This document shows, in pieces, positions 1-64,000 of a DNA stretch of 64,000 nucleotides (positions within the stretch are counted from its first letter, which is position 1; each line of letters begins with the position of its first letter). Both the position numbers and the translations under genes were made by a program. This stretch comes from Candidatus Magasanikiibacteriota bacterium (lineage in GTDB: Bacteria > Patescibacteriota > Patescibacteriia > Magasanikbacterales > UBA922), in contig CAILTG010000021.1 of assembly GCA_903837125.1 (NCBI GenBank), positions 11,627 to 75,626 of the forward strand, given 5' to 3'. Below the pieces are notes generated by a model. That model was not told the DNA's origin. It did no database searches and worked only from the letters and a program-made list of their open reading frames with translations.

Positions 1-320
1 AGCATGGCTACCTTTATACCATTACTATCTGCAGCAAAAGGCACTACACCTTTTGCGCGAGCCACTAATTCTGGCACTTTTTTCATTAAATCTTGGTCAA
101 TCTTTTCTCTACCTAAATTAACATAAACCTTGCCATAATACTCTGCTAAAGCTTGACCTAAAATATCCTTAGTGATGTATCCGCCCTCAATTAAGTATTC
201 AACAAGGCCCATCCCTGTGTCCTGCATGCCTTGTTCCACCTCTTTAATATCTTTTGCCGCCAAATAGGTCTCTCCAACCAAAATTTTCTTTATTTTGTCA
301 TCTGCTAACCTTTCTACCAT
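1..320 (-). CDS. Type IV pilus / type II secretion assembly ATPase (PilB/GspE family). Only the N-terminal T2SSE_N-like domain is present; the 3' end runs off the window.
   Basis: The reverse-strand translation MVERLADDKIKKILVGETYLAAKDIKEVEQGMQDTGMGLVEYLIEGGYITKDILGQALAEY... resembles the N-terminal domain of PilB/GspE ATPases. It begins at ATG (cat 318-320) and is not in the ORF track because it is truncated by the window edge. Confidence 0.5.
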   Translation of the reverse strand, partial: MVERLADDKIKKILVGETYLAAKDIKEVEQGMQDTGMGLVEYLIEGGYITKDILGQALAEYYGKVYVNLGREKIDQDLMKKVPELVARAKGVVPFAADSNGIKVAM

Positions 321-400
321 ATATTTATAATATACAAAAATTAAGTTTTGGCTAAACTGGCTTGTTTTATTATATCACAAACAACAAAACCTGGAAACTT

Positions 401-428
401 TAACAAAAAACCGCTCCTGTGTTATAAT
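401..428 (+). promoter_or_regulatory. Candidate sigma70 promoter for the histidine kinase / response regulator operon (-35 TTAACA, 17 nt spacer, extended -10 TGTTATAAT).
   Basis: actTTAACAaaaaaccgctcctgTGtTATAATaac lies about 90 nt upstream of the ATG at 516, in the divergent intergenic region. Confidence 0.35.
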
Positions 429-515
429 AACACCAATTAATACTGAACGAAACAAATTAAACAGCTTTATTTCAAATACAATATCTGTCTAAATCAATGC
501 TAAAACAATACAACT

Positions 516-1607
516 ATGCAAAATTGGATATTTAAAGAAATAACTGAAGAAGTGCGACATTTCATGGATTCCATAGGTGATGGTATATTAGTAGTAAATA
601 AAAATGGCATTATTTTAAGCTGTAATAAATCAATTTGTAATATCCTTGGTTACAAAAGAAAAGAAGACTTAATAGGACGTCCTACCCTACCCTTACTGAG
701 TCCAATTGATGCCAAGGGTACGCCTATTACCAAAAAAAATGCGGCCCTGTTTGAGTCAATTAATAAAGGACTAAAAATAATGAATGCTATTCGCCAATTT
801 ATTAAAAAAGATGGCAGTCGTTTATGGTCGTCTATTACCACCACTCCTGTTAAAGACAAAAACAATATGGTGGAGGGGGCAATTTTAATTATTAGAGATA
901 TTAATGAAGAAAAACAACAAGAAGAATACCAAGCCGATTTTGCACACATTGCCAGTCACAATTTGCGGTCACCTTTAGGAAATGTAATGTGGGCCACCGA
1001 ATACCTATTAAGCAATAAACCAGGAGTCCTAAATGAACAACAAAGCACTTACTTAAATGACTGTTATAAAACACTAAAAGAAATGAATCGTTTGGTTAAT
1101 GACTTACTTAGTATTTCCAATATACCCTATAAAAAAATTAAACCTGTCTACAAAAAAGTTCTTTTAGAAAATACTTTCGCTAAAGTGTTCAATGATTTGC
1201 AGTACTACGCCAGATCCCACAATATTAAAATAAAATTGATAACCAAAAAACAAAAACATTTTATAAAAGCGGATGAAAATCATGCTAGAACTATTTTACA
1301 AAATATCATTGAAAACGCTGTTCGCTATTCTTTTTCCCACACCGATATCAAAGTAGAATTTAAAAAAGAAAAAAAATACATTATTTTTTCTTGCACCAAC
1401 CAAGGTATCGGCATACCAGAAAACAAGAAAAAATTTATTTTTGCAAAATTTTTCAGAGCTGGCAATGCTGTCAATAAAGAAGGCCAGGGTACGGGGCTGG
1501 GACTTTATATTGTAAAAGAACTAATAAATTTAAACCAAGGACAGATTTGGTTCACTAGTGAAGAAAATAAAAATACTACTTTTTATATTAAATTCTTAGC
1601 TTATTAA
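516..1607 (+). CDS. Sensor histidine kinase with an N-terminal PAS domain
   Basis: PAS-like N terminus. HisKA H-box FAHIASHNLRSPLGNV. HATPase_c motifs NAVRYS ... GIGIPE ... GTGLGLYIVKEL. Confidence 0.85.
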   Translation: MQNWIFKEITEEVRHFMDSIGDGILVVNKNGIILSCNKSICNILGYKRKEDLIGRPTLPLLSPIDAKGTPITKKNAALFESINKGLKIMNAIRQFIKKDGSRLWSSITTTPVKDKNNMVEGAILIIRDINEEKQQEEYQADFAHIASHNLRSPLGNVMWATEYLLSNKPGVLNEQQSTYLNDCYKTLKEMNRLVNDLLSISNIPYKKIKPVYKKVLLENTFAKVFNDLQYYARSHNIKIKLITKKQKHFIKADENHARTILQNIIENAVRYSFSHTDIKVEFKKEKKYIIFSCTNQGIGIPENKKKFIFAKFFRAGNAVNKEGQGTGLGLYIVKELINLNQGQIWFTSEENKNTTFYIKFLAY

Positions 1608-1611
1608 ATTT

Positions 1612-1986
1612 ATGAAAACAAATAAAAAAATCCTGATTGTTGAAGACGACCTGTTTACCATTAAACTCTACACTCGACTCTTAAACGACGCTGGTTTTGA
1701 TACCATTAGCACCCCCACAGCTCGAGAAGTGATTGGTTTAGCTAAGAGAGAAAAACCAAATTTAATAATTGTTGATTTAATGTTGGTCGACGGCAATGGC
1801 TTTGAGGTAATTAAGGAAGTTAGATCAACCACTGGCCTCAAGAAAATTCCCATCATAACCCTCTCCAATTTGGGACAAGAAACAGACATCAACGAGGCCA
1901 TTCGCAAAGGCAGTAATAAATACTTTGTTAAAAGCAACACGCGTTTTGAAGAAGTAATAGAAGCAGTAAAAGAATTAATTCAATAA
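1612..1986 (+). CDS. Single-domain response regulator (CheY-like receiver)
   Basis: KKILIVEDDLFTIKLY...IIVDLMLVDGNGFEVIKEVR... receiver signature. Starts 5 nt after the kinase stop, so likely an operon. Confidence 0.85.
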   Translation: MKTNKKILIVEDDLFTIKLYTRLLNDAGFDTISTPTAREVIGLAKREKPNLIIVDLMLVDGNGFEVIKEVRSTTGLKKIPIITLSNLGQETDINEAIRKGSNKYFVKSNTRFEEVIEAVKELIQ

Positions 1987-3924
1987 TACTTCCTCGCCCG
2001 TCTTAGTTATCTTCTGTCCAGTAACCATATCATCAGCCGTGATTTTTACCTTGGAAGCAAGACTAGTTTGTGTAGAATTTTTATTATTTAAAGTCACGGA
2101 AAATTGCAAAGTCTCATTATTTTTATTGATTGGAAGATCATCAATGTTCCAAGTTATTATTTTTTTCTGACTGTCAAAATTAGCTTTTCCCAGTGGCACT
2201 TTTAAATCACCTTGATTCCAATCAAAATCTCCATATAAATCAGCCTGCAATTCTAGATTCTTTAATTCATGAAAAGAATTAGTTAGGAGCCAAAAAATTC
2301 TATGTGTTTCACGACCAGTGGCATCAAGAGAAACTTCATCTTTGGTTTGTAAATTTAAATCAGAATTAATCAATAAATTAATTGGATTACTTGTTATAGT
2401 TTTAACTTCTCCATTATTAGTATATTTTACCTGCGCCGTGATAACAATATTATTGGCAATAAACTGCGTTAAGTTTAAATCTAAAGAACTGCGAATTGGT
2501 AAATGCCAATCAAAATTTACTTCGTCTCCTGGTTTTAAATTGCCTAAATTAGCAACCTTTTCTGAATTCCAAACTATTGAGCCTCTTCTTATTTCTTCAC
2601 TCTGTTTTTGGCCGGTAATTGTGCCATCATTAGGATCATCCAATTTGGTCCAATCCATAATACTACGGTTATTATAAGCTGGAGCATCAACAATTAATTG
2701 TAGTTCAGCATTTGTTAAATCAACCGTTCCCGAATTCTTTAACATAATACTTCCATTCAAAATGTCCCCAGGCTGTACCTGAGCATCACCAACCGAACCA
2801 TTAACTGCCAAATTTATATTCAAATCATTGGCTACTAAATTCAACGGCAATACCTGTTCTTCCAAAACATATTCATTATCGTCTTTCCCATCTTTAGTAA
2901 TTACCACTTTAAAATTCAAACTACTGCTAGCAGTGCTGCTAACTGCCTTATATACTCCTCTTATCAAAAACACTTGATCATCAACTAGTGAAGAAATTGT
3001 CCAACGGTCCTGATTATTAAGATCAGTCTTCGGCGTACTGGAAGTTTTATTAAACAAATCTCCTGGCTGAAGTATTAGAGCAATATTTTTCAATTCCTGA
3101 CTAGTTTTATTGTGTAAAGTAACCTGATAAATTACCGGCAATCCCAAAGTCGCTCCTGTTGGTGATTGAATAATCATTTGCAGTGGAGAATTAATCATGT
3201 TTAAATCAAAACTAGCCACTTTTTGAAATTCAGAACTAAAATTAGCTGGTACATAATTTAAAAAAAACCTAAACGACTGTTGTTCATTGAGATTACCATA
3301 AATTTTTCCCCGAATATCTATATAACCACTCGACTGATTATTAATAGAACCCAAAATCCATTCATCATGTGTATCATTGGTGGCAGCAATGCTACTACTC
3401 ACAAATACAAAACCAGCCGGATAACGCACTTGTAAACTAACCTTACTTAAAGGAATATTTTGATTATTACGATACATCACACGGTACTCTACATCTTGGC
3501 CAATGGTTATTTTATTATCCCCAGTTATAGATAAAGTTACTTCGTCTTCTGCAAATCCTGTTTTTGGTTGCCAAAAGAAAAAACCAGCCCAAGCCACGGC
3601 ACCCAAAAAAAGACAGGAAAACAAAAGTGTTAAAAAAGCTCTGAGCAATCCCGATCCTTGTCTTTTTTTAAACTCTTTCATATCGGGCATTGTACCATCT
3701 TCATTTTCATAAATTTCCAACAGTTCTTTTTTGATTTTTTTTTCTTCTTCTTTTTCTTCTTTATCCTGAGTTTCAACCGAATCCACCACACTCTTTACTT
3801 CTTCACTCTTTTTCCCCAAAGACACGTTTCCTTTCCTCAAACTTTTTCTAACAAACTTATGCTCAAAAATATCCATGCCTTCAGCGGCTTGGTCTTGAAC
3901 AATTATATTTTTTTTCAAAGACAT
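1975..3924 (-). CDS. Hypothetical membrane-anchored surface protein: Lys/Glu-rich cytoplasmic N terminus, one TM helix, large beta-rich extracytoplasmic region.
   Basis: 649-aa ORF with TM segment LLRAFLTLLFSCLFLGAVAWAGFFFW and no recognisable catalytic motifs. Contains a T10-11 homopolymer (around 3724-3734) within the KEEKEEEKK low-complexity stretch. Confidence 0.55.
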   Translation of the reverse strand: MSLKKNIIVQDQAAEGMDIFEHKFVRKSLRKGNVSLGKKSEEVKSVVDSVETQDKEEKEEEKKIKKELLEIYENEDGTMPDMKEFKKRQGSGLLRAFLTLLFSCLFLGAVAWAGFFFWQPKTGFAEDEVTLSITGDNKITIGQDVEYRVMYRNNQNIPLSKVSLQVRYPAGFVFVSSSIAATNDTHDEWILGSINNQSSGYIDIRGKIYGNLNEQQSFRFFLNYVPANFSSEFQKVASFDLNMINSPLQMIIQSPTGATLGLPVIYQVTLHNKTSQELKNIALILQPGDLFNKTSSTPKTDLNNQDRWTISSLVDDQVFLIRGVYKAVSSTASSSLNFKVVITKDGKDDNEYVLEEQVLPLNLVANDLNINLAVNGSVGDAQVQPGDILNGSIMLKNSGTVDLTNAELQLIVDAPAYNNRSIMDWTKLDDPNDGTITGQKQSEEIRRGSIVWNSEKVANLGNLKPGDEVNFDWHLPIRSSLDLNLTQFIANNIVITAQVKYTNNGEVKTITSNPINLLINSDLNLQTKDEVSLDATGRETHRIFWLLTNSFHELKNLELQADLYGDFDWNQGDLKVPLGKANFDSQKKIITWNIDDLPINKNNETLQFSVTLNNKNSTQTSLASKVKITADDMVTGQKITKTGEEVLLN

Positions 3925-3960
3925 AAAATTTTTATGAATTTTCTATAAAAAACAAATTCA

Positions 3961-6567
3961 TTAATTATCTTTTTGCATCACCAATCCCAATGTTTTATCA
4001 GTCTTTAACTGCCATTTAACCGAAGCTCCATTCTTTCCCAAATCCAGATCTTCATTTATACGCCAAACTGGATGCCAGCCATCAGGATAGATAATCAAAG
4101 AAGAAAAATTATCCTCTACTCCGGATTGTTTTTGCACCAACAAACTATAAGACGAAGACTGCTTACTATTTATTCCCAAAAAAATTGCCAACTGATTAAC
4201 CGACACTGTATTGTCTTTTTGCTTAATTACTTTAAAAGGTAATCTATAAGTAAAATAAACTTCTGATGTTTGCCCCGGCGGAGTGATAACCCAATTACCA
4301 AAAGCCGTTTTAGCAAATTCTTGAGTTATTCTAGTTCCAGTTTTAGCGTGAATTGCCACCTCTTTTTCTAAATTCAACAAATCAACGTCATCTTGGTAAT
4401 CTTTTTTTGGCACATAAAAAGCGTCCTCTGGAGGAAAATTAAATCCTCCAGCATCCAATAATTCTGCACCAAGTGGTACATAAATTCGTAAATAATCTAC
4501 ATTATTTACACCATAAAATAATTCCCCGGGAGTACCAGTATGATTGCGCTGGATAATTACTGTGTCAATTACCGAACCATCTTCCTGCACTACTGTTTGA
4601 TGTTCAACATTTTCTTTAATTTTAGCATCTGTTTTTTGACCATCTAAATTAGTATTTACCGCCAAAAAATAATCCTGATTATCACTATTTTTATCTAACT
4701 CACCAGTCCAACCATAAGTCCTAAATTTATTCTGCACTTCTTGATCATTAAAATAAACCTGAATTTCTTTCTGTTGCAAAGCCTCTTGTAATTCACCTAC
4801 CAAACGCACCACTTCCATTTTATCTAAATGCTTAAAATTATCCAAAAATTGCGTGGCCAAACCACCAATTACTTCCTTAGGTTTATTGGCAACTTTATCA
4901 TAATTAATTTCCACTTGATATTGAAGTTTGGCTAAAGCATTATCTGCATTTAAAGTTAAACCACTCTTTTCATCTGCCATTGGCCCCATTACTCTTAGTA
5001 GCCTCTCCAAAACAGAGGCATTAATAGCTATCACCCCGTCCACTGTGGTATTGCGGCTGTGCTGATAAAACCATTCCAATTTTTGAGCAGAAACCGCAAA
5101 ATCGGGAAACCAATTTGCATCTTGAAACTCCCAACGGCCATTAGTAAGTTGTAGTGGTAACGGAGGTTTAACATACTGATCTAACTGACCCTGTAAATCG
5201 TAACTGCCACCAGCCGGAATATTTAAATTAATTATTTTCCCCTTTATTACATCTAGAACTGCAAAACTTCCAATAAAACCACCAGTAGGACGCACTTCTG
5301 AATTATTTTGAAAAACCAAAAGATAACGTTTTAATTGATCACTACCAAAAACTGTTTGCACGGCTCCTGACAAATCTGCCATATTTTTCATGTCATTAAT
5401 AAAAGCCGCAAATAATAATCTAAAATCATTAAACGACTGCTGATATTCTACCGGAACTGTTTGAACATTTACAGCACTTAAATCTTCCAAAGCTGCTTCA
5501 TACTGCGGAATAGCACTGTGTAAATATCTGGTTAATAAATTCAAACGATCGGTTAAAACCATTTGAGTTGATTTTTGCGTTGTATCTATTCCTTGCACCA
5601 AATAAGAATTACCCAAAGCCAAATGTTGGCCAGCTATTAAAAGATGCTGTCTACTGGTAACCTGCGTACCAATTATTGGCAAAAGACCGGCCACATATTG
5701 AAGCACTGTATGTTCTTTATCCATTATTGAAGTGGCTTGATTAAAAGAATTTAAAGCTGAATTCAAATCCATTTCTGCCTGTGGAATATTTGATTGCATC
5801 GCCGCCACGGTGGAAGATTGTAAAGCCAAAAAACCACTAGTACTGGCTTCCACAATTCTGCTACTTTCATCTTTTAAACTATGATAATAAGCAATTGTGG
5901 GAAAAGGTAAACCTAATAAAATTAATAAAATCAAACTGGCGTAAACAACTTTTCTGAAATATAATTTGTTTTTAAAATCTTTTAATCTTTTAATTTCTGC
6001 TAATTTAAATAATTTTAATTTTTCCTTAAATGATTTTTTAAAATAACTAAAACGATAACTAAAATTTAATCCTGGTAACATTAATTTTGGCAAAACAAAT
6101 TTTTGTTTAGCTGATTTAGTTAATTTTTGTCTACCAAATTTTTTCTTTTGTGCTAATAAAATATTCTGCAAATCAAACTCATCATCGGCCAAGCTTAAAT
6201 CTTTAGTCTTAGTTTTTAATCCGTCATTGTGTTCCTTTACTAATTTTGCAAAATCCACCACTTTTGGTTTAAGTTTTATCTCCACCGGCGCTTCTTGATA
6301 TATTTGCACCCCTTGCCAAACATCAGCTTTTTTCTTATGGGTTAAATCTACTACATGAGGTGAATGACTATGTTTTTCTGAAAAATTGATAAGTACCGCT
6401 TTCGGAAAAACATTTTTTTTACTATTAGATAAGTTCTTTTTTGATGTTAAATTAGCAGTTTTTAAAACTTTTTGTTTAACAACACCAAAACTACACCTGG
6501 CACCATTATGCCCAGTCTTGCCACACTTTGAACAACGCCTCAATTGTATCCCTCTTTTTACAGGCAT
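3961..6567 (-). CDS. Hypothetical membrane-anchored protein with an N-terminal CxxC...H...C zinc-ribbon/knuckle motif and a large extracytoplasmic domain.
   Basis: 868-aa ORF. N terminus MPVKRGIQLRRCSKCGKTGHNGARC. Single TM helix around LILLILLGLPFPTIAYY. No known catalytic motif recognised. Confidence 0.55.
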   Translation of the reverse strand: MPVKRGIQLRRCSKCGKTGHNGARCSFGVVKQKVLKTANLTSKKNLSNSKKNVFPKAVLINFSEKHSHSPHVVDLTHKKKADVWQGVQIYQEAPVEIKLKPKVVDFAKLVKEHNDGLKTKTKDLSLADDEFDLQNILLAQKKKFGRQKLTKSAKQKFVLPKLMLPGLNFSYRFSYFKKSFKEKLKLFKLAEIKRLKDFKNKLYFRKVVYASLILLILLGLPFPTIAYYHSLKDESSRIVEASTSGFLALQSSTVAAMQSNIPQAEMDLNSALNSFNQATSIMDKEHTVLQYVAGLLPIIGTQVTSRQHLLIAGQHLALGNSYLVQGIDTTQKSTQMVLTDRLNLLTRYLHSAIPQYEAALEDLSAVNVQTVPVEYQQSFNDFRLLFAAFINDMKNMADLSGAVQTVFGSDQLKRYLLVFQNNSEVRPTGGFIGSFAVLDVIKGKIINLNIPAGGSYDLQGQLDQYVKPPLPLQLTNGRWEFQDANWFPDFAVSAQKLEWFYQHSRNTTVDGVIAINASVLERLLRVMGPMADEKSGLTLNADNALAKLQYQVEINYDKVANKPKEVIGGLATQFLDNFKHLDKMEVVRLVGELQEALQQKEIQVYFNDQEVQNKFRTYGWTGELDKNSDNQDYFLAVNTNLDGQKTDAKIKENVEHQTVVQEDGSVIDTVIIQRNHTGTPGELFYGVNNVDYLRIYVPLGAELLDAGGFNFPPEDAFYVPKKDYQDDVDLLNLEKEVAIHAKTGTRITQEFAKTAFGNWVITPPGQTSEVYFTYRLPFKVIKQKDNTVSVNQLAIFLGINSKQSSSYSLLVQKQSGVEDNFSSLIIYPDGWHPVWRINEDLDLGKNGASVKWQLKTDKTLGLVMQKDN

Positions 6568-6680
6568 GTAATTTTACAAAACTCTTGAGTGAATTGATAA
6601 ACTAATTTTATCTCTAAACTTAGAGAAAATATCAACTTATCAGCTAGTAGGTACATTATAGCACATTTTAAGAGTCAAAA

Positions 6681-6712
6681 AAAGAAAAACCATCCTGGGT
6701 GTGGATGGTTTG
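6681..6712 (-). terminator. Rho-independent terminator downstream of the asparaginase-family gene
   Basis: Stem aaccatcc / ggatggtt with loop tgggtgtg. On the minus strand it is followed by TTTTCTTTTTTT. Confidence 0.55.
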
Positions 6713-6739
6713 TTAGGTTATAGGTTATAAATCTTAGCT

Positions 6740-7936
6740 TTATCTTAATGTTCTTTCATGATTTGGCTCAACTTCTTTAGCTTGTTTTTCTAATATTTTT
6801 GACTCTCTAATTATTTCCCCTTTACTTTCACCACGTAAATTATGTTTAAGTAACTCTTTTATTTCCAAAGGATCACGTGTTCTGCTTAACACGTAATATA
6901 ATTTCATCAAGGCTTGTCTAAACCTCATCATTGATTCCGGTTTACACCATTCCGAACTAGGTGCATCTTTACGACGATTATAAAATACTACGGCATTATC
7001 TGAACGATTATCCTCTATTAATTTAAACAACTCACTTTCTCTTTCCACGTCTCTGTCAAAAATTAAAATTACATCTGCGTATCTCACAATATCTGCGGAT
7101 AACGGAGTTGCTATTCCGATCGGTAAAATTTTCAACCCTTCTTCCAATTTATGAAAATTTAAACTAGGCTCACCACTTGACAATAAACTTTTTTCATCTA
7201 AGATAATTTCACACTCTAATTTAAAATCAGTACTTAAACCATATTCTTCCACACTACTTTCATCTTCTCCGTGCCTAATTCTGCCAATTACTTCCTGTTG
7301 CTCTGGCTCATAAAAAGCATCTCGTTGCTGTGCATTATATTTGTGTGAATTATTTCCACGAATAATTCTTCCATAAAAACACAACACCACTTCTGGGATC
7401 AATGGAACTTCAAATCCTGAACGCCCAGCAAGATGTACTGCATCTACTAAATTTCTTGGTCCGTCAGACCCTTTTTTATCATTAACTTTTTCAATTCTAT
7501 AATTTTTTATTTCACCAGCGTTTTTTTCTCTTTCTCTATCAATAGCCGGATCCATTGAACCAGTAAACACCACTGGTTTATTTAAACCATCTAACATATA
7601 AGAAAGAGAACCTGCTGCATCCTCCATAGTATCTGTTCCATAAACTACTACAAAACCATCATATTTTTCGTAATTTTCTTTAATCCTTTGCCCCACCATA
7701 TTAAATGTCTCTAGACGAGCTTGAGAAGAATCAATAAAAACTTCCTTACCAGTGTTTTCATCTTTAGATTTTAATTCCTGCCATTCAATATCATAAGGCA
7801 ATTGGTCTACTTCTGGAATATTTTTTCTTAAATTCTCTAAAGAATCAGGTGTTAAACCACCACCATCTTTTCTCTTCATACCAATAGTTCCACCAGTATA
7901 AATAATCAAAATTTTTCTTGCTGAGGGCTCTTTCAT
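6740..7936 (-). CDS. L-asparaginase family protein (type I asparaginase / GatD-like)
   Basis: N-terminal ILIIYTGGTIGM (asparaginase threonine motif) and VVVYGTDTMEDAA (second signature). 398 aa, with a C-terminal extension. Confidence 0.7.
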   Translation of the reverse strand: MKEPSARKILIIYTGGTIGMKRKDGGGLTPDSLENLRKNIPEVDQLPYDIEWQELKSKDENTGKEVFIDSSQARLETFNMVGQRIKENYEKYDGFVVVYGTDTMEDAAGSLSYMLDGLNKPVVFTGSMDPAIDREREKNAGEIKNYRIEKVNDKKGSDGPRNLVDAVHLAGRSGFEVPLIPEVVLCFYGRIIRGNNSHKYNAQQRDAFYEPEQQEVIGRIRHGEDESSVEEYGLSTDFKLECEIILDEKSLLSSGEPSLNFHKLEEGLKILPIGIATPLSADIVRYADVILIFDRDVERESELFKLIEDNRSDNAVVFYNRRKDAPSSEWCKPESMMRFRQALMKLYYVLSRTRDPLEIKELLKHNLRGESKGEIIRESKILEKQAKEVEPNHERTLR

Positions 7937-9072
7937 ACTTTCTGAGTTAAATATATTTTTAGTGTTTTTTTAATAAAATCTTCTCCTGAATACCTTTTCA
8001 ATTCTTCTTTCGCCTTTTCTCGCAACTCCAGTCTAATATTTTCATCAGTCAAACCAGTATGTATAACTTCCGCCATTTGTTGATAATTTTCCGGATCAAA
8101 ATATAATGCCCCTTCACCTAATACTTCTGGTAAACAACTGGCATCAGATGATACCACTGGCACACCATACGTCATTGCTTCAAGCGGCGGCAAACCAAAA
8201 CCTTCATAAAGTGACGGAAAAACGTAAAGTGAAGCGTTTTGATATAGATTGGCGAGTTCTTCATCTGAAACAAAGTCAGTAAAAACTAAATTGTGATCTT
8301 TCAATCTTTCAATCTTTAAATCTTTAAATAATTTCTCATAAAAGAAATTATTCTTTCCCACCAACACTAACTGATAATCCTCACCATACTTCTCACCAAA
8401 TATTTTCCACGCCCTTAACAATCCTTCCAAATTCTTATGAGGATATGCATTACCTACATAAAGAACATACGGCTTGTTAATTTGAAATTTGAAATTTGAA
8501 ATTTGAAATTTATTTGTATCTTGATTATTGATTATTTTTGTAAACGGTGCTTGATAAATAACCACCATTTTCTCCAACGGCACTCCCAAAGTTTGATGCA
8601 CATCCTGTTTAGTAAATTCACTCGTTACAATAATCTGTTTGGCCTTTTTTACCGCATGACGTAACACTAAACGATGAACCAAATCTTTAAACCAATAAAC
8701 AAATCGTCCGTGCGTACTCGCCTCTTGGCGAGGATAATGATACATTATTAAATCATGAATGGTAACCACGAATGGTTTATTATAAAACAATGGTACATTC
8801 CAATGTGGAAAATGCATTAAATCTACTTGCTCTTTTTCAATTATCTTCTTAAATTTAAACTGCTCTTGCCAACTATACCATGATATATTTGCTTCAATAA
8901 TCTTAAAGCTGTTCGGTAATTCTGCACTCTCCAATTCTTTTGCATTTCTTACAAAAATAAAGTATTCACTCTCTTTGTCTATTTCAGCCAAACCCAAAAC
9001 CAACTCCTGAACATACCTGCCCAAGCCTGCCTGTTTTGGTCCATACATCCGCGCATCTATACCAATTTTCAT
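7933..9072 (-). CDS. Glycosyltransferase family 4 (GT-B, 'group 1')
   Basis: C-terminal EGFGLPPLEAMTYGVPVVSSDASCLPEVLGEG motif. Overlaps the upstream gene by 4 nt. Contains an in-frame (AATTTGA)x4.7 repeat encoding KFQISNFKFQI. Confidence 0.85.
   Translation of the reverse strand: MKIGIDARMYGPKQAGLGRYVQELVLGLAEIDKESEYFIFVRNAKELESAELPNSFKIIEANISWYSWQEQFKFKKIIEKEQVDLMHFPHWNVPLFYNKPFVVTIHDLIMYHYPRQEASTHGRFVYWFKDLVHRLVLRHAVKKAKQIIVTSEFTKQDVHQTLGVPLEKMVVIYQAPFTKIINNQDTNKFQISNFKFQINKPYVLYVGNAYPHKNLEGLLRAWKIFGEKYGEDYQLVLVGKNNFFYEKLFKDLKIERLKDHNLVFTDFVSDEELANLYQNASLYVFPSLYEGFGLPPLEAMTYGVPVVSSDASCLPEVLGEGALYFDPENYQQMAEVIHTGLTDENIRLELREKAKEELKRYSGEDFIKKTLKIYLTQKV
8469..8503. repeat. Heptanucleotide tandem repeat (AATTTGA)x4 plus a degenerate unit, in frame inside the GT4 CDS
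   Basis: aatttga aatttga aatttga aatttga aatttat, read directly. Near-identical arrays occur at 27652-27688 (inside argS) and 60077-60104 (intergenic). Confidence 0.9.
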
Positions 9073-9095
9073 ACCTCATTACTTTATCAGTTTTG

Positions 9096-9120
9096 GATAA
9101 AAAAAACAATCCCGATTGAG
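9096..9120 (-). terminator. Rho-independent terminator after the secreted-protein gene
   Basis: acaatcccgattgagtcgggattgt hairpin, followed on the minus strand by TTTTTTTATCC. A related hairpin (aatcccgactttatcgggatt) occurs at 40541-40561. Confidence 0.6.
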
Positions 9121-9141
9121 TCGGGATTGTTTAAAAAACTT

Positions 9142-10020
9142 TTATTTAAATATACCTTGAACTGTTAAAAATGCTTCATTTTTCTCTAATGGTAAAGTGG
9201 AGGTCGGTAAATTCAAATTATCCACGCTAAGAAATTTTTGAAATTTATTTGCCTGCAAACCTTCCGCTGTTACTATCCTCTTTTGCCCATTTTGAACAAA
9301 CCAGACGTTGCCATTTTTGTCTTTAACAGCCGAACCTTCTGGAGAAGAATCTATGGTAAATGGTAACCCTATTTTATTAAATATTTCATAATATAACTGC
9401 AAATTCTGATCGTTAATTATTTTTTTGAACCAATCATCTCCATACCATTTAGCAAGCCACTCATTACTAACTTGGTTCAATGAACAATTCAAACCGGTAT
9501 AATATATTTTTGAAGGAACAATTGGAAAAATAACAACATTTCCCGCCCTGTAACAAACTGGACTGCCAATCCCAAGTATGGTAATTGCTTCCGGAGGTAA
9601 GGTTACAACATTGATATAACTTGAAAAATAATCATGATAAATAGTACCACTTTTAAACTCATGTAATTTACCATTTCCTACAACCCAAACTCTAGATTCA
9701 CCAGATATTTTAACCAAATCACCATCAATCAAATTTGGAATAACTATCTGTTTGCACCCGTCCTGCCATTCTACCTGGTATTGAATAGATGAAGTACAAG
9801 TTAATTTATAAGTACGCATCCCATGTCCAGCATCCCGACATTCACTTTTTAAAACATAAGTACTGCCAAAATTTGTCACTTTAATATCTTTGCCAACTTG
9901 CTGGCAGGCTGTAACATTTACTAAATTAATTCCTGTTGCCGGAGTTATTGCCTTCGTAATACTTGGTAAAAACAAAATTGCTAAAGCAACTACGGCTAAT
10001 GAGATGACAATTTTTCGCAT
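9142..10020 (-). CDS. Secreted hypothetical protein with a signal peptide and an N-terminal Cys-motif domain
   Basis: MRKIVISLAVVALAILFLPSITKA signal peptide. Motif CQQ...C.DAGHG...Y.L.C is shared with the ORF at 43052..44101. Confidence 0.55.
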   Translation of the reverse strand: MRKIVISLAVVALAILFLPSITKAITPATGINLVNVTACQQVGKDIKVTNFGSTYVLKSECRDAGHGMRTYKLTCTSSIQYQVEWQDGCKQIVIPNLIDGDLVKISGESRVWVVGNGKLHEFKSGTIYHDYFSSYINVVTLPPEAITILGIGSPVCYRAGNVVIFPIVPSKIYYTGLNCSLNQVSNEWLAKWYGDDWFKKIINDQNLQLYYEIFNKIGLPFTIDSSPEGSAVKDKNGNVWFVQNGQKRIVTAEGLQANKFQKFLSVDNLNLPTSTLPLEKNEAFLTVQGIFK

Positions 10021-10056
10021 AAATATAATTTAGAAATAATTAAGTTAAGAATAGCA

Positions 10057-10086
10057 AATTATAGCACAAAAATCACCACTTGTCAA
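10057..10086 (-). promoter_or_regulatory. Near-consensus sigma70 promoter (minus strand) for the secreted-protein gene: TTGACA, 17 nt spacer, TATAAT.
   Basis: Minus-strand sequence cTTGACAagtggtgatttttgtgcTATAATttgc. The -35 overlaps a palindrome GTCAAGGCTTGAC. Confidence 0.5.
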
Positions 10087-10163
10087 GGCTTGACGGTGTA
10101 TAACTTAATTAAAAATAGCTTTGTTTAGCCATTATAACTTCTCATTTCTTACCACCATCAGGT

Positions 10164-11432
10164 CTATACGCCTGAGTTAATAATTTTTATAAATTCCACT
10201 GCCAATTTCTCACACCCAAACTCCTCTATTCTCTTCTTTCCTCTCTCAACTAACACACCTCGCAACTTCTCATCTGACAATATTTTTTTAATTGCTTCGG
10301 CCAGTTCATCAACATTGTGTGGATTAATTAAATATCCAGCCTCACCAACCACTTCTGGTAATGATGAACGACTGGAAGTAATAACTGGTACACCACTGAC
10401 CATCGCCTCTAAAACTGGCAAACCAAAACCTTCATACAAACTTATAAAAACAAACAAACTACTCAACTTATACAAAGTTGGTTTATCTCTTTCGTCAACA
10501 TAACCAATATATCTAACACCTGATGTTTCTTTTATCAACTGCATTAATTTTTTATTCTTCCAACCTTTACCACCAGCAATTACAAGTTCATATTTCTGAG
10601 TTCTGAGTTCTGAGTTACAAAAAGCTTCTATTATTGTTTGAACATTTTTTCTAGGTTCAAGGGTTCCTAAATACAAAATGTACTTTTCTGGTAGACCATA
10701 CCTTTGTTTTACTTGATTTCTACTATCTGAGTTCTGAGTCATGATAAAAGGCAGCCCAGGCCTCAACACTTGCAATTTGCTTTCTGCTATCTGATATCTG
10801 TCTATCACATCGCGTTTAGTATTCTCCGATGGCGTAATTATTACATTCGCTCGCTGACATTGACGTTGCGGATTTAAAAACTTGTGCCACAATCTTTGTT
10901 TCCAAGTAAAACAATCCGGCAAAAATTCAAAAGACAAGTCATGAATGGTTTGAATGTGTCTAACATTTTTTGATAAATTTATAAAACTTAAATTTGGCGA
11001 AAACCAGGTATCAATTCCTCTGTCATTGCGAGGAAACCGATTCGCATCGGCTGACGAAGCAATCTCAGGCAACCTGTAATCTTTAGATAACGACGACGTG
11101 AGATTGCTTCGTCGTCGCGCGAGCTCCTCCTCGCAATGACATAATTTATCTAGTTTAATTATTCTAAGCCAAACTAACAAATTGAGTAATTTATTCGGCC
11201 ATCTAGTATACACATAATGCACATTTTCTTGCTTCCACTGCGGAATATTTTTTGAAACATCAGCCCAAGAATTATAAAACAAAAAATATTGGTTCGCATC
11301 AAGGCAATTATTCAGCTGTTTAAATCTGTCTAAATCAATGCCAAAAATAGTATTAAGCATTCCAAAAGTATACTCCCCAACGCCAGTACGATTTTTATCC
11401 ATTAAACAACGGATATCAACCCCAATATTCAT
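10164..11432 (-). CDS. Glycosyltransferase family 4 carrying in-frame repeat and palindromic-element insertions
   Basis: EGFGLPVLEAMVSGVPVITSSRSSLPEVVGEAGY motif. Contains (TCTGAGT)x3 at 10595-10615 and x2 at 10726-10739. Also contains the 121-bp GC-rich palindromic element at 11021-11141, translated in frame. Confidence 0.8.
   Translation of the reverse strand: MNIGVDIRCLMDKNRTGVGEYTFGMLNTIFGIDLDRFKQLNNCLDANQYFLFYNSWADVSKNIPQWKQENVHYVYTRWPNKLLNLLVWLRIIKLDKLCHCEEELARRRSNLTSSLSKDYRLPEIASSADANRFPRNDRGIDTWFSPNLSFINLSKNVRHIQTIHDLSFEFLPDCFTWKQRLWHKFLNPQRQCQRANVIITPSENTKRDVIDRYQIAESKLQVLRPGLPFIMTQNSDSRNQVKQRYGLPEKYILYLGTLEPRKNVQTIIEAFCNSELRTQKYELVIAGGKGWKNKKLMQLIKETSGVRYIGYVDERDKPTLYKLSSLFVFISLYEGFGLPVLEAMVSGVPVITSSRSSLPEVVGEAGYLINPHNVDELAEAIKKILSDEKLRGVLVERGKKRIEEFGCEKLAVEFIKIINSGV
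10595..10615. repeat. Heptanucleotide tandem repeat (TCTGAGT)x3 in frame in the GT4 CDS; a second copy (x2) lies at 10726-10739.
   Basis: tctgagttctgagttctgagt, read directly. Encodes NSELRTQ on the minus strand. Confidence 0.9.
11021..11141. repeat. GC-rich nested palindromic element (RPE-like) inserted in frame in the GT4 gene
   Basis: Outer 14-bp inverted repeat tgtcattgcgagga (11021-11034) / tcctcgcaatgaca (11128-11141). Inner 15-bp inverted repeat gacgaagcaatctca (11053-11067) / tgagattgcttcgtc (11098-11112). Locally GC-rich in an AT-rich gene. Translated as ...CHCEEELARRRSNLTSSLSKDYRLPEIASSADANRFPRNDRG... Confidence 0.8.
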
Positions 11433-11440
11433 ACATTATT

Positions 11441-12568
11441 TTATTTTATTTCTAACTCGCACTGATTCAATCCCTTTCTAAACTCCTCATAATGATCTTC
11501 CACAAATTTTTTGATTTTGTCTTTAAAATTGATTACGCTAAATTTTAGTGCATGTTCGCGAATTTTGACACTGTCCCAATTTTCATAATTAAAATTAAGT
11601 AAAGTATCTAATAGTGATTCCCAACTCTGATCTTTAAAATAAACCCCTGTCTCACCATGAATTACTGTTTCCGTTACTCCACCAACCGGATAAGCAATCA
11701 CCGGCCGGCCGGCCGCCATGGCCTCCACCGGAGTAATACCAAAATCCTCAACCTGAGGATGAATAAACGCTCTGGCATGACTCATCAACTCTGCCTTTTC
11801 CTGGTCCGTAACTCGTCCCAAAAATTCAATATTAGGTCTGGCACCTCTTTTTAAATCCTCCCACCAACCCGGTCCGGTGCCAAAAATTTTTAGCGGCCAA
11901 CCCAAACGATTAAAAACTTTTATTATCAAATCAAATCTCTTGTAAGCTGCAATTCTTCCACCAGCCAAAAAATAATCCCCCACTTCTGGTGAAATTTTAT
12001 ATTGTTCCACATCCACCGGCGGATAAATTACCTGCGCATCTCGCCGATAATATTTATGGATACGACTTTTTACCGTGTATGAATTGGCTAAAAAATGATC
12101 TACTCGATCCACGCTCATTTGATCCCACATACGCAAACGATGAATCAAAGACGGTATAAAAGATTTTATTAAACGATTATACTTTAATTCTTCTAAATAT
12201 TCATGGGTATCTGTCCAAAGATATCTGGTAGGCGTATGGCAATAAGAAATATGCAAAGTATTTGGTCTAGTTAACACTCCCTTAGCAAACGCTGAAGTTG
12301 AGGACAAAACCACGTCAAAATCATGAAGATTATATCTTTCAGTTGCCAGAGGTATCCAAGGCAAATACCACTGATAGTGATTTTTGTTAAATGGCAACTT
12401 AGAAATAAAAGATTGTCTGACATCCGCATCTGCAAAATCTTTTATTTTCTTAGTATCATAAAATAAAACAAAAATAGGCGCTTCCGGCCAAATTTCATGA
12501 AAAGCTTTTAACACTCTTTCCGCCCCCCCGTCTTGCGAAAGATAATCATGGACTAAAGCAATACGCAT
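11441..12568 (-). CDS. Glycosyltransferase family 4
   Basis: N terminus MRIALVHDYLSQDGGAERV and C-terminal GITPVEAMAAGRPVIAYPVGGVTETV motif. Confidence 0.8.
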   Translation of the reverse strand: MRIALVHDYLSQDGGAERVLKAFHEIWPEAPIFVLFYDTKKIKDFADADVRQSFISKLPFNKNHYQWYLPWIPLATERYNLHDFDVVLSSTSAFAKGVLTRPNTLHISYCHTPTRYLWTDTHEYLEELKYNRLIKSFIPSLIHRLRMWDQMSVDRVDHFLANSYTVKSRIHKYYRRDAQVIYPPVDVEQYKISPEVGDYFLAGGRIAAYKRFDLIIKVFNRLGWPLKIFGTGPGWWEDLKRGARPNIEFLGRVTDQEKAELMSHARAFIHPQVEDFGITPVEAMAAGRPVIAYPVGGVTETVIHGETGVYFKDQSWESLLDTLLNFNYENWDSVKIREHALKFSVINFKDKIKKFVEDHYEEFRKGLNQCELEIK

Positions 12569-12583
12569 AAATATAATCCGAAT

Positions 12584-14002
12584 TTATAAAGCACCTCGTT
12601 TTTTTAAAACTACAAATGGTGTTTTTATGAAAATAATTAAATCCTGAAACAAACTCCATTTTTCTATATAAAACACATCCAGTTTAACTTCATCTTCAAA
12701 AGATAAATCGCTACGACCAGAAATTTGGCTCATTCCAGTAATACCTGGCTTTAGAGTTAACACCTTTTTATGATGTTTTTCATATTTATCTACTTCACGA
12801 GGCTGATGTGGTCTGGGGCCAACAATACTCATATCCCCTGCCAGAACATTAAAAAACTGTGGCAATTCATCTAAACTCCAACGACGAATAAACCGTCCAA
12901 AAGACGTAACCCGTGGATCATTGGCAATTTTATAAACAGGACCTTCTTTAATACTATTAGTTTTAATAAGTTTCTTTTCTTTTTCCTCGTTTTTTATACC
13001 CTCGTTACCAAATTGCACTCCCGTAGAATCCTTTTGATACATGGAACGAAATTTATAAGTTAGAAACTTTAGACCGCGAATACCCACACGCTCATTTTTG
13101 TAAATTACCGGTCTGCCAGTTTCAATCAAAATAATTATGGTCACAACTAGCATTATTGGCGAAGTAATAATAATTACCAACAAACTCATGACAATATCAA
13201 ACAATCTCTTAGAGACTCGGCCCCAACCTTCCAACGGAGTCTTTCCCAATTCCATAATCGGCACCCCGGCCAAAGCCGAAACCGACATATTAATACTGTA
13301 AGTAGAAAATAAATCAGCTGAATATTTAAAAACTTTATGATGTTCATCACAATAATCAATCGCTGCCAAAGTCTCTTCCTCATTGGCCCGCGGATTCACA
13401 AAAATAAATTCATCAATATTAATTTTATCCAATTCCTTAGCCACTCCAGAATTAAAACTTAAAAACTCAGCCACAACTTGGTAACCTAATTCTTTTCTCT
13501 TTCGCAAAACTGCCACCACATTTTTAGCAATCTCTTCTTTGCCAATTACCACTACCCGACGTAATCCTATACCGAAACGATAAAGCAACCCTTTAATTCC
13601 CCGCATTAAAATTCTCTCCAATCCCACATAAACAATAGCAAAAACAAAACCCACAGCCACCAAAAAACGTGAATCAAATTGCTGTAAAAAAAACATTACA
13701 TATAAAGCAATCGCTCCCAAACCCGTGGAACAAGCCAAAACCACTCTTGTTAATTCTCTGGATAACTTACGGTTAGGATTAATGGAATACAAGCCAGAAA
13801 TGGCAAAAATCAGAAGCCAAGCCAAAGCGACTAAGCTGGCAATATTTAAAAAACTAAGCAATGTTAATTTAAAAATGACTGGCCTGGTTAACACCACAAA
13901 ACTGGCAAAACGCAAATAATAAGCTGAAATACCTGCCAAAAGCAACATCAAAAAATCAAGTGGCACTTGTAAAACCATGAATATTATTTCTGAACGTTTC
14001 AT
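12584..14002 (-). CDS. Undecaprenyl-phosphate sugar phosphotransferase (bacterial sugar transferase, WbaP/WcaJ/EpsL family), the priming enzyme
   Basis: Multi-TM N terminus. C-terminal domain RLFDIVMSLLVII...PVIYKNERVG..G..F..YKFRSM...DELPQFFNVLAGDMSIVGPRP. Confidence 0.85.
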   Translation of the reverse strand: MKRSEIIFMVLQVPLDFLMLLLAGISAYYLRFASFVVLTRPVIFKLTLLSFLNIASLVALAWLLIFAISGLYSINPNRKLSRELTRVVLACSTGLGAIALYVMFFLQQFDSRFLVAVGFVFAIVYVGLERILMRGIKGLLYRFGIGLRRVVVIGKEEIAKNVVAVLRKRKELGYQVVAEFLSFNSGVAKELDKINIDEFIFVNPRANEEETLAAIDYCDEHHKVFKYSADLFSTYSINMSVSALAGVPIMELGKTPLEGWGRVSKRLFDIVMSLLVIIITSPIMLVVTIIILIETGRPVIYKNERVGIRGLKFLTYKFRSMYQKDSTGVQFGNEGIKNEEKEKKLIKTNSIKEGPVYKIANDPRVTSFGRFIRRWSLDELPQFFNVLAGDMSIVGPRPHQPREVDKYEKHHKKVLTLKPGITGMSQISGRSDLSFEDEVKLDVFYIEKWSLFQDLIIFIKTPFVVLKKRGAL

Positions 14003-14130
14003 AAAAAATACTTAAAAAGCATAAAGGCTTAAAATGCTTGCAAAGCTAATACTTACAGTTTAGCGAAAAAAACAACTTTAGTCAACTTTATTAATTCCTC
14101 TAAATTTAGCTAAATTATACACTTATACCC

Positions 14131-14159
14131 TTGACAAAGAGGCTAAAGTGTGTTACAAT
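14131..14159 (+). promoter_or_regulatory. Near-consensus sigma70 promoter for rnpB: TTGACA, 17 nt spacer, extended -10 TGtTACAAT.
   Basis: cccTTGACAaagaggctaaagtgTGtTACAATag. The predicted start is about 7 nt downstream and coincides with P1 of the RNase P RNA. Confidence 0.55.
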
Positions 14160-14167
14160 AGTTCTTG

Positions 14168-14600
14168 TCTTATCTATTGTAGATGATCGCCTGCCGATGA
14201 GGCAGGAGGAAAGTCCGAACTCTATCCATTAATTTGGAAATGGTAGTGGGTAACACCCACCAGCACTTTAGAGATAAAGTGTTCGGGATAGCGCCACAGA
14301 GACAATACTACCCCGCAAAATGCGGGGGAAAGGTGAAAAGTGTATGGGGGTTTTGGTTCTAGATCAAAGCTACTATACTCCTCTAATAGTAATATTGGAG
14401 TGCGGCAAGCCCTACCTGGAGAAAGAGCAGCGCCCCGCAGTTTGCGGGGCGAAAAGTTAGCTCGTTAGAATCTATTGGCAACAATAGATCTAGATAAATG
14501 ATCGTCGCCCACAAATCACAACACCAATCGACACTAATTAGTGAAGATTAGTGAAAATAATAGTGGACACAAAATTCGGCTTATAACAATAGGTGAGACA
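14168..14600 (+). ncRNA. rnpB: RNase P RNA (bacterial type A), with a ~55-nt insertion containing ATTAGTG repeats near the 3' end
   Basis: P3 hairpin CCTGCC-GATGA-GGCAGG. CR-I GAGGAAAGTCCGAAC. P8/9 GGTAGTGGGTAACACCCACC. J11/12 CGCCACAGAGACAAT. P12 CCCCGCAAAATGCGGGGG. GGTGAAAAG. P18 ATCTATTG-GCAA-CAATAGAT followed by CTAGATAAATGA. CR-V ACAAAATTCGGCTTATAAC, whose TTCGGCTT pairs with AAGTCCGAA to form P4. P1/P2 5' tcttatctattgt pairs with 3' acaataggtgaga. Followed by an A/T hairpin terminator. Confidence 0.85.
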
Positions 14601-14602
14601 AT

Positions 14603-14629
14603 AAAAAAATTCCTAAAAGGAATTTTTTT
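14603..14629. terminator. Bidirectional A/T-rich hairpin terminator between rnpB (+) and proC (-)
   Basis: aaaaaaattcc taaaa ggaattttttt. Confidence 0.5.
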
Positions 14630-14647
14630 ATATTTAAAAATTAATTT

Positions 14648-15370
14648 TTACTTTGCCAATTCATCGGCTCTTTTTTCAGCTGATTCTAAAACTTTTTTAA
14701 ACATATTCTCTAAATCAAATTTTTTCATCACTACCAGACCAGCTTCAGTGGTACCACCTTTTGAAGCAACTTGCTTAACTAATTCCTCTGAATTTTTTTC
14801 TTGTTGTAAAATTGAGTTAGCGCCATCAAGTGTTGTAAAAAACATTAATCTGGCTTCTTCTTCAGTGAATCCTAGTTCAACCACCGCTTTTAGCCATTCA
14901 GTAACTAAATAATAAAAAAATCCCGGACCACTACCAGACACGGCTGTGGCTTTATTTATCATTTCTTCATTTTTAACTTGCAAAGTTTGACCAAGTTGTT
15001 TAAACAAATTGTCTATCTCATTTTTGTCTTTCACTCCTTCACTAATCCAAACTGTCATAGACTTTTTAACTCTGGCACCAAGATTAGGCATGGCTCGTAC
15101 CACTTTTTTTATACCCAAAACTGATTTAATTTTATTAATAGTAACACCAGCCATAATTGAAATAACTATTTGTTCGTTCAACTGGCCTTTTAATTCTTCT
15201 GCCACTTCTGCAAATGATTGTGGTTTTACGGCCAACAAAATTATCTCTGCCCCATGACAAACACTTTTATCATCACCTTTATCACAAACAATAACTTCGC
15301 AACTTGAAGCCAAAGCTTTAGCAAAAATACTACCCATTACTCCCCCACCAATGATTACTAATTTTTTCAT
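14648..15370 (-). CDS. proC: Pyrroline-5-carboxylate reductase
   Basis: MKKLVIIGGGVMGSIFAKAL Rossmann N terminus, a P5CR-like body, and operon context directly downstream of proB and proA. Confidence 0.75.
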   Translation of the reverse strand: MKKLVIIGGGVMGSIFAKALASSCEVIVCDKGDDKSVCHGAEIILLAVKPQSFAEVAEELKGQLNEQIVISIMAGVTINKIKSVLGIKKVVRAMPNLGARVKKSMTVWISEGVKDKNEIDNLFKQLGQTLQVKNEEMINKATAVSGSGPGFFYYLVTEWLKAVVELGFTEEEARLMFFTTLDGANSILQQEKNSEELVKQVASKGGTTEAGLVVMKKFDLENMFKKVLESAEKRADELAK

Positions 15371-16428
15371 ACAAATACCATTATATTATCAGCATGCATT
15401 ACTTGCAAGCCTTTTTTAGATTTAGCGACTGACAATAATTTAGAATCAATATCCACTTTACCAATCGCCATACTCACTTTATCTTTATCCACCACTTCCA
15501 CCAGTTCATTAGCAGCAAATTCACCATAAACTTTTTTAATACCCACTGCCAAAAGACTTTTTCCAGAAGCCAAGGCCTTAACAGCCCCATCGTCCACTTC
15601 AATGCTGGCAGCTGAAGTTTTGGAAGCCATGAGCCAACGCTCACGATTTTTAATATCACTAACCGATTTCCTCGACAAAAAAGTAGTACCAACCTTCTTA
15701 CCCATTAAGGCAGCAACAATAAACTCTTTTTTCAAACCACTAATAATTTGCACCTCAATGCCAATTGCTGTACAAAGGCGTGCTGCTTTAAGTTTAGAAA
15801 CCATTCCTCCCCGGCCTTTATCAGAAACAGCTCCTGAACAATATTTCATAAGTTCAGCATTCACATCTTTCACCTCAGAAATCAATTCCGCATTTTTATT
15901 ATCTTCAGGATTTGCAGTAAACAATCCCTCAACATGACTTAAAATTAATAATTTATTGGCTTTAAAAGACATCGCTAAAGATGCCCCCAAACTGTCATTA
16001 TCCCCAAAACTCCAATCCGTACCATACACCAAAGCATCATTTTCATTAACAATGGGGATAATTTTATTTTGAAAAGCGCTCTCAATTGATTTTTGTAGTG
16101 CCAAAAAATGCTGGCGTTCTACCAAATGTGGACGAGATAGTAGCAATTCTGAAACAGTTAAACCCAATTTATTAGCCACTTGGTTATACCCAGACATAAG
16201 TTTTAATTGTCCAATTCCGGCAGCTAATTTTTTATCTAATTCTTTGTCTATAAAAAATTTTCTACCCAAAGCTACTGCTCCAGAAGTTACCAAAACAATT
16301 TTTTGCCCTTGTTTTATTTGTTCACCAACAACCTCCAAAATATTTTCAATAATTGAAATACGTAATTCATTATTATCATCAACCAAAACATTACTCCCGA
16401 TTTTTATTATTGTTATATTATTATCCAT
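15367..16428 (-). CDS. proB: Glutamate 5-kinase (with C-terminal PUA domain)
   Basis: IIKIGSNVLVDDNNELR...VLVTSGAVALGR kinase motifs. 353 aa. Overlaps proC by 4 nt. Confidence 0.85.
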   Translation of the reverse strand: MDNNITIIKIGSNVLVDDNNELRISIIENILEVVGEQIKQGQKIVLVTSGAVALGRKFFIDKELDKKLAAGIGQLKLMSGYNQVANKLGLTVSELLLSRPHLVERQHFLALQKSIESAFQNKIIPIVNENDALVYGTDWSFGDNDSLGASLAMSFKANKLLILSHVEGLFTANPEDNKNAELISEVKDVNAELMKYCSGAVSDKGRGGMVSKLKAARLCTAIGIEVQIISGLKKEFIVAALMGKKVGTTFLSRKSVSDIKNRERWLMASKTSAASIEVDDGAVKALASGKSLLAVGIKKVYGEFAANELVEVVDKDKVSMAIGKVDIDSKLLSVAKSKKGLQVMHADNIMVFV

Positions 16429-16447
16429 ACAATAAACGCTAACAAAT

Positions 16448-17689
16448 TTAATTTCTTACTTGTCCACTACCCAAAACTACATATTTGGTCACGGTTAAAT
16501 CTTCTAAACCCATTGGTCCGCGCATGTGGATTGAGGAAGTACTAATACCCAATTCAGCACCTAAACCAAAGATTCCACCATCATTCAAACGAGTAGACGC
16601 ATTAACCATCACTACCGCGCTATTAACCTGTTTAAGAAACTCTGCTGACTTAATTTTATCTTCCGTAACAATAGAATCAGTATGATGAGAACCATGCTCT
16701 TCTATCCAAATTACCGCCTTTTCAAATGAATCTACCACTCCTACAGTAATTATTAAATCCAAATATTCTGTATTCCAATCTTCAGGCTTGGCCAACACAC
16801 ACTTAGAATTATAAGAACAAATTTTTTCATCTCCTCTCACTTGAACACCCAGTTCAACCAAAGTTGCCAATAAAGTTGGCGCCAATTTATCAACAATATC
16901 ACAATGAATTAAAATCTTTTCTAAAGAATTACAAGCAGCCGGATTGGAAACCTTGGAATTAACAGCCAATTCAACTGCCATGACCAAATTTGCCTCTTTA
17001 TCAATATACAGGTGAGTAAGTCCTCGTTCGTGGGCAATTACCGGCACTCTAGCCTGATCTTTAATAAAATTAATTAATTGTTCACGCCCGCGGGGTACCA
17101 CCAAATCAAGATATTTGTCCATTTTTACCACTTCCCCCAAAGTTTCATAACTTCTGTCTTCCAATTGCTGCACAGTATGCTCTGACAAACCAACTTCTTG
17201 TAAAGCCTTCTGAATAAATTTTAATAAAATTTCATTTGAAAAATTCGCTTCTTTGCCGCCCCTAGCCACCAAACAATTACCACTTTTTACACAAAGTCCG
17301 GCAGCATCCACCAAAACATTTGGTCGAGATTCATAAACAAAAAGAATCACCCCAATCGGCACACGTTTTTTGAGAACTACCATGCCATTAGGTCTACCCC
17401 ACTCTTCAACAATTTTTCCCACAGGATCTGGCAGCTTTATCATTTCTCTCAATCCCTCGGCCATGCCTTTAATTGAACTCTCTGATAAAATCAACCTCTT
17501 AAGCAGGACTAGGTTTAATTCTTTTCCCAAATTAAGATCTTTTTTATTCTCAACCAAAATCGCTTCAATATTTTGCAATAACAATTCAGCTAATTTAGCT
17601 AAAAATAGATTTTTTTGTTCTGTGTCAGCTAAACGCATTTCTGCTGAAGCTGCTTTTGCCAAATGCAACTGCTCTTTTGCTTCCAACAT
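16448..17689 (-). CDS. proA: Gamma-glutamyl phosphate reductase (glutamate-5-semialdehyde dehydrogenase)
   Basis: 413-aa aldehyde-dehydrogenase-family protein with a ProA-like sequence (…VVPRGREQLINFI…, catalytic Cys region). Position upstream of proB. Confidence 0.85.
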   Translation of the reverse strand: MLEAKEQLHLAKAASAEMRLADTEQKNLFLAKLAELLLQNIEAILVENKKDLNLGKELNLVLLKRLILSESSIKGMAEGLREMIKLPDPVGKIVEEWGRPNGMVVLKKRVPIGVILFVYESRPNVLVDAAGLCVKSGNCLVARGGKEANFSNEILLKFIQKALQEVGLSEHTVQQLEDRSYETLGEVVKMDKYLDLVVPRGREQLINFIKDQARVPVIAHERGLTHLYIDKEANLVMAVELAVNSKVSNPAACNSLEKILIHCDIVDKLAPTLLATLVELGVQVRGDEKICSYNSKCVLAKPEDWNTEYLDLIITVGVVDSFEKAVIWIEEHGSHHTDSIVTEDKIKSAEFLKQVNSAVVMVNASTRLNDGGIFGLGAELGISTSSIHMRGPMGLEDLTVTKYVVLGSGQVRN

Positions 17690-17726
17690 AAAATAAAAAC
17701 AAAATATTTGTTTATGTCAAATATTT

Positions 17727-17809
17727 GTGGGCGAGAAGGGACTCGAACCCTTATGCCTTTCGGCGTTACCACCTCAAGGTAGTGCGTCTACCAATTTCGC
17801 CACTCGCCC
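17727..17809 (-). tRNA. tRNA-Leu (anticodon GAG) with a long variable arm
   Basis: Reverse complement GGGCGAGTGGCGAAATTGGTAGACGCACTACCTTGAGGTGGTAACGCCGAAAGGCATAAGGGTTCGAGTCCCTTCTCGCCCA. Acceptor and T arms pair. Anticodon loop TTGAGGT with G37. Leu-type D arm. Confidence 0.85.
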
Positions 17810-17832
17810 ATAACAAAATACAATACACGTGT

Positions 17833-18594
17833 TTAGAACTTTCGTTCTTTCCCTACCACCATCTCAATCTTTTTCTTAGCTAAGTGAATTTTTATTTTAG
17901 TTTCTTTTGACTCTTTACCATCGGCCTCTACTACAAATGGAGTACGACTAAAAACAATCATTTCTTCAAAGGGAAAAATACTCGGATCTTCATATTTCTG
18001 TCGACCAAAAATACCTCTCTTTACCACTGGCCTTAAAAAAGCCTCTAATTTTCCATCTTGTGGATGTACCACTACATCTTCTTTATCTCCCTTCCAAATA
18101 TAAGGCTGCAGATTACAAATTACCAATTCCATTTTTTTACTTTGCGATGACACTTTAAATTTTTCATCATATTCTACGGCAATGTCACTTGGTGGTATAT
18201 GCAATTGAGAGACAAAATAACGATTATTAAACCAGCCCACGTCCAATTTAACTTTACGTCGGCGTGACAAAACATTACAAGCCTCTTCACCAATAGGTAT
18301 ACCCAGTACTTCCGCAATAGTATTATCTCCACCCACAGGCAAAAAACCAAAAGTTATCCCACAGGTAGCAGCACTAGAAAGTACCTGTCCAAAAGTAGCA
18401 TCATTACCCACAATCACAATAGTAGAAGCGCCTTTTTTTATTTCATCTTCTATTACTGCTTTAGAGTTGGTAAAATTTTGCAACCGAACTATCTTACCAG
18501 CAATGCTAAAATCCGTCAACCTAGTCTCAATAGCCCTGAGTGTTGAATCAAATTTCTTATTCTTTAAAAAATTGTCGTAAAGATAAACGTACAT
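17833..18594 (-). CDS. Lipid kinase / diacylglycerol kinase catalytic-domain protein (YegS/BmrU/DAGK_cat family)
   Basis: VIVGNDATFGQV...FGFLPVGGDNTIAEVLGIP matches DAGK_cat motifs. The ORF track begins at a TTG (18600); the ATG is at 18594. Confidence 0.55.
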   Translation of the reverse strand: MYVYLYDNFLKNKKFDSTLRAIETRLTDFSIAGKIVRLQNFTNSKAVIEDEIKKGASTIVIVGNDATFGQVLSSAATCGITFGFLPVGGDNTIAEVLGIPIGEEACNVLSRRRKVKLDVGWFNNRYFVSQLHIPPSDIAVEYDEKFKVSSQSKKMELVICNLQPYIWKGDKEDVVVHPQDGKLEAFLRPVVKRGIFGRQKYEDPSIFPFEEMIVFSRTPFVVEADGKESKETKIKIHLAKKKIEMVVGKERKF

Positions 18595-18602
18595 AAACAA
18601 AC

Positions 18603-18682
18603 AAAAAAGATCAGAAGATCAGAAGATCGAAAGATCATTAAAATGCTTGATCTTATGATCTTCTGATCTTTTGATCTTTACA
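18603..18682. repeat. Palindromic array of 8-mer repeats (AAGATCAG x4, then mirror-image TGATCTTN x4) carrying 8 GATC sites; probable large terminator hairpin after the bactofilin gene.
   Basis: aagatcagaagatcagaagatcgaaagatcattaaaatgcttgatcttatgatcttctgatcttttgatcttt. The loop contains the TTAAAATGCTT motif. On the minus strand the stem is followed by a T-rich tract. Confidence 0.8.
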
Positions 18683-18685
18683 ATA

Positions 18686-19153
18686 CTATTGGAGCACTGC
18701 AACATTCTCTTCTTCTCCTTTAACTTTTAACCTACCAAATCCACCTAATTTTTCTTTCTTTTCTGGTTCAATACCTTTCATCAACACCTTGCCATAAATT
18801 AATGCTCCTGGTTCTACTGCCAAAACCTTACAATCAATATCTCCAGCTACTCGAGCGGTAGAAGTTAGTTCCAACTTATCACTAATCTTAACATCACCGC
18901 GCACTTCTCCAGAAATAACCGCTTCTCCGGCTCTAACGTTAGCAAAAATTTTAGCCCCTTTTTCCACAGTCAATCTTTTACTGGTTTTCACGCTTCCTGA
19001 AACTGTCCCCTTCACCACTATATTACCCTCTGATGAAAAATCCCCCTCCACACTTACTGAAGGGCCAACCACTGTCTCCACCTCGTCTTGCGCCTGGTGT
19101 AACTTGTCTTCGTTGTTATTTAAAGAAATGCTGGGCGATGGTTTTTGAAACAT
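18686..19153 (-). CDS. Bactofilin (polymer-forming cytoskeletal protein, DUF583)
   Basis: Repetitive beta-helical G.V.G.V pattern: VSVEGDFSSEGNIVVKGTVSGSVKTSKRLTVEKGAKIFANVRAGEAVISGEVRGDVKISDKLELTSTARVAGDIDCKVLAV. Confidence 0.75.
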   Translation of the reverse strand: MFQKPSPSISLNNNEDKLHQAQDEVETVVGPSVSVEGDFSSEGNIVVKGTVSGSVKTSKRLTVEKGAKIFANVRAGEAVISGEVRGDVKISDKLELTSTARVAGDIDCKVLAVEPGALIYGKVLMKGIEPEKKEKLGGFGRLKVKGEEENVAVLQ

Positions 19154-19216
19154 AAAATTTAATTAATTTAATACTCAATTATTTTACAACTTTTTTAAAA
19201 AAAAAGCAAATTTAAA

Positions 19217-20896
19217 TTATTTAACAACGGCTACCTCTTTATTTTCTACTTTTTCCATAGACAACAAAACCTCTGCTGACGGTTTAAGAGGAATCCAAAA
19301 CCCAAATTCACTCCCCTTTCCTAAACCAGGACTTTTGGCCCAAACCTTACCGCCATGAGTCTCAATAAATTTTTTACAAACAAACAATCCCAATCCAGTA
19401 CCCGTAACATTTATATCTTTAACATTTTCCCCGCGATAAAATTTAGTAAAAAAACTTACTTCATCTTTTTTATCAAAACCCAAACCTTTATCATTTACCT
19501 TTACTTCAACACCTTCCTCACCTTGTTCAACAGTAATCTTAATTTCACCTTTTTCTGTATATTTAATGGCATTATCCACAAAATTAAATATCACATGTCG
19601 TACTTTTTCGTCATCCATGTTAATTGATAATTTTTTAAATTCTGGCTTCCATTTTAAACTCAAACCTTTATCCTTGGCCCTAGCACTTAATTCTGTAACC
19701 ACACCTTTAATTAATTCCACCATATCATAATCATGAAAAACAAACTTGGTCCGGCCTTGTTCAATTCGACTAACATCCAAAAATTCATCAACCAATTTAA
19801 TCAATCTTTCGTTACTCATATCCATATTATCCAAAGTACCCAACAACTCTTTGCTGGCCTTGCCATAAGCGCCATCTTTAATTAATTCAATATAACCTTT
19901 CAAAATAGATAACGGCGTACGTAATTGATGTGAAGCAATTGATAAAAATTCGGTTTTTTGTTTATCCAAGTCTTGAAGACGAATATTGACGCTTTGAAGT
20001 TCTTTGTAAAGAATTTCTAATTGTTCACGTTGTTTAACCTCCATTATTACACTTTTAATTAACCAAATACCTACACTTAAAACTAAAAGAAAAAGACTGC
20101 TTCTAAATATTACAGTAACTAAATCATTAGACATGACAACTTCAAGTAAAATGGCAACAGATAAAATAAAAGCCAATAATTCAGTAGAAATTATTTTAAT
20201 GTTTAAGAAATTATGTTTAATAATGGAGTATCCAGTAAAAAACACAAAAGGAATAACAAATATTGCACCAAAAGGCACAAAGGACGAATTGTTTAAAAAA
20301 GCTGGAAAAATAAAATTAAATATGATAATCAAAACAAAGGTCATTAGTGTACCCCACAAAATTAAACGCAATGAGCCTTTTTCGGTATTTTTTGAATACC
20401 AAATTTTCTTTAACAAAGAAAAAAGAGCAAACATTACCAAACCAACACTAAAAATTCCGAAAATTCCTATCAAAGGTCCGTTTTCTATATTAACGATACG
20501 CCCTTCAGCACTCACTTTGGAGACATGGCTGAAGACCATTGGAGTAAGAGTTAACAAAGAGACTAAAGCAGTACATGGCAAAAGGCCAAATTTATACCAT
20601 TTTTTATACAAAAATGTAGTCTCTGGAAAAACATAAAATAATTGAAAAATAAAAAAAGCCTGCCAAACAGCTGAAAACATTACTAGTCGCACTATCCAAA
20701 ATGCCCAAAACAAAGAGATACTCTGACCATTTAAATAGTTGACTATCCCCCAGAATGAAGTTACTAATGAAAAAAATAAAAATGTATAACTAGTTGAACT
20801 TTTACGATTACTAAAATAAATAACACAAGCCAATATTATTATTGATGAAATTACCAAACCGACAATAAATAAATTAAGATTTATAAGTGTATTCAT
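19217..20896 (-). CDS. Membrane sensor histidine kinase (multi-TM N-terminal sensor domain)
   Basis: About 7 predicted TM helices. H-box SIASHQLRTPLSIL. HATPase NAIKYT ... GTGLGLFVCKKFIETHGGKVW. Confidence 0.85.
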   Translation of the reverse strand: MNTLINLNLFIVGLVISSIIILACVIYFSNRKSSTSYTFLFFSLVTSFWGIVNYLNGQSISLFWAFWIVRLVMFSAVWQAFFIFQLFYVFPETTFLYKKWYKFGLLPCTALVSLLTLTPMVFSHVSKVSAEGRIVNIENGPLIGIFGIFSVGLVMFALFSLLKKIWYSKNTEKGSLRLILWGTLMTFVLIIIFNFIFPAFLNNSSFVPFGAIFVIPFVFFTGYSIIKHNFLNIKIISTELLAFILSVAILLEVVMSNDLVTVIFRSSLFLLVLSVGIWLIKSVIMEVKQREQLEILYKELQSVNIRLQDLDKQKTEFLSIASHQLRTPLSILKGYIELIKDGAYGKASKELLGTLDNMDMSNERLIKLVDEFLDVSRIEQGRTKFVFHDYDMVELIKGVVTELSARAKDKGLSLKWKPEFKKLSINMDDEKVRHVIFNFVDNAIKYTEKGEIKITVEQGEEGVEVKVNDKGLGFDKKDEVSFFTKFYRGENVKDINVTGTGLGLFVCKKFIETHGGKVWAKSPGLGKGSEFGFWIPLKPSAEVLLSMEKVENKEVAVVK

Positions 20897-20925
20897 GTTA
20901 TTATTATAACACGTTTTATAAAAAA

Positions 20926-21978
20926 TTACTCAAAAATTATTTTTGGTTCCATTTTTGAAGACCTGTCACTTGGTTCTCCACCATAACCAACACGAAAAAG
21001 TAGAGGTATTATTTTATCCTTAGCATTATAAAACTTACAAATAGTGCTATAAGCCATTTTAACTTCTTCAACCTGTTTGACCGTAAAACCTTCTGTTTCT
21101 CCACCCATAATTCTTTGCATAAAAAATAACGCCCCAGTTACTGGATGAAGACTTAAACCCATTTTTGTCGCCTTTAACCAAATTCTCTCAAATAAACGTC
21201 CAGCTTTTACAAAACTCTGAATTGAATTATCATCAATCAAAATTGCTCCAATTACCGCAGATTTAACATAAACCTTTGCATTCTCGTTGGCCACAATTTT
21301 ATGAAAACCCAAATAACTAAAAAATTTCATCACCGGCCAGTGACTAAAAGCCTTAAAAATCGCCGTAACCACAGGGTTCATTTCTAAAGTTTTTACATAC
21401 AAGCCGGTCTTTTTCTCCAATTCTTCCCGTTTGCTCCAAACAGTATGATGAAAAAATATGTTATGCAATTTCTTTACAGTCAAAACTATTTTTTCATTTA
21501 TCCCAGACACTCTAACAATAACACGTTTTTCCTTTTCATCTTCAATTAATTTTAACTCTCCAAAACCAATCTCTTTAACTGCCGACAATAATTCCTCTTT
21601 TTGTTTCCCAGTCAACATTTTATCCTCATAAGGTTTTCGATTAGTACATCTAAGACTAACAAAATCATTAAGTTCATCAATTTCTATGTCTTTTTTAATC
21701 AAATCCAACACAGCCACCAAATTTCTATCGTGCTCGTCAGGAAATAAACTTACATTGGTTTCATAACCATAGCTTGTAGCCACAATTTTAATATTCTCGA
21801 TAATACAACCATGTGCAATATAAGAACCTTTCTGTTCATAATTATAAAAAGGAATATCTCTTTCCGCTAAATTATAAACATAAATTTTATTTTCTCTAAC
21901 CTTAAATTGCCACGGCTGTGAATTATCTCCGGAAGGAGCATTAACAGAAGCTTTAATAATTTCTCCAAAAATATTCAT
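20926..21978 (-). CDS. Two-domain nitroreductase-superfamily protein (SagB/ThcOx-type dehydrogenase-like)
   Basis: N-terminal SAPSGDNSQPW motif typical of nitroreductase / SagB-type FMN oxidoreductases. ~350 aa, consistent with a tandem nitroreductase fold. Confidence 0.55.
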   Translation of the reverse strand: MNIFGEIIKASVNAPSGDNSQPWQFKVRENKIYVYNLAERDIPFYNYEQKGSYIAHGCIIENIKIVATSYGYETNVSLFPDEHDRNLVAVLDLIKKDIEIDELNDFVSLRCTNRKPYEDKMLTGKQKEELLSAVKEIGFGELKLIEDEKEKRVIVRVSGINEKIVLTVKKLHNIFFHHTVWSKREELEKKTGLYVKTLEMNPVVTAIFKAFSHWPVMKFFSYLGFHKIVANENAKVYVKSAVIGAILIDDNSIQSFVKAGRLFERIWLKATKMGLSLHPVTGALFFMQRIMGGETEGFTVKQVEEVKMAYSTICKFYNAKDKIIPLLFRVGYGGEPSDRSSKMEPKIIFE

Positions 21979-21988
21979 ATATTTAAGA

Positions 21989-23143
21989 TTATTTTTTACT
22001 CATGATTTTTATAAATTTTATCGTTTCTTTTAAACGATAAACCTTTTGGCTAAATCTTTTATAATCACTTTCAAATATTTTATCCAAATTAATCTGATAA
22101 CGTCCGGATTTTATTTTTTTTCCATCAACCAAAATTTTTCTGATTAAATAAGCTAGAGCCGTACCACATAAATTTGCCGCCGTACCCAATTGCGGCCAAG
22201 AATACAAAGACTTCCCTACTTCCACTACCGATTGTTGCATTCGTGAGGTAGCCAAAGTTGCCCCCGCAATCTTGGCTGCCACTCTCGGCAGATCTTTAGG
22301 ATCTAAATTTTTGAATTGATCAAGAGAAATATCCCCAGCCAAACCATTAAAAATCTTCTGTTTTTTGTTTGAATCATATCTTTCAATATCCACAAAAATA
22401 TTATCACCATTATCAGTAGCCATTAAGACCGGAATTCTTGCTTCTTGAGCTAAAAATCTAGACTTAAATTTAAAATAAGGATTATCCATTTCTTCAATCA
22501 AAATATCTAATTTCGAATTCAAAATAACTTCATCAATATTTTCCTCAGTCAATCCCTGTAGATAAATTTTAATATTAGCGTAAGGATTAATTTCAAAAAT
22601 TTTTCTGGCTACCGCAACTGTTTTGGGTAAACCTAAATCATTTACACCTATTCTAATACGATTTAAATTAGAACCAGAAATCGAATCAGGATCCACTAAT
22701 ACAAAATTTTTAGCTCCACCAGTCATGGCAATGGTTAAAGCCGCATGACTGCCAACACTCAGACCCAAGACACCAACAGTAGCAGAATAATACTTTTCCT
22801 GTTCTTCTTGGGTAATCAAAAAATGATTGCGACCGGTACGCATTTCAAAATGTAAATTTTCCGGCAAAACATGAACCAAAGTATTTATCCATGGGAAAAA
22901 AAACCAATTTCCCCACTCATCAAACTCCTTACCCTCACGCATTTTATTTACAAACAATTTCTGTTCTTCTTGAAAATTCTTATTAAATCTATATTTTGGA
23001 TTACGCAATAAAAAAATTTCTTCCAGTTGTTCTCTACAAGTATCCACTATCACCAATTCCTTTCTGACGGAAATAAAAGAAGACAGCTGGCTAAAACTCA
23101 ACCAGTTAGGCTGCCACGATTGGCGATCAACTTTTTCTTGCAT
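21989..23143 (-). CDS. ThiF/HesA/MoeB-family E1-like adenylyltransferase with an ~110-aa N-terminal extension
   Basis: Rossmann segment ATVGVLGLSVGSHAALTIAMTGGAKNFVLVDPDSISGSNLNRI, characteristic of E1-like ThiF-family enzymes. Confidence 0.55.
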   Translation of the reverse strand: MQEKVDRQSWQPNWLSFSQLSSFISVRKELVIVDTCREQLEEIFLLRNPKYRFNKNFQEEQKLFVNKMREGKEFDEWGNWFFFPWINTLVHVLPENLHFEMRTGRNHFLITQEEQEKYYSATVGVLGLSVGSHAALTIAMTGGAKNFVLVDPDSISGSNLNRIRIGVNDLGLPKTVAVARKIFEINPYANIKIYLQGLTEENIDEVILNSKLDILIEEMDNPYFKFKSRFLAQEARIPVLMATDNGDNIFVDIERYDSNKKQKIFNGLAGDISLDQFKNLDPKDLPRVAAKIAGATLATSRMQQSVVEVGKSLYSWPQLGTAANLCGTALAYLIRKILVDGKKIKSGRYQINLDKIFESDYKRFSQKVYRLKETIKFIKIMSKK

Positions 23144-23147
23144 ATAT

Positions 23148-24659
23148 CTATTTTTTTACCCATTTCTGTTTTATACCCGACCTAAAATGAGTTAAATCCT
23201 CATAGGGCCAAAATACTATTTTAGGAAATACTTTATGTCCTTTATCCTCATAAGTGCGCCGATATTCAGAATTTTCTTTTAACAACCTATCAAAAACAAT
23301 TTCACCAACCAATTTATGTAAATCACTAGTCTCACTAACCCCAGATTTTAATTCAACATTAATTTCTAAACATTGGTTTAATTTATCATCATCTATTACC
23401 AACATAGTAAACTTACCAGTAATTTTGTCTTCTAAAACATCCTCTTGCAAAGCTCTTCTGACAGTTTCCGGGTAAATATTGAAAGCATAAAAACTAACCG
23501 AAAAATCTGATCTTTCAAACACATAAACAAAAGGTAAATTCCAAACAGTAGAATTTAATTTGGCTTTGCCAATTTCTTGTTCTAATTTTATACCAGAGGC
23601 TAAAAATTTATCCTTAATTTGAGAAAAAGTATACATTCCACCATGATCGTGTAAATCATAGCGAACCAAAGGCAACCCACTATAAGCTGAACATAACAAA
23701 TTCCCTTCTTCATTTTCAAAATAGAACATTTCTGGAAGAAACTGCGTAAGTGTGGGTGTCTTAGTTATATCGCCAAAAATATCCTTATACAATGGCTCCT
23801 TAGCCAACGCCATTCTGCGAATAAGTATTGAAGCTGGCGTTTCATGAGACATAGTTCCTAAATCTACGGTGCCATAATGATTCAGAGTAGTAGTGTAGGG
23901 ATTTTTTAATCCAGTCTTTTTAATTACATAATCGCGAAAATTTTCACTAAAAGCTTCAGCTGAAAATATAAAACCCAAATTATATTTTTTCCAATCCAAA
24001 CCCTGTCTGATTCCATCATCTAATGTATCCTTTAAAAAAGGAGCATAGGAACCAATAATAATCTGATCAAATTTATCTCCAAATTTTTTTACCGCTTTTA
24101 TAATTTCATTTTTATCAATGCTCGTAGTGATAATACTCAAAGGATATTTACCTTCCTCTGCTATGAGCCTAATAGCACTAAAAGTAAAAACCCCCCCAAT
24201 CCACGGACCCATTGGAAAAGCGTCTATATAAAGAGTAGACTTTTTATGAATTTGAAAATTTGTTCTTAAATACATCTCCGCAGTTCTAGCATACTGAAGA
24301 TCTTGTTCCTCTTCTCTAGGAAAATAAAAAGGCTCACCGGTAGAACCTGAAGTTGATGAAATAGTCCAACGCTTATCTTTTAAATTACCATCCCAACACA
24401 ATTTTTCTAAATCATAAATTTTTAAATAATTATGTTTATCAATTTTTGGAAGAAATTTAAAATCTTCTATAGTTTTTATTTTAGCAACAGAAATTTTATT
24501 CTTTTTTAAAAAATCTTTATAAGCAGGCACTCTCTCGGCCATGGAATAAAAAAGACCTAAAGCCATTTTTTGACCTCTTTTTATCCAAAAATCTTCATCT
24601 TCTTTCTTTAATTTTTTCAACAACAATACTGGATCAGTAAAAATTTTAGACAAATACAT
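23148..24659 (-). CDS. Adenylate-forming enzyme of the PaaK / coenzyme F390 synthetase / CapK family
   Basis: Motif TISSTSGSTGEPFYFP (a P-loop-like AMP-binding motif variant of the PaaK family). ~500 aa. Confidence 0.65.
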   Translation of the reverse strand: MYLSKIFTDPVLLLKKLKKEDEDFWIKRGQKMALGLFYSMAERVPAYKDFLKKNKISVAKIKTIEDFKFLPKIDKHNYLKIYDLEKLCWDGNLKDKRWTISSTSGSTGEPFYFPREEEQDLQYARTAEMYLRTNFQIHKKSTLYIDAFPMGPWIGGVFTFSAIRLIAEEGKYPLSIITTSIDKNEIIKAVKKFGDKFDQIIIGSYAPFLKDTLDDGIRQGLDWKKYNLGFIFSAEAFSENFRDYVIKKTGLKNPYTTTLNHYGTVDLGTMSHETPASILIRRMALAKEPLYKDIFGDITKTPTLTQFLPEMFYFENEEGNLLCSAYSGLPLVRYDLHDHGGMYTFSQIKDKFLASGIKLEQEIGKAKLNSTVWNLPFVYVFERSDFSVSFYAFNIYPETVRRALQEDVLEDKITGKFTMLVIDDDKLNQCLEINVELKSGVSETSDLHKLVGEIVFDRLLKENSEYRRTYEDKGHKVFPKIVFWPYEDLTHFRSGIKQKWVKK

Positions 24660-24665
24660 AATTCA

Positions 24666-25736
24666 TTATAAATACGAAGAGATAATATTTTCTGCTATTT
24701 CATCGGCTAAAATGTTGGGGGCTTTATTTTTTTCCTTTGATTCAGTAAAAATCATATCCAAACTGGCAGCAATATTATCAATTTTTTTAATAATTCTACT
24801 TTTGTCATGCTCCTCATTCTCATATTGGTCCACCACGCTCATAATACCCGCCCCATTAATAATAAAATCCGGTGCGTAAAGTATGCCTCTTTTATGTAAT
24901 AATTCACCCGTTTTTGGCTCATCAAGTTGATTATTAGCTGAACCGGCAATAATTTTACACTTTAATTGTGGCACCTTGCCACTGGTAATAGCATGGCTTA
25001 AAGCGCAAGGACAATACACGTCAACATCTTGTAAATATATTTTTAAAGGACTAATAATTTGTACTTTAGGAAACCTTAATTTTGCTAACCATGCTCTATG
25101 AGCATTAATATCTGTAACATAGATTTTGTCAGCTTTTTCCTTCATTAAAAATTTAAGCAACGGCCACCCAGTCTTACCCAAACCCTGAATCGCAAAACTG
25201 TGGCCAGCAATGTCTGTACTACCATAAATATGTTTTAAAGCCACTTTTATGCCTGCCAAAACCCCTATAGCCGTAAAATAACCTGAGTCTACTCCTGTAC
25301 CAATCATAAAAGAACTTTCAGAGTGCATAATATCCAAGTCCTTATTAGTTACACCTACGTCAGTGCCAGTCACAAACGCACCCATCAATTCATTTACCTT
25401 TTGAGCATAAACCTTAAATAACTGCTTGCGATTTGCCTGAGCCGTAGAATTATCAATTAAAGCAGCCTTTGCACCAGTATATGGCAGACCGGCTAAAGCT
25501 GACTTATAAGACATTAAACGTGAAAGACGCAAAGCATCACGCAAAGCCTCATGTTCATTTTGGTAATTCCAAATTCTGGTGGCACCCAAAGCAGGAAATT
25601 GCTTACGATTACGATGTATAGCTATATAGCCTTTTAAACCCACACTTTCATCTTCAACTTTAACCACTTTGTAGTGATTGTCATATTCTGGAAACATTTC
25701 TAAATCCTCCTTGGATAAGATTTTAGTTTCACTCAT
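24666..25736 (-). CDS. Amino-acid dehydrogenase of the Glu/Leu/Phe/Val dehydrogenase family (Leu/Val/Phe-DH-like)
   Basis: …LPYTGAKAAL… catalytic-lysine region and …AIQGLGKTGWPLL… NAD-binding GxGxxG. 356 aa. Confidence 0.7.
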   Translation of the reverse strand: MSETKILSKEDLEMFPEYDNHYKVVKVEDESVGLKGYIAIHRNRKQFPALGATRIWNYQNEHEALRDALRLSRLMSYKSALAGLPYTGAKAALIDNSTAQANRKQLFKVYAQKVNELMGAFVTGTDVGVTNKDLDIMHSESSFMIGTGVDSGYFTAIGVLAGIKVALKHIYGSTDIAGHSFAIQGLGKTGWPLLKFLMKEKADKIYVTDINAHRAWLAKLRFPKVQIISPLKIYLQDVDVYCPCALSHAITSGKVPQLKCKIIAGSANNQLDEPKTGELLHKRGILYAPDFIINGAGIMSVVDQYENEEHDKSRIIKKIDNIAASLDMIFTESKEKNKAPNILADEIAENIISSYL

Positions 25737-26830
25737 ACATTTTTGATATCAAGTGTTCCCACTACATCATTGATATTATTATACCCATCCTTATTTAAAA
25801 GCTTAATTAATTCTTTATTTATTTTTTTTATAACCAAGGGCCCGCCATAAATCCACCCAGTAATCAGTTGTACGGCTGTGGCTCCAGCCTTTATCTTAGC
25901 ATAAGCATCGTCAGCCGTAAATATTCCACCAACTCCGATTATTTTTAATTTTCCTGCTGAACGCTGGTAAACATAACTGATTATCTCGTTACTCTTATCT
26001 TTTAAGAGAGCGCCAGATATACCACCAGAATGAGTTAGTTCCTCTGGATTGGATTTAAATTTAACTCCACTCCGATCTTTAATAAGATTAGAGATTACTA
26101 AACCAGTAATTTTATTGGCCAAACAAGTTTCAATAACTTCGTCTAATTCCTGATGACTGAAATGCGGACCAATTTTAAAATATATATCTTTTTTTATATT
26201 TTCCAAATCCATCTTCTGTCTCACGGCTTCAGCTAATTCTTTAATAAAAGAAACTTGAGCAAACTGCTCACAACTAGCTACATTCGGACAACTCACATTT
26301 AAAGTCACATAATCTGCAAATTGTTGCAGTGCTAAAAAGGTTTTAAGATAATCTTCAGTCATTTTTGCTAATTCTAAGCTTGTGGTAGGAGCAATACTAA
26401 TTCCCAAAGGTACAGCATGTTTTAAGCCAGCTAATTCTTGAATAGTTTTTTCTGCTCCAGCATTGCTTAAACCATAATTTACGATTAAACCATTATCTTT
26501 TGGTATGCGCCATAAACGCGGCTTAGGATTGCCTGATTGTTCCTCATAAGTAATAGAACCTAATTCAGCAAAGCCAAAACCAATCATGGAATAAGCCAAA
26601 GGCGCGTCTATATATTTATCAAAACCAGCGGCCAAGCCAATAGGATTTTCTAATTTCCAACTTCCTAAATGCACTTTTAATTTTTCACTGCCTAATTTAA
26701 AAAACTTTGACAATAACCAATTAAAAATTTTAATTCTGCTTACCAAACCCAAACCTTTAGCCACTATTACATGAATTTTTTCTGGATCAATCTTAAAAAA
26801 TAAAGGGCGTATTATATATTTATAAAACAT
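25733..26830 (-). CDS. pyrD: Dihydroorotate dehydrogenase, class 2 (quinone-dependent, membrane-associated)
   Basis: NPIGLAAGFDKYIDAPLAYSMIGFGFAELGSITYEEQSGNPKPRLWRIP....IVNYGLSNAG aligns closely with E. coli PyrD, including the class-2 N-terminal extension. Confidence 0.85.
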   Translation of the reverse strand: MFYKYIIRPLFFKIDPEKIHVIVAKGLGLVSRIKIFNWLLSKFFKLGSEKLKVHLGSWKLENPIGLAAGFDKYIDAPLAYSMIGFGFAELGSITYEEQSGNPKPRLWRIPKDNGLIVNYGLSNAGAEKTIQELAGLKHAVPLGISIAPTTSLELAKMTEDYLKTFLALQQFADYVTLNVSCPNVASCEQFAQVSFIKELAEAVRQKMDLENIKKDIYFKIGPHFSHQELDEVIETCLANKITGLVISNLIKDRSGVKFKSNPEELTHSGGISGALLKDKSNEIISYVYQRSAGKLKIIGVGGIFTADDAYAKIKAGATAVQLITGWIYGGPLVIKKINKELIKLLNKDGYNNINDVVGTLDIKNV

Positions 26831-26833
26831 ACT

Positions 26834-27328
26834 TTAAAAATCAGCCACATGGTATTCATGCATTAGATAAATATCGGAAATTAACATAATAATTGAAAGC
26901 AATAAAGAACCAAGACAATAACTACAAAGAAAACCAATCAAAGCTATCTGTACATAAAGTAACCATAAAGAAAACAAAACTGCCACAGTGGCTAAGACTA
27001 GAAGCAGAACCAAAACTTCTGCTAAATTTTTTTTATACAAAAGATAAGAAAATATTAAAGACAAACATAAATAATAAACCAACCCCAAAACCGCCACTGG
27101 TACATGCCAAATTGCGGCATACTGGCTACTGCCAACTTTTCCGCAATTTATGATTCCGCCATGCAAGGGACAAACATCACTGGGATGATAGTATTCATAG
27201 GTGAGAAAACTGGCATCAAACATTCCTAAAATTCCAATTAACAAACCAAGCACTAAAAACCACTTTGGCAAAGTTTTTTTCCAATGTTTTTCTTTAATAT
27301 AATTTACCAATTTGGTATATATGGCCAT
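26834..27328 (-). CDS. Vitamin K epoxide reductase (VKOR)-family membrane protein
   Basis: Loop CPLHGGIINCGKVGSSQYA (Cys pair plus S.Y) and a TM CxxC (LCSYCLG). 4-5 TM helices. The ATG is at 27328; the ORF track uses an upstream TTG. Confidence 0.5.
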   Translation of the reverse strand: MAIYTKLVNYIKEKHWKKTLPKWFLVLGLLIGILGMFDASFLTYEYYHPSDVCPLHGGIINCGKVGSSQYAAIWHVPVAVLGLVYYLCLSLIFSYLLYKKNLAEVLVLLLVLATVAVLFSLWLLYVQIALIGFLCSYCLGSLLLSIIMLISDIYLMHEYHVADF

Positions 27329-27337
27329 AATCAATAA

Positions 27338-27372
27338 TCGTTAATTTATTATTAGTGCGTATTAGTGCGTAA
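27338..27372. repeat. Short direct repeats ATTAGTGCGT x2 plus ATTAGTGG, intergenic
   Basis: attattagtgcgtattagtgcgtaaattagtgg. The same ATTAGTG unit recurs inside the rnpB insertion (14538-14570). Confidence 0.8.
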
Positions 27373-27381
27373 ATTAGTGGT

Positions 27382-29070
27382 CTACATTTCTTCAACTGTT
27401 TCTATACCCAACAAATCTAACCCTTTTTCCATAGTTTCTTTAACCTTTTTTATTAATTGAAAACGAAAATTAAGAACAGTTTCCTCCGCCCCCAAAACTG
27501 GACAGGTTTGATAAAAATTATTAAAAGCTTGCGCTAAATCAAACAAATATCTAGCAATCTGTGAAGGGTCCTCGGAGTCTGTGGCTATTTTAATTGTCTC
27601 TTCAAACTTTAATAATTCTAACAAAAGTTTCTTTTCTACCGGCTCAACTGAATTTGAAATTTGAAATTTGAAATTTGAAATTTTTGATTTTTTCAATATG
27701 CTGTTGATGCGAGCTACAATATAAAGCAAATAAGGCCCACTACTACCCGTTAAAGAAATAGCTTCATTTACATCAAACACAATGTCATTTTCAGTGCCAG
27801 TTTTTAAAATAAAATATTTAACCGCGGCCACAGCTATTTTAGCAATTACTTTATCCTTATCTTTTATTTTACGAGCCAACATTACTTCGGCAATCTTTTT
27901 TTCAGCTTCGTCAAGCAGCCACTCAGCCAAAACTACATTTCCCGTACGCGAACTCATTTTACCTTCTTTTAAACTCACCCAACCATAAACCAAATGTTCC
28001 TCCCTACCTTTGCTTTCAGGCAGAGTGAATTCCAAGGCTTTAAAAATAACTTTAAAATATTCAGTCTGTTCTTTGGCCACGACATGTAAAATTCTAGCTG
28101 GATTATATTCTTTAAATTGCATTCGAGCCAAGGCCTGGTCTTTGGCTTCATAAGTTGGCAAGCCTTTGCTGTTGATAAACACTCGGTCGTGCAGACCATA
28201 TTTACTTCCTTCAAAAATGACCGCTCCTTCGCTTTTCTTAAAAATTCCACTCTTTATACCTTCTATAACAATTTTTTTACCTAATTCAAAAGTTTCTGAT
28301 TCAAAATACAAACGATCAAACTTTTTAATGCCTACTCTTTTATAAATATAATCAAAATAATCCAAACTCCATTTTCTGGTTTTTTTATACAACCCAACCA
28401 AAGATTTATCTTTACTATAAATCTTGGCATTCAAAGCTTCAATTTCTTTTTTTACCTGCTCGCTACTCTCAAAAGCTTTACCCCCATTAGCATACACCAC
28501 CCCCAAAAATTTTGCTCGTTCACTGGTGGTTTTTAATTTTGAAATTTCTGTCTGATAATTTGGAACCTGTAAAATTCCCCACAAACACTTGGCAATATGC
28601 ATACCCACATCTCCCTGATAATTTGCACGCACTACCCTATGACCTTGATTTTCAAACAATCTCACCATGCTCTCGCCAGTAGTCATGGTGCGTAAATGTC
28701 CAATATGCACCGGCTTGTGAGTATTAGGATGAGCAAACTCCACCATGATCTTTTCCTTTTTTTTGATTATTTTTTGTTTTTTTTCTGATAAAACAATTTT
28801 TGCTAATTCTTGTGCGTTCAAATAAAAATTTGCATACGGCCCGATTGCTTCAATTTTTTCTATCAATCCACCAGTTTCCAAGTTTTTTAATTTCTCAACA
28901 ATTTCTCTGGCACAATCCAGCGGACTTTTCTTCCATTCTTTTGCTAAACCAAAACAGGCAAATGCCAAATCACCCATTTCTGGATTTGGTGGAATCGTAA
29001 AATTTACCAGACCAGTAACTCCTGCTTTTTTTAATAATCTTTCTATTTCAATTTTTATTTGTTCCAACAT
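27382..29070 (-). CDS. argS: Arginyl-tRNA synthetase
   Basis: Class I HIGH motif AHPNTHKPVHIGHLR and a C-terminal DALR anticodon-binding domain. Contains the in-frame (AATTTGA)x4+ repeat at 27652-27688, encoding KISNFKFQISN in the linker before the DALR domain. Confidence 0.9.
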   Translation of the reverse strand: MLEQIKIEIERLLKKAGVTGLVNFTIPPNPEMGDLAFACFGLAKEWKKSPLDCAREIVEKLKNLETGGLIEKIEAIGPYANFYLNAQELAKIVLSEKKQKIIKKKEKIMVEFAHPNTHKPVHIGHLRTMTTGESMVRLFENQGHRVVRANYQGDVGMHIAKCLWGILQVPNYQTEISKLKTTSERAKFLGVVYANGGKAFESSEQVKKEIEALNAKIYSKDKSLVGLYKKTRKWSLDYFDYIYKRVGIKKFDRLYFESETFELGKKIVIEGIKSGIFKKSEGAVIFEGSKYGLHDRVFINSKGLPTYEAKDQALARMQFKEYNPARILHVVAKEQTEYFKVIFKALEFTLPESKGREEHLVYGWVSLKEGKMSSRTGNVVLAEWLLDEAEKKIAEVMLARKIKDKDKVIAKIAVAAVKYFILKTGTENDIVFDVNEAISLTGSSGPYLLYIVARINSILKKSKISNFKFQISNSVEPVEKKLLLELLKFEETIKIATDSEDPSQIARYLFDLAQAFNNFYQTCPVLGAEETVLNFRFQLIKKVKETMEKGLDLLGIETVEEM

Positions 29071-29073
29071 AAA

Positions 29074-29760
29074 TTATAAATTTGTATTATTTAACTTGTG
29101 TTCCCAATAAGCTCCTATAAAAACAACTATTGCTAATAACAACGCAAAATGACACAAAACCGAAGGGAACATAATATTAAAATAAGGAAAAATTACCATT
29201 AAGATAAAAGTCGGCAATGACATTAGCAGTACAGCCACCGGTAACATAAGAAAAACTTTTCTTTTTTTATTATTTTTTTCAGAAAAATAATATTTAAGGG
29301 CGATAAAACAAGCAAAAATTGTAACCAACGCATAATAAGTTACATAGGCTAACCATAAGACAAAATTATAATCTTGACTGAAAATATATCTCGCCGTTAC
29401 AAAAATTGCATTACACTGTCCTACTTGTACAAAATTTGTAGTAAAAATAGCAATCAAAGAATACACCACCGGAAAAAAATACAATAAAAGTCTATGTCTT
29501 TTTATTTTAAAATAAGTTAGTGTCATATCCAAACCCATAGCTGGCAAAAAACTATAAGTTATAAACCCTGCCCTTACCCAAAGTTCGGCATTACCGGTTT
29601 TACATAACATGAATTCAGTAAACTGATAAAAGCCCAACAAAAATAATAATAAAGCAAAAAAATATTTTAAACTAGCCTTGGGAAATTTCCAAGGCATGAT
29701 GATTGATAGCCCGAGTTCAATTACGGCCGTTGTTAGAGAAACAGTTGAATTAAAACACAT
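29074..29760 (-). CDS. Hypothetical polytopic membrane protein (6-7 TM helices)
   Basis: Hydrophobic 228-aa ORF tightly packed between argS and tyrS. No motif recognised. Confidence 0.45.
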   Translation of the reverse strand: MCFNSTVSLTTAVIELGLSIIMPWKFPKASLKYFFALLLFLLGFYQFTEFMLCKTGNAELWVRAGFITYSFLPAMGLDMTLTYFKIKRHRLLLYFFPVVYSLIAIFTTNFVQVGQCNAIFVTARYIFSQDYNFVLWLAYVTYYALVTIFACFIALKYYFSEKNNKKRKVFLMLPVAVLLMSLPTFILMVIFPYFNIMFPSVLCHFALLLAIVVFIGAYWEHKLNNTNL

Positions 29761-29763
29761 AAA

Positions 29764-30945
29764 TTATTTAACTTTAACGAAAAATCTACTTCCTTTCTGT
29801 ACTACATCGTTAGCTTTAAGCGCAAAATCAAAAGCAGATATTTTTTTATCATTTACTTTTACCCCACCTTGCTCAATCTGACGGCGGGCGTCACCTTTGC
29901 TAGAGCAAATTTTGGCTTCTACCAAAAGAGTAACAATGTCGTACACGCTAGGCTTAACCTCTGGCATATCAGTTGGCTTTTCTTTTTTGCTAAAAGTATT
30001 AATAAAATTTTCTTGAGCTTTTTGTGCTTCTTTTTCCGAATGATACATTCTGACTATTTCAAAAGCCAAACACATTTTAAGATCGCGTGGATTTTTTCCC
30101 ACCTTCATTTCCTCCTCGTATTGTTTAATTTGTACCATTGACACTCGTGTAGCTAAATTAAAATATCTAATTATTAATTCATCAGGAATAGACATCACTT
30201 TGCCAAACATATCATTTGCTTCCGCAGTTAAATTAATTGTATTCCCCCAACTAGAACTCATTTTCCGACCGTCTATACCTTCCAATAACTGACTCATAAT
30301 AATATCCTGCGGTGCTTGCTTAAAGTGTTCCTGTAATTTTCTGCCAGCCAATAAATTAAACCGCTGGTCAGTGCCACCAATTTCCACATCAGCTTTAATC
30401 GCCACTGAATCATAACCTTGCATTAAAGGATAAAGCATTTCCCGAAGTGAAACTCTAGTACCAGCATCCAAGCGTCTTTTCACATTATCACGAGCAATAA
30501 ATTCAGCTACAGAAAATTGTTCTGCCTGTTCGCCAATATTCCAATAATTCAATTTTCCTAACCACTCACTGTTATAATGAACTTCGCACTCGTCTATATT
30601 AATTATTTTTCCAGCTTGCTTAACATAATCCTTCATGTTTTCTTTTACTTTCTTTTGATCTAACATTGGCCGTTCTGAATCTTTATCTGAGGTATCACCA
30701 ATCACGCCTGTAAAATCTCCCACAATAAAGACAATTTTATGACCCAATTCTTGAAAATCATGTAACTTTAAAAGTTGCACCGCCCGACCAATATGTAAAT
30801 TAGGACTAGTGGGGTCAATTCCTAGTTTTATCCGCAACTGTTTTCCAGATGCCAACTTTTTCTGCAAACTTTCTTTAGCAATAACTTCTTCTACTCCCCG
30901 AGCTAAAAGTTCGACGATTTTATTTTTATCAGTATTAATTTTCAT
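29764..30945 (-). CDS. tyrS: Tyrosyl-tRNA synthetase (with C-terminal S4 domain)
   Basis: HIGH-type motif GIDPTSPNLHIGRAV, KMSKS-type KMSSS, and a C-terminal S4-like KANDVVQKGSRFFVKV. Confidence 0.9.
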   Translation of the reverse strand: MKINTDKNKIVELLARGVEEVIAKESLQKKLASGKQLRIKLGIDPTSPNLHIGRAVQLLKLHDFQELGHKIVFIVGDFTGVIGDTSDKDSERPMLDQKKVKENMKDYVKQAGKIINIDECEVHYNSEWLGKLNYWNIGEQAEQFSVAEFIARDNVKRRLDAGTRVSLREMLYPLMQGYDSVAIKADVEIGGTDQRFNLLAGRKLQEHFKQAPQDIIMSQLLEGIDGRKMSSSWGNTINLTAEANDMFGKVMSIPDELIIRYFNLATRVSMVQIKQYEEEMKVGKNPRDLKMCLAFEIVRMYHSEKEAQKAQENFINTFSKKEKPTDMPEVKPSVYDIVTLLVEAKICSSKGDARRQIEQGGVKVNDKKISAFDFALKANDVVQKGSRFFVKVK

Positions 30946-32260
30946 ATTTTAATTTTTTAGTAATTTTTAATCTTATTTCAACAACTGTTGAATAATTTGG
31001 ATTAACTTTTTTTGCCCATTCAGCTATTTCTTGCTTTCTAGCCTCAACCTCTTGCATTTTAAGTTTAGCTTTAGCTAATTCTTCTTCATTTTTACCTAAA
31101 CTTGCCCAATCATTTTTTGATAACTCGTCGGAAGCATGAAGTAGCCCGTCACTTTTTTCTCTTTTATCAATACTATAATAACGCAATTCTCCTTTGCTTC
31201 TGTGAATTAATTCCGGAGCTCTATACAAACCGCTGCCACTGCTGCCAGAATAAGAAGCCCTAGAAAAAATACTTTTTCCTCCATTTTCTTTAATTAATTC
31301 AGGTGACATCCCAATTCCATCATCAATTATTCTAATTATTAATTCATCACCTTCAATAAAACTAATTAAATGAACATTAGCAGCCTGAACCAACTCCGAA
31401 TTCTCTCCATCATTTCCAATATTTACTCTATTGGGCCGAACAGCATTTCTAACCATTTCTGCAATTAAACTACCAACCACTCCGGGGACGGTAATAACCT
31501 CTTTATCATCAGGGAAACCTTTTTCAGGTTCAAAACCTTTACTATTAAATCTTCCTCTTAGGTGTCCTTTAGACTTCTCTATTCCACACAAAAACTCAAC
31601 CACTTTTTTTAACATCTTTAAATTCAAAGACCTGGCGTGCATTTCAAAAAAATTTGGCTCAAAATCTGATTTTTCCAAACTTCTTCTAGCCAAAGAACAT
31701 TCAACCACAGCAACACAAGGTGGAATGCCTTCTCTTATGTCCAACATTTGAGCCCTCAAATCTCCTAATGGAATAATTCCTTTACCCTTCAGACTACCTT
31801 TACCTTTATATTTTGTTAATTTTTTTTCTAAATCATTGAGTAGTACTTGCAACCGAAGAAAAATAAACACTAAATTATTAAGATCATGCTTTAGATTTTC
31901 ATTAAAATCAAGAACATTTTTTAGCTGCTCATAAGTTTCCATTTTCAACAATTCAAAATCTTTAATAATTTGAATTAATTTACTAACTGAAAACTCATCC
32001 AAATAAAAAATATCCAGTTCTGAATCAGCAGATCTATATCCTTCATCCAACAGACGATAAAATTCTAGTAGTCTCGGGATCTCCCTAGAAATCTGCGTAA
32101 ATAATTCTCTATTTTCAACTTCCCCTAAACCACCATTATTTACTGTTTCCTTATTACAAATATTAGAAAAACCATCTTTACTATTACGGTTCTTAAATCC
32201 CCCTTCATTTTCACCCACGTTATTATCAACATTAAATCCTCCCTTTTTTCCGTCCATCAT
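30935..32260 (-). CDS. Hypothetical protein with a GHKL/HATPase_c-like ATP-binding domain; Gly/Asn-rich low-complexity N terminus; no HisKA domain recognised.
   Basis: N-box-like EMVRNAVR, IRIIDDGIGM, GSGLYRAPELI. Overlaps tyrS by 11 nt. Confidence 0.4.
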   Translation of the reverse strand: MMDGKKGGFNVDNNVGENEGGFKNRNSKDGFSNICNKETVNNGGLGEVENRELFTQISREIPRLLEFYRLLDEGYRSADSELDIFYLDEFSVSKLIQIIKDFELLKMETYEQLKNVLDFNENLKHDLNNLVFIFLRLQVLLNDLEKKLTKYKGKGSLKGKGIIPLGDLRAQMLDIREGIPPCVAVVECSLARRSLEKSDFEPNFFEMHARSLNLKMLKKVVEFLCGIEKSKGHLRGRFNSKGFEPEKGFPDDKEVITVPGVVGSLIAEMVRNAVRPNRVNIGNDGENSELVQAANVHLISFIEGDELIIRIIDDGIGMSPELIKENGGKSIFSRASYSGSSGSGLYRAPELIHRSKGELRYYSIDKREKSDGLLHASDELSKNDWASLGKNEEELAKAKLKMQEVEARKQEIAEWAKKVNPNYSTVVEIRLKITKKLKYEN

Positions 32261-32268
32261 AAAAAATA

Positions 32269-34980
32269 CTAATAAAAAATATTAAGCTGTTGCTTCAGTT
32301 TTTCCAATTTTTCTTTGGCCTCAACTAATTTTTTCTTTTCTGCCTCCACTACCTGTACAGGCGCATTATTTACAAATTCTTTATTGCTTAATTTTTTCTC
32401 TAAACCAATAGCATACGGTTCAACACTAGTTATTTCTTTTTGTAATCTAACCTTTTCTGCTTCCGCATCTACAGCACCTGCCAAATCCACAAAAACTTCC
32501 ACACCGCTAACCACAAAACCCACACTTGTTTCAGGCTTCTTAATTTTAGTCTTAATCTCAATCTTTTCTAATCTCGCCAATCCTTTTATTATTTCGACAT
32601 TATCTTTTAACAATTCAACATTTTCTCCAGCACTAATAGTTGCATTTAGTTTTTTCACTGGTTCAATTTTATTTTCAGCCCGAAGTGAACGAAGGCCAGT
32701 GATAATATTTTTTATTAGTTCAAATTCTTCATTTATTTTAATCTCAATCTTAGTCTTAATCTCAATCATAGGCCATTTTTCAACCATCAACATTCTTTCG
32801 TTTCCATAAATTTCACTCCAAATCTGTTCTGTTACAAATGGCATAAAAGGATGCCACAACTTCAACAAAGCATTTAAAATATAATTCAAAATTTCGGATT
32901 TACCACCCTCTATTTTGGCAACTTCTAAATACCAATCTGCCAAATCACTCCAAGTAAAATCACGAAGTGCCTCACCAGCTTGTGAAAAATTAAACTTTTC
33001 AATATTATCAGTAACTTGTTTTGTAACATTCAGCAACCGATTCAAAATCCATTTATCTGCAAGAGTTTCCAATTCTGGAATTTTAACATCAATTTTTGAT
33101 TCCGGAATATTCAGCAACATAAAACGAGAAATATTCCACAATTTATTTACAAAATTTCTGGCACTATCAATTTTTTCATCATAAAACTTAGAATCATTCC
33201 CTGGGCTAATCCCAAGTAAAACGCTAATGCGCAAAGCATCTGCTCCATATTCTTCAATTACCTCAAGTGGATCAATATTATTCCCAGCTGATTTAGAAAA
33301 CTTTTTTCCTTCTTCATTTCGGAGCATTCCATGGATATACACATCTTTAAATGGTATTTGATCTAAAGCGTAAGTTGACATTAAAATCATTCTGGCCATC
33401 CAAAAAAAGACAATTTCATAACCCATTTGCATCCAACTTGTTGGGTGAAACTGTTCTAGATCATTTTTGAACTCGGGTTTACCCGCCACAATCTCGCCAG
33501 AGCCGGGCTTGCCCGGCGTAGCCCTAGCGAAGCCGGGCCAGCCTAAAGTAGAAAACGTCCAAGTACCAGAAGAAAACCAAGTATCCAGAGTATCAGCATC
33601 TTGCAACCATCCCTCACCTGTTGGTTCTTCAATACCACAATAAATTTCTTCACCTTTATACCAAACCGGAATCCGATGACCCCACCAAATTTGGCGACTG
33701 ATACACCAATCGCGCAAATTTTCAATCCAACCAAAATATATTTTTTCAAAACGTTCAGGCGTAATATTAACTTTTTGATCTGAAATACCATTATGTCCCA
33801 AAGTCACAGCTTCTTTCATTAATTCTTTAAGACTTTTTTCCTTTCCTGAAACTTTTTTATTTACGTCAATAAACCACTGCGTCATTGGCAAGGCTTCTAC
33901 AATATCACCAAACCTATCTGAAGTACCAACATTCTGAAGAATGTCTTCTTCTTTTTCTAATAAATCATTTTCTCTTAACCATCTGGACACCTCTTCCCTA
34001 GCTTTTTCAGCTAAAAGACCTTGATAAAGATTCGATGCTTTATCAGTCATTTTGCCGTTCTTGTCAATTACTTCAATTAAATTTATTGGATCGTTTTTCG
34101 CTTTTTGATTTAAATACATTTCAAAGTCAACCATACTGTGTGCTGGAGTTACACCAACAGCACCTGTACCAAATTCCGTAACTACTTTTTCATCGGCAAT
34201 AATTTTAATTTCTAAATTAGGGCCGCCTGCAAATTTTTCAATATTAAAAACTTTTCCAATGTACTTTTTGTACCTTTTATCATGCGGATTTACTGCTACA
34301 GCGGTATCTCCTAATTTTGTTTCCGGTCGCGTGGTAGCAATAGTAATTGGAAAATCTTTAGAATATTTAAAATAGTATAACTTTGATGGACGTTCAACAT
34401 GAACTAACTCATCATCAGAACAAGTAGATTGGCCTTTTACTGACCAATTTACAACTCGATGCCCGTGATATATCAATCCATCATCATACATTTTTTTAAA
34501 AACAGTTTTTACTGCTAAATTCCTTTGCTCATCAAAGGTATAAGCCAAACGACTCCAATCACAACTAGTGCCTAACTTCTTTATTTGTCTTAAAATTGTG
34601 GCTTTTGAATTTTCTGCATATTCTCTAATTAACTCTAAAAGTTTTTCACGCCCATAAAATTCACGAGGTTTTTCAATTCCCTTTTTTACCAGTTCTTTTT
34701 CAACTTTAGCTTGCGTAGCAACTGCCGCGTGATCTGTACCTGGTAATAACAATACTTTTTTGCCATTCATTCTCTGATAACGCGCCATGGTATCCATTAA
34801 ACTATTTTCCATTGCATGACCTAAATGCAAAACACCAGTCACATTTGGTGGCGGCATCATAATAGAATATGGTTCACCAGTAAGATTATCTGGATTAAAA
34901 AAACCACTTGTCTCCCAACGCTCATAAATTGCATCTTCGTATTTTTGTGGTTCGTAAGCTTTTGGCAATTCTTTACTCAT
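32269..34980 (-). CDS. valS: Valyl-tRNA synthetase
   Basis: PPPNVTGVLHLGHAMENSLMD (HIGH), KFSKSAGN (KMSKS), editing domain, C-terminal coiled coil. The likely start is MSKELPKAYEP at 34980; the ORF track extends to 35016. Carries the in-frame GC-rich insert at 33478-33545 and heptamer-repeat segments encoding IEIKTKIEIK. Confidence 0.92.
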   Translation of the reverse strand: MSKELPKAYEPQKYEDAIYERWETSGFFNPDNLTGEPYSIMMPPPNVTGVLHLGHAMENSLMDTMARYQRMNGKKVLLLPGTDHAAVATQAKVEKELVKKGIEKPREFYGREKLLELIREYAENSKATILRQIKKLGTSCDWSRLAYTFDEQRNLAVKTVFKKMYDDGLIYHGHRVVNWSVKGQSTCSDDELVHVERPSKLYYFKYSKDFPITIATTRPETKLGDTAVAVNPHDKRYKKYIGKVFNIEKFAGGPNLEIKIIADEKVVTEFGTGAVGVTPAHSMVDFEMYLNQKAKNDPINLIEVIDKNGKMTDKASNLYQGLLAEKAREEVSRWLRENDLLEKEEDILQNVGTSDRFGDIVEALPMTQWFIDVNKKVSGKEKSLKELMKEAVTLGHNGISDQKVNITPERFEKIYFGWIENLRDWCISRQIWWGHRIPVWYKGEEIYCGIEEPTGEGWLQDADTLDTWFSSGTWTFSTLGWPGFARATPGKPGSGEIVAGKPEFKNDLEQFHPTSWMQMGYEIVFFWMARMILMSTYALDQIPFKDVYIHGMLRNEEGKKFSKSAGNNIDPLEVIEEYGADALRISVLLGISPGNDSKFYDEKIDSARNFVNKLWNISRFMLLNIPESKIDVKIPELETLADKWILNRLLNVTKQVTDNIEKFNFSQAGEALRDFTWSDLADWYLEVAKIEGGKSEILNYILNALLKLWHPFMPFVTEQIWSEIYGNERMLMVEKWPMIEIKTKIEIKINEEFELIKNIITGLRSLRAENKIEPVKKLNATISAGENVELLKDNVEIIKGLARLEKIEIKTKIKKPETSVGFVVSGVEVFVDLAGAVDAEAEKVRLQKEITSVEPYAIGLEKKLSNKEFVNNAPVQVVEAEKKKLVEAKEKLEKLKQQLNIFY
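32740..32767. repeat. Heptamer-periodic repeat (AATCTCA / ATCTTAG / TCTTAAT ...) in frame in valS. Related arrays occur at 32547-32575, 40611-40640 and 41561-41586.
   Basis: aatctcaatcttagtcttaatctcaatc encodes IEIKTKIEIK on the minus strand. The same gtcttagtcttaat motif lies just 3' of yidC and at the nusA 3' end. Confidence 0.8.
33478..33545. repeat. GC-rich palindrome-containing in-frame insertion in valS
   Basis: acccgccacaatctcgccagagccgggcttgcccggcgtagccctagcgaagccgggccagcc, with inverted repeat gccgggc tt gcccggc. Encodes GFARATPGKPGSGEIVAGKPEF, inserted between the conserved TLGWP and FHPTS blocks of ValS. Confidence 0.7.
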
Positions 34981-35219
34981 AAAATATATAACATGAAACA
35001 GGTAACAAATTGTCATGTGCTACAGGTTATCTGCTATAGGTTACCTGGTATAGATTACCTCAATAATCCAAATTAATCAAGTAATTATCTAAACATAGCA
35101 GAAAAGTCTTTATAAAATGTCACTCTTATCAAAACTTCTTTTAATGGCTTAAACAAGCCAAAATTAATGACCGGTCAAAATCTTCTAAATTAAGCCAAAA
35201 AATGCCCACAGCCCAGAGT

Positions 35220-35248
35220 TGACAAATATCGCCTCACTTGGTACAATG
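35220..35248 (+). promoter_or_regulatory. Near-consensus sigma70 promoter for the DHH-family gene (TTGACA, 17 nt spacer, TGgTACAAT)
   Basis: gagTTGACAaatatcgcctcacttgGTACAATgc, followed by a GC-rich hairpin GGGAGttttgCCTCCC in the 5' leader. Confidence 0.5.
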
Positions 35249-35333
35249 CTCTATTAAATTAAGGGAGTTTTGCCTCCCGCTTTTGTGGCTTTAAAAACCA
35301 TTGTAGCGGGGTTCAAAACACAAAATTTTGGTT

Positions 35334-36476
35334 ATGGCTTTTAACGAAATCCAACAAATCAAACAAATCTTACAAGACAAAAAACATGTCTTGATTGTGT
35401 TTCGCCAAAATAGCAATAACGACACCATTGCTTCGGCTGTGGCTTTGTCATTATTTTTGGAAAAAATGAAAAAACAAGTAGACATTGTTTCCGCTGGTTT
35501 TGTTTTGCCTAAATCTTTAAAATTTTTAAGTAAGGCTGAAGAAATAAAACCCAATTTTTCTTTTTTACAAAAATTCATTCTCACCGTAGATATTAAACAA
35601 ACCGGACTTCAAGAATTAAGCTACGATTTAAAAGATGAAAAACTAAGAATCTTCATTACTCCACAAAATGGTTTTTTAACCCGCGACAATATCCACACCG
35701 CTCAATCGGACTTTAAGTATGAAATCATTTTTGTAATTGATACTCCTGATTTAGAAGCGCTTGGTCCTATTTATGACAATAATACCGAGCTTTTTTATAA
35801 AAGACCAATTATTGATTTAGATCATAATCTGGCCAATGAACAATTTGGTCAAATAAATATTATTGAATCAACCGCCACTTCTACCGCAGAAGTTATTTTT
35901 AATTTTATTCATGAACTGGGAAATGAATATTTAGATGAACAAATTGCTACTGCTCTTTTAACCGGCATTATTGCCAATACCCGAAGTTTTAAAACTGCTG
36001 ACATTAAACCTCAAACTCTAAACATCGCCAGTAAACTTATTAGTCTGGGAGCCAATCGCGACTATATTGTACAAAATCTTTATCGCACTAAGTCTATTTC
36101 CACTTTAAAATTGTGGGGCCAAGCACTCTCGCATTTGCAACATGATAGTTCTTTGGGATTAGTCTGGACTACTATTACGCGCGAAGATTTTACCCGCTCT
36201 GGCTCGCAAGAAAATGAATTAAAAGACATTATTGATGAATTAATTGGCAATTCCCCAGAAGCTAAAATGATTTTACTACTTCATGAACCACTTAATACTG
36301 AAAATAAAGAAATTTTAGGCACTTTAACCTGTGAAAAACAATTTGATGCCTTAATTTTAATTAAACAATTTAATCCCACAGGAAATAAAAAACAAGTTAA
36401 TTTCAAAATTGAAGGAAAAAGTTTAACAGAAGCAGAAACAGAAGTGATAGAGTGTATTAAAAAAAATGTGGTCTAA
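35334..36476 (+). CDS. DHH/DHHA1-family phosphoesterase-like protein (NrnA-like) with a degenerate DHH motif
   Basis: N-terminal HVLIVFRQNSNNDTIASAVAL resembles NrnA HVNPDGDTIGS but has Asn substitutions. C-terminal DHHA1-like region. The ATG is at 35334; the ORF track uses a TTG at 35328. Confidence 0.5.
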   Translation: MAFNEIQQIKQILQDKKHVLIVFRQNSNNDTIASAVALSLFLEKMKKQVDIVSAGFVLPKSLKFLSKAEEIKPNFSFLQKFILTVDIKQTGLQELSYDLKDEKLRIFITPQNGFLTRDNIHTAQSDFKYEIIFVIDTPDLEALGPIYDNNTELFYKRPIIDLDHNLANEQFGQINIIESTATSTAEVIFNFIHELGNEYLDEQIATALLTGIIANTRSFKTADIKPQTLNIASKLISLGANRDYIVQNLYRTKSISTLKLWGQALSHLQHDSSLGLVWTTITREDFTRSGSQENELKDIIDELIGNSPEAKMILLLHEPLNTENKEILGTLTCEKQFDALILIKQFNPTGNKKQVNFKIEGKSLTEAETEVIECIKKNVV

Positions 36477-36498
36477 CCACATTTTTTAATATTTTAAA

Positions 36499-38073
36499 TT
36501 AAATCAATGCTCTCCCCGTCATCTCCGGCGGTTGTTCCAATTCCATTAATTTTAACATGGTAGACGCCACATCAGCCAACATGCCTACTGGTGGTATTAA
36601 ACTTAAATCACCCTCTGGTGGATCGCCAGCTGGACCGGCCTGACCTTTATATTTATTACCAATAATCAAAAATGGCACTGGATTATTACTATGTTCTTTT
36701 AATTTTTCTCCGGTCTGTAAATTAATTTTTTCTTCAGCATTACCATGGTCAGCCGTAATCAAAAGTAATCCATCTTTGGCCAATATATGATCACTTAATT
36801 TACCCAAACATTTGTCAATAACTTCCACGGCCTTAATAGTAGCGGCCAAATTACCGGTGTGACCTACCATATCCGCATTGGCGAAATTTATCATAATAGC
36901 GTCATAAATATCTGCTTCAATAGCTTTAATCACTTCTTTAGTAATTTCGTTTGCCGACATCTCTGGCACTTGATCATAAGAAGAAACATTAGCTGAAGGA
37001 ACAATTTTTCTTTCCTCTCCAGGGAAAGGATCTTCTATAGTGCCATTTAAAAAATAAGTAATGTGAGCATATTTGGTAGTTTCTGCCACATGAAATTGTT
37101 TAAGTCCAGCACGGCTAATTACTTCGGCCAAAGAATTGTGAACTACTTGTGGTAAATATGCGGGAACAGCCGGCAATTCTTTTTCATATTCGGACATGGT
37201 AACAAAAAACAAATTTCGCAAATAATTTCTTTCAAATTTAGCAAAACCTGGCAACACAAAAGCTTGAGTCAGTTCTCGAGCACGATCAGGACGTGAATTA
37301 AAAAAAATCGCCGCATCCCCATCTTTTACCACAGCTACTGGTTTGCCTTTTTTACCAATTACCACTGGCACAAATTCTTCATCATAAACTTTTTTGGCAT
37401 AAGAATCTTCAATGGCCTTTAAAGGATCACTGTAATAATCTATTGCCTCGCCCTCGGCCATAGCCCGATAAGCTTTCTCTGTTCTATCCCAACGATTATC
37501 ACGATCCATGGCGTAAAAACGTCCGGAAACCGTGGCAATTTCTCCGCACTTATACTCTTTAATTTTTTCCTGTAAACTTTTAACAAAACCCAAACCACTG
37601 TTATACATTACATCTCGCCCATCGATAATAACATGAAGATAAACATCCTTAATTTTCTGCTCTTTAGCAAATCTCAAAAGCGCTTCACAATGTTTTTCAC
37701 CAGCATGCACATTACCCGGACCGATAATCCCTATTAAATGCAAGGCTGATTTATTTTTCTTTACCTGTTCTGCTGCTTTCAAAAAAGCTTTATTTTGAAA
37801 AAAAGATTGGTCAGCAATTGCCTTATCAATTCTAGGAATTGTTTGATAATAAACACGACCCGCGCCAATGTTAAGATGACCTACTTCGGAATTACCTACC
37901 TTACCAAACATGAGTCCCACTTCTTGACCAGCGGCGTAAAGAGTCATGGCTGGATACTCACGCAAAAATTTATTGTAGTTTGGCAAAACAGCGCGAGTAA
38001 TAGCATTACCATCGCTTTTAGGAGCCACACCCCAACCGTCAAGAATAACTAATACTACAGGCCTGTTTTTCAT
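36499..38073 (-). CDS. gpmI: 2,3-bisphosphoglycerate-independent phosphoglycerate mutase (iPGM)
   Basis: VVLVILDGWGVAP ... GNSEVGHLNIGAGRVYYQ ... C-terminal ADHGNAE motifs. Confidence 0.88.
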   Translation of the reverse strand: MKNRPVVLVILDGWGVAPKSDGNAITRAVLPNYNKFLREYPAMTLYAAGQEVGLMFGKVGNSEVGHLNIGAGRVYYQTIPRIDKAIADQSFFQNKAFLKAAEQVKKNKSALHLIGIIGPGNVHAGEKHCEALLRFAKEQKIKDVYLHVIIDGRDVMYNSGLGFVKSLQEKIKEYKCGEIATVSGRFYAMDRDNRWDRTEKAYRAMAEGEAIDYYSDPLKAIEDSYAKKVYDEEFVPVVIGKKGKPVAVVKDGDAAIFFNSRPDRARELTQAFVLPGFAKFERNYLRNLFFVTMSEYEKELPAVPAYLPQVVHNSLAEVISRAGLKQFHVAETTKYAHITYFLNGTIEDPFPGEERKIVPSANVSSYDQVPEMSANEITKEVIKAIEADIYDAIMINFANADMVGHTGNLAATIKAVEVIDKCLGKLSDHILAKDGLLLITADHGNAEEKINLQTGEKLKEHSNNPVPFLIIGNKYKGQAGPAGDPPEGDLSLIPPVGMLADVASTMLKLMELEQPPEMTGRALI

Positions 38074-38081
38074 AATTTATT

Positions 38082-39635
38082 TTAATATAAAGGTTTTCCC
38101 GTCATTTCTTTTGCCTTTTCTATTCCCATCATTTTGAGTAATGTTGGTGCTACATCAGCCAAAATTCCTTTATTTTTCATTTTCATTCCTGCAAATTTGT
38201 CACCAATTAAAATACAAGGCACTGGATTTAAAGTATGTTCAGTCATTATTTCTTTAGTCTCTGCATTAATCATTACTTCAGCATTACCATGATCAGCCAC
38301 AATCATTACTTGACCTTTTAATTTCAACATACAATCAACTATTTTTTTTACGCCGGTGTCTACCACTTGAACTGCTTTCTTAGCTGCTTCTAAGTTTCCT
38401 GTATGTCCCACCATATCAGCATTAGGAAAATTAGTGCAGATAAAATTGTATTTTCCAGTTTGCAGATAATCAACAATTTTTTCTACCATTTTTGAGCTAC
38501 TCATTTCCGGCTTATCCGCATAAGAATGTTCTTTGGGCGATTTTATTACTTCACGCTCCTCGCCATTTAAAGGATCCGCATAACCACCATTAATAAAATA
38601 AGTTACATGAGCATATTTTTCTGTTTCGGAAATATATAACTGTTTATAAAGACCATCAATTACCGCTGGCAAACAATTTTTAATATCTGGAGAAGGAAAA
38701 GCAGTAAACACTCTTGGCAAATCCGGACCAAAATCAGTCATCGCCACGAAACGCGTATTTTTTGGCACTCTCTTTCTGATGAAAGCTCCTGGATTTTTTT
38801 GCTCAAAATCTTTTTGCACAAAAGCTTTGGTAATCTGACGAGCGCGGTCACTTCTGGCATTTACAAAATAAATAGCATCATTATTATTAATAGTGGCCAC
38901 TGGCTTATTATTTTCTATTATGACTGATGGACAAATATATTCATCTGTATCTCCCCGATTATACGATTGTGCCAAAGCTTCTTCCGCACTCTGTGAAGCA
39001 CAACCCTTACCCAAAACCATGGCCTCATAAGCTTTTTGCGTACGCTCCCAAATTTTATTTCTATCCATGCCATAAAATCGCCCCATAATGGTGGCAACTT
39101 TTTCATGCTCCAACATATGACCGCGTAATTCCCGTAAAAAACCAGTTGCTCCATGCGGAGAAGAATCACGCCCGTCGGTAAATAAATGTAAAAAAACTTT
39201 TTTTTGATTTTCACGCCGAAAAAATTCCAACATGGCATAAAGATGCTCCGGATAAGCGTGAGCGCTATTTTTGTCTGTTAACAGACTCATAATATGCACA
39301 GCTGTATCATATTTTTTTGTGTGATACAAAGCTTCTTTAAAAGCATGATTCTTAAAAAAAGTACCATCATGAATATGCTCAGAAATCATCACAACATCCT
39401 GTTTAACAATTCTGCCAGCGCCAATATTAAGGTGTCCGGCCTCAGAATTACCCTGCTGACCAGGGAAAAGCCCTACATTCTCGCCCGAGGTATTAAGAGT
39501 AGTATTGGCGTATTTTTTTAAATACCCAAAAATATTAGGTGCGGTTTCTGGAGTAATAGCATTGCCCAATTTTTGTTTGGACAAACCAAAACCGTCCAAA
39601 ATAATTAAAGCTGTAGGAATAATTTTATTTTCCAT
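38082..39635 (-). CDS. Second iPGM-family paralog, tandem to gpmI
   Basis: ALIILDGFGLS ... GNSEAGHLNIGAGRIVKQ ... VADHGNAE. The ATG start MENKIIP is at 39635; the ORF track uses an upstream TTG at 39677. Confidence 0.8.
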   Translation of the reverse strand: MENKIIPTALIILDGFGLSKQKLGNAITPETAPNIFGYLKKYANTTLNTSGENVGLFPGQQGNSEAGHLNIGAGRIVKQDVVMISEHIHDGTFFKNHAFKEALYHTKKYDTAVHIMSLLTDKNSAHAYPEHLYAMLEFFRRENQKKVFLHLFTDGRDSSPHGATGFLRELRGHMLEHEKVATIMGRFYGMDRNKIWERTQKAYEAMVLGKGCASQSAEEALAQSYNRGDTDEYICPSVIIENNKPVATINNNDAIYFVNARSDRARQITKAFVQKDFEQKNPGAFIRKRVPKNTRFVAMTDFGPDLPRVFTAFPSPDIKNCLPAVIDGLYKQLYISETEKYAHVTYFINGGYADPLNGEEREVIKSPKEHSYADKPEMSSSKMVEKIVDYLQTGKYNFICTNFPNADMVGHTGNLEAAKKAVQVVDTGVKKIVDCMLKLKGQVMIVADHGNAEVMINAETKEIMTEHTLNPVPCILIGDKFAGMKMKNKGILADVAPTLLKMMGIEKAKEMTGKPLY

Positions 39636-39744
39636 AATATTTTCTTTTTGTATATTAGTGACAGTATTATAGCGCAAAATGATTACAAGTTCAATTACCA
39701 GATAACAAATAACAAACTGTGTAATAGATCAAAAAATTATCCTC

Positions 39745-39789
39745 TTGACAAAATGGCTAAAATGGACTAAAATGTACTGTTATCAGTAC
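39745..39789 (+). promoter_or_regulatory. Consensus sigma70 promoter (TTGACA, 17 nt spacer, TAAAAT) plus a 16-bp perfect palindromic operator GTACTGTTATCAGTAC at the predicted transcription start of the GC-island gene.
   Basis: cTTGACAaaatggctaaaatggacTAAAATgtactgttatcagtac. Three direct repeats CTAAAATG(G) overlap the spacer. An AGGAG RBS lies 7 nt upstream of the ATG at 39826. Confidence 0.6.
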
Positions 39790-40525
39790 ACTGTGTGCTG
39801 GTAAATCCACCTGATAGGAGAGACCATGGTTGTCTTTAACGCGTTGGTTCTGATCATCGTGTTTCTCTTTACCGTCATGGGCGGCTACTGGCTCGTGGTC
39901 AAGGGGATCATGGGCTACCCCACAGCTGCCATCGCCATCGGGGTCGCGCTGATCCTGTTCTGGGGCATTCGGCGTCTCGTGCGCCGGTTCCCCTGGTGGG
40001 CCGTGAACATTCAGTTCCTGCGGCACACGGCGGATACCAAACGGTACCGAATCGAGGCAGTCACGACCACCAAAAGACGTGGCTACTATGTCATGATGGT
40101 CGTCCTGAAACGAGAAAGCGATTCCCGGCGGATCAAGGTACGCTGGAACTCGTTGCCCTCGGCCGAAACGGTGGGAGGCCCCAAAAGGGCCGAACTCCGG
40201 GAGGGTGGATCGTTCACCCTCAAATTCGACGAGACGAAGATGATCAAAGGGCTGTTCGGTAGGCCCATCGGTTACCGAGTGGTCATGAGCGACTACTACG
40301 AACCGCCGGCGGCCGTCTGATCCCACCTCCAATGAAAAGCCTCCCCCGTCTCCTCTTCATGGCGGACAAAGGCTAGAGAGGATCCTCATCCTCTCCGTGT
40401 CTCAGCGAGCTCTGAGCCATGTATTCTTACCCTCGTTCTTTTCCATCGTTCTTTTCCTGAGGTCTCAAATGACTCAGGGACCGCCACTCGCAATGAGCTG
40501 ACGGAGTTCCCCTTTGACTTTTAAC
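39790..40525. mobile_element. GC-rich (~60% GC by eye) ~0.75 kb foreign island inserted between the gpmI paralog and yidC; horizontally acquired cassette of unknown mobility.
   Basis: Abrupt change in base composition at both edges. Own promoter, operator, RBS and terminator. No integrase or inverted terminal repeats recognised. Confidence 0.55.
39826..40320 (+). CDS. Small membrane protein (2 N-terminal TM helices plus a basic beta-rich domain, possibly bacterial PH-like/bPH_2) encoded on the GC-rich island
   Basis: MVVFNALVLIIVFLFTVMGGYWLVVKGIMGYPTAAIAIGVALILFWGIRRLVRRFPWW... with a good RBS, promoter and terminator. The antisense 191-aa ORF is judged a GC-rich shadow. Confidence 0.55.
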   Translation: MVVFNALVLIIVFLFTVMGGYWLVVKGIMGYPTAAIAIGVALILFWGIRRLVRRFPWWAVNIQFLRHTADTKRYRIEAVTTTKRRGYYVMMVVLKRESDSRRIKVRWNSLPSAETVGGPKRAELREGGSFTLKFDETKMIKGLFGRPIGYRVVMSDYYEPPAAV

Positions 40526-40540
40526 ATTTAGAAATCAGAG

Positions 40541-40572
40541 GCAAAAAAATAATCCCGACTTTATCGGGATTA
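40541..40572. terminator. Bidirectional rho-independent terminator (island gene on +, yidC on -)
   Basis: aaaaaaat aatcccga cttt atcgggatt atttttatttt: an A-run before and a T-run after the stem. Confidence 0.65.
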
Positions 40573-40640
40573 TTTTTATTTTCTGTTAATTTCTGTCTAA
40601 TATGTTTTTTCGTCTTAATCTTAGTCTTAGTCTTTCAATC

Positions 40641-41414
40641 TTATTTCACAATCTCCCCTTCAATTATTTTACTATCACTTGAACTTCCACTTGTTGGAGG
40701 CTGACCTAACCCATGTTTCTTAAACACCACCAATTGTTGTAAAGCAGTTAGGAGCGTGGACAAAAACCAATATAAAGTTAAACCAGCAGGCAATTGAAAA
40801 CCGATTATTACCGTCATGAATGGCATAAAATACAGCATCTGTTTATTCATACTGGCCATCATGCTTTCATCTTTAGCCCCCGGACCGGCGTTCTTTGGCG
40901 GCTGTCTGCGAGTCATCATTCTAGTTTGCCAAAACTGCGCGCCACCAGCCAAAACTGCCAAAATAATACTGGTCTTGCCTAATTCAATAAACCCTAAACT
41001 AATAGTTTTAATAGTACCAGGATTTTTTACAAACGAATAAAGCAATTCAAAACTTTTGGAAGCCAAACCTTGACGCAAAACATAATATAAAGCAATTAAA
41101 ATTGGTAATTGAATTAAGAGTGGCAAACAAGAAGCAAAAGGATTAACTTTATTTTCTTTATAAATTTTCATGGTTTCCTGAGCAATCGCCTGTTTGTCAT
41201 CTTTAAACTTTACTTTTAAAGCTTCTAATTTTGGTTGTAGATCAGTTAAAGCTTTCTGTGATTTAATGGAAGAAGCAGTTAACGGATACAAAATTAATTT
41301 AATCAAAACCGTGATAATCAAAATCACAATTCCCACATCGGGAATTAAATTATACAAAGCCACAAAAGCATTAAAGATTGGTTGGTAAAGAATGATTTGA
41401 AAAAGATGAGACAT
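40641..41414 (-). CDS. yidC: Membrane protein insertase YidC/Oxa1 (short form)
   Basis: …LYPLT..S..SQ.....QPK...LK.K.KDD.Q....E.M.IYKENKVNP...CLPLLIQLPILIALY… YidC core. 257 aa. Confidence 0.85.
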   Translation of the reverse strand: MSHLFQIILYQPIFNAFVALYNLIPDVGIVILIITVLIKLILYPLTASSIKSQKALTDLQPKLEALKVKFKDDKQAIAQETMKIYKENKVNPFASCLPLLIQLPILIALYYVLRQGLASKSFELLYSFVKNPGTIKTISLGFIELGKTSIILAVLAGGAQFWQTRMMTRRQPPKNAGPGAKDESMMASMNKQMLYFMPFMTVIIGFQLPAGLTLYWFLSTLLTALQQLVVFKKHGLGQPPTSGSSSDSKIIEGEIVK

Positions 41415-41586
41415 AATATTAAAGGCTTAAAAGGCCTGAAAAGCTTAAAATGCTTAATGGCCAAAACTAAATAAGTTAGTAAAGTATAACAAGTAATAAC
41501 TAATTAATCAAGATACAAAACCGCCCCATAATTTGGAACGGTTTTTTGATCTTCTAATATTTCAATCTCAGTCTTAGTCTTAATTT

Positions 41587-42840
41587 TTACTCTTCTTTCT
41601 TCTCCTCAACCTTCTCTTCAACAATTTCCTCTGTTTTTTCCTCACTCAACTTCTCTTCAACAACTTTTTCCTCATCTTCCGAACTTACAATTTTATCGGT
41701 ATTACCATCTTCCACCACATTAATTTTCCAACCAGTCAAAGTGGCAGCCAAACGCACATTGGCACCACCGCGGCCAATGGCCAAAGAAAATTGGTCAGAA
41801 GCCACTTTAGCTTCGGCCTCTTGAGTTTTTTTATTTAATTCAATTGATTTAACTTTGGCAGGAGACAAAGCGGCTTTGATATAATCCTCGGTCTTTTCAT
41901 TAAATTGAATAATATCAATTTTTTCTCCGCCCAATTCTTCAATAATGGTATTGATACGACTGCCGCGCTGACCAATACAAGAACCAATTGGATCAATGGC
42001 TTCATCAGCAGTGAAAACTGCCACTTTGGAACGATTGCCAGGATCCCGGGCAATACCTTTAATTTCTACTGATCCAGAAGCGATCTCGGGAATTTCCTGA
42101 GCAAAAACAGCCTTTACCAAGTCCTCACTAGAACGAGATAAAATAATTTCCAAACCCTTCATGCCCATTTCCACTTTTTTAATTAAAAAATGTAAACGCA
42201 AACCTGGACGATATTGTTCGCGAAAAATCTGTTCAGTTTGTGGAAGTATTCCCGTAACTTTTCCCAAATCAATAATCACTGCGCCAATTTTATCACGACG
42301 TTGCACAATACCATGAATCATTCTGCCCTCTTGACCTTTTAATTCGTCATAGGCAGAATTTCTTTCGGCTTCGCGCAAACGCTGAATAATTACCTGTTTG
42401 GCGGTTTGAGCAGCCATGCGGCCAAAATCTCCACCAATTTCTAAAGGAATTTCCAAAATTTCGCCCACTTTTACTTTCTTTTTAATTTCTCTGGCTGGAG
42501 TCAACATTAATTGAGTTTTGGGATTAAAACGCGCCAAATCAGCTGTTTCTTCTTCAGTTAATTCCCGACCCTCAGCCTGAGCCTTTTCTCGGCGAACAGA
42601 CAATTCTTCTTGATCCTTTTCCAACTTTTCTGGATCAATATCTTCTACTATTTCTTTAATATCCCAAGCTTTCATATCAGCAGTCTCAGGATCAAATTTT
42701 ACTTTAATATTTTGTTGTTTATTGCCAAAATCCTTACGAAAAGCAGCACCCAAGGCTGCTTCAATAGATTCCAACACTGCCTCATAAGATAAACCTTTCT
42801 CATCACAGATGAGCTGAATTGCTTTGGTAATTTCAGACAT
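41587..42840 (-). CDS. nusA: Transcription termination/antitermination factor NusA
   Basis: NusA N-terminal domain MSEITKAIQLICDEKGLSYEAVLESIEAALGAAF, S1 and tandem KH regions, and an acidic K/E-rich C-terminal tail. Confidence 0.9.
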   Translation of the reverse strand: MSEITKAIQLICDEKGLSYEAVLESIEAALGAAFRKDFGNKQQNIKVKFDPETADMKAWDIKEIVEDIDPEKLEKDQEELSVRREKAQAEGRELTEEETADLARFNPKTQLMLTPAREIKKKVKVGEILEIPLEIGGDFGRMAAQTAKQVIIQRLREAERNSAYDELKGQEGRMIHGIVQRRDKIGAVIIDLGKVTGILPQTEQIFREQYRPGLRLHFLIKKVEMGMKGLEIILSRSSEDLVKAVFAQEIPEIASGSVEIKGIARDPGNRSKVAVFTADEAIDPIGSCIGQRGSRINTIIEELGGEKIDIIQFNEKTEDYIKAALSPAKVKSIELNKKTQEAEAKVASDQFSLAIGRGGANVRLAATLTGWKINVVEDGNTDKIVSSEDEEKVVEEKLSEEKTEEIVEEKVEEKKEE

Positions 42841-43051
42841 ATAGCATCGATTAAAAAATAAAAAAGCAGCATTTGTATAATGCTACTCTGTGTCAAGAGT
42901 ATAACATAAAAATAAATACCTGTCAAACATCAAAAAATTTAGTTAAAAATTATTACAAACTTATAAAATAAATAATTAAAAAACAACCAATTCATAAATT
43001 GGTTGTTTTTGTTAAATGTAAAACCGTTTAGTTAAAACAGGTGGAGAAAAT

Positions 43052-44101
43052 TTATTTGATTATTGCAGTTCCACCTATCACTGGGAATGTAGTATAACCT
43101 ACATCAACTTTACCACCGGTTTTTAAATTTGAAGCATTAACGCTTTCTTTATCTTTAATCATAGTTGTGAAAGTACCAAAAGAACCACTACCACTAAAAT
43201 TTAATTTAGCATAAGCAGAAAGTATTTTGCCCGTAAGTAAATAATTGATTTGTTTAAAATCAACTCTGATAGTAGTTGTGGTTATTGGCACTACAACTCC
43301 TGAAGCAATCTTTACTGCATTGTCATCTGTTAAATACCAGTCAGTCATAGCCACATTTCCATAATTAACAGTTATTGACAAATCATTCAGCTGTACTTCA
43401 TTACCTGCAGGCACCGAGGCAAAGGAATAAGCACTCACTCTATTTACGCCATTTGACAATTTAAAACCATCTGGGTAATTATTGTTTATCATTAAACTAA
43501 CTGCCGAGGGAGTTTCCTTCAAGCACGCGCCATTTTGACAGCCATTCTGACAAGTAATAAATTCAGTTTTGCCAATGTTATTTTCACAATATTGTTCTAT
43601 CAAAACTGAGTTATTTCCTGTCTGACAAGAATCTGTCGCTGTATATCCATAATTAGGACCCTTACTAAATACAACTGTACCCTGCACATTATTATTTCTT
43701 CCACCATCAGAATCAGTACATTTGGCTTCTTCACAAGGCTTCCAGCTTATAACATAAGATATTGGCGTTTGAAGGCTAGAAGAAGTTACCTGAAAAGTCC
43801 GAGCCGCTGGTTTACAAACATATGTATAGTTTAACAAACCATGGCCAGCGTCATTACAGCCATTAATTAATCTAAATGACACACCTCTATTTATTCCCGT
43901 AACCGAAACATTCACACCATCAGCCATTTGTTGACACGTCTGCACAGCTACATCATTGGAACCGGTACTTGAATTAGGGATCATATTATTCAATGGTACT
44001 GTCGCCAAAGCCACTGCCCCAGCCCCCATCATTGCCATGGTGGCAATAAATAATTTTGTTCCGCTCACTGCTTTGGTGGCGGTAGAAGTTAGTGTATCCA
44101 T
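43052..44101 (-). CDS. Secreted / cell-surface Cys-rich hypothetical protein, paralogous in its N-terminal domain to the ORF at 9142..10020
   Basis: N-terminal hydrophobic signal. VQTCQQMADGVNVSVTGINRGVSFRLINGCNDAGHGLLNYTYVC parallels VTACQQVGKDIKVTNFGSTYVLKSECRDAGHGMRTYKLTC. Confidence 0.55.
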   Translation of the reverse strand: MDTLTSTATKAVSGTKLFIATMAMMGAGAVALATVPLNNMIPNSSTGSNDVAVQTCQQMADGVNVSVTGINRGVSFRLINGCNDAGHGLLNYTYVCKPAARTFQVTSSSLQTPISYVISWKPCEEAKCTDSDGGRNNNVQGTVVFSKGPNYGYTATDSCQTGNNSVLIEQYCENNIGKTEFITCQNGCQNGACLKETPSAVSLMINNNYPDGFKLSNGVNRVSAYSFASVPAGNEVQLNDLSITVNYGNVAMTDWYLTDDNAVKIASGVVVPITTTTIRVDFKQINYLLTGKILSAYAKLNFSGSGSFGTFTTMIKDKESVNASNLKTGGKVDVGYTTFPVIGGTAIIK

Positions 44102-44183
44102 ATTGATTAATTTTAAATTTAAAATTTTTAATTATGTTTATAATTGTCCATCGACCAAAAGGACAAAAAAATTATTTATTAAA

Positions 44184-45200
44184 TTAATTTATTTCTTCTT
44201 TTTTCATATTCACCCACTCAGCCACTACTTCTTTAACATGATCAACATCAACCACCGGTATTTCTCCCTGACAATTTACACAAGCTTTTTTAGCAGCACT
44301 ATGCAAAAGTGCAGCGGCTTGTTCATGTTTGGAACCACGTTCAACATTTACCATAGCCGAAGCCTCATCCATAATATCAATCGCCTTGTCTGGTAATCTT
44401 CTACCTTTAATATACTCTTGTGATAATCTAACCGCAGCTAAAATTGCTTCATCAGTAATTTTTACTTTATGATAATCTTCATAATTTTTCTTAATGCCCT
44501 GCAAAATTTTAACTGATTCTTCTACACTAGGCTCATCTACTAAAACTATTTGAAAACGTCGATCCCAGCTTTCGTCTGGTTGAATATATTGTTCATATTC
44601 TTTTTGTGTAGTGGCACCAATAAGTTGAAGATCTCCGCGTGCTAAGGCTGGTTTTAAAATATCTGACAAATTTACTGCTCCTTCAGTTCCTTTGGTTTGA
44701 GTAATAGTGTGAATTTCATCAATAAATAAAATAATTGTGCGTTTTGAATTTCGGATCTCGGTAATTAATCCTTTTATTCTTTGCTCAAACTCGCCACGAT
44801 ATTTTGTTCCGGCCAAAATTTCTGATACTTGTAAAAGTAAAACTCTTTTATTCAATAAAACTTCCGGCACCTCACCGGTGGCAATGCGACTGGCCAAACC
44901 TTCTACTACTGCCGTCTTCCCCACTCCCGGCTGACCAACCAAAATAACATTATTTTTAGTTCTTCTAGTTAAAATTTGCGTAGCGCGATTGATTTCTTCA
45001 TCACGACCCACCACCGGATCAATGGTTCCTTTTTTAGCTTGAGCAGTAAGATCAACTGCATACATATCTAGATTATGAGTATCTATTGAAGAACCAATAT
45101 TTTTTCTTTTATAAAAATAAAAAACAGCCACCAAAATGACTGCTAAAATAATCCACTTAACGATGGGCAAACCAAGAATCGCGCTGATACCTAAATCCAT
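44184..45200 (-). CDS. AAA+ ATPase corresponding to the ClpA/ClpB/ClpC D1 module only, with an N-terminal TM anchor and no D2 module
   Basis: VGRDEEINRATQILTRRTKNNVILVGQPGVGKTAVVEGLASRIATGEVPE...GEFEQRIKGLITEI...ILFIDEIHT...LKPALARGDLQLIGATT..EY...D.SWDRRFQIV.VDEPSVEESV.IL.G aligns closely with Clp D1. The ATG is at 45200 (the ORF track uses a TTG at 45224). The protein ends after the D1 small domain. Confidence 0.7.
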   Translation of the reverse strand: MDLGISAILGLPIVKWIILAVILVAVFYFYKRKNIGSSIDTHNLDMYAVDLTAQAKKGTIDPVVGRDEEINRATQILTRRTKNNVILVGQPGVGKTAVVEGLASRIATGEVPEVLLNKRVLLLQVSEILAGTKYRGEFEQRIKGLITEIRNSKRTIILFIDEIHTITQTKGTEGAVNLSDILKPALARGDLQLIGATTQKEYEQYIQPDESWDRRFQIVLVDEPSVEESVKILQGIKKNYEDYHKVKITDEAILAAVRLSQEYIKGRRLPDKAIDIMDEASAMVNVERGSKHEQAAALLHSAAKKACVNCQGEIPVVDVDHVKEVVAEWVNMKKEEIN

Positions 45201-45276
45201 AAAAAACAAGTTTATTTTACCCAACAGGCAGTATTATAGCATAAATTGACCAGTTTGTCAAGTAAAAATTTATAAC

Positions 45277-46293
45277 TTAATATTTAAATATCGGCACCAA
45301 ATGTCCCTCATACTCGCCAATTTTGATACCTTCACTATCTTTACCAACAGCCAACTTCAACATATTTCTAAAATCACTATCCGCGTCACTTAACCTAACA
45401 AACTCTCCATTTTTAATAAATAACGGATCAACATAACGAAATTTAGGCCTTAAAATAATTTCTTTTTCTTTACTGCTAAATTTAAGAATTTTTTTACCAA
45501 GTAAAATTTGAATTTGCTCTTTAAAATTTTCGTCCTGACAAGCATAAATTTTATCCATGATAAATTTATCTGTTTCATTAAAATCATCCCATGTAATTAT
45601 ACCCTTAACAATTGCTTGATTTAATAATTGAGAGAATACCTGATAAGCAATCACATGAAGCGGCAGCCCCCAACAAGCTGTTTGACACTTTAAATAACCT
45701 TTAGCAAATAGTCCCACAGCTTTCTGATTATTAAAAATAATTCCTTGGTCAGTAACTTCTAAACTAGAAACGATTAATGATAGATTTTCTTTACTCTCCC
45801 AATTTTTCATCAACTTCAAAGAATAATCCAACCTATCGGCACAAACATTAGGAATTTTATTTTCTAATAGCTTAAAGGAATCAAAAGACAAAACTTTATT
45901 TATATCATAATTATATTTATTTAAAATTTCAGGAATTTTTGATTCAAACACCATTTGTTTATGTATGGTATCCTGATAGTCTTCAATTGATCCACGATCT
46001 TTCATCCAATCAACTACATGAGAAAAAGCCAAATGTGAAACATCATGAATTAACCCGGCAATTTGTTCTTCTAAGCTGGCGCCTAATTTTCGTAAAATTA
46101 ACATTACTCCTATTGAATGTTCAAACCTATTAAAACCTTTAAACTGGTCAAATTCAACAGGTAACCCATGTTGAGCAATACCTTGTAAACGTTGCAACGG
46201 CTGGCTGGCAATCAATTCTAACAAGACCGGTTCAGTTATTTCAAACTGTCCATAAATTTCGTCAGTTATGATTTTACTATTACTCATAATCAT
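45277..46293 (-). CDS. HD-domain metal-dependent phosphohydrolase
   Basis: H...HSIGV...(28 aa)...GLIHDVSHLAFSH HD motif. Confidence 0.65.
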   Translation of the reverse strand: MIMSNSKIITDEIYGQFEITEPVLLELIASQPLQRLQGIAQHGLPVEFDQFKGFNRFEHSIGVMLILRKLGASLEEQIAGLIHDVSHLAFSHVVDWMKDRGSIEDYQDTIHKQMVFESKIPEILNKYNYDINKVLSFDSFKLLENKIPNVCADRLDYSLKLMKNWESKENLSLIVSSLEVTDQGIIFNNQKAVGLFAKGYLKCQTACWGLPLHVIAYQVFSQLLNQAIVKGIITWDDFNETDKFIMDKIYACQDENFKEQIQILLGKKILKFSSKEKEIILRPKFRYVDPLFIKNGEFVRLSDADSDFRNMLKLAVGKDSEGIKIGEYEGHLVPIFKY

Positions 46294-46387
46294 TACCTAT
46301 CTTAAACTAAAAACAATACACTTGGCAAGCTTTTAAAAAACCACTCCGGCAAAGTCGGAATGGTTTTTAATTTAAGACATTTTATAC

Positions 46388-49300
46388 TTAGCCAACTAAT
46401 AAATTTATATGCTGTAGTTCTAAAGGCAAACCGCCAGCATTTATGACACTACCGCTAGCATTTCCTTCTGCGGAAATATTATTTATTGTTGCAAACATTT
46501 CTGGTACTTGTGCTTCAGATAAAATATCTGCCCGCAGTTCAACAATTACTCTTTGATCTTTATTTAAGACATAATTTAGATTATCTATTACTACATTACT
46601 ACCTGAAAGAGTTATTTGTGAACCAATAGGTTGTCCATCAATAAATAAATTTAAGCCAGAAATATTTTCAAATCCACTAATATTTAAACTTAAATTATTT
46701 ATTTTTACATCCTCAACTTTTGGTTCTAACTCAAATCTTCCTAAAACAATACCAATAGAACCCGTGGCCACACTTGAAATCTCTAAAGGTTGGCCAAGAT
46801 AGACATCTAAAGTCCCCAAATTAGTTGGCACTGTTAAACTAAGATGCTGCAATTCCAATGGCAAACCGCCAGCATTTATGACACTACCACTAGAATTACC
46901 TTCTGCAGAAATATTATTTACAGTCACAAACATTCCTGGTACCTGTGCTTCTGGTAAGATATCTGCCCGCAGTTCAACAATTACTCTTTGATCTTTATTT
47001 AAGACATAATTTAGATTATCTATTACTAGGCTACTCCCTGATAGAAATACTTGTGAACCAATAGGTTGTCCATCAATAAATAAATTTAAGCCAGAAATAT
47101 TTTCAAATCCAGTAATATTTAAACTTAAATTATTTATTTTAATATCTTCAACTTTTGCCTCAAGTTCAAATCTTCCTAATACAACAGCGTTAGAACCAGC
47201 AGCCGTACTTGAAACCGTTAAAGGTTGACCAAGGTAAATATCTAAAGTGCCACTACTGCTCACTGGCGCTAAGGCATTATATTCCGCTGTAATCTCGGCA
47301 TCAGTTAAAACTCGCTTATAAAATTTAATTTCATCCATAGAACCAGAGAAGAAGTAATTATTATTATAACTTCCCACCAGAAGTGGAGAATTATCATTCT
47401 TTACCGCACCGGTTTGTGGCTGTTCACCAACTTTTACACCATTGGCATAAACGCGAATCATACTACCATCATAAGTAAGGACAATGTGATTCCATTGGGA
47501 CGTTTTAATTACGTTAGGTGTGTCAAAAACCACGCGAACATCAGACGCGTTGGTGATGCCGGTACGTAAACTGCCGTCATTGGAAATAGTTAATTCATAG
47601 TTAAGCTCTTTGGTAGCAACTACAGCATATTGATTGGAGAAAGATTCCGGCTTGATCCAAGCTTCCAAGGTTAAGGCTTGACCTGGCTCAAGATATTCAG
47701 AATCATTGGCAGTAATTAAATCATTTGTGCCGTCAAATTGCAGAGCAGTACCAGAAATGCCAAGAACATTCGCAATAGGACATTGATCTCCCGAACATCC
47801 TAGAGGAAATAAAGAAGCTGTATCAAAAAACTTGGTTGAATTAGCCGGCTCATTTAATTTATACTCAAAACTATTAATATCAATTGGAACTGGCTTAGAA
47901 TTATTATATTCTGTAGCAATTTCTTCATCTGTCAAAACACGTTTATAAAATTTAATTTCATCTATTGTGCCAAAGAATGGATAATTGCTATTGTAATTAC
48001 CAACTAATAGAGGCGTATTATCATTTTTTATAGCACCAGTCTGCACTTCCTCACCAACTTTTACGCCATTGACATAAGCCCGGACCATACTGCCATCATA
48101 AGTAAGCACAATGTGATTCCATTGGGACAACGTAACTACATTAGGAGTATCAAAAACTACCCGAGTATCAGCCGCATTGACAATACCTGTACGCAAACTA
48201 CCATCATTAGAAATAGTCAATTCATAATTAAGTCCCTTGCTAGCAACCACAGCATAATGATTAGAACTTGCATAAGGTTTGACCCAAGTTTCCAAAGTTA
48301 GGGCTTGACCCGGTTCAAGATATTCAGAATCATTGGCAGAAATCAGATCATTTGTGCCGTCAAATTGTAATGCAGTACCAGAAATACCAGGAACATTCGC
48401 AGTAGGGCATTGATCTCCCAAACAAGCTAAAGGAAAAATTGAGGCCTGATCAAAAAATTGATTTGATCCAACCGGTTCATTTAATTTATAGATCAATTCA
48501 TTATCAACAACTGGAACCGGTTTCAAATTATTATATTCCGCCATAATCTCAGCACCAGTTAAGGTTTGCTTATAAAATTTAATTTCATCAATTGTGCCAA
48601 AGAATGGATACCTATCATCACCTAAACTACCAACTAACAATGGGGTACTATCATTCTTTATGGCACCGGTCTGTGGCTGTTCACCTACTTTTACACCATT
48701 GACATAAGCGCGAATCATACTACCATCATAAGTAAGTGCTAGATGATTCCATTGGTACATTTTTACTACATTATATGCATCAACAGCCGCACGTATGTTG
48801 GAGGCATTGGTGATACCCGCACGCAAACTACCATCATTAGTAATAGATATTTCATAATTAAACCCTTTAGTAATGACCACGGAATAATAATTGGAACTGG
48901 GCTGAGGTTTAATCCAGGTTTCCAAAGTAATTTGGTCTGTTGCTGAAATAATTTCGTTGTTATTAATATAGGTAAAATTATTTACTCCATTGAATTGTAA
49001 AGCTTTCCCAGAAATACCTATTACACCTGCCTCTGGACAATAACTAGCGCCACAACCCATCACTAAACCAGAAACATTATCAACAAAACTAGTGCTACCA
49101 GATTGCTCTTCGAAACTATAAGCTAAATTAATAACACTTGGAGGAACAACTTTTGAAACATTTACCGGTCCCAACCAATCTCCACTACTAGTTAAATTTC
49201 CATCATTATCAACTACTACGACAAGATAATAATATATTCCAGAAGTAACATTGTCCGTATAAGAAACCATAGCCATATTTGTGGAAGTGTTGATTGGTGA

Positions 49301-50524
49301 AAGTCCGGAAATAAGAGTGGTGGTATTAGTACTACGATAAATTTCAAATCTATTAAAATCATTCTGATTGTCTACATAAGTATTCCAATTCAAAACTACA
49401 GTTTCCGGAGCGCTAGAACTGGTTGAAAGACCAGTTACTGGATTTGGAGGAATTAACTTTGGATCTATTTGCCCGGTAGTAGAAGTAAAATCTATGGATT
49501 TATTGAACAAAGGAGTAACACCAGTATTTAAGACTGAAGTATTATCAACATTTGAATTTGTTTTTATAACTAAATTATTATTTGCTGAATAAGCAAAAAT
49601 CCCCTGCTCTGTTTCATAAGAAATATTCTCTAAAGCAGAAAATTTTTCTTTGGTAAATTTATTTTTTAACAATTGACCGGAATAATTATACAAAGATACA
49701 CTGCCATCAGTAAGTTGAACCACTACTTCCAGTCCAGCATTATTTTTATCAATATCAGCCACAATTAAATTAGCACCACTGTCGCGTAAAATAATAGGAA
49801 ATCCGGTGGCAATAGTTCCAGAAGCAGAATAAGCATATAATTTATCATTACTTAAATACCACAATTCGCCATTACCATCATCAACTACTCTACTTAAAAC
49901 TGGACCAGAAACATTAATAGTCTTAACAAGATTCCAACCAGATGATCTTTGATAAACTTGTATTTCAGATTCTCCATCAACCGCATAATAAAACTTATTT
50001 TTAGCGTTGTCTGTTGAAATGTGATTTATTAAACTAGTACCAACTACAATTGGTGTAGCGGTCCAAATTCCAGAGTTTAGAGTTAACTCTTGTACATCCC
50101 CAGCAGCGCTACTATAAAGAACAGTATATTTTTGTAAATTATAATTATACAAGGAAACAATATCAAAACCCAAACCATAAGCATATAACATGACATTTGA
50201 AATTTCTGTTCCTGTACTACTATACAAATGTAAATAATATTCTCCGCTAGTTTTTCTTTCTACCACGCAAATTTCATTCCCAACTACTCCATCAAAATTA
50301 CCTACAATAGGATTGCCTTCAAAAACACCCTCTGCCCAAACAGGAAAACCAGATAACAATTTTCCTGAAGCAGAATAAACAGCCAAACCACCATCATTCG
50401 TAATCAAAATTCTTTCCGCGCCAGGACTAGCGGGATTTATTTCTCCTACACTAGCAAAAACCAAACCCGGCAGAACCAAAAACCCTAACACAGCGATTAG
50501 CGTCAACTTTAATTTTGTGAACAT
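46388..50524 (-). CDS. Giant secreted surface protein: signal peptide, beta-propeller-like N-terminal region, three tandem LamG (concanavalin/laminin-G, PF13385-like) domains, two C-terminal ~147-aa tandem repeats.
   Basis: Signal MFTKLKLTLIAVLGFLVLPGLVFA. Three copies of ...ALQFDGTNDLI.ANDSEYLEPGQALTLE.W.KP....N.YAVVA.K..NYELTISNDGSLR.GI.NA...RVVFDTPNV...QWNHIVLTYDGSM.R.YVNGVKVGE...GTIDEIKFYKRVLTD.EI. C-terminal repeat GTLD.YLGQPL..SS.A.GS...VLGRFELE.KVED.KINNLSLNI.GFENISGLNLFIDGQPIGSQ... x2. Confidence 0.75.
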   Translation of the reverse strand: MFTKLKLTLIAVLGFLVLPGLVFASVGEINPASPGAERILITNDGGLAVYSASGKLLSGFPVWAEGVFEGNPIVGNFDGVVGNEICVVERKTSGEYYLHLYSSTGTEISNVMLYAYGLGFDIVSLYNYNLQKYTVLYSSAAGDVQELTLNSGIWTATPIVVGTSLINHISTDNAKNKFYYAVDGESEIQVYQRSSGWNLVKTINVSGPVLSRVVDDGNGELWYLSNDKLYAYSASGTIATGFPIILRDSGANLIVADIDKNNAGLEVVVQLTDGSVSLYNYSGQLLKNKFTKEKFSALENISYETEQGIFAYSANNNLVIKTNSNVDNTSVLNTGVTPLFNKSIDFTSTTGQIDPKLIPPNPVTGLSTSSSAPETVVLNWNTYVDNQNDFNRFEIYRSTNTTTLISGLSPINTSTNMAMVSYTDNVTSGIYYYLVVVVDNDGNLTSSGDWLGPVNVSKVVPPSVINLAYSFEEQSGSTSFVDNVSGLVMGCGASYCPEAGVIGISGKALQFNGVNNFTYINNNEIISATDQITLETWIKPQPSSNYYSVVITKGFNYEISITNDGSLRAGITNASNIRAAVDAYNVVKMYQWNHLALTYDGSMIRAYVNGVKVGEQPQTGAIKNDSTPLLVGSLGDDRYPFFGTIDEIKFYKQTLTGAEIMAEYNNLKPVPVVDNELIYKLNEPVGSNQFFDQASIFPLACLGDQCPTANVPGISGTALQFDGTNDLISANDSEYLEPGQALTLETWVKPYASSNHYAVVASKGLNYELTISNDGSLRTGIVNAADTRVVFDTPNVVTLSQWNHIVLTYDGSMVRAYVNGVKVGEEVQTGAIKNDNTPLLVGNYNSNYPFFGTIDEIKFYKRVLTDEEIATEYNNSKPVPIDINSFEYKLNEPANSTKFFDTASLFPLGCSGDQCPIANVLGISGTALQFDGTNDLITANDSEYLEPGQALTLEAWIKPESFSNQYAVVATKELNYELTISNDGSLRTGITNASDVRVVFDTPNVIKTSQWNHIVLTYDGSMIRVYANGVKVGEQPQTGAVKNDNSPLLVGSYNNNYFFSGSMDEIKFYKRVLTDAEITAEYNALAPVSSSGTLDIYLGQPLTVSSTAAGSNAVVLGRFELEAKVEDIKINNLSLNITGFENISGLNLFIDGQPIGSQVFLSGSSLVIDNLNYVLNKDQRVIVELRADILPEAQVPGMFVTVNNISAEGNSSGSVINAGGLPLELQHLSLTVPTNLGTLDVYLGQPLEISSVATGSIGIVLGRFELEPKVEDVKINNLSLNISGFENISGLNLFIDGQPIGSQITLSGSNVVIDNLNYVLNKDQRVIVELRADILSEAQVPEMFATINNISAEGNASGSVINAGGLPLELQHINLLVG
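46391..47272. repeat. Two tandem ~441-bp DNA repeats encoding the C-terminal repeat domain of the LamG protein
   Basis: Near-identical segments beginning ...aaaggcaaaccgccagcatttatgacactacc... at about 46420 and ...aatggcaaaccgccagcatttatgacactacc... at about 46862. Confidence 0.75.
47275..49150. repeat. Three tandem ~625-bp DNA repeats encoding the LamG domains
   Basis: Repeated blocks ...ggtgtgtcaaaaaccacgcgaacatcagacgcgttggtgatgcc... / ...ggagtatcaaaaactacccgagtatcagccgcattgacaatacc... / ...ttatatgcatcaacagccgcacgtatgttggaggcattggtgatacc... Confidence 0.65.
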
Positions 50525-50679
50525 ATGATTAATATTAATTTTTAATAATTTATAATTCCCTCTATCCCCAACCCTAATTTTTTAAGATTGGGTGAGAAAT
50601 AATTAATCAATTATATTCGGACTTAAAAATGTTTCTATACCACCATTCTCCAATCCTTTAATTAATCCTTTCAAACTTT

Positions 50680-50964
50680 CTAAATATATATATATTTATC
50701 AATACTCTCATCAATTGGTTCAATATTAATACGATATTTATAATAATATTTTATTGTTTGATCATTACTATCTGGAATTTTTCCACCATATTTTTCGGAA
50801 TTATAAAGTTCATTTTCTTTGATATTGATACTTAAAAGGGCAGATTCAACAACACCAAATTTACCAGCAACGCCCACAATCAAGCTTGCTACATTTATTT
50901 TCAATGTTTCTCTGTCACCAGAATAGTTGACAAATAATTCGCAGTTTAAATTATTAGCACTCAT
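50680..50964 (-). CDS. Small hypothetical protein downstream of the RHS toxin and immunity gene (possible second immunity or accessory protein)
   Basis: 94-aa ORF 11 nt after the upstream ORF. No motif recognised. Confidence 0.35.
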   Translation of the reverse strand: MSANNLNCELFVNYSGDRETLKINVASLIVGVAGKFGVVESALLSINIKENELYNSEKYGGKIPDSNDQTIKYYYKYRINIEPIDESIDKYIYI

Positions 50965-50975
50965 AATTAAATTAT

Positions 50976-51563
50976 TTAGTCATCCACTTCCATAGAAATA
51001 CCACGTTCAACAAAAAAATCTTGAACACTTTTTAATACAAGTTCTTTTTCTCTTTCACGTCCCACGAGTTGGACATTACCAACGTCATCTGCAAACAATA
51101 AGTAATTAACTGAATCCATGTTTCTTTCACCAAGTTTAGACATGAGACCTCTCAAAGTAAATTCTTTTGTACCAGCCATTTTTTTAAAATACTCTAACAG
51201 TACTAAATTTTCCTTATTATCCACAATCATATACATACTTTCATGCGGTATTTCATCCACGTAATGTTGCAATGTCTTTTCATCATAAACATCAACTACA
51301 TACAACAATCTGTGCATGTTCAAAATTCTGTGAATAAAAGCAAAAAATATATTACCAGAATAAAGAGGAAATTCTTTATACTTATCTAACACTGGATAAT
51401 AGTAATTACTTGCAATAATCTTCTTCTCTTTTAATTCATCACAAAATAATTTTATAAAAGAAAACCGATTAAAAGAATCTGAAAAATATTCCTGAACAAC
51501 GAACTGCAAATCAAACAAACCTGCTTGATTATTGGTAACTTTATACTTAATTAATTTTTCCAT
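50976..51563 (-). CDS. Putative immunity protein for the RHS C-terminal toxin (hypothetical 195-aa cytoplasmic protein)
   Basis: Starts 6 nt after the RHS toxin stop. Size and position are typical of a cognate immunity gene. No known family recognised. Confidence 0.45.
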   Translation of the reverse strand: MEKLIKYKVTNNQAGLFDLQFVVQEYFSDSFNRFSFIKLFCDELKEKKIIASNYYYPVLDKYKEFPLYSGNIFFAFIHRILNMHRLLYVVDVYDEKTLQHYVDEIPHESMYMIVDNKENLVLLEYFKKMAGTKEFTLRGLMSKLGERNMDSVNYLLFADDVGNVQLVGREREKELVLKSVQDFFVERGISMEVDD

Positions 51564-51568
51564 ATAAT

Positions 51569-54500
51569 TTATTTATCATCAAAATTAACTAAATTACTAT
51601 TATATGTATTATACGACGTAATTCCTTTAACAATACTAACAATTGGCACGAGTGGAATATGAACAGCCGACTCAAACCCACTAAGACCTAGATGCCAATA
51701 AGGTGAACCAGCTGCACTAGTTGGATGAAAACCTATATGAGCTCTGAGTCCACCACTTACTTTTTCAAGAATACTTAAGTCAGGTTTAGACCCGGCATTT
51801 ACCTTTAAAAGAGTATTTTCTGTTTCAACCAATTTTATTTGTTTAGCAGGTAGCAATTTGGACACAACACTGGTAGCTTTAAAACCAGCGAAAACGTCAA
51901 CAACATCATAACCAACATTTAAACTAGTATTTAACACAGAACCTTTTTCAGTTGTAGCATTAATAGCTTCATGAGCAGGATTGAAGGTGTAGTCCACGGC
52001 TTCTTCTTTCTCGTCAAAAATACTATTCCACATATTAACAACACCACCAGACAGTTGTGTGGTGCCTGCAACAATATTATTAGCACCCAACACACCCATA
52101 CCCACGCCACCGGCCACGGCCAGAGGTGCACCTAGCCCGCCGGTCGCGACGGTACCACCTGTAGCTAAAGTAACACCACCAGCTACTTCCACAGCTCCAA
52201 ACACAGTATTCAACCCACCCAATACAGTTTGTTTTGTTCCTTCCCACAACAAATCCCAATTTATCTCTCCACTCGGATCCGTATACTTCAATGGATTATT
52301 CTTTACATAAATATATTCATTGTAACCCAACACTCCATCGCCACGATGAATAATTGGATCTTTTGACAAGAATCTGCCAAGCAAAGGATTGTAATAGCGG
52401 GCGTTGTAATAATATAATTCTGATTCAGCATCAAATTCCTGACCAGTGTATAAATAATTACTGGTATTACTATCTTCTCCTAGTTCGCTGGCAATACTGC
52501 CAAATGGGTCATAGCTATACTGGTGCACAATTGCCCCAGTGTTGTTTGTAACCAGCACAGTGGAACCAAGAATATCTTGATTAAGATATTGCAAATTATT
52601 ATTTTGATCTATTTCTGCAATTGAGCCTAGGCCATTTACCATTGTTTTTAGAATTGTTCCGGTGGCACTTACTTCATTCAAAACAGTTAAGCCATTATTA
52701 AGATAATAAGTATTATCGCCATTTACAGCTTTCTTCACACGGTTGCCAAAATCATCATAAACAAATGCCGAAACATTATTTGTTTGATTTGGAATTTGAT
52801 AAGTAATTGAATTTAATTTATTTTCCGAATTCCAATTATAATTTACAGTTTTGGTATTTTTACCAAGCAAACTATAATTTTCTTGGATAATATTGCCATT
52901 ATTATCAGTGGCATAAGCAACATTCAATTTATTATTAAGAGACAATCCAAAAATTTCGTTGGTGTTGGCATTATAATTATAAGTAGTGGTGCCAAAGGCA
53001 GTATGGTAATTTGTTCTGTTACCCCAAGCATCATAATTATAAGCTAAATTTTGACCGGTTGCTAAATGATTATAATCAGCATTAGTAACTTGGCTTATTG
53101 AATCATAAGCATAATTAACAGTGGAAGAAGTTAATTGTCCATCAGTCAATTTAAGTTCCACCATTTGCGTTCTGTTTGATTCCTTATCATAAGTATAATC
53201 CTGTCTAAATAAAATATTAACGCCTAATTTTGTTTCTACACTCTTTGGCCTTTGCGATTCATCATAAGTATAAGTGGTAACTGTGCCATTGCCATAAGTA
53301 ACAGTTAATGGTTTGCCAAATGAAGTGTAAGTATAAACTGCCAAATTATTGGAAGCATAAACTACATTATCAAGTAGCGCGCGATTATTATAATTATAAT
53401 TTATTTTCTTATTCGCGGCATCGGTAATAGATTTTAATCCCGAGTCAACAAAATATTCTCTACCAACATTAAAAGTACCAGCCAAACCAATAATTGTTTT
53501 GGCTTCATTAGTGTTTCTATTCAAAACATCATAAGTATAAGCGGTAGTGCCGGACAAGTCACTTAAACTAAGCAAATTATTCCATTGATCATAACCATAA
53601 TTTATTTCACCTTCTGGTAAAGTTTTTTTGGTTAACCTTTCCAATTTGTCATAAGTATAGGAAACAGAATTACTATTGGCATTTAACTCACTGATTTTGT
53701 TGCTATTTTCATCATAACCAAAAGTAAAGACTTTATTGCCGGGTTCAATTCGCTTGTTTACTCTGTTTAACTGATCATATTCATAACTGGTAATTTTGCC
53801 AGCAATATTTTCTGTTAGACGGTTACTGTTGGCATCGTAAGTATAATTAATCACTGTATTTTGTGAATTAGTTTCGCTCGTCAAACGGTTTAATTTATCA
53901 TAAGCATAATTAGTCGTAAATCCACGTTTGTCTTTCAAGCTGATTTTATTATTCAACAAATCATAACCATAATCTTCATAATTGTTTAAAGAATCTATTA
54001 CTTTAATTAAGCGATTCAAAGAATCATACTGAAATTGAGTAATCTTGCTCTGTGAATCGGTGACGGTTAATTTATTTCCAGCCTTATCATAAGTATAGTG
54101 AGTATTATTATTTGCCGGATCAAATTCATCTGTCAAACGATTAAAAGCGTCATAAGTATAAGTCCAAATTCTGCTCATTTGATCTGTCTTACTTAAAACG
54201 TTACCAACTCCATCATACGTTTGTGAACTAAAATTACCTAAAGCATCAGTAATTTTTGTTTGTCTGTTCAAATTATCATACAAATAATTTATTACATGAG
54301 TATTACTAGTGCCATTGGAATTTTGACGATCAATAGTTTTAACTAAATTACCATTGGCATCATAAAAATACAGAGTATATTTATCATTGGCATCAATCTT
54401 TTTAATTACGCGGTTAGCGCCATCATAAACATAAGAAACTGAAGTTCCCAAGCTATTGCGATTGCTGACACTCAAAAATCCTCGAGGGTTTAATTCCCCG

Positions 54501-57500
54501 GTTTTGTTGCCATTGGCGTCATAAAAATATTTGGTGTGGCCATTCAAAGCGTCATCAGCCTGAAGCAAATGATCCATTAAATCATAAGAATAAATTGTAA
54601 CGTTGTTCTTGCCATCAACATCCTTAATTTTCCGATTAAAACCATCATACTCAAATTTATTGGCAAGATAATTTGAAGCGTCATAATATTTTCTGACTTC
54701 AATATTATTACCGCGCACATCATAAAAATAATCAGCCCGCGCTCCACCGGTGTTTGTTTCTTTTTTTACTTGTCCATTGTTGTAATATTCGTAAGTGATA
54801 GTTTTAACTGGGTCAGTCTTACTAATTATACGATTGGCAGAATCATAAACATATACAATTTCTCGATTTAGAGCATCCTGATCTTTTAATTTGTTCCCCA
54901 CCCAATCATACTGAGATAAAATTGCACTACCAGATTTGGTGACTGACAACAGACTAGCATTAATATCTTTATCATAAACATAAACAGTTGTTCTACCCAA
55001 TTCATCAGTAGCGCTCAGTTTGTGATCTTCTACATCATAAATAAATGTCTGATAAGTATTATCTGGATTAATAGCTTTTCTTAAATTTCCTTTAGTATCA
55101 TATTCAAAATTATACGCGTTACCTTTGGGGTCAGTATACCTAACGCGGTTACCATAAACATCATAAAGATAATTCTTTGTTACGGTTTGTGTCGTGGCAT
55201 CAGCTTGATTTACTATTAAGGATTCACTGGCAAGATAATTACCTGCTGCGTCATAAGTGTAATTAACAACTTGACCAGTCTTACTAGTGTATTTTTTCAA
55301 TGTGCCGTTGGTATTATATTCACGACGTTCAATATTACTTGTTGGATCAGTAAGAGTAACAAGATTTCCATAACTGTCATAAGCATAATTAGTTACTTTT
55401 GTTTCAACTGGTACAGTTGGAGTACTCGCCAAACTTACTGTTTCTGTCTTTCTAGTCATTCGGTTGAATGTGTCTTCATACACAAAAGTATTTACTGTGT
55501 GATAAGTAGTGTCTGGTAAAGTTTCCTTACTTAAGCGACGCTTGGTATCATATTCATAACTAATAATATTATTATTACCGTCAGTGTAAGAAATTGGCAT
55601 GCCCAAAGCACTATATGCCCACTTTTCAATGTTAGTTCCACGTTCTTGATAAATTTTTAATTCACCAGAGTTAAAACAAACCCGATCAGAATAAAAATTA
55701 TTTAAATCACGATAATTTTTAACCAAAGTACAGTGAGTTGAACCTACAATACCAGCATCTGCGACTTGGTAATCCAAAGTATAAACTTTTCTTTTCGCAC
55801 CAACAGCATCTACATTTGGATTGTATTCCCACTGTTCAGTAACCCGCCCATTACTATCAAAAGTGTTATACAAAATTGTACCACGAGGATCAGTATAGGT
55901 AAGCATTTTGCCATCGGCAGTATAAGTAAAATTTTTATCAATTGTCTCGGACACGCCATTATAAATCCGATTGCTCTGTACATGAACTAAATTACTATTT
56001 GCATCATATTCATAAGTAATTACAACTGGATTGGCAGAATTAACATTATCTTGTATACGAACAATCTTATCCCATTTAGCATCATCACTAGCTGAACCAT
56101 AACTAAATGCAATAGAACGACCAGAAGCATCTGTGATAGTTGTTAAAAGTGGCATTGAACGAACACTAGTGTAAGTTAAAGCTGTCACATTACCATTAGT
56201 ATCAACAATATTTTCCAAAACTCCCATATTTGCAGAAATAGCATTAACCGTGCCAGAAAATATATATTTAATTCCATCTAATTTCTGATAAACTAATCGA
56301 CTATTTTCCCAATATAAATTATCAAATTCTCCAACTGGCGGAGTATAGGTTGCTCCACCATCAGTAGTGGTATACGTTGCTACTGAAGCCCCACCTAAAT
56401 ATATTTCAATGTTTTTAGAAATAGGATCTTGATAATAATACATATTATAAGAATGCGCCCAACCATTACCCATTCTATTATTGCGATCAAATAATCTAGA
56501 ATTATAAGTTCTAGTAAAATTAATTGCTTCCCCTCTACCTGGCAATGAAAAATCAGTTTGCGTAAATTCAAAAGCACCAGTACGAATATTAACCGGATCA
56601 GCTGCAAAATTATAAGCTAATAAATCTGTTTTTTTACTCGTGTACGAGGCGTACTGTGCATCCTTGATTGGTTTGGCATCAACTGCTGTAATTTTCGTGC
56701 CAGCATAATATTCTTCAGAATCATAATAACTATCACTATCAAAATCTGGAGCTGGTGTAGAACCACCACCGCCACCACAAGTAGAATATCTTCTAATTTT
56801 AATATTATTTGAAGTATTAGAAATATTATTTGACTCATTAGATTCTGAAATATTATTACTTGGATCAAGAGTGATTGACACCTGATAATTTGCCTCATAA
56901 GGCATACTGCAATTGTCTTCAATATTTGCTGTCATTGTTTTGGTACCACTATACCCCGCAATTAAATTCCAACTAGACGGAGATTCATTCAACAAACCAT
57001 ATGTATTACCATTGCTAACATCTACTATCCCAGCACTATGAACCACACCATTGGAGGCAGTTGTTCCCAAATTTTCTATCGTATAACTATAAGCAATCTG
57101 ATTACCACCATACAGGGTGCCAGCGCTAGTAATGGTGCCATTGCTAGGTTTGAGATCTGGCAAAGGATTGAGATCATAAACAACACGAGAAAACACTCCA
57201 GTATAGTCATCATTTTCAGCTAATAAAGTTGTAGCGTTGGAATCATACAACTCAAGATAAGTATCAACACTTCCGCTAACTTGAACAGTCTGAATAGTTA
57301 CTACCGAACCAGAACGAGCAAAACTAATGCCATAGGCACCAACATCTGAAGTGTTTAAACCTCTGGCCTTAAAATAATAAACTTTAGAATTATAAGTAAA
57401 TTTAAACCAATCTTGATCGCTAGTTGTTAATTGCAAACTATTGTTAGTATAAGTTGTTGCAGTGCCAATATTATAAGCCTGTGAATAAGTATTATTTGGT

Positions 57501-59470
57501 TCAAGCGGATCAACTACAACGGCCGAAACTGTAATAGCTACAGAACCAGTATTATTATTTTCATATTGTTCTGTAATAGACCCTGGATAATCAGCAATAA
57601 AGCAAATATAGCGTGTTCCAGCGGTAGCATTGGTCGGTATAGTCAAAGAACCAGTATCTTGTGCTCCGGTTGCACCGGCAGCCAATGTTTCAACAGAATC
57701 AGTATCCAATCGTGTGTCACTAGTATCACAAGTGCTATCGGTAGAATAATAATAACCCATAGCTGAAGAACCGGCACTACCTGTACCGGAATTTTTGACT
57801 GTTACATAGCCAGAAATAGTTTCCCCAGGTGTGACTGTAGTTTTACTTAAACTTTTTGAATTGATTATAAGGTCTGGTAATTGAACCGCTGCTGTATAAG
57901 TAATTTGAATATATGGGCTAGAATCAGTGGTATATTCTTTGGACATGAAGACAAAAAGTCTGTCTGACCAAGAAGTCGGAGGAGTAGTACCCGAAGACCA
58001 AGCATCGGCATTCTCAACAATTAAAGCATAATAACCAGTCGGATTGTTATACCAATTTTTTACAGTATTCGTTATATACCAAGCGTACCAAGTTGATGCT
58101 GGTGTCATTGTAACAGTGGCTGCAGAATCATTGGCGGAAATATTACCTCTAATATTAGTATAACTATAAGTATTGGATAAACCAGACGGAATACTGGCAG
58201 GGTTCATAGGCGACAACAACTGTTTAGCTTTTATAGAAGCACTAGCAGCAGTTCCAGAACCATTCAAGTTGTAATACATATGAAGCATAGCTTCATCTAC
58301 TGTGCCCAAAGAAGTCAATTGAGGTAAATCAAAATACAACAATGCATGCCTTGTGTACCTACTAGTTCCACTATTATATCTGCCAAAAAAAATTCTTTGG
58401 TTATTAGCTGAATTAGAATCACAATTGCCTGCTGAATTACAGATATAGCCATCACTCTGACTTACTCCATTTAGTACTCTAAAATAAAAATTCTTAAGTG
58501 TACAAGTCATGTTGTTAGCAACCACCTCACTACAACCTTTATAAACAGGATCAATAGTTACCGGATAAACACGCTCTTTATTCAAAAGATATTTTCCTTC
58601 CATCTGAATACCAACTTTAAAAATTCGAGTTTTTCTATCAAATTTTACCAATTGTTTTGGTATGTACAAATTTGGATTTTCTATAAATTCTGAAGCACGA
58701 CCACTAGCATCAAAAGCAATTGGCACACTAATATCAATACGATTGCCTTTATTATCTTTGATATATAACCCTTTTTGAGTGATATCTCTGTCGCCAACAA
58801 TAGCAGTACCATCGGCAATATAGGCAGTATCATCTACGCCAAGCTGTATTTCTTCCCAAAAAATTAAATTTTCTTTCGCAGTAATATTTGTCGGCTTTTC
58901 TTTAATAATAATATTCTTCTGTCTAGTCTGTTCACGGTCAAAAAATTGTATATCTATCCCCTTGTAAACATCCTTCAAAAGAGAAACATTTTGATCATTT
59001 TCTATTTTTTGTTCAAGTTTTACTTGAGCAGGCTTTTCACTTATCCGATTACCATAATCCAATGAACCAGCAGAAATTGCTATACTATTATTTCTTTCAA
59101 AAAAATCTAAAGTATTATAACTATAACCAGACTTAACAGCATTACTTATTCTTGAATTCACCCTTTCATTAAACAAATTCCACCCCTTTGGTCTTAACTT
59201 TAAACTACCATCTGCAGTTTTTTCCACTTGCCTAGGATTTGCATAAATTCTCATTACCTTTTTCCCATTAGCCAATTCCACCTCATCTTTAAATTGATCA
59301 ACCACTTTAAACGCCGAATCCGGCACTGTTGTCTCATCAACAGTCCTAGATGGTGTTTCTCCAATTGCCTTTATTGGCACTGTTTCGGCTTTAACCAAGA
59401 AAGGCAAAACCAAGGCGATTAATGCCAATAAGATAACCCGCATTAATTTTACTTTTAGCATACTTCTCAT
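51569..59470 (-). CDS. RHS/YD-repeat polymorphic toxin (teneurin-like). Order: signal peptide, CARDB-like and pre-peptidase-C-terminal (PPC)-like domains, long YD-repeat shell, RHS repeat-associated core, then a variable ~285-aa C-terminal toxin domain with a glycine-zipper segment.
   Basis: Signal MRSMLKVKLMRVILLALIALVLPFLVKA. Dozens of YD repeats (YTYD.LGN, YEYD..GN, Y.YD..NRL). RHS core ...YNARYYNPLLGRFLSKDPI...NNPLKYTDPSGE. C-terminal domain GAVEVAGGVTLATGGTVATGGLGAPLAVAGGVGMGVLGANNIVAG (repeated GxxxG). Confidence 0.88.
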   Translation of the reverse strand: MRSMLKVKLMRVILLALIALVLPFLVKAETVPIKAIGETPSRTVDETTVPDSAFKVVDQFKDEVELANGKKVMRIYANPRQVEKTADGSLKLRPKGWNLFNERVNSRISNAVKSGYSYNTLDFFERNNSIAISAGSLDYGNRISEKPAQVKLEQKIENDQNVSLLKDVYKGIDIQFFDREQTRQKNIIIKEKPTNITAKENLIFWEEIQLGVDDTAYIADGTAIVGDRDITQKGLYIKDNKGNRIDISVPIAFDASGRASEFIENPNLYIPKQLVKFDRKTRIFKVGIQMEGKYLLNKERVYPVTIDPVYKGCSEVVANNMTCTLKNFYFRVLNGVSQSDGYICNSAGNCDSNSANNQRIFFGRYNSGTSRYTRHALLYFDLPQLTSLGTVDEAMLHMYYNLNGSGTAASASIKAKQLLSPMNPASIPSGLSNTYSYTNIRGNISANDSAATVTMTPASTWYAWYITNTVKNWYNNPTGYYALIVENADAWSSGTTPPTSWSDRLFVFMSKEYTTDSSPYIQITYTAAVQLPDLIINSKSLSKTTVTPGETISGYVTVKNSGTGSAGSSAMGYYYSTDSTCDTSDTRLDTDSVETLAAGATGAQDTGSLTIPTNATAGTRYICFIADYPGSITEQYENNNTGSVAITVSAVVVDPLEPNNTYSQAYNIGTATTYTNNSLQLTTSDQDWFKFTYNSKVYYFKARGLNTSDVGAYGISFARSGSVVTIQTVQVSGSVDTYLELYDSNATTLLAENDDYTGVFSRVVYDLNPLPDLKPSNGTITSAGTLYGGNQIAYSYTIENLGTTASNGVVHSAGIVDVSNGNTYGLLNESPSSWNLIAGYSGTKTMTANIEDNCSMPYEANYQVSITLDPSNNISESNESNNISNTSNNIKIRRYSTCGGGGGSTPAPDFDSDSYYDSEEYYAGTKITAVDAKPIKDAQYASYTSKKTDLLAYNFAADPVNIRTGAFEFTQTDFSLPGRGEAINFTRTYNSRLFDRNNRMGNGWAHSYNMYYYQDPISKNIEIYLGGASVATYTTTDGGATYTPPVGEFDNLYWENSRLVYQKLDGIKYIFSGTVNAISANMGVLENIVDTNGNVTALTYTSVRSMPLLTTITDASGRSIAFSYGSASDDAKWDKIVRIQDNVNSANPVVITYEYDANSNLVHVQSNRIYNGVSETIDKNFTYTADGKMLTYTDPRGTILYNTFDSNGRVTEQWEYNPNVDAVGAKRKVYTLDYQVADAGIVGSTHCTLVKNYRDLNNFYSDRVCFNSGELKIYQERGTNIEKWAYSALGMPISYTDGNNNIISYEYDTKRRLSKETLPDTTYHTVNTFVYEDTFNRMTRKTETVSLASTPTVPVETKVTNYAYDSYGNLVTLTDPTSNIERREYNTNGTLKKYTSKTGQVVNYTYDAAGNYLASESLIVNQADATTQTVTKNYLYDVYGNRVRYTDPKGNAYNFEYDTKGNLRKAINPDNTYQTFIYDVEDHKLSATDELGRTTVYVYDKDINASLLSVTKSGSAILSQYDWVGNKLKDQDALNREIVYVYDSANRIISKTDPVKTITYEYYNNGQVKKETNTGGARADYFYDVRGNNIEVRKYYDASNYLANKFEYDGFNRKIKDVDGKNNVTIYSYDLMDHLLQADDALNGHTKYFYDANGNKTGELNPRGFLSVSNRNSLGTSVSYVYDGANRVIKKIDANDKYTLYFYDANGNLVKTIDRQNSNGTSNTHVINYLYDNLNRQTKITDALGNFSSQTYDGVGNVLSKTDQMSRIWTYTYDAFNRLTDEFDPANNNTHYTYDKAGNKLTVTDSQSKITQFQYDSLNRLIKVIDSLNNYEDYGYDLLNNKISLKDKRGFTTNYAYDKLNRLTSETNSQNTVINYTYDANSNRLTENIAGKITSYEYDQLNRVNKRIEPGNKVFTFGYDENSNKISELNANSNSVSYTYDKLERLTKKTLPEGEINYGYDQWNNLLSLSDLSGTTAYTYDVLNRNTNEAKTIIGLAGTFNVGREYFVDSGLKSITDAANKKINYNYNNRALLDNVVYASNNLAVYTYTSFGKPLTVTYGNGTVTTYTYDESQRPKSVETKLGVNILFRQDYTYDKESNRTQMVELKLTDGQLTSSTVNYAYDSISQVTNADYNHLATGQNLAYNYDAWGNRTNYHTAFGTTTYNYNANTNEIFGLSLNNKLNVAYATDNNGNIIQENYSLLGKNTKTVNYNWNSENKLNSITYQIPNQTNNVSAFVYDDFGNRVKKAVNGDNTYYLNNGLTVLNEVSATGTILKTMVNGLGSIAEIDQNNNLQYLNQDILGSTVLVTNNTGAIVHQYSYDPFGSIASELGEDSNTSNYLYTGQEFDAESELYYYNARYYNPLLGRFLSKDPIIHRGDGVLGYNEYIYVKNNPLKYTDPSGEINWDLLWEGTKQTVLGGLNTVFGAVEVAGGVTLATGGTVATGGLGAPLAVAGGVGMGVLGANNIVAGTTQLSGGVVNMWNSIFDEKEEAVDYTFNPAHEAINATTEKGSVLNTSLNVGYDVVDVFAGFKATSVVSKLLPAKQIKLVETENTLLKVNAGSKPDLSILEKVSGGLRAHIGFHPTSAAGSPYWHLGLSGFESAVHIPLVPIVSIVKGITSYNTYNSNLVNFDDK

Positions 59471-59478
59471 ATATAAAA

Positions 59479-59500
59479 AAACCGCACAATAGTGCGGTAA
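59479..59500 (-). terminator. Strong hairpin (terminator/attenuator-like) abutting the RHS start codon
   Basis: accgcac aata gtgcggt, followed on the minus strand by TTTTTTTATATAT and then the RHS ATG. Confidence 0.4.
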
Positions 59501-59595
59501 ATTAGTAATAAATAATAATTGAAAAAATTGGCTTATTAAACGATTTAATGAATTGTATTTCTGAAAAAATACCCATACAAGTTTAACCTAATAAA

Positions 59596-59640
59596 CTTAA
59601 CTTGAATTAAGTTAACCACTAGTAGTGTTTTTTGTCAAAG
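59596..59640 (-). promoter_or_regulatory. Candidate RHS promoter: minus-strand TTGACA, 17 nt spacer, TTAACT, overlapped by the perfect palindrome TTAACTTGAATTAAGTTAA (operator-like).
   Basis: Minus strand cTTTGACAaaaaacactactagtggTTAACTtaattcaagttaag. Confidence 0.3.
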
Positions 59641-59681
59641 ACCGGCTGTTAATAACCTGTGACTTCATTATTTTCTATTTC

Positions 59682-60068
59682 TTAATCCACCGGGATCACA
59701 TATTTCCTCAGCACAAACTTATCCGGCATTCTTTCCACATATATACTAATTTGTTCAAACATAATCGGCGTGATTCCAATATCTATATTATTCTCAAAAC
59801 AATAACTTTGGCAAGCTTTAAAAAACTTCTTCATTTTTTCTTCATCCACAGCTCGTTCGGCACTGCCCTCGCCATAACTTCTGGTTTTTACTTCTATAAA
59901 CGATAATTTTTTTAATTTATCATAATTATCATAATGGCTGGCAATAATATCCACCTCACCTTGAGGTATAGAATAATTACGCTTAACAATTTCATAACCA
60001 GCTTTAATTAAAAAAAGTGAGGCCTGCTCCTCACCCCACTGTCCCAATTTTTGCTTAGCGGTCTGCAT
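59682..60068 (-). CDS. yraN: YraN-family (UPF0102) endonuclease-like protein
   Basis: LGQWGEEQASLFLIKAGYEIVKRNYS...GEVDIIASH.......FIEVKTR matches the YraN family. Confidence 0.65.
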   Translation of the reverse strand: MQTAKQKLGQWGEEQASLFLIKAGYEIVKRNYSIPQGEVDIIASHYDNYDKLKKLSFIEVKTRSYGEGSAERAVDEEKMKKFFKACQSYCFENNIDIGITPIMFEQISIYVERMPDKFVLRKYVIPVD

Positions 60069-60076
60069 AAATTACA

Positions 60077-60104
60077 AATTTGAAATTTTCAATTTGAAAT
60101 TTAA
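60077..60104. repeat. Intergenic copy of the AATTTGA heptamer repeat in a partly inverted arrangement
   Basis: aaatttgaaattttcaatttgaaattta, immediately upstream of the yraN start. Confidence 0.8.
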
Positions 60105-60137
60105 AAACAATTTATAATTTTAAATTAAAAATTATTA

Positions 60138-60689
60138 CTAATCGTGTTTATAAAACACCATTCCCCTAAGATAATTGCCAACTGCAAAATCTTCTTGTAA
60201 AACCAAACCATGAGTAGTAATCCACAATTTAGTTTGTTCAAAATTTACTAAATTTTCTGCTGCTGGAGCAAATGGTAAATTACTACCAGCCCAATCCACT
60301 ATGAGCAATCTAGATTTACTTTTTAACAATCTTAAAACTTCCTGTAAAAAAGAACCATTATCTTTTACCTGATTTAAAACGTTTATGACAAAAGCAACAT
60401 CCAAAGTATGAGCAGGAATGGCGGTATAACCAACCCGTTCTAAATCCGCCCAAACTGTTTGCACATTTATTAAGTTGGAATCTTGTGCCCGCTTTTTAAT
60501 CATTTGAAGCACATCTTTCAAAACATCCACCGCATAAATAACTCCTCGTTCACCAACAATTGCCGAAGCAGTGAAAACAACATGGCCAGTGCGGCCGCAA
60601 CCCAAATCAGCAGTATGCATTCCTTCACGCAATTGCACTTTTTCAAATAACAGAGAGGGATCAATTAATTTATTGCCAGAGTGATACAT
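60138..60689 (-). CDS. Class I SAM-dependent methyltransferase
   Basis: Motif I ADLGCGRTGHVVFTASAIVGERGVIYAVDV. Confidence 0.65.
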   Translation of the reverse strand: MYHSGNKLIDPSLLFEKVQLREGMHTADLGCGRTGHVVFTASAIVGERGVIYAVDVLKDVLQMIKKRAQDSNLINVQTVWADLERVGYTAIPAHTLDVAFVINVLNQVKDNGSFLQEVLRLLKSKSRLLIVDWAGSNLPFAPAAENLVNFEQTKLWITTHGLVLQEDFAVGNYLRGMVFYKHD

Positions 60690-60722
60690 AACATTGAGAC
60701 AATATATATTGTATGCTGTTAA

Positions 60723-60971
60723 TTATTTATTAAGACCAAACAATCTACCAAAAGTATTTAAAATTACTGTACCCAACATGCCTGTCATACCCATCATTGA
60801 GAGCACAATAAAAATAATCCCAATTAATTTGTACATCAACCGCGAACCACCCGAAGTACCTAAATGTTGTTCAGCCCAATCAATAGCACCAAAATTCTGC
60901 AAAAACCACTCAGTTTTAATTACCAAGACTACCCCCAACAAAATTACTAAAACACCAAAAAAATACATCAT
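60723..60971 (-). CDS. Small two-TM membrane protein (hypothetical). A plus-strand ORF 60694..61005 overlaps, but the minus-strand ORF looks more protein-like.
   Basis: MMYFFGVLVILLGVVLVIKTEW...LIGIIFIVLSMMGMTGMLGTVIL: two clear TM helices. Confidence 0.4.
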   Translation of the reverse strand: MMYFFGVLVILLGVVLVIKTEWFLQNFGAIDWAEQHLGTSGGSRLMYKLIGIIFIVLSMMGMTGMLGTVILNTFGRLFGLNK

Positions 60972-61119
60972 AAAATTGCTAATTTTTTACACAAATAAAC
61001 ACTAATAGCTACATTATACACAATTTAACCTAACCACTCAACCACCTGACTACCATATCACACAAAAGACACCCTAGAAGGGCGTCTTTAATAATTTCTA
61101 ATCTAAACTCTCCAATAAT

Positions 61120-61518
61120 TTATTTCTCTTTATGAAAAATTGCATCTTTAATTAGGGGTACTGCTAAATCGAGCGTATCATAAAACTCTGGCGGCTGTTT
61201 TGCCAACCTTGGATTAATAATCGGCTGGCCAGTAGAAGCATCTTTTCCAATTGATAAATCATAAAGAGCCAAACTTACAAACATATCAAAACCCTTCTCA
61301 GTTAAATTACCACTCTGATATTGTGCTAAGAAGTGAGCTAAATCATAAAATGCATCAGCTTCACCAGGTAAATAATTTTCCAAACTTTCCAACTTTTCCC
61401 TTGCGCTAGGAACTTTTCCCTCTACTTTTCCATCCTTTGGGGCATCCGCCCCAGAAGAAGCCACACCATTATCTACACCTGCAACAACAGGTGGACGACC
61501 ATCTGAAAAATCTCCCAT
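61120..61518 (-). CDS. Hypothetical protein
   Basis: 132-aa ORF with a Gly/Ala/Pro-rich N terminus. No motif recognised. Confidence 0.4.
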   Translation of the reverse strand: MGDFSDGRPPVVAGVDNGVASSGADAPKDGKVEGKVPSAREKLESLENYLPGEADAFYDLAHFLAQYQSGNLTEKGFDMFVSLALYDLSIGKDASTGQPIINPRLAKQPPEFYDTLDLAVPLIKDAIFHKEK

Positions 61519-61667
61519 ATCTATATAATTAAGTAAATAAATTACTCATTACCGACAATATTATAGCACATTTTTACTATTTTGTCAATATCGTTTTTTG
61601 ACTAATTTAAGCCAAAGATGCACTTTCGTACGTCTCAACTTTATAAACTTTATGAACTCTAAAAACT

Positions 61668-62999
61668 CTAATACACTTCCAAATACCGTTCCCTCTCCCA
61701 TTCGCTAACATGAATTCTAAAATCGTCCCATTCTTTCATCTTGATATCATAATAACGCTTAAATATTTCTTCACCCAAAACAGCTTTAATTAAATCATCT
61801 TTGGCCAAGGCACGAAGAGCGCCATATAAATCACGTGGCACCGTATCAATACCGCGATTAATAATTTCTTCTGGCGTCATTTCGTAAGTGGATTCTTCAA
61901 CTGGTGCTGGAGCCTTAAGACCTTTTTTAATACCATCTAACCCAGCAGCCAACATTACGGCATAAGCCAAATAAGGATTGCAAGTTGGATCTGGGCAGCG
62001 TAATTCACAACGAGTAGAACTAGGTTTTTCTGGATTAACTCTAGGAATTCTAATTAAAGCCGAACGATTGGTTTGTCCCCAAGAAATATACACTGGCGCT
62101 TCATAACCCACCACCAAACGCTTATATGAATTTACTGTAGGATTGGTGATAGCATTCATGGCTTTAATATGTGCCAATTGTCCAGCAATAAATTGCAAAG
62201 CAATATCTGATAAATTATATTTATTCTCGGCTGAGAAAAAAGCGTTTTTGCCGTTTTGAAACAAGCTCTGATTAGTATGCATGCCAGAACCGTTAATTCC
62301 AAAAAATGGCTTAGCCATAAAAGTAGTATGCAAACCCATTTTTTGGGCCACCATTTTTAAAGCATATTTAAAAGTCATGGTATTATCAGCGGTTTTAATC
62401 GGTTCATCATATTTAAAATTAATTTCATGCTGGCCATCAGCCACTTCATGATGGAGTGCTTCCACATCCATGCCAAAACCCTGAAGAGCCAAGCTCATGG
62501 CGTTGCGCACTGCTGAGGCGCCATCAATGGTCTGATCAAAATATCCTGCTTTATCATGTGGTAATTTAGCCAAGGTGCCATCCTCATTTCTTTTTAACAA
62601 AAAGAACTCTAATTCCGGCGCCACAAAATAATCAAGACCTAATTTTTTAGCTTCCATCACTTGGCGTTTCAAAATATAACGTGGATCACCCACAAATGGC
62701 TCTCCATCTGGCATAAAAACATCACAAACAATTCTGGCCTCGGCATAACCATTATTTTTAGTCCAAGGAATAACTTTAAATGTTTGTAAATCCGGACGGA
62801 GCAACATGTCTGATTCAGAAATTCTCGCAAAACCTTCAATTGATGAACCATCAAACCACTTACCATGTTCTATTACTTCCCCCAATTGATGCACTGGAAT
62901 AGTTACGGCTTTTAAAATTCCCAAAAGATCAGAAAACTGCAGGTGTACAAACTTCACCCGATGTTTGATTATTTCCTCCTTGATTTGTTCAATTTGCAT
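61668..62999 (-). CDS. glnA: Glutamine synthetase type I
   Basis: MQIEQIKEEIIKHRVKFVHLQFSDLLGILKAVTIP beta-grasp N terminus. GS catalytic region ...NGSGMHTNQSLF... and a C-terminal adenylylation-loop region. The start is taken at MQIEQ (62999), because the longer ORF would overlap tRNA-Asn. Confidence 0.9.
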   Translation of the reverse strand: MQIEQIKEEIIKHRVKFVHLQFSDLLGILKAVTIPVHQLGEVIEHGKWFDGSSIEGFARISESDMLLRPDLQTFKVIPWTKNNGYAEARIVCDVFMPDGEPFVGDPRYILKRQVMEAKKLGLDYFVAPELEFFLLKRNEDGTLAKLPHDKAGYFDQTIDGASAVRNAMSLALQGFGMDVEALHHEVADGQHEINFKYDEPIKTADNTMTFKYALKMVAQKMGLHTTFMAKPFFGINGSGMHTNQSLFQNGKNAFFSAENKYNLSDIALQFIAGQLAHIKAMNAITNPTVNSYKRLVVGYEAPVYISWGQTNRSALIRIPRVNPEKPSSTRCELRCPDPTCNPYLAYAVMLAAGLDGIKKGLKAPAPVEESTYEMTPEEIINRGIDTVPRDLYGALRALAKDDLIKAVLGEEIFKRYYDIKMKEWDDFRIHVSEWERERYLEVY

Positions 63000-63023
63000 A
63001 TGATTTAAATTAAAATTAATCTG

Positions 63024-63095
63024 CTGCCAGGGAAGGAATCGAACCCTCACTAACCTCGTTAACAGCGAGGCGTTTTACCATTAAACTACCTGGCA
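63024..63095 (-). tRNA. tRNA-Asn (anticodon GTT)
   Basis: Reverse complement TGCCAGGTAGTTTAATGGTAAAACGCCTCGCTGTTAACGAGGTTAGTGAGGGTTCGATTCCTTCCCTGGCAG. Acceptor TGCCAGG/CCTGGCA. Anticodon loop CTGTTAA. T loop TTCGATT. U1-A72 as in E. coli tRNA-Asn. Confidence 0.85.
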
Positions 63096-63107
63096 ATAAA
63101 AAAAGAT

Positions 63108-63130
63108 AAACCCGCCAGTGAGGCGGGTTT
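63108..63130. terminator. Hairpin terminator (bidirectional) between tRNA-Asn and the GDSL hydrolase gene
   Basis: aaacccgcc agtgag gcgggttt, flanked by an A-run (63096-63107) and T-rich sequence. Confidence 0.45.
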
Positions 63131-63367
63131 AGTTGTTTATGTAGATAAGCAAACTAGGCCCGTCTCTTGGGTTTATTATTATTATTGTTATTATTGTTCT
63201 GAATATATAATTTCATAACATATTTACTTTAGCACAGTAAAATAATACTGGCAAATTGGTTATCCCCAGGGTATGATTCCAACCTAGTTAACCTAGCCAA
63301 CTTTAACAACTCAGCTTCATTGACCAATTTTCATAATTTTTATATACTTGAGACATTAAAATATTCT

Positions 63368-64000
63368 ATGAAAAAAATACTTCTAATAATTTTGGTAATC
63401 ATTATTGCCGTGGCAATTTACCTAAATCGCGCTTATGCACATATTTATAATATGATTGGCGAAAAAAATCTTCTGGCTCCCACAGAAAAAAACTACACAG
63501 TTGGTGATAAGAATGCCAAAAATAAAATAAAAATTGTCTTTTTAGGCGATAGTTTAACTGCAGGGGTTGGTGCAAGTTCATTTCAAAACACCTACCCCTA
63601 TTTAGTTGCTGAAAAAATTTCGCAAATTGAAAAAGTACCAGTAGAAGTAATAAATCTAGGTACACCAGGAGCAAAAACAATTGACGTTTTAAACAACCAA
63701 ATAAAAATTGCCAACGAATTTCAACCAAATAAAATTTATGTTTTCATTGGCATTAACGACATGCATAATCGAATTTCAATAAACAAAATGAAAAACAACC
63801 TAGAAAAAATTATTACCAGCTTAAATTTAGACAAAAAAAATATATATTTAATCAACATACCTTATCTAGGGTCGTTTCTACCACCTTACAAAATATATTT
63901 TGACTGGCAAACAAAAAAATATAATCAAATGTTTAGTGATCTTAAAAATACTGGAGTAAATTTTGTTGATCTTTTTTCCAGAACTAAAAACAATTTTTAC
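63368..64000 (+). CDS. SGNH/GDSL hydrolase-family protein (lipase/acylhydrolase-like), N-terminal TM/signal anchor; 3' end truncated by the window edge.
   Basis: MKKILLIILVIIIAVAIYL ... IKIVFLGDSLTAGVG (GDSL block I) ... open to the window end. Not in the ORF track because it has no stop. The antisense ORF 63402..63728 is rejected. Confidence 0.7.
   Translation, partial: MKKILLIILVIIIAVAIYLNRAYAHIYNMIGEKNLLAPTEKNYTVGDKNAKNKIKIVFLGDSLTAGVGASSFQNTYPYLVAEKISQIEKVPVEVINLGTPGAKTIDVLNNQIKIANEFQPNKIYVFIGINDMHNRISINKMKNNLEKIITSLNLDKKNIYLINIPYLGSFLPPYKIYFDWQTKKYNQMFSDLKNTGVNFVDLFSRTKNNFY

Follow-up and report, generated by a model that had tools for sequence, protein, structure and literature searches.

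Two variable segments of conserved enzymes, a loop of arginyl-tRNA synthetase (ArgS) and the interdomain linker of a GT4-family glycosyltransferase, are persistent sites of heptanucleotide arrays in Patescibacteria. Position and approximate length are kept at each site, and the repeat unit varies. Both sites were recognized in a 64-kb stretch of Magasanikiibacteriota DNA (hereafter, the window), in which the two genes carry the same perfect 33-nt array. The arrays are not insertions and show no sign of being switches; they are members of the class of long simple sequence repeats (SSRs) described by Mrazek, being perfect, nonrandom, present at multiple loci, and biased toward period 7. The reading that we favor, at a probability of roughly 55%, is that the 33-bp tracts are short heptanucleotide microsatellites lodged in weakly constrained protein segments, where the proposed mechanism by which they arise and are filtered would funnel them toward a small set of units.

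Arrays in the window

Sequence reading and Tandem Repeats Finder place a perfect (AATTTGA)x4.7 array of 33 nt inside each of two minus-strand ORFs, those of the GT4 enzyme and of ArgS (Table 1). The occurrence of AATTTGA arrays within these genes was the starting point of the original prediction and is confirmed here with small shifts in coordinates: the GT4 array, given as 8469–8503, was about 10 nt off and lies at 8479–8511, and the argS array, given as 27652–27688, lies at 27651–27683. The two arrays are identical at 33 of 33 nt and are also equal in phase (AATTTGAAATTTGAAATTTGAAATTTGAAATTT). The GT4 gene reads the repeat as KFQISNFKFQI (residues 188–198; NKFQISNFKFQIN), and ArgS reads it in another frame as KISNFKFQISN (residues 463–473). 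The peptides, which had been called identical, are cyclic permutations of SNFKFQI; it is the underlying 33-mer that is the same. In transcribed form, its A_AAU_UUC conforms to the X_XXY_YYZ pattern of slippery sequences. With 33/33 nt shared between unrelated hosts in differing frames, the earlier view of the peptide as a by-product of a DNA repeat, rather than a mark of protein homology, is upheld.

Table 1. Repeat arrays of the window and the genes that host the two perfect AATTTGA arrays
Feature	Position	Strand	Repeat or product	Context
Host gene 1	7933..9072	(-)	GT4-family glycosyltransferase, 379 aa	
Octanucleotide array	8296..8329	(-)	sense (AAAGATTK)x4.2, encodes KDLKIERLKD	array 1 GT4 gene
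Array 1	8479..8511	(-)	sense (TCAAATT)x4.7, 33 nt, perfect	GT4 interdomain linker
Mini-array	8521..8536	(-)	(AATAATC)x2.3, encodes IINNQ	GT4 linker, adjoining array 1
In-frame heptamer array	10594..10616	(-)	sense (AACTCAG)x3.3, perfect, encodes NSELRTQ	C-terminal domain of second GT4-like gene (10164..11432)
Host gene 2	27382..29070	(-)	ArgS, arginyl-tRNA synthetase, 562 aa	
Array 2	27651..27683	(-)	33-mer of array 1 in another frame	DALR coil of ArgS
Degenerate array	60077..60104	(-)	AAATTTG-type, ~4 units, 2–3 mismatches per 21 nt	methyltransferase/UPF0102 spacer

The G+C content of the window is about 34%, and homologs of its proteins point to Candidatus Magasanikbacteria (Patescibacteria). 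A 21-mer search at up to three mismatches gave 12 matches in the window compared with 0.10 expected from dinucleotide-preserving shuffles, and a chance origin of the arrays is excluded. An assembly artefact, which the original prediction had named as a way in which the arrays could be spurious, is unlikely: the same 33-mer is present in contig L126, an independent ENA assembly of the window's strain that is 100% identical over 680 nt.

The third array of the original prediction was described as intergenic, and the site does exist, albeit only as a degenerate match with two to three mismatches in every 21 nt. It lies within the 69 nt that separate a methyltransferase gene from a UPF0102 gene, about 10–40 nt 5' of the UPF0102 start codon (60066–60068), and no Shine-Dalgarno sequence is evident at that start. 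With two perfect copies and one degenerate copy of the AATTTGA type in 64 kb, several loci of the window share a unit. Arrays of other units are also present. A mini-array adjoins array 1, and together the two fill most of the GT4 linker of about 22 residues. The octanucleotide array of the same gene coincides with the second low-confidence segment of the GT4 structural model (block 251–260, pLDDT of 75), and a further perfect heptamer array is read in frame in a second GT4-like gene.

Regulatory and RNA signals were sought at the arrays. A promoter scan that included the third site, as well as intragenic or antisense promoters that the TTGAAA repeats could form, scored no higher than shuffled sequence, and the terminator scan was likewise at shuffle level. 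Rfam gave no match at the arrays, its matches in the window being RNase P and two tRNAs only, and the predicted folds of the transcribed arrays were not significant (z = −0.5 and +0.7, and −1.08 for 60077–60104). By these three measures, the arrays give no sign of being a known structured RNA or a promoter or terminator signal.

The ArgS loop and the GT4 linker as array sites

The structural setting of the two peptides was examined in AlphaFold (AF2) models of the two enzymes, which drew on 83–88 homologs and reached mean pLDDT values of 93.6 and 94.1. The ArgS peptide is contained in a predicted coil (residues 462–476) that is flanked by helices 445–461 and 477–487 of the anticodon-binding DALR domain. 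The original prediction had assigned it to a linker before this domain; residues 463–473 instead fall within Pfam DALR_1 (448–562), between its first two helices. The GT4 peptide is found between the Pfam N-domain (16–173) and C-domain (196–356), and it overlaps the block of lowest pLDDT in the model (residues 181–190, pLDDT of 66). A short helix is predicted at residues 187–196, followed by strand 202–206, which is the first strand of the C-domain.

Neither segment is longer than usual. Almost all of 120 aligned ArgS homologs have a loop of equal length, and the GT4 linker segment spans 43 residues compared with a mode of 41–42 in 120 orthologs. The arrays were considered as insertions, the term "inserts" having been used in the original prediction, and this interpretation was rejected for lack of any gain in length at either site. 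The sequences that flank arrays 1 and 2 are unrelated coding sequence, in which no flank similarity, target-site duplication, or terminal repeat was found.

Orthologs of ArgS show both conservation and replacement of the array. An ArgS that is 55% identical to that of the window and belongs to a distant clade of the neighbor-joining tree (P0086) has the identical 33-mer, an (AAATTTC)4.7 array like that of the window, at the same offset in the loop, and a genome-wide DNA scan revealed the same 33-mer in the homologous loop of an ArgS that is only 27% identical, from a Patescibacteria metagenome-assembled genome (L103). Other lineages have other units in this loop. A perfect (AAAGTCA)4.7 array, likewise of 33 nt, is present in P0090; the loops of P0065 and L261 contain (AAGGAGT)2.7 and (AAAACTK)n, respectively; and those of P0024 and P0019 contain (GAAATTR)n and (AAATTTW)n, with period-7 self-match of 85 and 92%. 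For the ArgS and GT4 sites taken together, two further units, AAATTAC and AAATTCC, are deduced from the peptides of orthologs and not from their DNA. The P0019 array differs from that of the window at four C positions only, which looks like AT-biased decay.

In GT4, arrays of the AATTTGA unit, 33–34 nt long, occupy the linker of two orthologs that are ~74% (P0121) and ~76% identical to the enzyme of the window; one of the two arrays differs in phase and position. Distant orthologs with the peptide at the corresponding site, which the original prediction would have read as an ancient feature, were observed in two ArgS lineages (P0086 and L103) and in one case in GT4 (P0121). However, because sister lineages carry other units at the ArgS site, the array is not simply ancient.

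Period 7 is also visible at the protein level in orthologs that do not contain the seed peptide. The excess of residue identity at distance 7 corresponds to z = 8.4 for the GT4 segments, z = 4.8 for the first ArgS family, and z = 11.7 for an independent ArgS family around L103; these z-scores overstate significance, as the sequences are not phylogenetically independent, although the specificity for this period is clear. No other period gave a comparable excess in the ortholog segments of GT4 or of either ArgS family.

The conservation of the array at the nucleotide level is greater than that of its surroundings. Codons of identical residues match at 51–59% between the orthologs compared, whereas the array codons match at 11 of 11 (33/33 nt). 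Even given identical residues, 11 matching codons have a probability of about 1e-3. Neutral drift, even when combined with concerted evolution, does not predict conservation of 33 of 33 nt.

Period-7 bias and the origin of the arrays

A scan for (AATTTGA)3 in one genome per species gave at least 120 loci. The matches listed come from Patescibacteria, Acidobacteriota, Planctomycetota, Nitrospirota, Bacteroidota, Verrucomicrobiota, and others, with G+C contents from 24 to 64%, and among them several genomes have multiple loci, with at least six in one genome. In 0.92 Mb of sequence from array-bearing genomes among the matches listed, loci that were chosen for holding at least one AATTTGA array, 182 perfect period-7 arrays of at least three units were counted (56 of other units); the corresponding counts for periods 5, 6, 8, 9, 10, 11, and 12 were 2, 4, 7, 1, 0, 0, and 1. 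The same bias is seen in 147 kb of Magasanikbacteria-like DNA, which has nine arrays of period 7 and 1, 0, 1, and 0 of periods 5, 6, 8, and 9, with 0–1 for each of periods 10–12. Period 4 has seven arrays in this DNA, no more than in shuffles, whereas block shuffles gave no period-7 array of three or more units compared with the nine observed.

Coding and noncoding arrays differ in length. About 40% of the arrays among the matches listed are in long ORFs, and the coding arrays have a sharp mode at 33 nt (15 of 48 among these matches) that extends to other units. Noncoding arrays in the same set have a broader spread of lengths, and all three of the longest arrays listed (49–56 nt; the only ones above 45 nt) are noncoding. 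Orientation carries little information. TGA occurs in every frame of the AATTTGA strand, so a copy within a gene must have TCAAATT as its sense strand, and the orientation that the arrays share is trivial. Intergenic arrays within 150 nt of the 5' end of a gene are 25 sense and 19 antisense among the matches listed. Orientation bias was therefore set aside as functional evidence, being trivial within genes and weak between them. The proposal that AAATTTG is a special sequence was also set aside, on viral contigs only, where the seed unit, at 41 loci, shows no clear excess over three heptamers of matched composition (30, 34, and 24 loci).

Some recurrence is specific to the unit. AATTTGA is present at both the ArgS and the GT4 loci in contigs from one sample pair (L001 and L124), and its occurrence at two loci of one genome and at six or more of another suggests unit-specific amplification. 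The original prediction of spread at the DNA level is retained to this extent, for the two loci here and for the multilocus genomes, but not in its description of the arrays as inserts.

How might such arrays come about? In the explanation that we favor, neighboring 7-nt units would misalign at replication, either by slippage or by transient misalignment with short-patch copying, such that arrays arise and stay homogeneous. Within a gene, gain or loss of one or two units would shift the frame and be purged, which would freeze the number of units and exclude long, unstable tracts. A perfect array of at least three units exposes all three frames to translation; survival would be limited to units with no stop in any of them, and this restriction, together with AT mutation pressure and the requirement that the peptide be tolerated, could leave a handful of units. 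The heptamer necklaces with at most one G or C number 146, of which 46 are stop-free, and the hydrophilic ones among them (AAATTTC, AAAATTC, AAAAATC, AAATATC, and AAATTAC) are the units observed. AAATTTC would be the member of this permitted set that consists of an A-run and a T-run, and a natural end point under AT pressure; it would be favored because, where an A-run comes after a T-run, an intervening C is needed to avoid TAA or TGA. Such a funnel could account for the recurrence of one array across unrelated genes and distant ArgS lineages, with the peptide as a passenger. On this explanation, homogenization would proceed inside an essential gene without frameshifted intermediates.

Four observations sit against this explanation: the conservation of 33 of 33 nt, the identical 33-mer in three ArgS lineages, the 33-nt mode of coding arrays, and the genome-specific amplification of one unit. 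Because of the first, third, and fourth of these, a selected motif and copy-paste spread both remain candidates.

The first of these candidates, which we regard as unlikely yet the most serious rival, is that selection maintains the array as a cis-acting nucleic-acid motif with a role in factor binding, uptake or genome organization, or translation initiation, and that it has been placed in tolerant segments of a gene-dense genome. DNA uptake sequences in Haemophilus coding regions provide an analogy for a motif placed in tolerant segments of proteins. Selection on the motif would fit the first three of the observations just listed, the first against a background of 51–59% codon identity elsewhere, and it would also fit the clustering of loci in particular genomes. 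The third copy of the window and many arrays elsewhere abut start codons, like the TAACTGA repeats (PMC4679880). On the other hand, the unit at one site varies by lineage, including the perfect 33-nt array of another unit in P0090, the P0019 array appears to be decaying, and intergenic copies face either way with respect to neighboring genes. The shuffle-level promoter and terminator scans, the lack of an Rfam match or of RNA structure, and the viral contigs, with no clear excess of the seed over control heptamers, likewise speak against a motif.

A related idea, and a doubtful one in our estimation, is that an active, unit-specific process or factor operates in Patescibacteria and perhaps in other phyla, either a templated or conversion-based one that writes or rewrites heptamer tracts of about 33 nt at tolerant sites or a conserved factor that binds the nucleic acid and for which the tracts would be functional sites within genes. 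If true, it would account for the 33-mer in ArgS enzymes that are 27–55% identical, for the 33-nt mode, and for genome-specific amplification of a unit.

Copy-paste spread, the sense in which the original prediction spoke of spread at the DNA level, would introduce a ready-made block of about 33 nt at new sites through ectopic gene conversion, a templated polymerase or reverse transcriptase, or a mini mobile element. It would explain why two loci have identical 33-mers in the same phase, why the unit is shared by the ArgS and GT4 loci of one sample pair, and why several genomes have multiple loci; 33 is also a multiple of 3, so the frame would be kept. This scenario is nevertheless improbable. 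Neither the ArgS nor the GT4 site has gained length relative to orthologs, arrays 1 and 2 lack flank similarity, target-site duplication, and terminal repeats, and the arrays of other genomes, among the matches listed, cover all lengths of 21–39 nt and all phases.

The original prediction also held that the arrays could be contingency loci, in which slippage alters the number of units and turns the glycosyltransferase on or off. Gain or loss of heptamer units does shift the frame except in threes, GT4 enzymes of surface polysaccharides are classic phase-variable genes, and NeuO of Escherichia coli K1 is a proven in-frame heptanucleotide switch, in which (AAGACTC)n is translated in frame, as here, and only multiples of three units give full-length protein (PMC13001214). 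The 7-bp repeats of the Haemophilus influenzae hmw promoters are likewise heptanucleotide arrays (PMC8262952). These switches, however, have 3–53 units, often 13–24, that vary between and within strains, whereas the arrays here have 4.7 units and are invariant (PMC13001214, PMC8262952); the neuO tract has a mode of 20 units and is out of frame in 66% of genomes (PMC13001214).

Invariance was observed wherever the arrays could be compared, always between consensus sequences of metagenome assemblies, from which rare variants would escape. The number of units is equal in four independent assembly pairs (the window and L126, L123 and L260 at 99.9% identity, L001 and L002, and L124 and L125), and GT4 orthologs at ~74% identity also agree in array length and number of units. 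When metagenomes were scanned for the conserved flanks separated by a gap of variable length, one further contig was recovered, in which the length of the array is unchanged. In another Patescibacteria species, three 21.7-kb contigs from three samples are 99.97% identical with no gaps, the only array that they hold being one of 18 nt. No out-of-frame allele was seen in the compared assemblies, which are consensus sequences, and gene calling and clustering would conceal frameshifted alleles. A single short homolog was inspected (P0182, 228 aa), and it comes from the chimeric, adapter-bearing contig L126. As for the hosts, the GT4 enzyme could be dispensable, but the other is ArgS, which charges tRNA-Arg and is presumably essential. 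We consider phase variation highly unlikely. Had it held, it would have implied phase-variable surface glycans in an uncultured symbiont, which the data do not support.

It is just as hard to credit that FKFQISN was selected as a peptide useful in itself, for example as a convergent amphipathic strand-turn, for although the register in GT4 does align its K and I with conserved K and I residues of orthologs, ahead of the first C-domain strand and in a segment where a short helix is predicted, GT4 and ArgS use different frames of one DNA sequence, the codons are identical down to the minor TTC, other lineages place unrelated periodic peptides in these segments, and the hosts are cytosolic enzymes with no common function.

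Comparison with known repeats

Short DNA elements that are translated in frame in unrelated and even essential proteins have precedents in Rickettsia palindromic elements and DNA uptake sequences. When within genes, both are found preferentially in tolerant segments, as are the arrays here. Neither is a tandem heptamer: Rickettsia palindromic elements are insertions of ~100–150 bp with secondary structure, whereas the arrays here add no length, and uptake sequences are nonrepetitive motifs at very high density. A mini-element of the Rickettsia type is not indicated by our data, in which there is no extra length, no common flank, terminal repeat, or target-site duplication, and no significant fold.

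The closest relatives of the arrays are to be found among heptanucleotide SSRs. In the work of Mrazek, as it is summarized in later papers, heptanucleotide repeats are the most abundant class of long SSR in most prokaryotic genomes, polymerase slippage is proposed as their origin, and repeat units that are multiples of three are reported as those found in genes (Mrazek 2007 via PMC4679880, PMC4692102). According to the same summaries, these long SSRs, the heptamers of cyanobacterial STRR sequences, and the GGGAATC arrays of Xanthomonas are, like the arrays here, perfect 7-nt tandems, typically of about four units (PMC4692102); for the Xanthomonas arrays, the distribution peaks at four units (PMC4692102). 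The likeness, as far as these accounts go, extends to the many loci per genome that share one unit, to the preference for period 7 over 5, 6, 8, and 9, and to a function that is unexplained and a proposed origin by slippage. In two respects, the arrays considered here depart from the class as it is portrayed there. The described cases are overwhelmingly intergenic, whereas these arrays are in frame in conserved enzymes, and here they occupy homologous positions across deep divergence, with turnover of the unit.

The TAACTGA repeats of marine Beggiatoaceae, Cyanobacteria, and Bacteroidetes, which have two to six copies (MacGregor 2015, PMC4679880), offer a second comparison. They too are heptamers with stops in three frames of one strand, such that in-gene copies are "reverse," they have a patchy phyletic spread and no known mechanism, and many copies are just upstream of start codons that have no Shine-Dalgarno sequence, as at 60077–60104 (PMC4679880). 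Only that degenerate site resembles them in being proximal to a start codon, the perfect arrays 1 and 2 being deep inside genes. The unit is also different, and in-gene TAACTGA copies are at protein termini or in hypothetical proteins rather than in the interior of housekeeping enzymes; the account of them mentions no recurrence at orthologous sites (PMC4679880).

Among the papers of the library searched, none reports the AATTTGA repeat or the encoded peptide from bacteria, and none connects heptanucleotide repeats with Patescibacteria. The apparently new feature is that homologous segments of conserved enzymes are recurrently occupied by in-frame arrays whose unit turns over. In Patescibacteria, heptanucleotide microsatellites repeatedly supply the coding sequence for variable segments of conserved and even essential enzymes, and they change unit while keeping position and length. 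A repeat process at the level of DNA, rather than selection on the protein, would thus write the sequence of loops and linkers, a route that is apparently undescribed. Orthologous array sites make rates of turnover, homogenization, and decay measurable, such that the unexplained excess of 7-nt repeats in bacteria becomes testable; within Patescibacteria, Saccharibacteria are open to genetic manipulation (PMC10633639).

There are also practical consequences. Low-complexity peptides like FQISNFKFQI that are common to unrelated proteins should not be taken as signals of homology. Contig L126 was at one point considered to be a diverged strain, on the basis of 96% protein identity; this was rejected, as it represents the window's strain in a chimeric, adapter-bearing contig. 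Heptamer tracts can seed assembly chimeras, of which L126 is an example.

Implied octanucleotide arrays at the GT4 linker, and others elsewhere

The interdomain linker of the GT4 glycosyltransferase is predominantly a site of heptamers, yet another period is present there too. An 8-residue periodicity (QKHENTKT...) runs through the linkers of five GT4 orthologs (P0155, P0156, P0166, P0191, and P0211), which implies that their genes carry octanucleotide arrays at this position. The GT4 gene of the window itself contains an octanucleotide array, and the peptide that it encodes corresponds to a low-confidence segment of the predicted AlphaFold model. In L126, a contig from an independent assembly of the same strain, the match to the window ends exactly at this array and the contig begins with an Illumina adapter, indicating that the repeat seeded an assembly chimera. 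Two further octamer arrays lie in opposed orientation between genes, 9 nt apart, and each unit of both contains GATC. This pair could form a hairpin of ~31 bp or serve as a symmetric protein-binding site.

Repeat arrays and the RNase P RNA in the window
Feature	Position	Context	Encoded peptide or detail
Octanucleotide array	8296-8329	GT4 gene that holds the AATTTGA array	KDLKIERLKD
Perfect (AACTCAG)x3.3 array	10594-10616	second GT4-like gene, 10164..11432	NSELRTQ
Imperfect (TGCTATC)x4 array	10778-10806	second GT4-like gene, 10164..11432	81% identity
Bacterial RNase P RNA, class A	14171-14599	plus strand	173 bits
Opposed octamer arrays, (AAGATCAG)x3.9 and (TTGATCTT)x4.1	18607-18679	intergenic	9 nt apart

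Heptamer arrays in other genomes

In a close relative, the DUF4012 gene adjoining the GT4 gene carries a perfect 33-nt TTCAAGT array (L123, 1969-2001). This unit differs from that of the GT4 and argS arrays by one substitution, and because the substitution is present in all 4.7 units, concerted evolution of the variant is suggested. In a Candidatus Kuenenia MAG, an (AATTTGA)3.4 array is flanked by the inverted sequences CCGCGATTGT...ACAAATCGCGG at two loci of the one genome (L030, 2955-2979; L097, 4236-4260). The recurrence of array and inverted flanks together suggests a small dispersed hairpin element that would carry the array in its loop.

Other features of the window

In the regions inspected, the minus strand carries all ORFs longer than ~100 aa. 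GC skew keeps a negative sign from one end of the window to the other. A tandem duplication (435 nt, 1.9 copies, 87% identical) occupies 46409-47248. The ORF at 51569-59470 (2633 aa) contains many YD/RHS-type repeats, its translation having been judged by eye, and its product looks like a secreted toxin-like protein.

What the first reader, a model, noticed from the sequence alone, without database searches (positions are those of the whole stretch)
10595..10739. Second heptamer family (TCTGAGT)n, present twice in frame in a GT4 glycosyltransferase
(TCTGAGT)x3 at 10595-10615 and x2 at 10726-10739 lie in the same GT4 gene that also hosts the GC-rich palindromic element. A surface-glycan glycosyltransferase that accumulates several slippage-prone and insertion elements fits diversifying or phase-variable surface structures.
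Basis: seen in the sequence. Interest (0 to 1): 0.5.

Follow-up and report, generated by a model that had tools for sequence, protein, structure and literature searches.

The report
Old heptamer repeats inside a glycosyltransferase gene
The 7-base repeats are real, but they are not inserts or a demonstrated on/off switch: they are the locally re-homogenised remains of old 7-base tandem arrays in tolerant loops of a sugar-transferase gene of an uncultured Magasanikbacteria (CPR) bacterium, an ordinary kind of bacterial simple-sequence repeat.

Summary
Observation confirmed. (TCTGAGT)x3.3 lies at 10594-10616 and x2 at 10726-10739, inside a 422-aa GT4 glycosyltransferase gene (10164..11432, minus strand). 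There it is read as (ACTCAGA)n, giving NSELRTQK and TQNSD.

Neither tract is an insertion: against 30 orthologs the loops have the usual length. In DNA of seven orthologs (56-67% protein identity in the alignment), the same places carry 7-nt periodicity in the same register and length, each lineage with its own unit. One ortholog has an exact octamer array there. The query's exact repeat uses rare codons (P about 2e-5 given the peptide), so it arose at the DNA level.

Best reading: old heptanucleotide arrays in tolerant loops, kept semi-homogeneous by replication slippage or conversion. They are part of a local and bacteria-wide excess of 7-nt repeats.

The same kind of array sits in the essential arginyl-tRNA synthetase gene of this window. 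The tract is short, lies mid-gene, and has been length-stable across species. A phase-variation switch is therefore unsupported, though ±1 unit would truncate the enzyme. No strain-level data exist to test it. This is a new member of a known kind, of low to moderate interest.

The parts
10164..11432 (-). Host gene: GT4 (GT-B fold) glycosyltransferase, 422 aa, in a Bac_transf-GT4-GT4-GT4 glycan cluster that is syntenic in orthologs.
   Evidence: ORF. Pfam PF00534 1.9e-38. Orthologs in Candidatus Magasanikbacteria. Synteny. AF2 model pLDDT 87.
10594..10616 (-). Site 1, perfect array. On the coding strand it reads (AACTCAG)x3.3 and encodes N273-K280 (NSELRTQK).
   Evidence: In the model it forms the helix C-cap and turn before strand 282-286, with pLDDT about 93.
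10584..10618 (-). Site 1, full old 5-unit array: GTAACTC AGAACTC AGAACTC AGAAATA TGAACTT. It is in the same 7-nt register as nGAAyTn x5 in orthologs P0002, P0005, P0009 and P0025.
   Evidence: Register alignment. Lag-7 self-match is 0.75 against a gene mean of about 0.30; the value is 0.5-0.89 in 7 of 8 orthologs.
10726..10739 (-). Site 2, two perfect units (ACTCAGA)x2, encoding TQNSD in the interdomain linker.
   Evidence: Linker block has pLDDT 78.
10713..10740 (-). Site 2, full old 4-unit array: GACTCAG AACTCAG ATAGTAG AAATCAA. It is in register with (ACTACAG)x4.4 of P0002, (ACTATGG)x4.7 of P0005 and GACACAG AATACAG ATAACAG AATGCAG of P0046.
10767..10806 (-). Site 3, degenerate heptamer array: ACAGATA TCAGATA GCAGAAA GCAAATT GCAAGTG, giving peptide RYQIAESKLQV. 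It is in register with (CAGATAC)x2.9 of P0002 and the exact (AAATTTC)x4.9 of P0006.
   Evidence: TRF 10778-10806, period 7, 81%. Register alignment. Ortholog arrays.
11021..11141 (.). GC-rich nested palindrome of 121 nt inside the same gene. It is a true insertion relative to many orthologs and encodes a disordered segment. It is not part of the heptamer arrays.
   Evidence: Inverted repeats I1 and I2. Alignment columns about 128-210. pLDDT below 50 at aa 115-136.
8479..8511 (-). Sister phenomenon: exact (AAATTTC)4AAATT, 33 nt, in the neighbouring GT4 gene 7933..9072 (peptide KFQISNFKFQI).
27651..27683 (-). Sister phenomenon: the identical 33-nt (AAATTTC)4AAATT array in arginyl-tRNA synthetase (27382..29070). 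It is read in another frame and causes no net length change against E. coli ArgS.

Best explanation
The two TCTGAGT tracts are heptanucleotide simple-sequence repeats that belong to old tandem arrays built into tolerant parts of this GT4 family. These parts are a helix-cap/turn before a beta-strand, the interdomain linker, and a third site just upstream of the linker.

Shown:
- The arrays add no residues relative to orthologs.
- Most of the seven orthologs compared at DNA level carry 7-nt periodicity at the same places, in the same register and with the same length. Each lineage has a different dominant unit.
- The query's perfect run is written with rare codons.

Inferred:
- The arrays predate the divergence of these Magasanikbacteria.
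- They are kept partly homogeneous by replication slippage or intra-array conversion (concerted evolution). In this lineage the unit AGAACTC spread over three adjacent positions of site 1 and two positions of site 2.
- Only frame-preserving outcomes survive: conversion, ±3 units, or paired +1/-1 events. That is why the length stays constant.
- The arrays are by-products of the general bacterial tendency to form 7-nt repeats, tolerated because they sit in loops. They are not a dedicated switch.
For: - No insertion at either site in a 31-sequence alignment. The family consensus at site 1 is xSxLxxxxYxLIIAG.
- Codon-aligned ortholog DNA for site 1: query AACTCAG x3, P0009 AACTAAG AACTAGG, P0025 AACTACG AACTCTG AACTTTG.
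- Register alignments of sites 1, 2 and 3 in 8 genes.
- Lag-7 self-match at site 1 is 0.50-0.89 in 7 of 8 genes against about 0.3 gene-wide, and 0.1-0.35 at lags 5, 6, 8 and 9.
- Lineage-specific perfect units at the same loop: (AATATCC)x4.7 in P0004, (TGAATTA)x5.1 in P0005, (CACACTTA)x4.0 in P0046, and (GTCAAAT)x~4 in L127.
- Codon usage: CTC is 1.5% of Leu codons and AAC 11% of Asn. P(these codons | NSELRTQ) = 2e-5.
- Window-wide excess of period-7 and period-8 exact arrays: 3 against 0.08, and 2 against 0.02.
- The same kind of array lies in essential ArgS without length change.
- (ACTCAGA)x4.4 lies in a PHP/EndoQ-like gene of another Magasanikbacteria genome.
- Period 7 dominates all other periods in 0.88 Mb from many phyla: 201 arrays against 1-7 for periods 5, 6, 8, 9 (23 at period 4).
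- Literature: heptanucleotide repeats are the most abundant long SSR in most bacterial genomes, and polymerase slippage has been proposed as the cause (Mrazek et al. 2007, as summarised in PMC4679880 and PMC4692102).
- The sites are a turn and a linker in the AF2 model.
Against: - Slippage by single units would frameshift the gene. How units were homogenised without length change is inferred, not shown.
- Part of the shared periodicity could reflect protein-level conservation (L, Y and L at site 1; YQIADSKIQVL at site 3) rather than array ancestry.
- P0006 and P0009 are only weakly periodic at site 1 (ranks 0.07 and 0.11).
- Only 8 orthologous DNAs were compared.
- The recurrence of the same unit at two sites 110 nt apart is not explained by purely local slippage. 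Nor is the pair of identical 33-nt (AAATTTC) arrays with the same end phase in two unrelated genes.
- Three of the four perfect coding arrays in the window lie in GT4 genes. This could indicate selection rather than tolerance.
Confidence: 0.62

Rival explanations
1. Phase-variable contingency locus. Gain or loss of one 7-nt unit by slippage switches the glycosyltransferase off and on, varying a surface glycan of this episymbiotic CPR bacterium.
For: - The unit length is not a multiple of 3.
- ±1 unit at site 1 gives stops at aa 281 or 283 of 422. ±1 unit at site 2 gives a stop at aa 238. Both remove the EX7E half of the enzyme.
- The gene lies in a glycan cluster.
- Perfect arrays are concentrated in two GT4 genes.
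- Unit homogenisation implies that slippage or conversion has acted here.
- Heptanucleotide repeats drive known phase variation, for example H. influenzae HMW1A (PMC8262952, found) and Neisseria pglE (own knowledge).
Against: - There are only 3.3 and 2 units. Known heptamer switches carry many more (own knowledge).
- The tract starts at nt 817 of 1269, not near the 5' end where phase-variable SSRs concentrate (PMC3315296).
- Array length is identical across orthologs, and the arrays are allowed to decay (site 2; P0009, P0025).
- The same type of array lies in essential ArgS and in an EndoQ-like gene.
- None of 126 (ACTCAGA)n arrays in other genomes gave a convincing frameshifted gene. The 3 candidates were adjacent genes or GC-rich pseudo-ORFs.
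- No out-of-frame homologue appeared in the protein search.
Confidence: 0.12
2. Dispersed, actively spreading micro-repeat family, like cyanobacterial STRR/SDR elements. Arrays of a given heptamer are copied to new loci, by an unknown insertion or ectopic-conversion process, as roughly 33-nt in-frame blocks that overwrite loops.
For: - The same unit occurs at two sites of this gene and in an unrelated gene of another Magasanikbacteria genome.
- The identical (AAATTTC)4AAATT, with the same length and end phase, lies in GT4 number 1 and in ArgS. The corresponding ISNFKFQI peptides occur at other sites in P0005 and P0006.
- ELGIKNYEL, from (GAATTAn)n, occurs at site 1 in P0005 but at a different site in P0046.
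- Many arrays are 31-34 nt.
- (TCTGAGT)3 was found in at least 120 loci of many phyla, often at several loci per genome, against about 0.3 expected for a random 21-mer.
Against: - The arrays share no flanks, target duplications or ends beyond the repeat itself.
- The heptamer sites of this gene show no net insertion.
- Register conservation across orthologs points to in-situ evolution.
- In viral contigs a same-composition control heptamer is as frequent: (CAATCAG)3 at 7 loci against (TCTGAGT)3 at 5.
- AT-rich units such as AAATTTC are expected to recur independently in a 34% GC genome.
Confidence: 0.18
3. Coincidence of protein conservation and codon usage. The peptide (S)ELRT is conserved, and its codons GAA-CTN-AGA-ACT automatically look like a 7-nt repeat.
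For: ELRT is shared by P0009 and P0025. GAA, AGA and ACT are the preferred codons.
Against: - The exact 23-nt run needs the rare codons CTC (1.5%) and AAC (11%), plus TCA and CAG. The joint probability is 2e-5.
- The 14-mer recurs 110 nt away against 0.01 expected.
- Other lineages have perfect arrays of other units at the same loop.
Confidence: 0.05

Closest known systems
Long simple-sequence repeats with 7-nt units in bacterial genomes (Mrazek, Guo and Shah 2007, as summarised in PMC4679880 and PMC4692102)
   Same: Exact tandem heptamers far above chance. Period 7 is the dominant long-SSR class, both in the window and in 0.88 Mb of other bacteria. Slippage is the presumed origin.
   Different: Units whose length is not a multiple of 3 are reported to be disfavoured inside genes. 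Here the arrays sit inside conserved genes, keep their length, and persist in register across species.
Cyanobacterial STRR heptanucleotide arrays (Calothrix/Nostoc; Mazel et al. 1990, cited in PMC4692102) and GGGGA(T/C)T or GGGAATC repeats of Nostoc and Xanthomonas (PMC4692102)
   Same: Families of tandem heptamers, several units per genome, sometimes as inverted pairs (compare the octamer pair at 18607-18679). (TCTGAGT)3 itself occurs in Nostoc, Anabaena, Microcoleus and other cyanobacteria.
   Different: Those repeats are mainly intergenic and under-represented in coding regions, G-rich, and often have many units. Here the arrays are coding, AT-rich, have 2-5 units, and lie in a CPR bacterium.
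TAACTGA direct repeats of marine Beggiatoaceae, cyanobacteria and Bacteroidetes (PMC4679880)
   Same: One orientation carries stop codons in every frame, so inside genes only the other orientation is possible. TCTGAGT contains TGA in all frames, and all in-ORF arrays read ACTCAGA. The phylogenetic distribution is patchy and spans many phyla.
   Different: TAACTGA repeats are concentrated just upstream of start codons, with 169 sets in one genome. Here there are two short tracts in the middle of a gene.
SSR-mediated phase variation of glycosyltransferase and adhesin genes (Neisseria pglE heptanucleotide repeats, own knowledge; H. influenzae HMW1A 7-bp repeats, PMC8262952)
   Same: A 7-nt unit in or near a surface-structure gene. 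One-unit changes would switch expression.
   Different: Known switches have long, strain-variable tracts, usually 5'-proximal or in promoters. Here the tract has 3.3 units, lies mid-gene and is length-stable across species, and no polymorphism data exist.
Cryptic simplicity and concerted evolution of tandem arrays in coding DNA (Tautz, Trick and Dover 1986; own knowledge)
   Same: Loops of proteins built from short DNA motifs that are repeatedly homogenised by slippage, with lineage-specific units.
   Different: It has been described mainly for eukaryotic genes and for units that are multiples of 3. Here the units are 7-8 nt, in a reduced bacterial genome.

Membership tests
Bacterial heptanucleotide simple-sequence repeat | Head-to-tail exact copies of a 7-nt unit, at least 3 copies, beyond chance | tested here: met
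   3.3 exact copies at 10594-10616. The 14-mer is expected 0.01 times per window. Arrays of at least 2.5 copies with period 7: 3 observed against 0.08 expected.
Bacterial heptanucleotide simple-sequence repeat | Period 7 preferred over neighbouring periods in the same genome or context | tested here: met
   Window counts. Ortholog genes have 12 arrays of period 7, 1 of period 8 and none of periods 5, 6, 9 or 10. Loci from other phyla have 201 arrays of period 7 against 2, 7, 7 and 1.
Phase-variable contingency locus (SSR switch) | Repeat unit not a multiple of 3 inside an ORF, or a repeat in a promoter, so that unit changes toggle expression | tested here: met
   ±1 unit gives truncation at aa 281/283 (site 1) or 238 (site 2) of 422.
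Phase-variable contingency locus (SSR switch) | Tract long enough for high-frequency slippage, usually near the 5' end | tested here: not met
   3.3 and 2 units, at nt 817 and 694 of 1269. N-terminal bias of phase-variable SSRs is described in PMC3315296.
Phase-variable contingency locus (SSR switch) | Copy-number polymorphism, including out-of-frame alleles, among strains or within a population | not testable with these tools
   The self protein is a singleton cluster on one contig. The nearest homologue is 61% identical. The metagenome scan found nothing above 49%. Across species the array length is constant.
Cyanobacterial STRR family | Many dispersed, mostly intergenic arrays of a few canonical heptamers (CCCCAGT, TTGGTCA, CAACAGT; own knowledge) in heterocystous cyanobacteria | tested here: not met
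   The unit is ACTCAGA. Both tracts are coding. The host is Magasanikbacteria. There are only two sites in 64 kb.
In-frame insertion element (as Rickettsia palindromic elements or the GC-rich palindrome of this gene) | Extra residues relative to orthologs, with definable insert boundaries | tested here: not met
   No gap opposite either heptamer tract in alignment A1. By contrast, the palindrome at 11021-11141 is an insertion.
GT4 (GT-B) glycosyltransferase (host gene) | Glyco_transf_4 N-domain plus Glycos_transf_1 C-domain with the EX7E region | tested here: met
   Pfam hits. Invariant E334...E342 block YEGFGLPVLEA. Confident two-Rossmann-domain model, pTM 0.85.

The most novel reading that the evidence does not exclude
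In Magasanikbacteria, and perhaps CPR bacteria generally, loops of conserved proteins are repeatedly overwritten by 7-8-nt tandem arrays of about 33 nt and by GC-rich hairpins. This includes essential proteins such as ArgS.

Identical arrays recur at unrelated loci and in different species. Old arrays have even been fixed as conserved peptide segments (YQIADSKIQVL, xELxxxxYEL).

That pattern would point to an active, family-specific process of array spread and homogenisation as a major source of protein-loop evolution in these reduced genomes. Transient frameshifted (OFF) alleles could be intermediates in non-essential glycan genes.
Probability: 0.2. Interest if true: 0.6.

Novelty: new member of a known kind. 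Interest (0 to 1): 0.3.

Why it matters
As it stands, this corrects a tempting annotation. A short heptamer repeat in a surface-glycan gene is not by itself evidence of phase variation.

The comparative result is of modest evolutionary interest. Three segments of a conserved enzyme in CPR bacteria are old 7-nt arrays that evolve in concert and in register across species. This shows how non-triplet repeats can persist inside genes and supply loop sequence.

If the broader reading were confirmed genome-wide, it would describe an unrecognised mode of protein-loop turnover in CPR genomes. It would also give a concrete test for contingency switching in uncultured episymbionts.

Tried and rejected
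- **Insertion hypothesis.** I aligned 30 orthologs expecting a 21-nt (7-aa) insert. None was found at either tract.
- **Population variation.** The protein is a singleton. An exact look-up of its contig failed. Copy-number polymorphism could therefore not be assessed.
Controls in viral contigs gave 5 loci against 7 and 0 for same-composition heptamers. That shows no sign of special status, but the numbers are small.
- **Frameshifted genes at (ACTCAGA)n arrays elsewhere.** The 3 candidates turned out to be adjacent genes (a sigma factor followed by a four-helix-bundle protein in L054) or spurious ORFs in GC-rich DNA.
- **Known RNA families.** Rfam finds nothing in the gene.
- **Literature.** No paper in the library links CPR bacteria, tandem repeats and phase variation.
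- **Pure protein-level explanation.** Rejected on codon usage.
Full report
**Observation**

The window reads tctgagt three times in a row at 10595-10615. Tandem Repeats Finder extends this to 10594-10616, 3.3 exact copies. A further tctgagttctgagt lies at 10726-10739. The 14-mer is expected 0.01 times in dinucleotide shuffles of the window, and no shuffle reached the observed three overlapping matches.

A two-copy heptamer of arbitrary sequence is not unusual in this 34% GC DNA: 10 observed against 7.8 expected. Exact period-7 arrays of at least 2.5 copies are unusual (3 against 0.08), and so are period-8 arrays (2 against 0.02). The second tract is significant only because it repeats the unit of the first.

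**Host gene and organism**

Both tracts lie in the minus-strand ORF 10164..11432 (422 aa). This ORF is a GT4/GT-B glycosyltransferase (Pfam Glycos_transf_1 1.9e-38). It sits in a cluster of a Bac_transf initiating transferase and three GT4 genes, and the cluster is syntenic in orthologs.

The best database hits are Candidatus Magasanikbacteria (Patescibacteria/CPR). The protein itself is a singleton, and the next relative is only 61% identical.

On the coding strand the repeat is (ACTCAGA)n, giving NSELRTQK (aa 273-280) and TQNSD (aa 232-236). The plus-strand unit TCTGAGT contains TGA in every frame once it is repeated. This orientation is therefore the only one possible inside a gene. All arrays of this unit that lie in long ORFs of other genomes have the same orientation.

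**Not an insertion**

In an alignment with 30 orthologs (48-67% identity in the alignment), neither tract is opposite a gap.

- Site 1 occupies a loop whose length is the family mode (consensus xSxLxxxxYxLIIAG). Orthologs P0009 and P0025 even read SELRTREYEL and FELRTLNFEL.
- At site 2 the query reads MTQNSDSRNQV, and P0046 reads MTQNTDNRMQV.
- By contrast, the GC-rich palindrome is a genuine insertion. It spans 11021-11141 (121 nt, with 14-nt outer and 15-nt inner perfect inverted repeats). It lies at a position where many orthologs carry other inserts. It is predicted to be disordered, with pLDDT below 50 at aa 115-136.

**Ortholog DNA**

I fetched the genes for P0002, P0004, P0005, P0006, P0009, P0025 and P0046.

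Site 1, written in 7-nt register from the conserved beta-strand that follows the loop:

| Gene | Units |
|---|---|
| query | GTAACTC AGAACTC AGAACTC AGAAATA TGAACTT |
| P0005 | TGAATTA TGAATTA GGAATTA AGAATTA TGAATTA |
| P0002 | TGAATTA TGAATCA GGAATTA GGAATTA TGGTTTA |
| P0009 | GTTTTTC TGAACTA AGAACTA GGGAATA TGAACTT |
| P0025 | AAAATTT TGAACTA CGAACTC TGAACTT TGAATTA |
| P0004 | TCCAATA x4 (exact 33-nt array) |

- The lag-7 self-match of this 35-nt block is 0.50-0.89 in seven of eight genes. The gene-wide value is about 0.30, and other lags give 0.1-0.35.
- The eighth gene, P0046, has an exact octamer array (CACACTTA)x4.0 at the same loop.
- A metagenomic ortholog, L127, has (GTCAAAT)x~4 there. 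Others carry GC-rich hairpins.

Sites 2 and 3 behave the same way.

- Site 2: query GACTCAG AACTCAG ATAGTAG AAATCAA; P0002 (ACTACAG)x4.4; P0005 (ACTATGG)x4.7; P0046 GACACAG AATACAG ATAACAG AATGCAG. All are in one register.
- Site 3 (window 10767-10806; TRF 81% period 7): (nCAGATA)n in most orthologs, and exact (AAATTTC)x4.9 in P0006. It encodes the conserved peptide YQIADSKIQVL.

Three segments of this enzyme are therefore old heptamer arrays. They are conserved in place, phase and length, but each lineage has its own dominant unit.

**DNA-level origin**

The query's perfect run uses CTC (1.5% of Leu codons in the window's genes), AAC (11% of Asn), TCA and CAG. The probability of these codons given the peptide is 2e-5.

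Synonymous sites should be saturated at this level of protein divergence (own inference), so a perfect 23-nt run cannot be simple retention. Different perfect units in different lineages at the same register are the signature of concerted evolution of a tandem array, by slippage or intra-array conversion. How this happens without a lasting frameshift is inferred, not shown. The options are conversion, ±3 units, or paired +1/-1 events.

**Context in the window and beyond**

- The neighbouring GT4 (7933..9072) carries an exact 33-nt (AAATTTC)4AAATT array and an octamer array.
- The identical 33-nt array, read in another frame, lies in arginyl-tRNA synthetase (27382..29070). It aligns with a loop of E. 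coli ArgS without extra length. Heptamer arrays in this genome are therefore not restricted to genes for which on/off switching is conceivable.
- A Magasanikbacteria genome (UBA11710) has (ACTCAGA)x4.4 inside a PHP/EndoQ-like ORF.
- Around those loci, period 7 outnumbers every other period: 201 arrays against 2, 7, 7 and 1 for periods 5, 6, 8 and 9.
- Of those arrays, 58 of 126 look intergenic and only 20 are internal to intact ORFs.
- Same-composition control heptamers are about as frequent in viral contigs. I therefore see no evidence that this particular unit is special.
- This matches the literature. Heptanucleotide repeats are the most abundant long SSR class in most bacterial genomes, and polymerase slippage has been proposed as the cause (Mrazek et al. 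2007, as summarised in PMC4679880 and PMC4692102).

**Phase variation**

In favour:

- One unit more or less truncates the protein at aa 281/283 (site 1) or 238 (site 2), which removes the catalytic C-terminal half.
- The gene belongs to a glycan cluster.
- Three of the four perfect coding arrays of the window lie in two GT4 genes.
- Heptamer switches are known elsewhere (PMC8262952; Neisseria pglE, own knowledge).

Against:

- The tract has only 3.3 units.
- It lies two thirds of the way into the gene, whereas phase-variable SSRs are biased to the N-terminus (PMC3315296).
- Length is constant across species, and units are allowed to decay (site 2; P0009, P0025).
- The same arrays occur in essential genes.
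- The three frameshift candidates among 126 arrays elsewhere proved to be adjacent genes or spurious ORFs.

No strain-level data exist for this lineage. The hypothesis is therefore unsupported rather than disproved, and I give it about 0.12.

**Structure**

An AlphaFold2 model (pLDDT 87, pTM 0.85) gives the following placements.

- Site 1 lies at the C-cap of helix 261-274 and a short turn before strand 282-286.
- Site 2 lies in the interdomain linker. This is the least confident ordered block, with pLDDT 78.

Both are places where sequence variation is usually tolerated (inference).

**Comparison and verdict**

The feature is a member of the known class of bacterial heptanucleotide SSRs.

- It resembles cyanobacterial STRR and Beggiatoa TAACTGA repeats in unit length and in the orientation constraint. 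It fails their defining features of canonical units, intergenic location and high copy number.
- It works, at most potentially, like an SSR switch, but it fails the tract-length and position criteria.
- What is mildly new is the comparative picture. Non-triplet arrays are embedded in a conserved enzyme, held in register for a long time, and homogenised independently in each lineage of a CPR group.

Some points remain unexplained. The same unit recurs at two sites of the gene. Two unrelated genes carry identical 33-nt arrays with identical end phase. Array lengths cluster at 31-34 nt. These leave room (about 0.2) for an active dispersal or overwriting process.

Overall: observation confirmed, interpretation partly supported, new member of a known kind, interest 0.3.

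Noticed in passing
window 11021-11141: A 121-nt GC-rich nested palindrome (TGTCATTGCGAGGA...TCCTCGCAATGACA, with inner arms GACGAAGCAATCTCA/TGAGATTGCTTCGTC) is read through in frame inside the GT4 gene. It forms a disordered insert. Orthologs carry other inserts at the same hot spot, with recurring peptide motifs (HCEE..., ...AQNDE, ...RAQDD). There is a single copy in the window.
   Followed up: partly
window 8479-8511 and 27651-27683: Two identical 33-nt arrays (AAATTTC)4AAATT, with the same length and end phase, lie in two unrelated genes: GT4 number 1 and the essential ArgS. They are read in different frames. The corresponding peptide ISNFKFQI also occurs at other positions in orthologs P0005 and P0006.
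   Followed up: partly
window 18607-18637 and 18647-18679: Two octamer arrays, (AAGATCAG)x3.9 and (TTGATCTT)x4.1, lie in inverted orientation 9 nt apart in the spacer between ORFs 17833..18600 and 18686..19153. Together they make a long hairpin built from tandem repeats, which could be a terminator or regulatory structure.
   Followed up: no
window 8296-8329: An octamer array (ATCTTTAA)x4.2, 96% identity, lies inside GT4 number 1 (peptide KLFKDLKIERLKD). This is another non-triplet array tolerated in frame.
   Followed up: no
L004 3701-3732; L127, L131, L132, L135 (loop after EPRKN): The loop homologous to site 1 is a hot spot in relatives. It holds an exact (CACACTTA)x4.0 in P0046, (GTCAAAT)x~4 in L127, and GC-rich hairpins in L131, L132 and L135 (for example tctcgaaggcgacattccggaatgtcgccttcgaga).
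   Followed up: partly
L005-L124 (genome-contig hits): (TCTGAGT)n arrays of 3-18 units occur in many phyla, including Cyanobacteria, Acidobacteriota, Planctomycetota, Chloroflexota, Bacteroidota and CPR. Often there are 2-5 loci per genome, and nearby arrays are one-mismatch variants (AACTCGG, ACTCAGC, AACCCAG). Most are intergenic or directly upstream of an ORF in the sense orientation.
   Followed up: partly
L085 1788-1818: Candidatus Magasanikbacteria UBA11710 carries (ACTCAGA)x4.4 in frame in a 463-aa PHP/EndoQ-like ORF (KLRTQNSELRTK). This is the same unit as in the window, in an unrelated housekeeping-type gene.
   Followed up: partly
window 17727-17809: An 82-83-nt tRNA is called by Rfam (51 bits), but ARAGORN could not assign an anticodon to it (reported as '(tg)'). 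It may have an unusual anticodon loop or an intron.
   Followed up: no
window 14171-14599: A bacterial class A RNase P RNA (173 bits, full length) lies on the plus strand between the glycan cluster and the next genes.
   Followed up: no
window 35018-35060: A 14-nt unit (TGCTATAGGTTACC)x3.1 lies immediately beyond the low-coordinate... rather, the 35016 boundary of minus-strand ORF 32269..35016. This is another short tandem array at a gene boundary.
   Followed up: no
alignment A1 (P0022 against P0010 and P0005/P0023): P0022 matches the P0010 group in its N-terminal half, including the long insert. From site 3 onward it matches the P0005/P0023 group (LDYGLLTMDNGQ, MNYESGIKNYEL). This suggests recombination within the gene near the heptamer-array region.
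   Followed up: no

What the first reader, a model, noticed from the sequence alone, without database searches (positions are those of the whole stretch)
11021..11141. 121-bp GC-rich nested palindromic element inserted in frame in a glycosyltransferase gene (RPE/Correia-like)
The element has perfect 14-bp outer and 15-bp inner inverted repeats. It is GC-rich against an AT-rich background and is translated without a stop as a ~40-aa hydrophilic peptide (…EELARRRSNLTSSLSKDYRLPEIASSADANRFPRNDRG…) within the GT4 N-terminal domain. This matches the behaviour of Rickettsia palindromic elements, which invade ORFs in frame, but it sits in an unrelated lineage. It may be a selfish mini-element or a recombination hot-spot.
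Basis: partly seen in the sequence, partly recalled or inferred. Interest (0 to 1): 0.75.

Follow-up and report, generated by a model that had tools for sequence, protein, structure and literature searches.

The report
Hairpin-repeat pair inside a glycosyltransferase gene
The 121-bp palindrome is real: it is a pair of inverted copies of a dispersed hairpin repeat, of the kind recognised by small GIY-YIG single-strand DNA nucleases, sitting in frame in a glycosyltransferase gene of a Patescibacteria (CPR) bacterium, much as palindromic elements do in Rickettsia.

Summary
Window 11021-11141 holds perfect 14-nt and 15-nt nested inverted repeats. It has 52% GC against roughly 29-39% in the flanks, and it reads in frame as residues 98-137 of a GT4 glycosyltransferase.

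It is not one nested palindrome. It is two inverted ~47-nt hairpin units with their TGTC tags on the outside. Each unit is tag, 5-bp stem (ATTGC/GCAAT), variable inner hairpin, then an ATC tail.

This is the layout of the CGTC-tagged REP superfamily (Di Nocera 2013), which includes Rickettsia RPE-4/6 and Neisseria dRS3. It also resembles the repeats bound by Ssn GIY-YIG single-strand nucleases (Chenal 2025).

Copies exist elsewhere:
- One arm subtype occurs in 107 metagenome contigs and 53 genome stretches, mostly Candidatus Magasanikbacteria.
- 30 of 91 pairs lie in frame inside housekeeping genes (LeuRS-like, UvrD, UvrC, ClpB-like, Sua5 and others).
- Ssn-like genes bracketed by the same units occur in related loci. 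One such terminal unit differs from a window arm by one base.

Orthologous GT4 genes carry related pairs, decayed remnants or nothing at this loop.

This is a new structural variant of a known kind, in a new lineage. How it moves is inferred, not shown.

The parts
11021..11141 (.). Whole element: a head-to-head (tags outside) pair of two inverted hairpin units. 121 bp, GC 52%.
   Evidence: The unit scan finds exactly two units here and none elsewhere in the window.
11021..11067 (+). Unit B, read 5'->3' on the + strand. TGTC tag 11021-11024. Basal stem ATTGC 11025-11029 pairs with GCAAT 11059-11063. Inner hairpin CCGAT/TCGC/ATCGG 11037-11050. Tail CTCA 11064-11067.
   Evidence: Sequence. Its 44-nt core has at most 1 mismatch in 17 other loci, including the terminal unit of the Ssn-like gene cassette L149/L196/L256. 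The subtype pattern gives 107 metagenome and 53 genome hits.
11068..11098 (.). Spacer between the two units. It is unique to this copy.
   Evidence: No credible match to the central 19 nt in any fetched locus: none exact, one at up to 3 mismatches (L353, an unrelated phage contig). Spacers differ between copies that share both arms.
11099..11141 (-). Unit A, read 5'->3' on the - (coding) strand: TGTCATTGCGAGGAGGAGCTCGCGCGACGACGAAGCAATCTCA. Same tag, basal stem and tail as unit B, but a different inner segment.
   Evidence: The first 40 nt are identical in L142 and L193 and have at most 1 mismatch in 9 loci.
10164..11432 (-). Host gene: GT4-family glycosyltransferase, 422 aa. The element encodes residues 98-137.
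   Evidence: The gene order Bac_transf - GT4 - GT4 is conserved in orthologue loci. In the AlphaFold2 model, 10-residue block pLDDT means are 39-57 over residues 101-140, against 86 (91-100) and 94 (141-150) in the adjacent blocks.

Best explanation
The 121 bp are a non-autonomous pair of hairpin repeat units. Two units lie in inverted orientation with their TGTC tags outside. They belong to a dispersed family related to the CGTC-tagged REPs and Ssn-related motifs.

Shown here:
- The family is multi-copy in related Candidatus Magasanikbacteria genomes.
- The units nearly always occur as tags-outside pairs.
- About a third of pairs sit in frame inside conserved genes.
- Full-length versions exist in which the same units bracket a ~95-aa GIY-YIG gene homologous to Neisseria SsnA.

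Shown in the literature, for Neisseria and three homologues: Ssn binds such hairpins only as single-stranded DNA, only in one orientation, and cuts a few nucleotides upstream of the tag.

Inferred for this element:
- When the DNA is single-stranded (replication or transformation), each unit folds.
- An Ssn-type nuclease encoded elsewhere in the genome could nick just outside either end. That would delimit the pair as the unit that is copied or moved, in the way RAYT transposases do for REPINs.
- The copy in GT4 survived because it is frame-preserving and encodes a hydrophilic, probably disordered stretch in a loop that tolerates insertions.
- Its present effect is probably neutral for the enzyme. 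It may mark the gene for Ssn cleavage of incoming single strands.
For: Anatomy
- The base before GTCAT is C or T in 248 of 255 units. Tails are CTC 112, CCA 80, CCC 28.
- The basal stem covaries across subfamilies: TGC heads pair with GCAATC tails in 619/686, CCC with GGGATC in 35/66, TCC with GGAATC in 49/62, and off-diagonal counts are near zero.
- 151 distinct inner segments fold with mean MFE -7.0 kcal/mol against -3.2 for shuffles, p = 4e-16.
- Pair orientation: HH 91, TT 6, HT 3.

Dispersal
-. The subtype occurs 11 times in one Magasanikbacteria MAG (JBDRSF01).
- Both window arms recur at 0-1 mismatch elsewhere.

Intragenic copies
- 30 of 91 pairs lie inside long ORFs.
- Pfam confirms hosts: class I aaRS, UvrD, AAA_2/ClpB, RVT_1, Wzy_C, RarA-like, MTase, UvrC, Sua5.

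Nuclease link
- 11 of 20 GIY-YIG ORFs are bracketed by units, against 9 of 3135 other ORFs, p = 3.6e-21.
- In an independent sample, 21 of 38 close homologues have the YGTCAT...ATGACR bracket, against a background of 8.5% per side.
- The gene is flanked by REP-type hairpin repeats in A. lipoferum, N. gonorrhoeae, S. meliloti and N. aromaticivorans; only the first two show the canonical CGTCAT form.
- The CPR protein is 48% identical to the Neisseria SsnA-homologue region, E 3e-29.

Tolerated loop
- Orthologue loops range from 6 to 75 aa. AlphaFold2 gives block pLDDT means of 39-57 over the insert.

Literature: PMC3733652, PMC11893778.
Against: - The window has no ssn-like gene and no second unit. 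The rest of the genome was not available.
- The published SRM search pattern does not match this family: 0 of 294 heads. Stem and loop dimensions differ from the CGTC definition.
- No Ssn-mediated transposition has been shown in any organism. GIY-YIG nucleases are not known to carry out strand transfer.
- Spacers differ between copies that share both arms. That does not fit simple copying of the whole pair.
- The same loop, and the same sites in UvrC and Sua5, are occupied in diverged lineages. That could mean long vertical persistence rather than recent mobility.
Confidence: 0.72

Rival explanations
1. Ordinary lineage-specific protein loop whose palindromic DNA is coincidental or driven by the peptide.
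For: The loop length at this site is very variable among orthologues.
Against: Both arms recur nearly identically in unrelated genes and in intergenic DNA. The fold z-score is -6.8. The GC content jumps at the element. Orthologues with 7-12-aa loops exist.
Confidence: 0.02
2. A single ancient insertion in the GT4 gene of an ancestor, inherited vertically. The arms are kept alike by selection or by hairpin-templated correction and gene conversion, not by ongoing mobility. The window copy would then be a well-kept fossil.
For: - Related pairs sit at the same loop and in the same phase (xGT CAT) in at least five clades of orthologues at 47-64% identity.
- AT-decayed versions keep their complementarity: L122 has TCATTTTGAGC/GCTCAAAATGA.
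- UvrC and Sua5 show the same orthologous-site sharing.
Against: - The entry point differs by 1-2 codons between clades: 2, 3 or 4 residues after 'LD'.
- The window and L123 pairs each match different dispersed arm subtypes that are also found elsewhere.
- The closest orthologue, P0002, lacks the insert.
- P0079 reads its right arm in another frame.
Confidence: 0.25
3. The pairs are not moved by Ssn. Either the ssn gene is a homing-type parasite that lodges inside pre-existing pairs, or Ssn and its repeats are a domesticated host system that restricts recombination of incoming single-stranded DNA. Under the second reading, the GT4 copy is kept as a cleavage tag.
For: - In Neisseria, NTS/SsnA lowers integration of NTS-flanked transforming DNA (PMC11893778).
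- In A. lipoferum and S. meliloti the gene lies between complete pairs rather than within one.
- Arms are conserved while spacers are free to vary.
Against: This does not explain how pairs reach new sites inside genes. Many cassettes have single units as direct termini.
Confidence: 0.3
4. The hairpin is selected at the RNA level within the operon mRNA, as a stabiliser, an RNase III site or a translational pause.
For: The predicted mRNA structure is strong, -62.7 kcal/mol. Di Nocera et al. argue that many REPs act as RNA.
Against: - The unit pairs occur in both orientations relative to host ORFs.
- Rfam gives only noise matches.
- SsnA does not bind RNA (PMC11893778).
- The hairpin lies in the middle of a coding sequence.
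Confidence: 0.08
5. A REPIN moved by a RAYT (IS200/IS605-like tyrosine transposase), or a classic MITE such as a Correia element.
For: The overall shape, two inverted hairpin repeats of about 120 bp, resembles a REPIN.
Against: - The tag is YGTC, not GTAG.
- There is no target-site duplication.
- The gene bracketed by the units is a GIY-YIG nuclease gene, not a transposase gene.
- RAYT genes were not searched for.
Confidence: 0.03

Closest known systems
CGTC-tagged REP superfamily (Di Nocera, De Gregorio & Rocco 2013, PMC3733652). It includes Rickettsia conorii RPE-4/RPE-6 and Neisseria dRS3.
   Same: - Unpaired CGTC/TGTC tag.
- Stem starting A-T, T-A.
- Short unpaired tail (CCA/CTC).
- Mostly tags-outside (HH) pairs with 20-100-nt spacers, often of unlike units.
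- Intragenic in-frame copies occur, with several DNA-repair and tRNA-related genes (UvrC, UvrD, TruB-like) among the hosts.
   Different: - The stem is bipartite: 5 bp, then a GA-rich internal loop, then a variable inner hairpin. CGTC REPs have 8-9 bp with a 4-5-nt loop.
- Units are 23-64 nt.
- The host lineage is Patescibacteria, not among the taxa named in the sections of the paper that were read.
- The intragenic share is high, about 33%.
Ssn-related motifs (NTS/SRM) and Ssn GIY-YIG single-strand nucleases (Chenal et al. 2025, PMC11893778).
   Same: - HGTCWY head, hairpin, and a C straight after the palindrome.
- ssn-like ~95-aa GIY-YIG genes bracketed by the repeats.
- The protein is 48% identical to the Neisseria homologue.
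   Different: - The published SRM search pattern misses this family entirely.
- The paper's main text contains neither 'Patescibacteria', 'Candidate Phyla' nor 'in-frame'.
[quoted passage not shown]
- No biochemistry exists for the CPR pairs.
Rickettsia palindromic elements (RPE).
   Same: Palindromic elements of about 100-150 bp, inserted in frame in housekeeping genes and read as hydrophilic peptides in tolerated regions.
   Different: A different phylum. Sequence similarity to the RPE consensus sequences was not tested here. RPE-1 is a longer single palindrome.
REPIN/RAYT systems.
   Same: Two inverted hairpin repeats form the presumed replicating unit. A single small nuclease gene is flanked by the same repeats.
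   Different: REPINs have a GTAG tag and a HUH tyrosine transposase. Here the tag is YGTC and the gene encodes a GIY-YIG nuclease with no known strand-transfer chemistry.

Membership tests
CGTC-tagged REP superfamily | Unpaired terminal CGTC tag (TGTC or CCTC allowed) | tested here: met
   TGTC at both outer ends of the window element. C or T precedes GTCAT in 248 of 255 family units.
CGTC-tagged REP superfamily | Stem begins with complementary A-T, T-A | tested here: met
   ATTGC...GCAAT in the window. The diagonal covariation table supports the pairing across subfamilies.
CGTC-tagged REP superfamily | Stem 8-9 bp and loop 4-5 nt | tested here: not met
   The units have a 5-bp basal stem, an internal loop and a variable inner hairpin, and are 23-64 nt long.
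CGTC-tagged REP superfamily | 3-nt unpaired tail, consensus CCA | tested here: inconclusive
   The window has CTC(A). Family-wide the tails are CTC 112, CCA 80, CCC 28.
CGTC-tagged REP superfamily | Predominantly HH dimers (tags outside) | tested here: met
   HH 91, TT 6, HT 3. The window element is HH.
CGTC-tagged REP superfamily | Dispersed multi-copy family within genomes | tested here: inconclusive
   Met in related MAGs, where one subtype has 11, 6 and 4 copies. Only one pair was found in the 64-kb window, and the rest of the genome was not available.
Ssn/SRM system | Repeat matches the published SRM search pattern HGTCWYN(0-2)YYVSBRHN(0-5)WNVSBRGN(0-2)RNCYNB | tested here: not met
   0 matches in the window and 0 of 294 TGC-type heads. 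Canonical controls L360, L361, L302 and L321 do match.
Ssn/SRM system | Head GTC upstream of the palindrome and C immediately after it (the bases needed for cleavage and binding in Neisseria) | tested here: met
   TGTC-ATTGC...GCAAT-C in both units.
Ssn/SRM system | A small single-domain GIY-YIG (cd10448-type) gene flanked by the repeats | tested here: met
   Met in related loci: 11 of 20 bracketed, p = 3.6e-21. PF01541 with E 1e-15 to 7e-18. 48% identity to the Neisseria homologue. Unit B has at most 1 mismatch to the L149 cassette terminus. No such gene is present in the window itself.
Ssn/SRM system | Strand-specific cleavage of single-stranded DNA upstream of the repeat | not testable with these tools
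   This needs purified protein and oligonucleotides.
Rickettsia palindromic elements | In-frame insertion in conserved ORFs at tolerated or surface positions | tested here: met
   AlphaFold2 10-residue block pLDDT means are 39-57 over the insert.
Rickettsia palindromic elements | Sequence similarity to the RPE-1..8 consensus sequences; Rickettsia host | not tested
   No RPE sequences were compared. The host is a Patescibacteria bacterium.
REPIN/RAYT | GTAG tag | tested here: not met
   The tag is YGTC.
REPIN/RAYT | Units flank a RAYT (IS200/IS605-like tyrosine transposase) gene | not tested
   The loci were not screened for RAYT genes. The only gene family examined next to the units is GIY-YIG.
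Correia/MITE | Target-site duplication flanking plain terminal inverted repeats | tested here: not met
   Direct repeats at the flanks of 74 distinct pairs are no more frequent than in the shuffled control.

The most novel reading that the evidence does not exclude
In Patescibacteria, Ssn-type nucleases and their hairpin repeats behave as a true insertion-sequence-like system that writes new peptide segments into housekeeping proteins. The intragenic pairs are then retained for very long periods, with the same sites occupied in diverged lineages and the arms conserved while spacers drift. They are retained because they serve as single-strand cleavage tags that control which alleles can be replaced by natural transformation. 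This would tie the old puzzle of Rickettsia's in-frame palindromes to a defined enzyme and a selective reason.
Probability: 0.15. Interest if true: 0.8.

Novelty: new variant of a known kind. Interest (0 to 1): 0.55.

Why it matters
In-frame palindromic insertions in proteins have mainly been a Rickettsia curiosity with no known enzyme behind them. This element shows three things:
- The same behaviour is common in a CPR lineage.
- The repeats belong, by their tag, tail and pairing, to the CGTC-REP/Ssn-motif world.
- Ssn-like nuclease genes carry the very same units at their ends.

That gives a testable candidate enzyme for how such inserts arise.

It also flags a repeat family that the published Ssn-motif search pattern cannot detect, so surveys of Ssn/repeat pairs are probably incomplete for CPR.

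For annotation, these units explain many recurring '...IASSADANRLPRND...' segments and small spurious ORFs in metagenome-assembled genomes.

Tried and rejected
- **Rfam.** The gathering search of the window found only RNase P RNA and two tRNAs. The E-value search of 10900-11260 gave only generic hairpin noise (mir-653, E 0.12). No RNA family fits.
- **Literature search for the sequence string GTCATTGCGAG.** Only unrelated primers came up.
- **The look-up of encoding contigs for the window protein.** It is not on record. The cluster look-up gave no name or accession, so the rest of the genome could not be reached.
- **GIY-YIG genes in the first 120 IMG/VR loci, which were selected by the repeat.** None were found. 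My first regex test on the independent GIY-YIG sample found only 1 of 66 bracketed, because it required 'GAG' after the stem triplet. A general inverted-repeat test and a YGTCAT/ATGACR test then showed the bracket.
- **The GIY-YIG/REP link as a new discovery.** I briefly treated it as new. Literature searches found nothing, but one search found Chenal et al. 2025, which already describes it. The novelty claim was withdrawn.
- **Target-site duplication or a target motif.** None was found beyond a C/G next to the tag and AT-rich flanks.
- **Element length modulo 3.** Among intragenic pairs there is only a weak excess of one class (17 of 30), so this is not decisive.
- **The GC-rich patch at 11620-11800 in the neighbouring GT4 gene.** It was considered as a second insert and rejected from the translation alone: no unit head lies there and it appears to fall in the conserved C-terminal part of the enzyme. 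This was not checked against an alignment.
Full report

Yes. Window 11021-11141 contains two perfect inverted repeats. The outer arms are 14 nt (11021-11034 / 11128-11141) and the inner arms are 15 nt (11053-11067 / 11099-11113). Each arm motif occurs only at these two places in 64 kb, where about 0.1 chance matches are expected.

GC content is 0.525 over the element, against 0.29-0.39 in the neighbouring windows. The stretch folds far better than shuffled sequence: as RNA -62.7 kcal/mol (z = -6.8), and as DNA -36.5 kcal/mol (z = -6.5).

It lies in ORF 10164..11432 on the minus strand (422 aa). Pfam finds Glycos_transf_1 (E 1.9e-38) and the second half of Glyco_transf_4, so this is a GT4 glycosyltransferase. 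It sits in a Bac_transf - GT4 - GT4 operon. The element starts at the first base of codon 98 and encodes residues 98-137 (CHCEEELARRRSNLTSSLSKDYRLPEIASSADANRFPRND) without a stop.

The closest homologues are from Candidatus Magasanikbacteria, in the Patescibacteria (CPR), at no more than 67% identity.

**2. Anatomy: two inverted hairpin units, not one nested palindrome**

Reading these matches showed the basic unit:
- a C/T-GTC tag;
- a 5-bp stem, ATTGC...GCAAT;
- a GA-rich internal loop;
- a variable inner hairpin, such as GCGAAGC, GCCGAAGGC or GGCAAAGCC;
- a tail, ATC plus 2-3 nt.

Supporting counts:
- C or T precedes GTCAT in 248 of 255 units. Tails are CTC 112, CCA 80, CCC 28.
- The basal stem covaries across subfamilies. 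TGC heads pair with GCAATC tails in 619/686, CCC with GGGATC in 35/66, TCC with GGAATC in 49/62, and CTT with AAGATC in 9/21. Off-diagonal counts are near zero.
- 151 distinct inner segments fold with mean MFE -7.0 kcal/mol, against -3.2 for shuffles (p = 4e-16).

The window element is two such units in inverted orientation with both TGTC tags outside, separated by a 31-nt spacer. The units are unlike each other. Unit B (+ strand, 11021-11067) carries the inner hairpin CCGAT-TCGC-ATCGG. Unit A (- strand, 11099-11141) carries GAGGAGCTCGCGCGAC.

**3. Other copies**

The window has no second unit. Copies are abundant elsewhere.

The right-arm subtype CCGATNNGAATCGG-N(1-10)-CTCGCNATGAC occurs in 107 metagenome contigs with 115 matches, some contigs holding three. 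It also occurs in 53 stretches of GTDB species-representative genomes, and that scan ran to completion. Most genome hits are Candidatus Magasanikbacteria MAGs. One MAG (JBDRSF01) has 11 copies on 8 contigs, nzgw349 has 6, and GW2011_GWC2_37_14 has 4.

Other hits are MAGs titled 'uncultured Gammaproteobacteria', with GC 33-51% (mostly 33-46%). Their proteins resemble Magasanikbacteria proteins; for example the Sua5 proteins are 59% identical. That label looks doubtful.

Unit A (40 nt) is identical in L142 and L193 and has at most 1 mismatch in 9 loci. Unit B (44 nt) has at most 1 mismatch in 17 loci. The spacer has no credible match in any fetched locus.

In 1.27 Mb of fetched loci, tags-outside (HH) pairs number 91, against 6 tags-inside and 3 tandem. 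No target-site duplication was found. The only flank signal is a C/G next to the tag.

**4. In-frame invasion of genes is general**

Thirty of the 91 pairs lie inside stop-free frames of at least 150 aa, more than 20 aa from either end. Pfam confirmed these hosts:
- class I aminoacyl-tRNA synthetase (LeuRS-like, 1023 aa);
- UvrD helicase;
- ClpB/C-type AAA_2 ATPase;
- a reverse transcriptase;
- O-antigen ligase (Wzy_C);
- RarA-like ATPase;
- a PUA-domain methyltransferase;
- UvrC, with two pairs in one ORF;
- Sua5/YrdC.

A TruB-like fragment was too short to score. The right arm is nearly always read as ...IA(S/T)SADANR(L/P)PRND..., which is the hydrophilic one of its two open frames.

In N. 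meningitidis only 2% of the related NTS repeats are intragenic (PMC11893778). The CPR family behaves more like Rickettsia RPEs.

**5. The GT4 loop**

Among 120 homologues the loop after 'IKLDK' ranges from 6 to 75 aa.

Insert-free orthologues exist, including the closest one (P0002, with the 12-aa loop KILKNIKYLDTF). Its DNA was fetched as L124.

At least five clades carry GTCAT-type pairs at this loop, always entering as xGT CAT:
- The window and L123/P0031 have GTCATTGCGAGG-type arms.
- L121, L125, L126 and L127 have GTCATCTTGAGCG... arms.
- L122 is an AT-decayed version (GC 27%) that still keeps TCATTTTGAGC/GCTCAAAATGA.
- P0079 reads its right arm in another frame.

The entry point is 2, 3 or 4 residues after 'LD', depending on the clade. 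The window and L123 pairs each match different dispersed arm subtypes. I read this as several gains, or replacements, in one tolerant loop. A single ancient gain followed by turnover is not excluded.

The same kind of orthologous-site sharing is seen in UvrC (L227 vs L250) and Sua5 (L240 vs L262).

Other orthologues carry peptides at this loop that, from my own recollection rather than any test here, look typical of unrelated mini-repeats: NCLKIKNxKLKI, QCNNVTIQQ, LPTGRQ and PPLRGAGG. The loop therefore appears to accumulate insertions.

AlphaFold2, run on alignment A1, gave mean pLDDT 85 and pTM 0.83. The 10-residue block means are 39-57 over residues 101-140, against 86 and 94 in the adjacent blocks. 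This is consistent with an exposed, poorly ordered excursion between a helix and strand 142-145 of the N-terminal domain.

**6. The associated gene**

In orthologue locus L126, a pair abuts the stop codon of an 85-aa GIY-YIG gene.

Across loci L121-L288, 20 such small GIY-YIG ORFs were found (PF01541, E 1e-15 to 7e-18). Eleven of them are bracketed by tags-outside unit heads, against 9 of 3135 other ORFs of similar size (Fisher p = 3.6e-21). Most of those 9 are spurious frames lying over pairs.

The typical cassette reads: unit, then 15-40 nt, then the gene from ATG to stop, then 5-25 nt, then the inverted unit. This holds across unit subfamilies: TGC, CCC and TCC types. The left terminal unit of the L149 cassette differs from window unit B by one base.

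In an independent sample chosen by the protein alone (71 IMG/VR loci), 21 of 38 close homologues have YGTCAT upstream and ATGACR downstream. The background is 8.5% per 185-nt window. The repeats there are canonical, for example CGTCATTCCCGCGAAAGCGGGAATCCAG. Distant phage homologues show none.

In reference genomes the gene is flanked by REP-type hairpin repeats in Azospirillum lipoferum 4B (where it sits between sufB and sufC), Neisseria gonorrhoeae, Sinorhizobium meliloti and Novosphingobium aromaticivorans. Only the first two show the canonical CGTCAT form. S. meliloti has a CCTC-tagged type, and N. aromaticivorans has CGTC-tagged units whose stem does not start with AT.

**7. What is already known**

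Di Nocera et al. 2013 (PMC3733652) defined CGTC-tagged REPs by:
- an unpaired CGTC/TGTC/CCTC tag;
- an 8-9-bp stem starting A-T, T-A;
- a 4-5-nt loop;
- a 3-nt tail, about CCA;
- mainly HH dimers;
- intragenic copies;
- no dedicated transposase.

They assigned R. conorii RPE-4/RPE-6 and Neisseria dRS3 to this superfamily.

Chenal et al. 2025 (PMC11893778) showed that a small GIY-YIG protein, SsnA (cd10448), binds the dRS3-containing repeat NTS. It binds only as single-stranded DNA and only in one orientation, and it cuts a few nucleotides upstream. The GTC before the palindrome is needed for cutting, and the C after the palindrome is needed for binding. They also showed that ssn genes are widely flanked by such 'Ssn-related motifs', likened the NTS-ssnA-NTS layout to an insertion sequence, and showed that the system lowers integration of NTS-flanked transforming DNA.

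So the nuclease-repeat link that I re-derived is not new.

The CPR protein is 48% identical (E 3e-29) to the Neisseria homologue region. The published SRM search pattern matches canonical controls, but it matches none of 294 CPR-type heads and nothing in the window. The paper's main text contains neither 'Patescibacteria', 'Candidate Phyla' nor 'in-frame'.

**8. Most likely mechanism**

Shown:
- a dispersed, structured, oriented hairpin unit, paired with tags outside;
- near-identical arms in many genomes;
- frequent in-frame residence in conserved genes;
- Ssn-like genes carrying the same units as termini.

Known from the literature: Ssn cuts single-stranded DNA just 5' of the tag.

Inferred:
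- In a tags-outside pair, the forward unit on each strand places a cut just outside each end. The pair, or the pair plus an ssn gene, is therefore a delimited segment that can be copied or moved while the DNA is single-stranded, with host repair completing the event.
- Short pairs may be gene-less relatives of the cassettes.
- The GT4 copy persists because it preserves the frame and lies in a tolerant loop.

Points that do not fit:
- Spacers differ among copies with identical arms.
- GIY-YIG enzymes are not known to join DNA.
- Orthologous sites are occupied across deep divergence.

These three points suggest either long retention with selection or conversion acting on the arms, or a host-level role as a cleavage tag, rather than frequent transposition.

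**9. Verdict**

The element is a new structural variant, in a new lineage, of a known kind of repeat (CGTC-REP / Ssn-related motif). Its mode of spread is inferred. Interest is moderate.

Noticed in passing
window 18605-18679: A 75-bp GATC-rich palindrome: eight GATC motifs, 32-nt arms, 91% complementary. It fills the gap between two minus-strand ORFs (17833..18600 and 18686..19153).
   Followed up: no
window 14171-14599 (+): Bacterial RNase P RNA class A (173 bits), next to the start of the sugar-transferase/GT4 gene cluster on the opposite strand. tRNAs lie at 17728-17809 and 63024-63095.
   Followed up: no
GT4 orthologues P0004, P0040, P0009, P0021, P0120 and others (loop after 'IKLDK'): The same loop carries recurring peptides such as NCLKIKNxKLKI, QCNNVTIQQ, LPTGRQ, PLVGEGRVG and PPLRGAGG..PPQGG. 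From my own recollection, not any test here, these look like products of other small repeat families. The loop appears to collect insertions of several kinds.
   Followed up: partly
L127 3128-4510 and L128 10001-11326: The GT4 pair carries further nested palindromes, for example CCCCCCTTGAGGGGGG...CCCCCCTCAAGGGGGG in L128. These lengthen the loop to 71-75 aa.
   Followed up: no
L227 vs L250 (UvrC); L240 vs L262 (Sua5/YrdC): Diverged orthologues (Sua5 59% identical without the insert) carry pairs at the same protein position, with different left arms. This is the same pattern as in GT4.
   Followed up: partly
L239, L243, L250, L251, L253-L257, L262-L265, L269, L271, L274, L276, L282, L284, L286: MAGs titled 'uncultured Gammaproteobacteria bacterium ... 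binchicken' have GC 33-51% (mostly 33-46%), CPR-type units, and proteins close to Magasanikbacteria proteins. The taxonomic label looks unreliable.
   Followed up: partly
L360 (Azospirillum lipoferum 4B plasmid AZO_p3, 255106-256196): An ssn-like GIY-YIG gene sits between sufB and sufC, with a complete CGTC-REP pair on each side.
   Followed up: no
L001 7062-7093, L003, L010 (IMG/VR contigs): Solo units lie directly upstream of a ribosome-binding site and ATG (…GCAATCTCAAAAGGAGGAAACCATG). L005 has four same-strand solo units, each preceded by TCTTTAGYCCCT.
   Followed up: no
L361 (N. gonorrhoeae) 401-670: The SsnA-homologue reading frame appears N-terminally truncated in this record: the longest ORF is 71 aa from a TTG start. 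No gene is listed there in the PLSDB table, which is incomplete by design.
   Followed up: no
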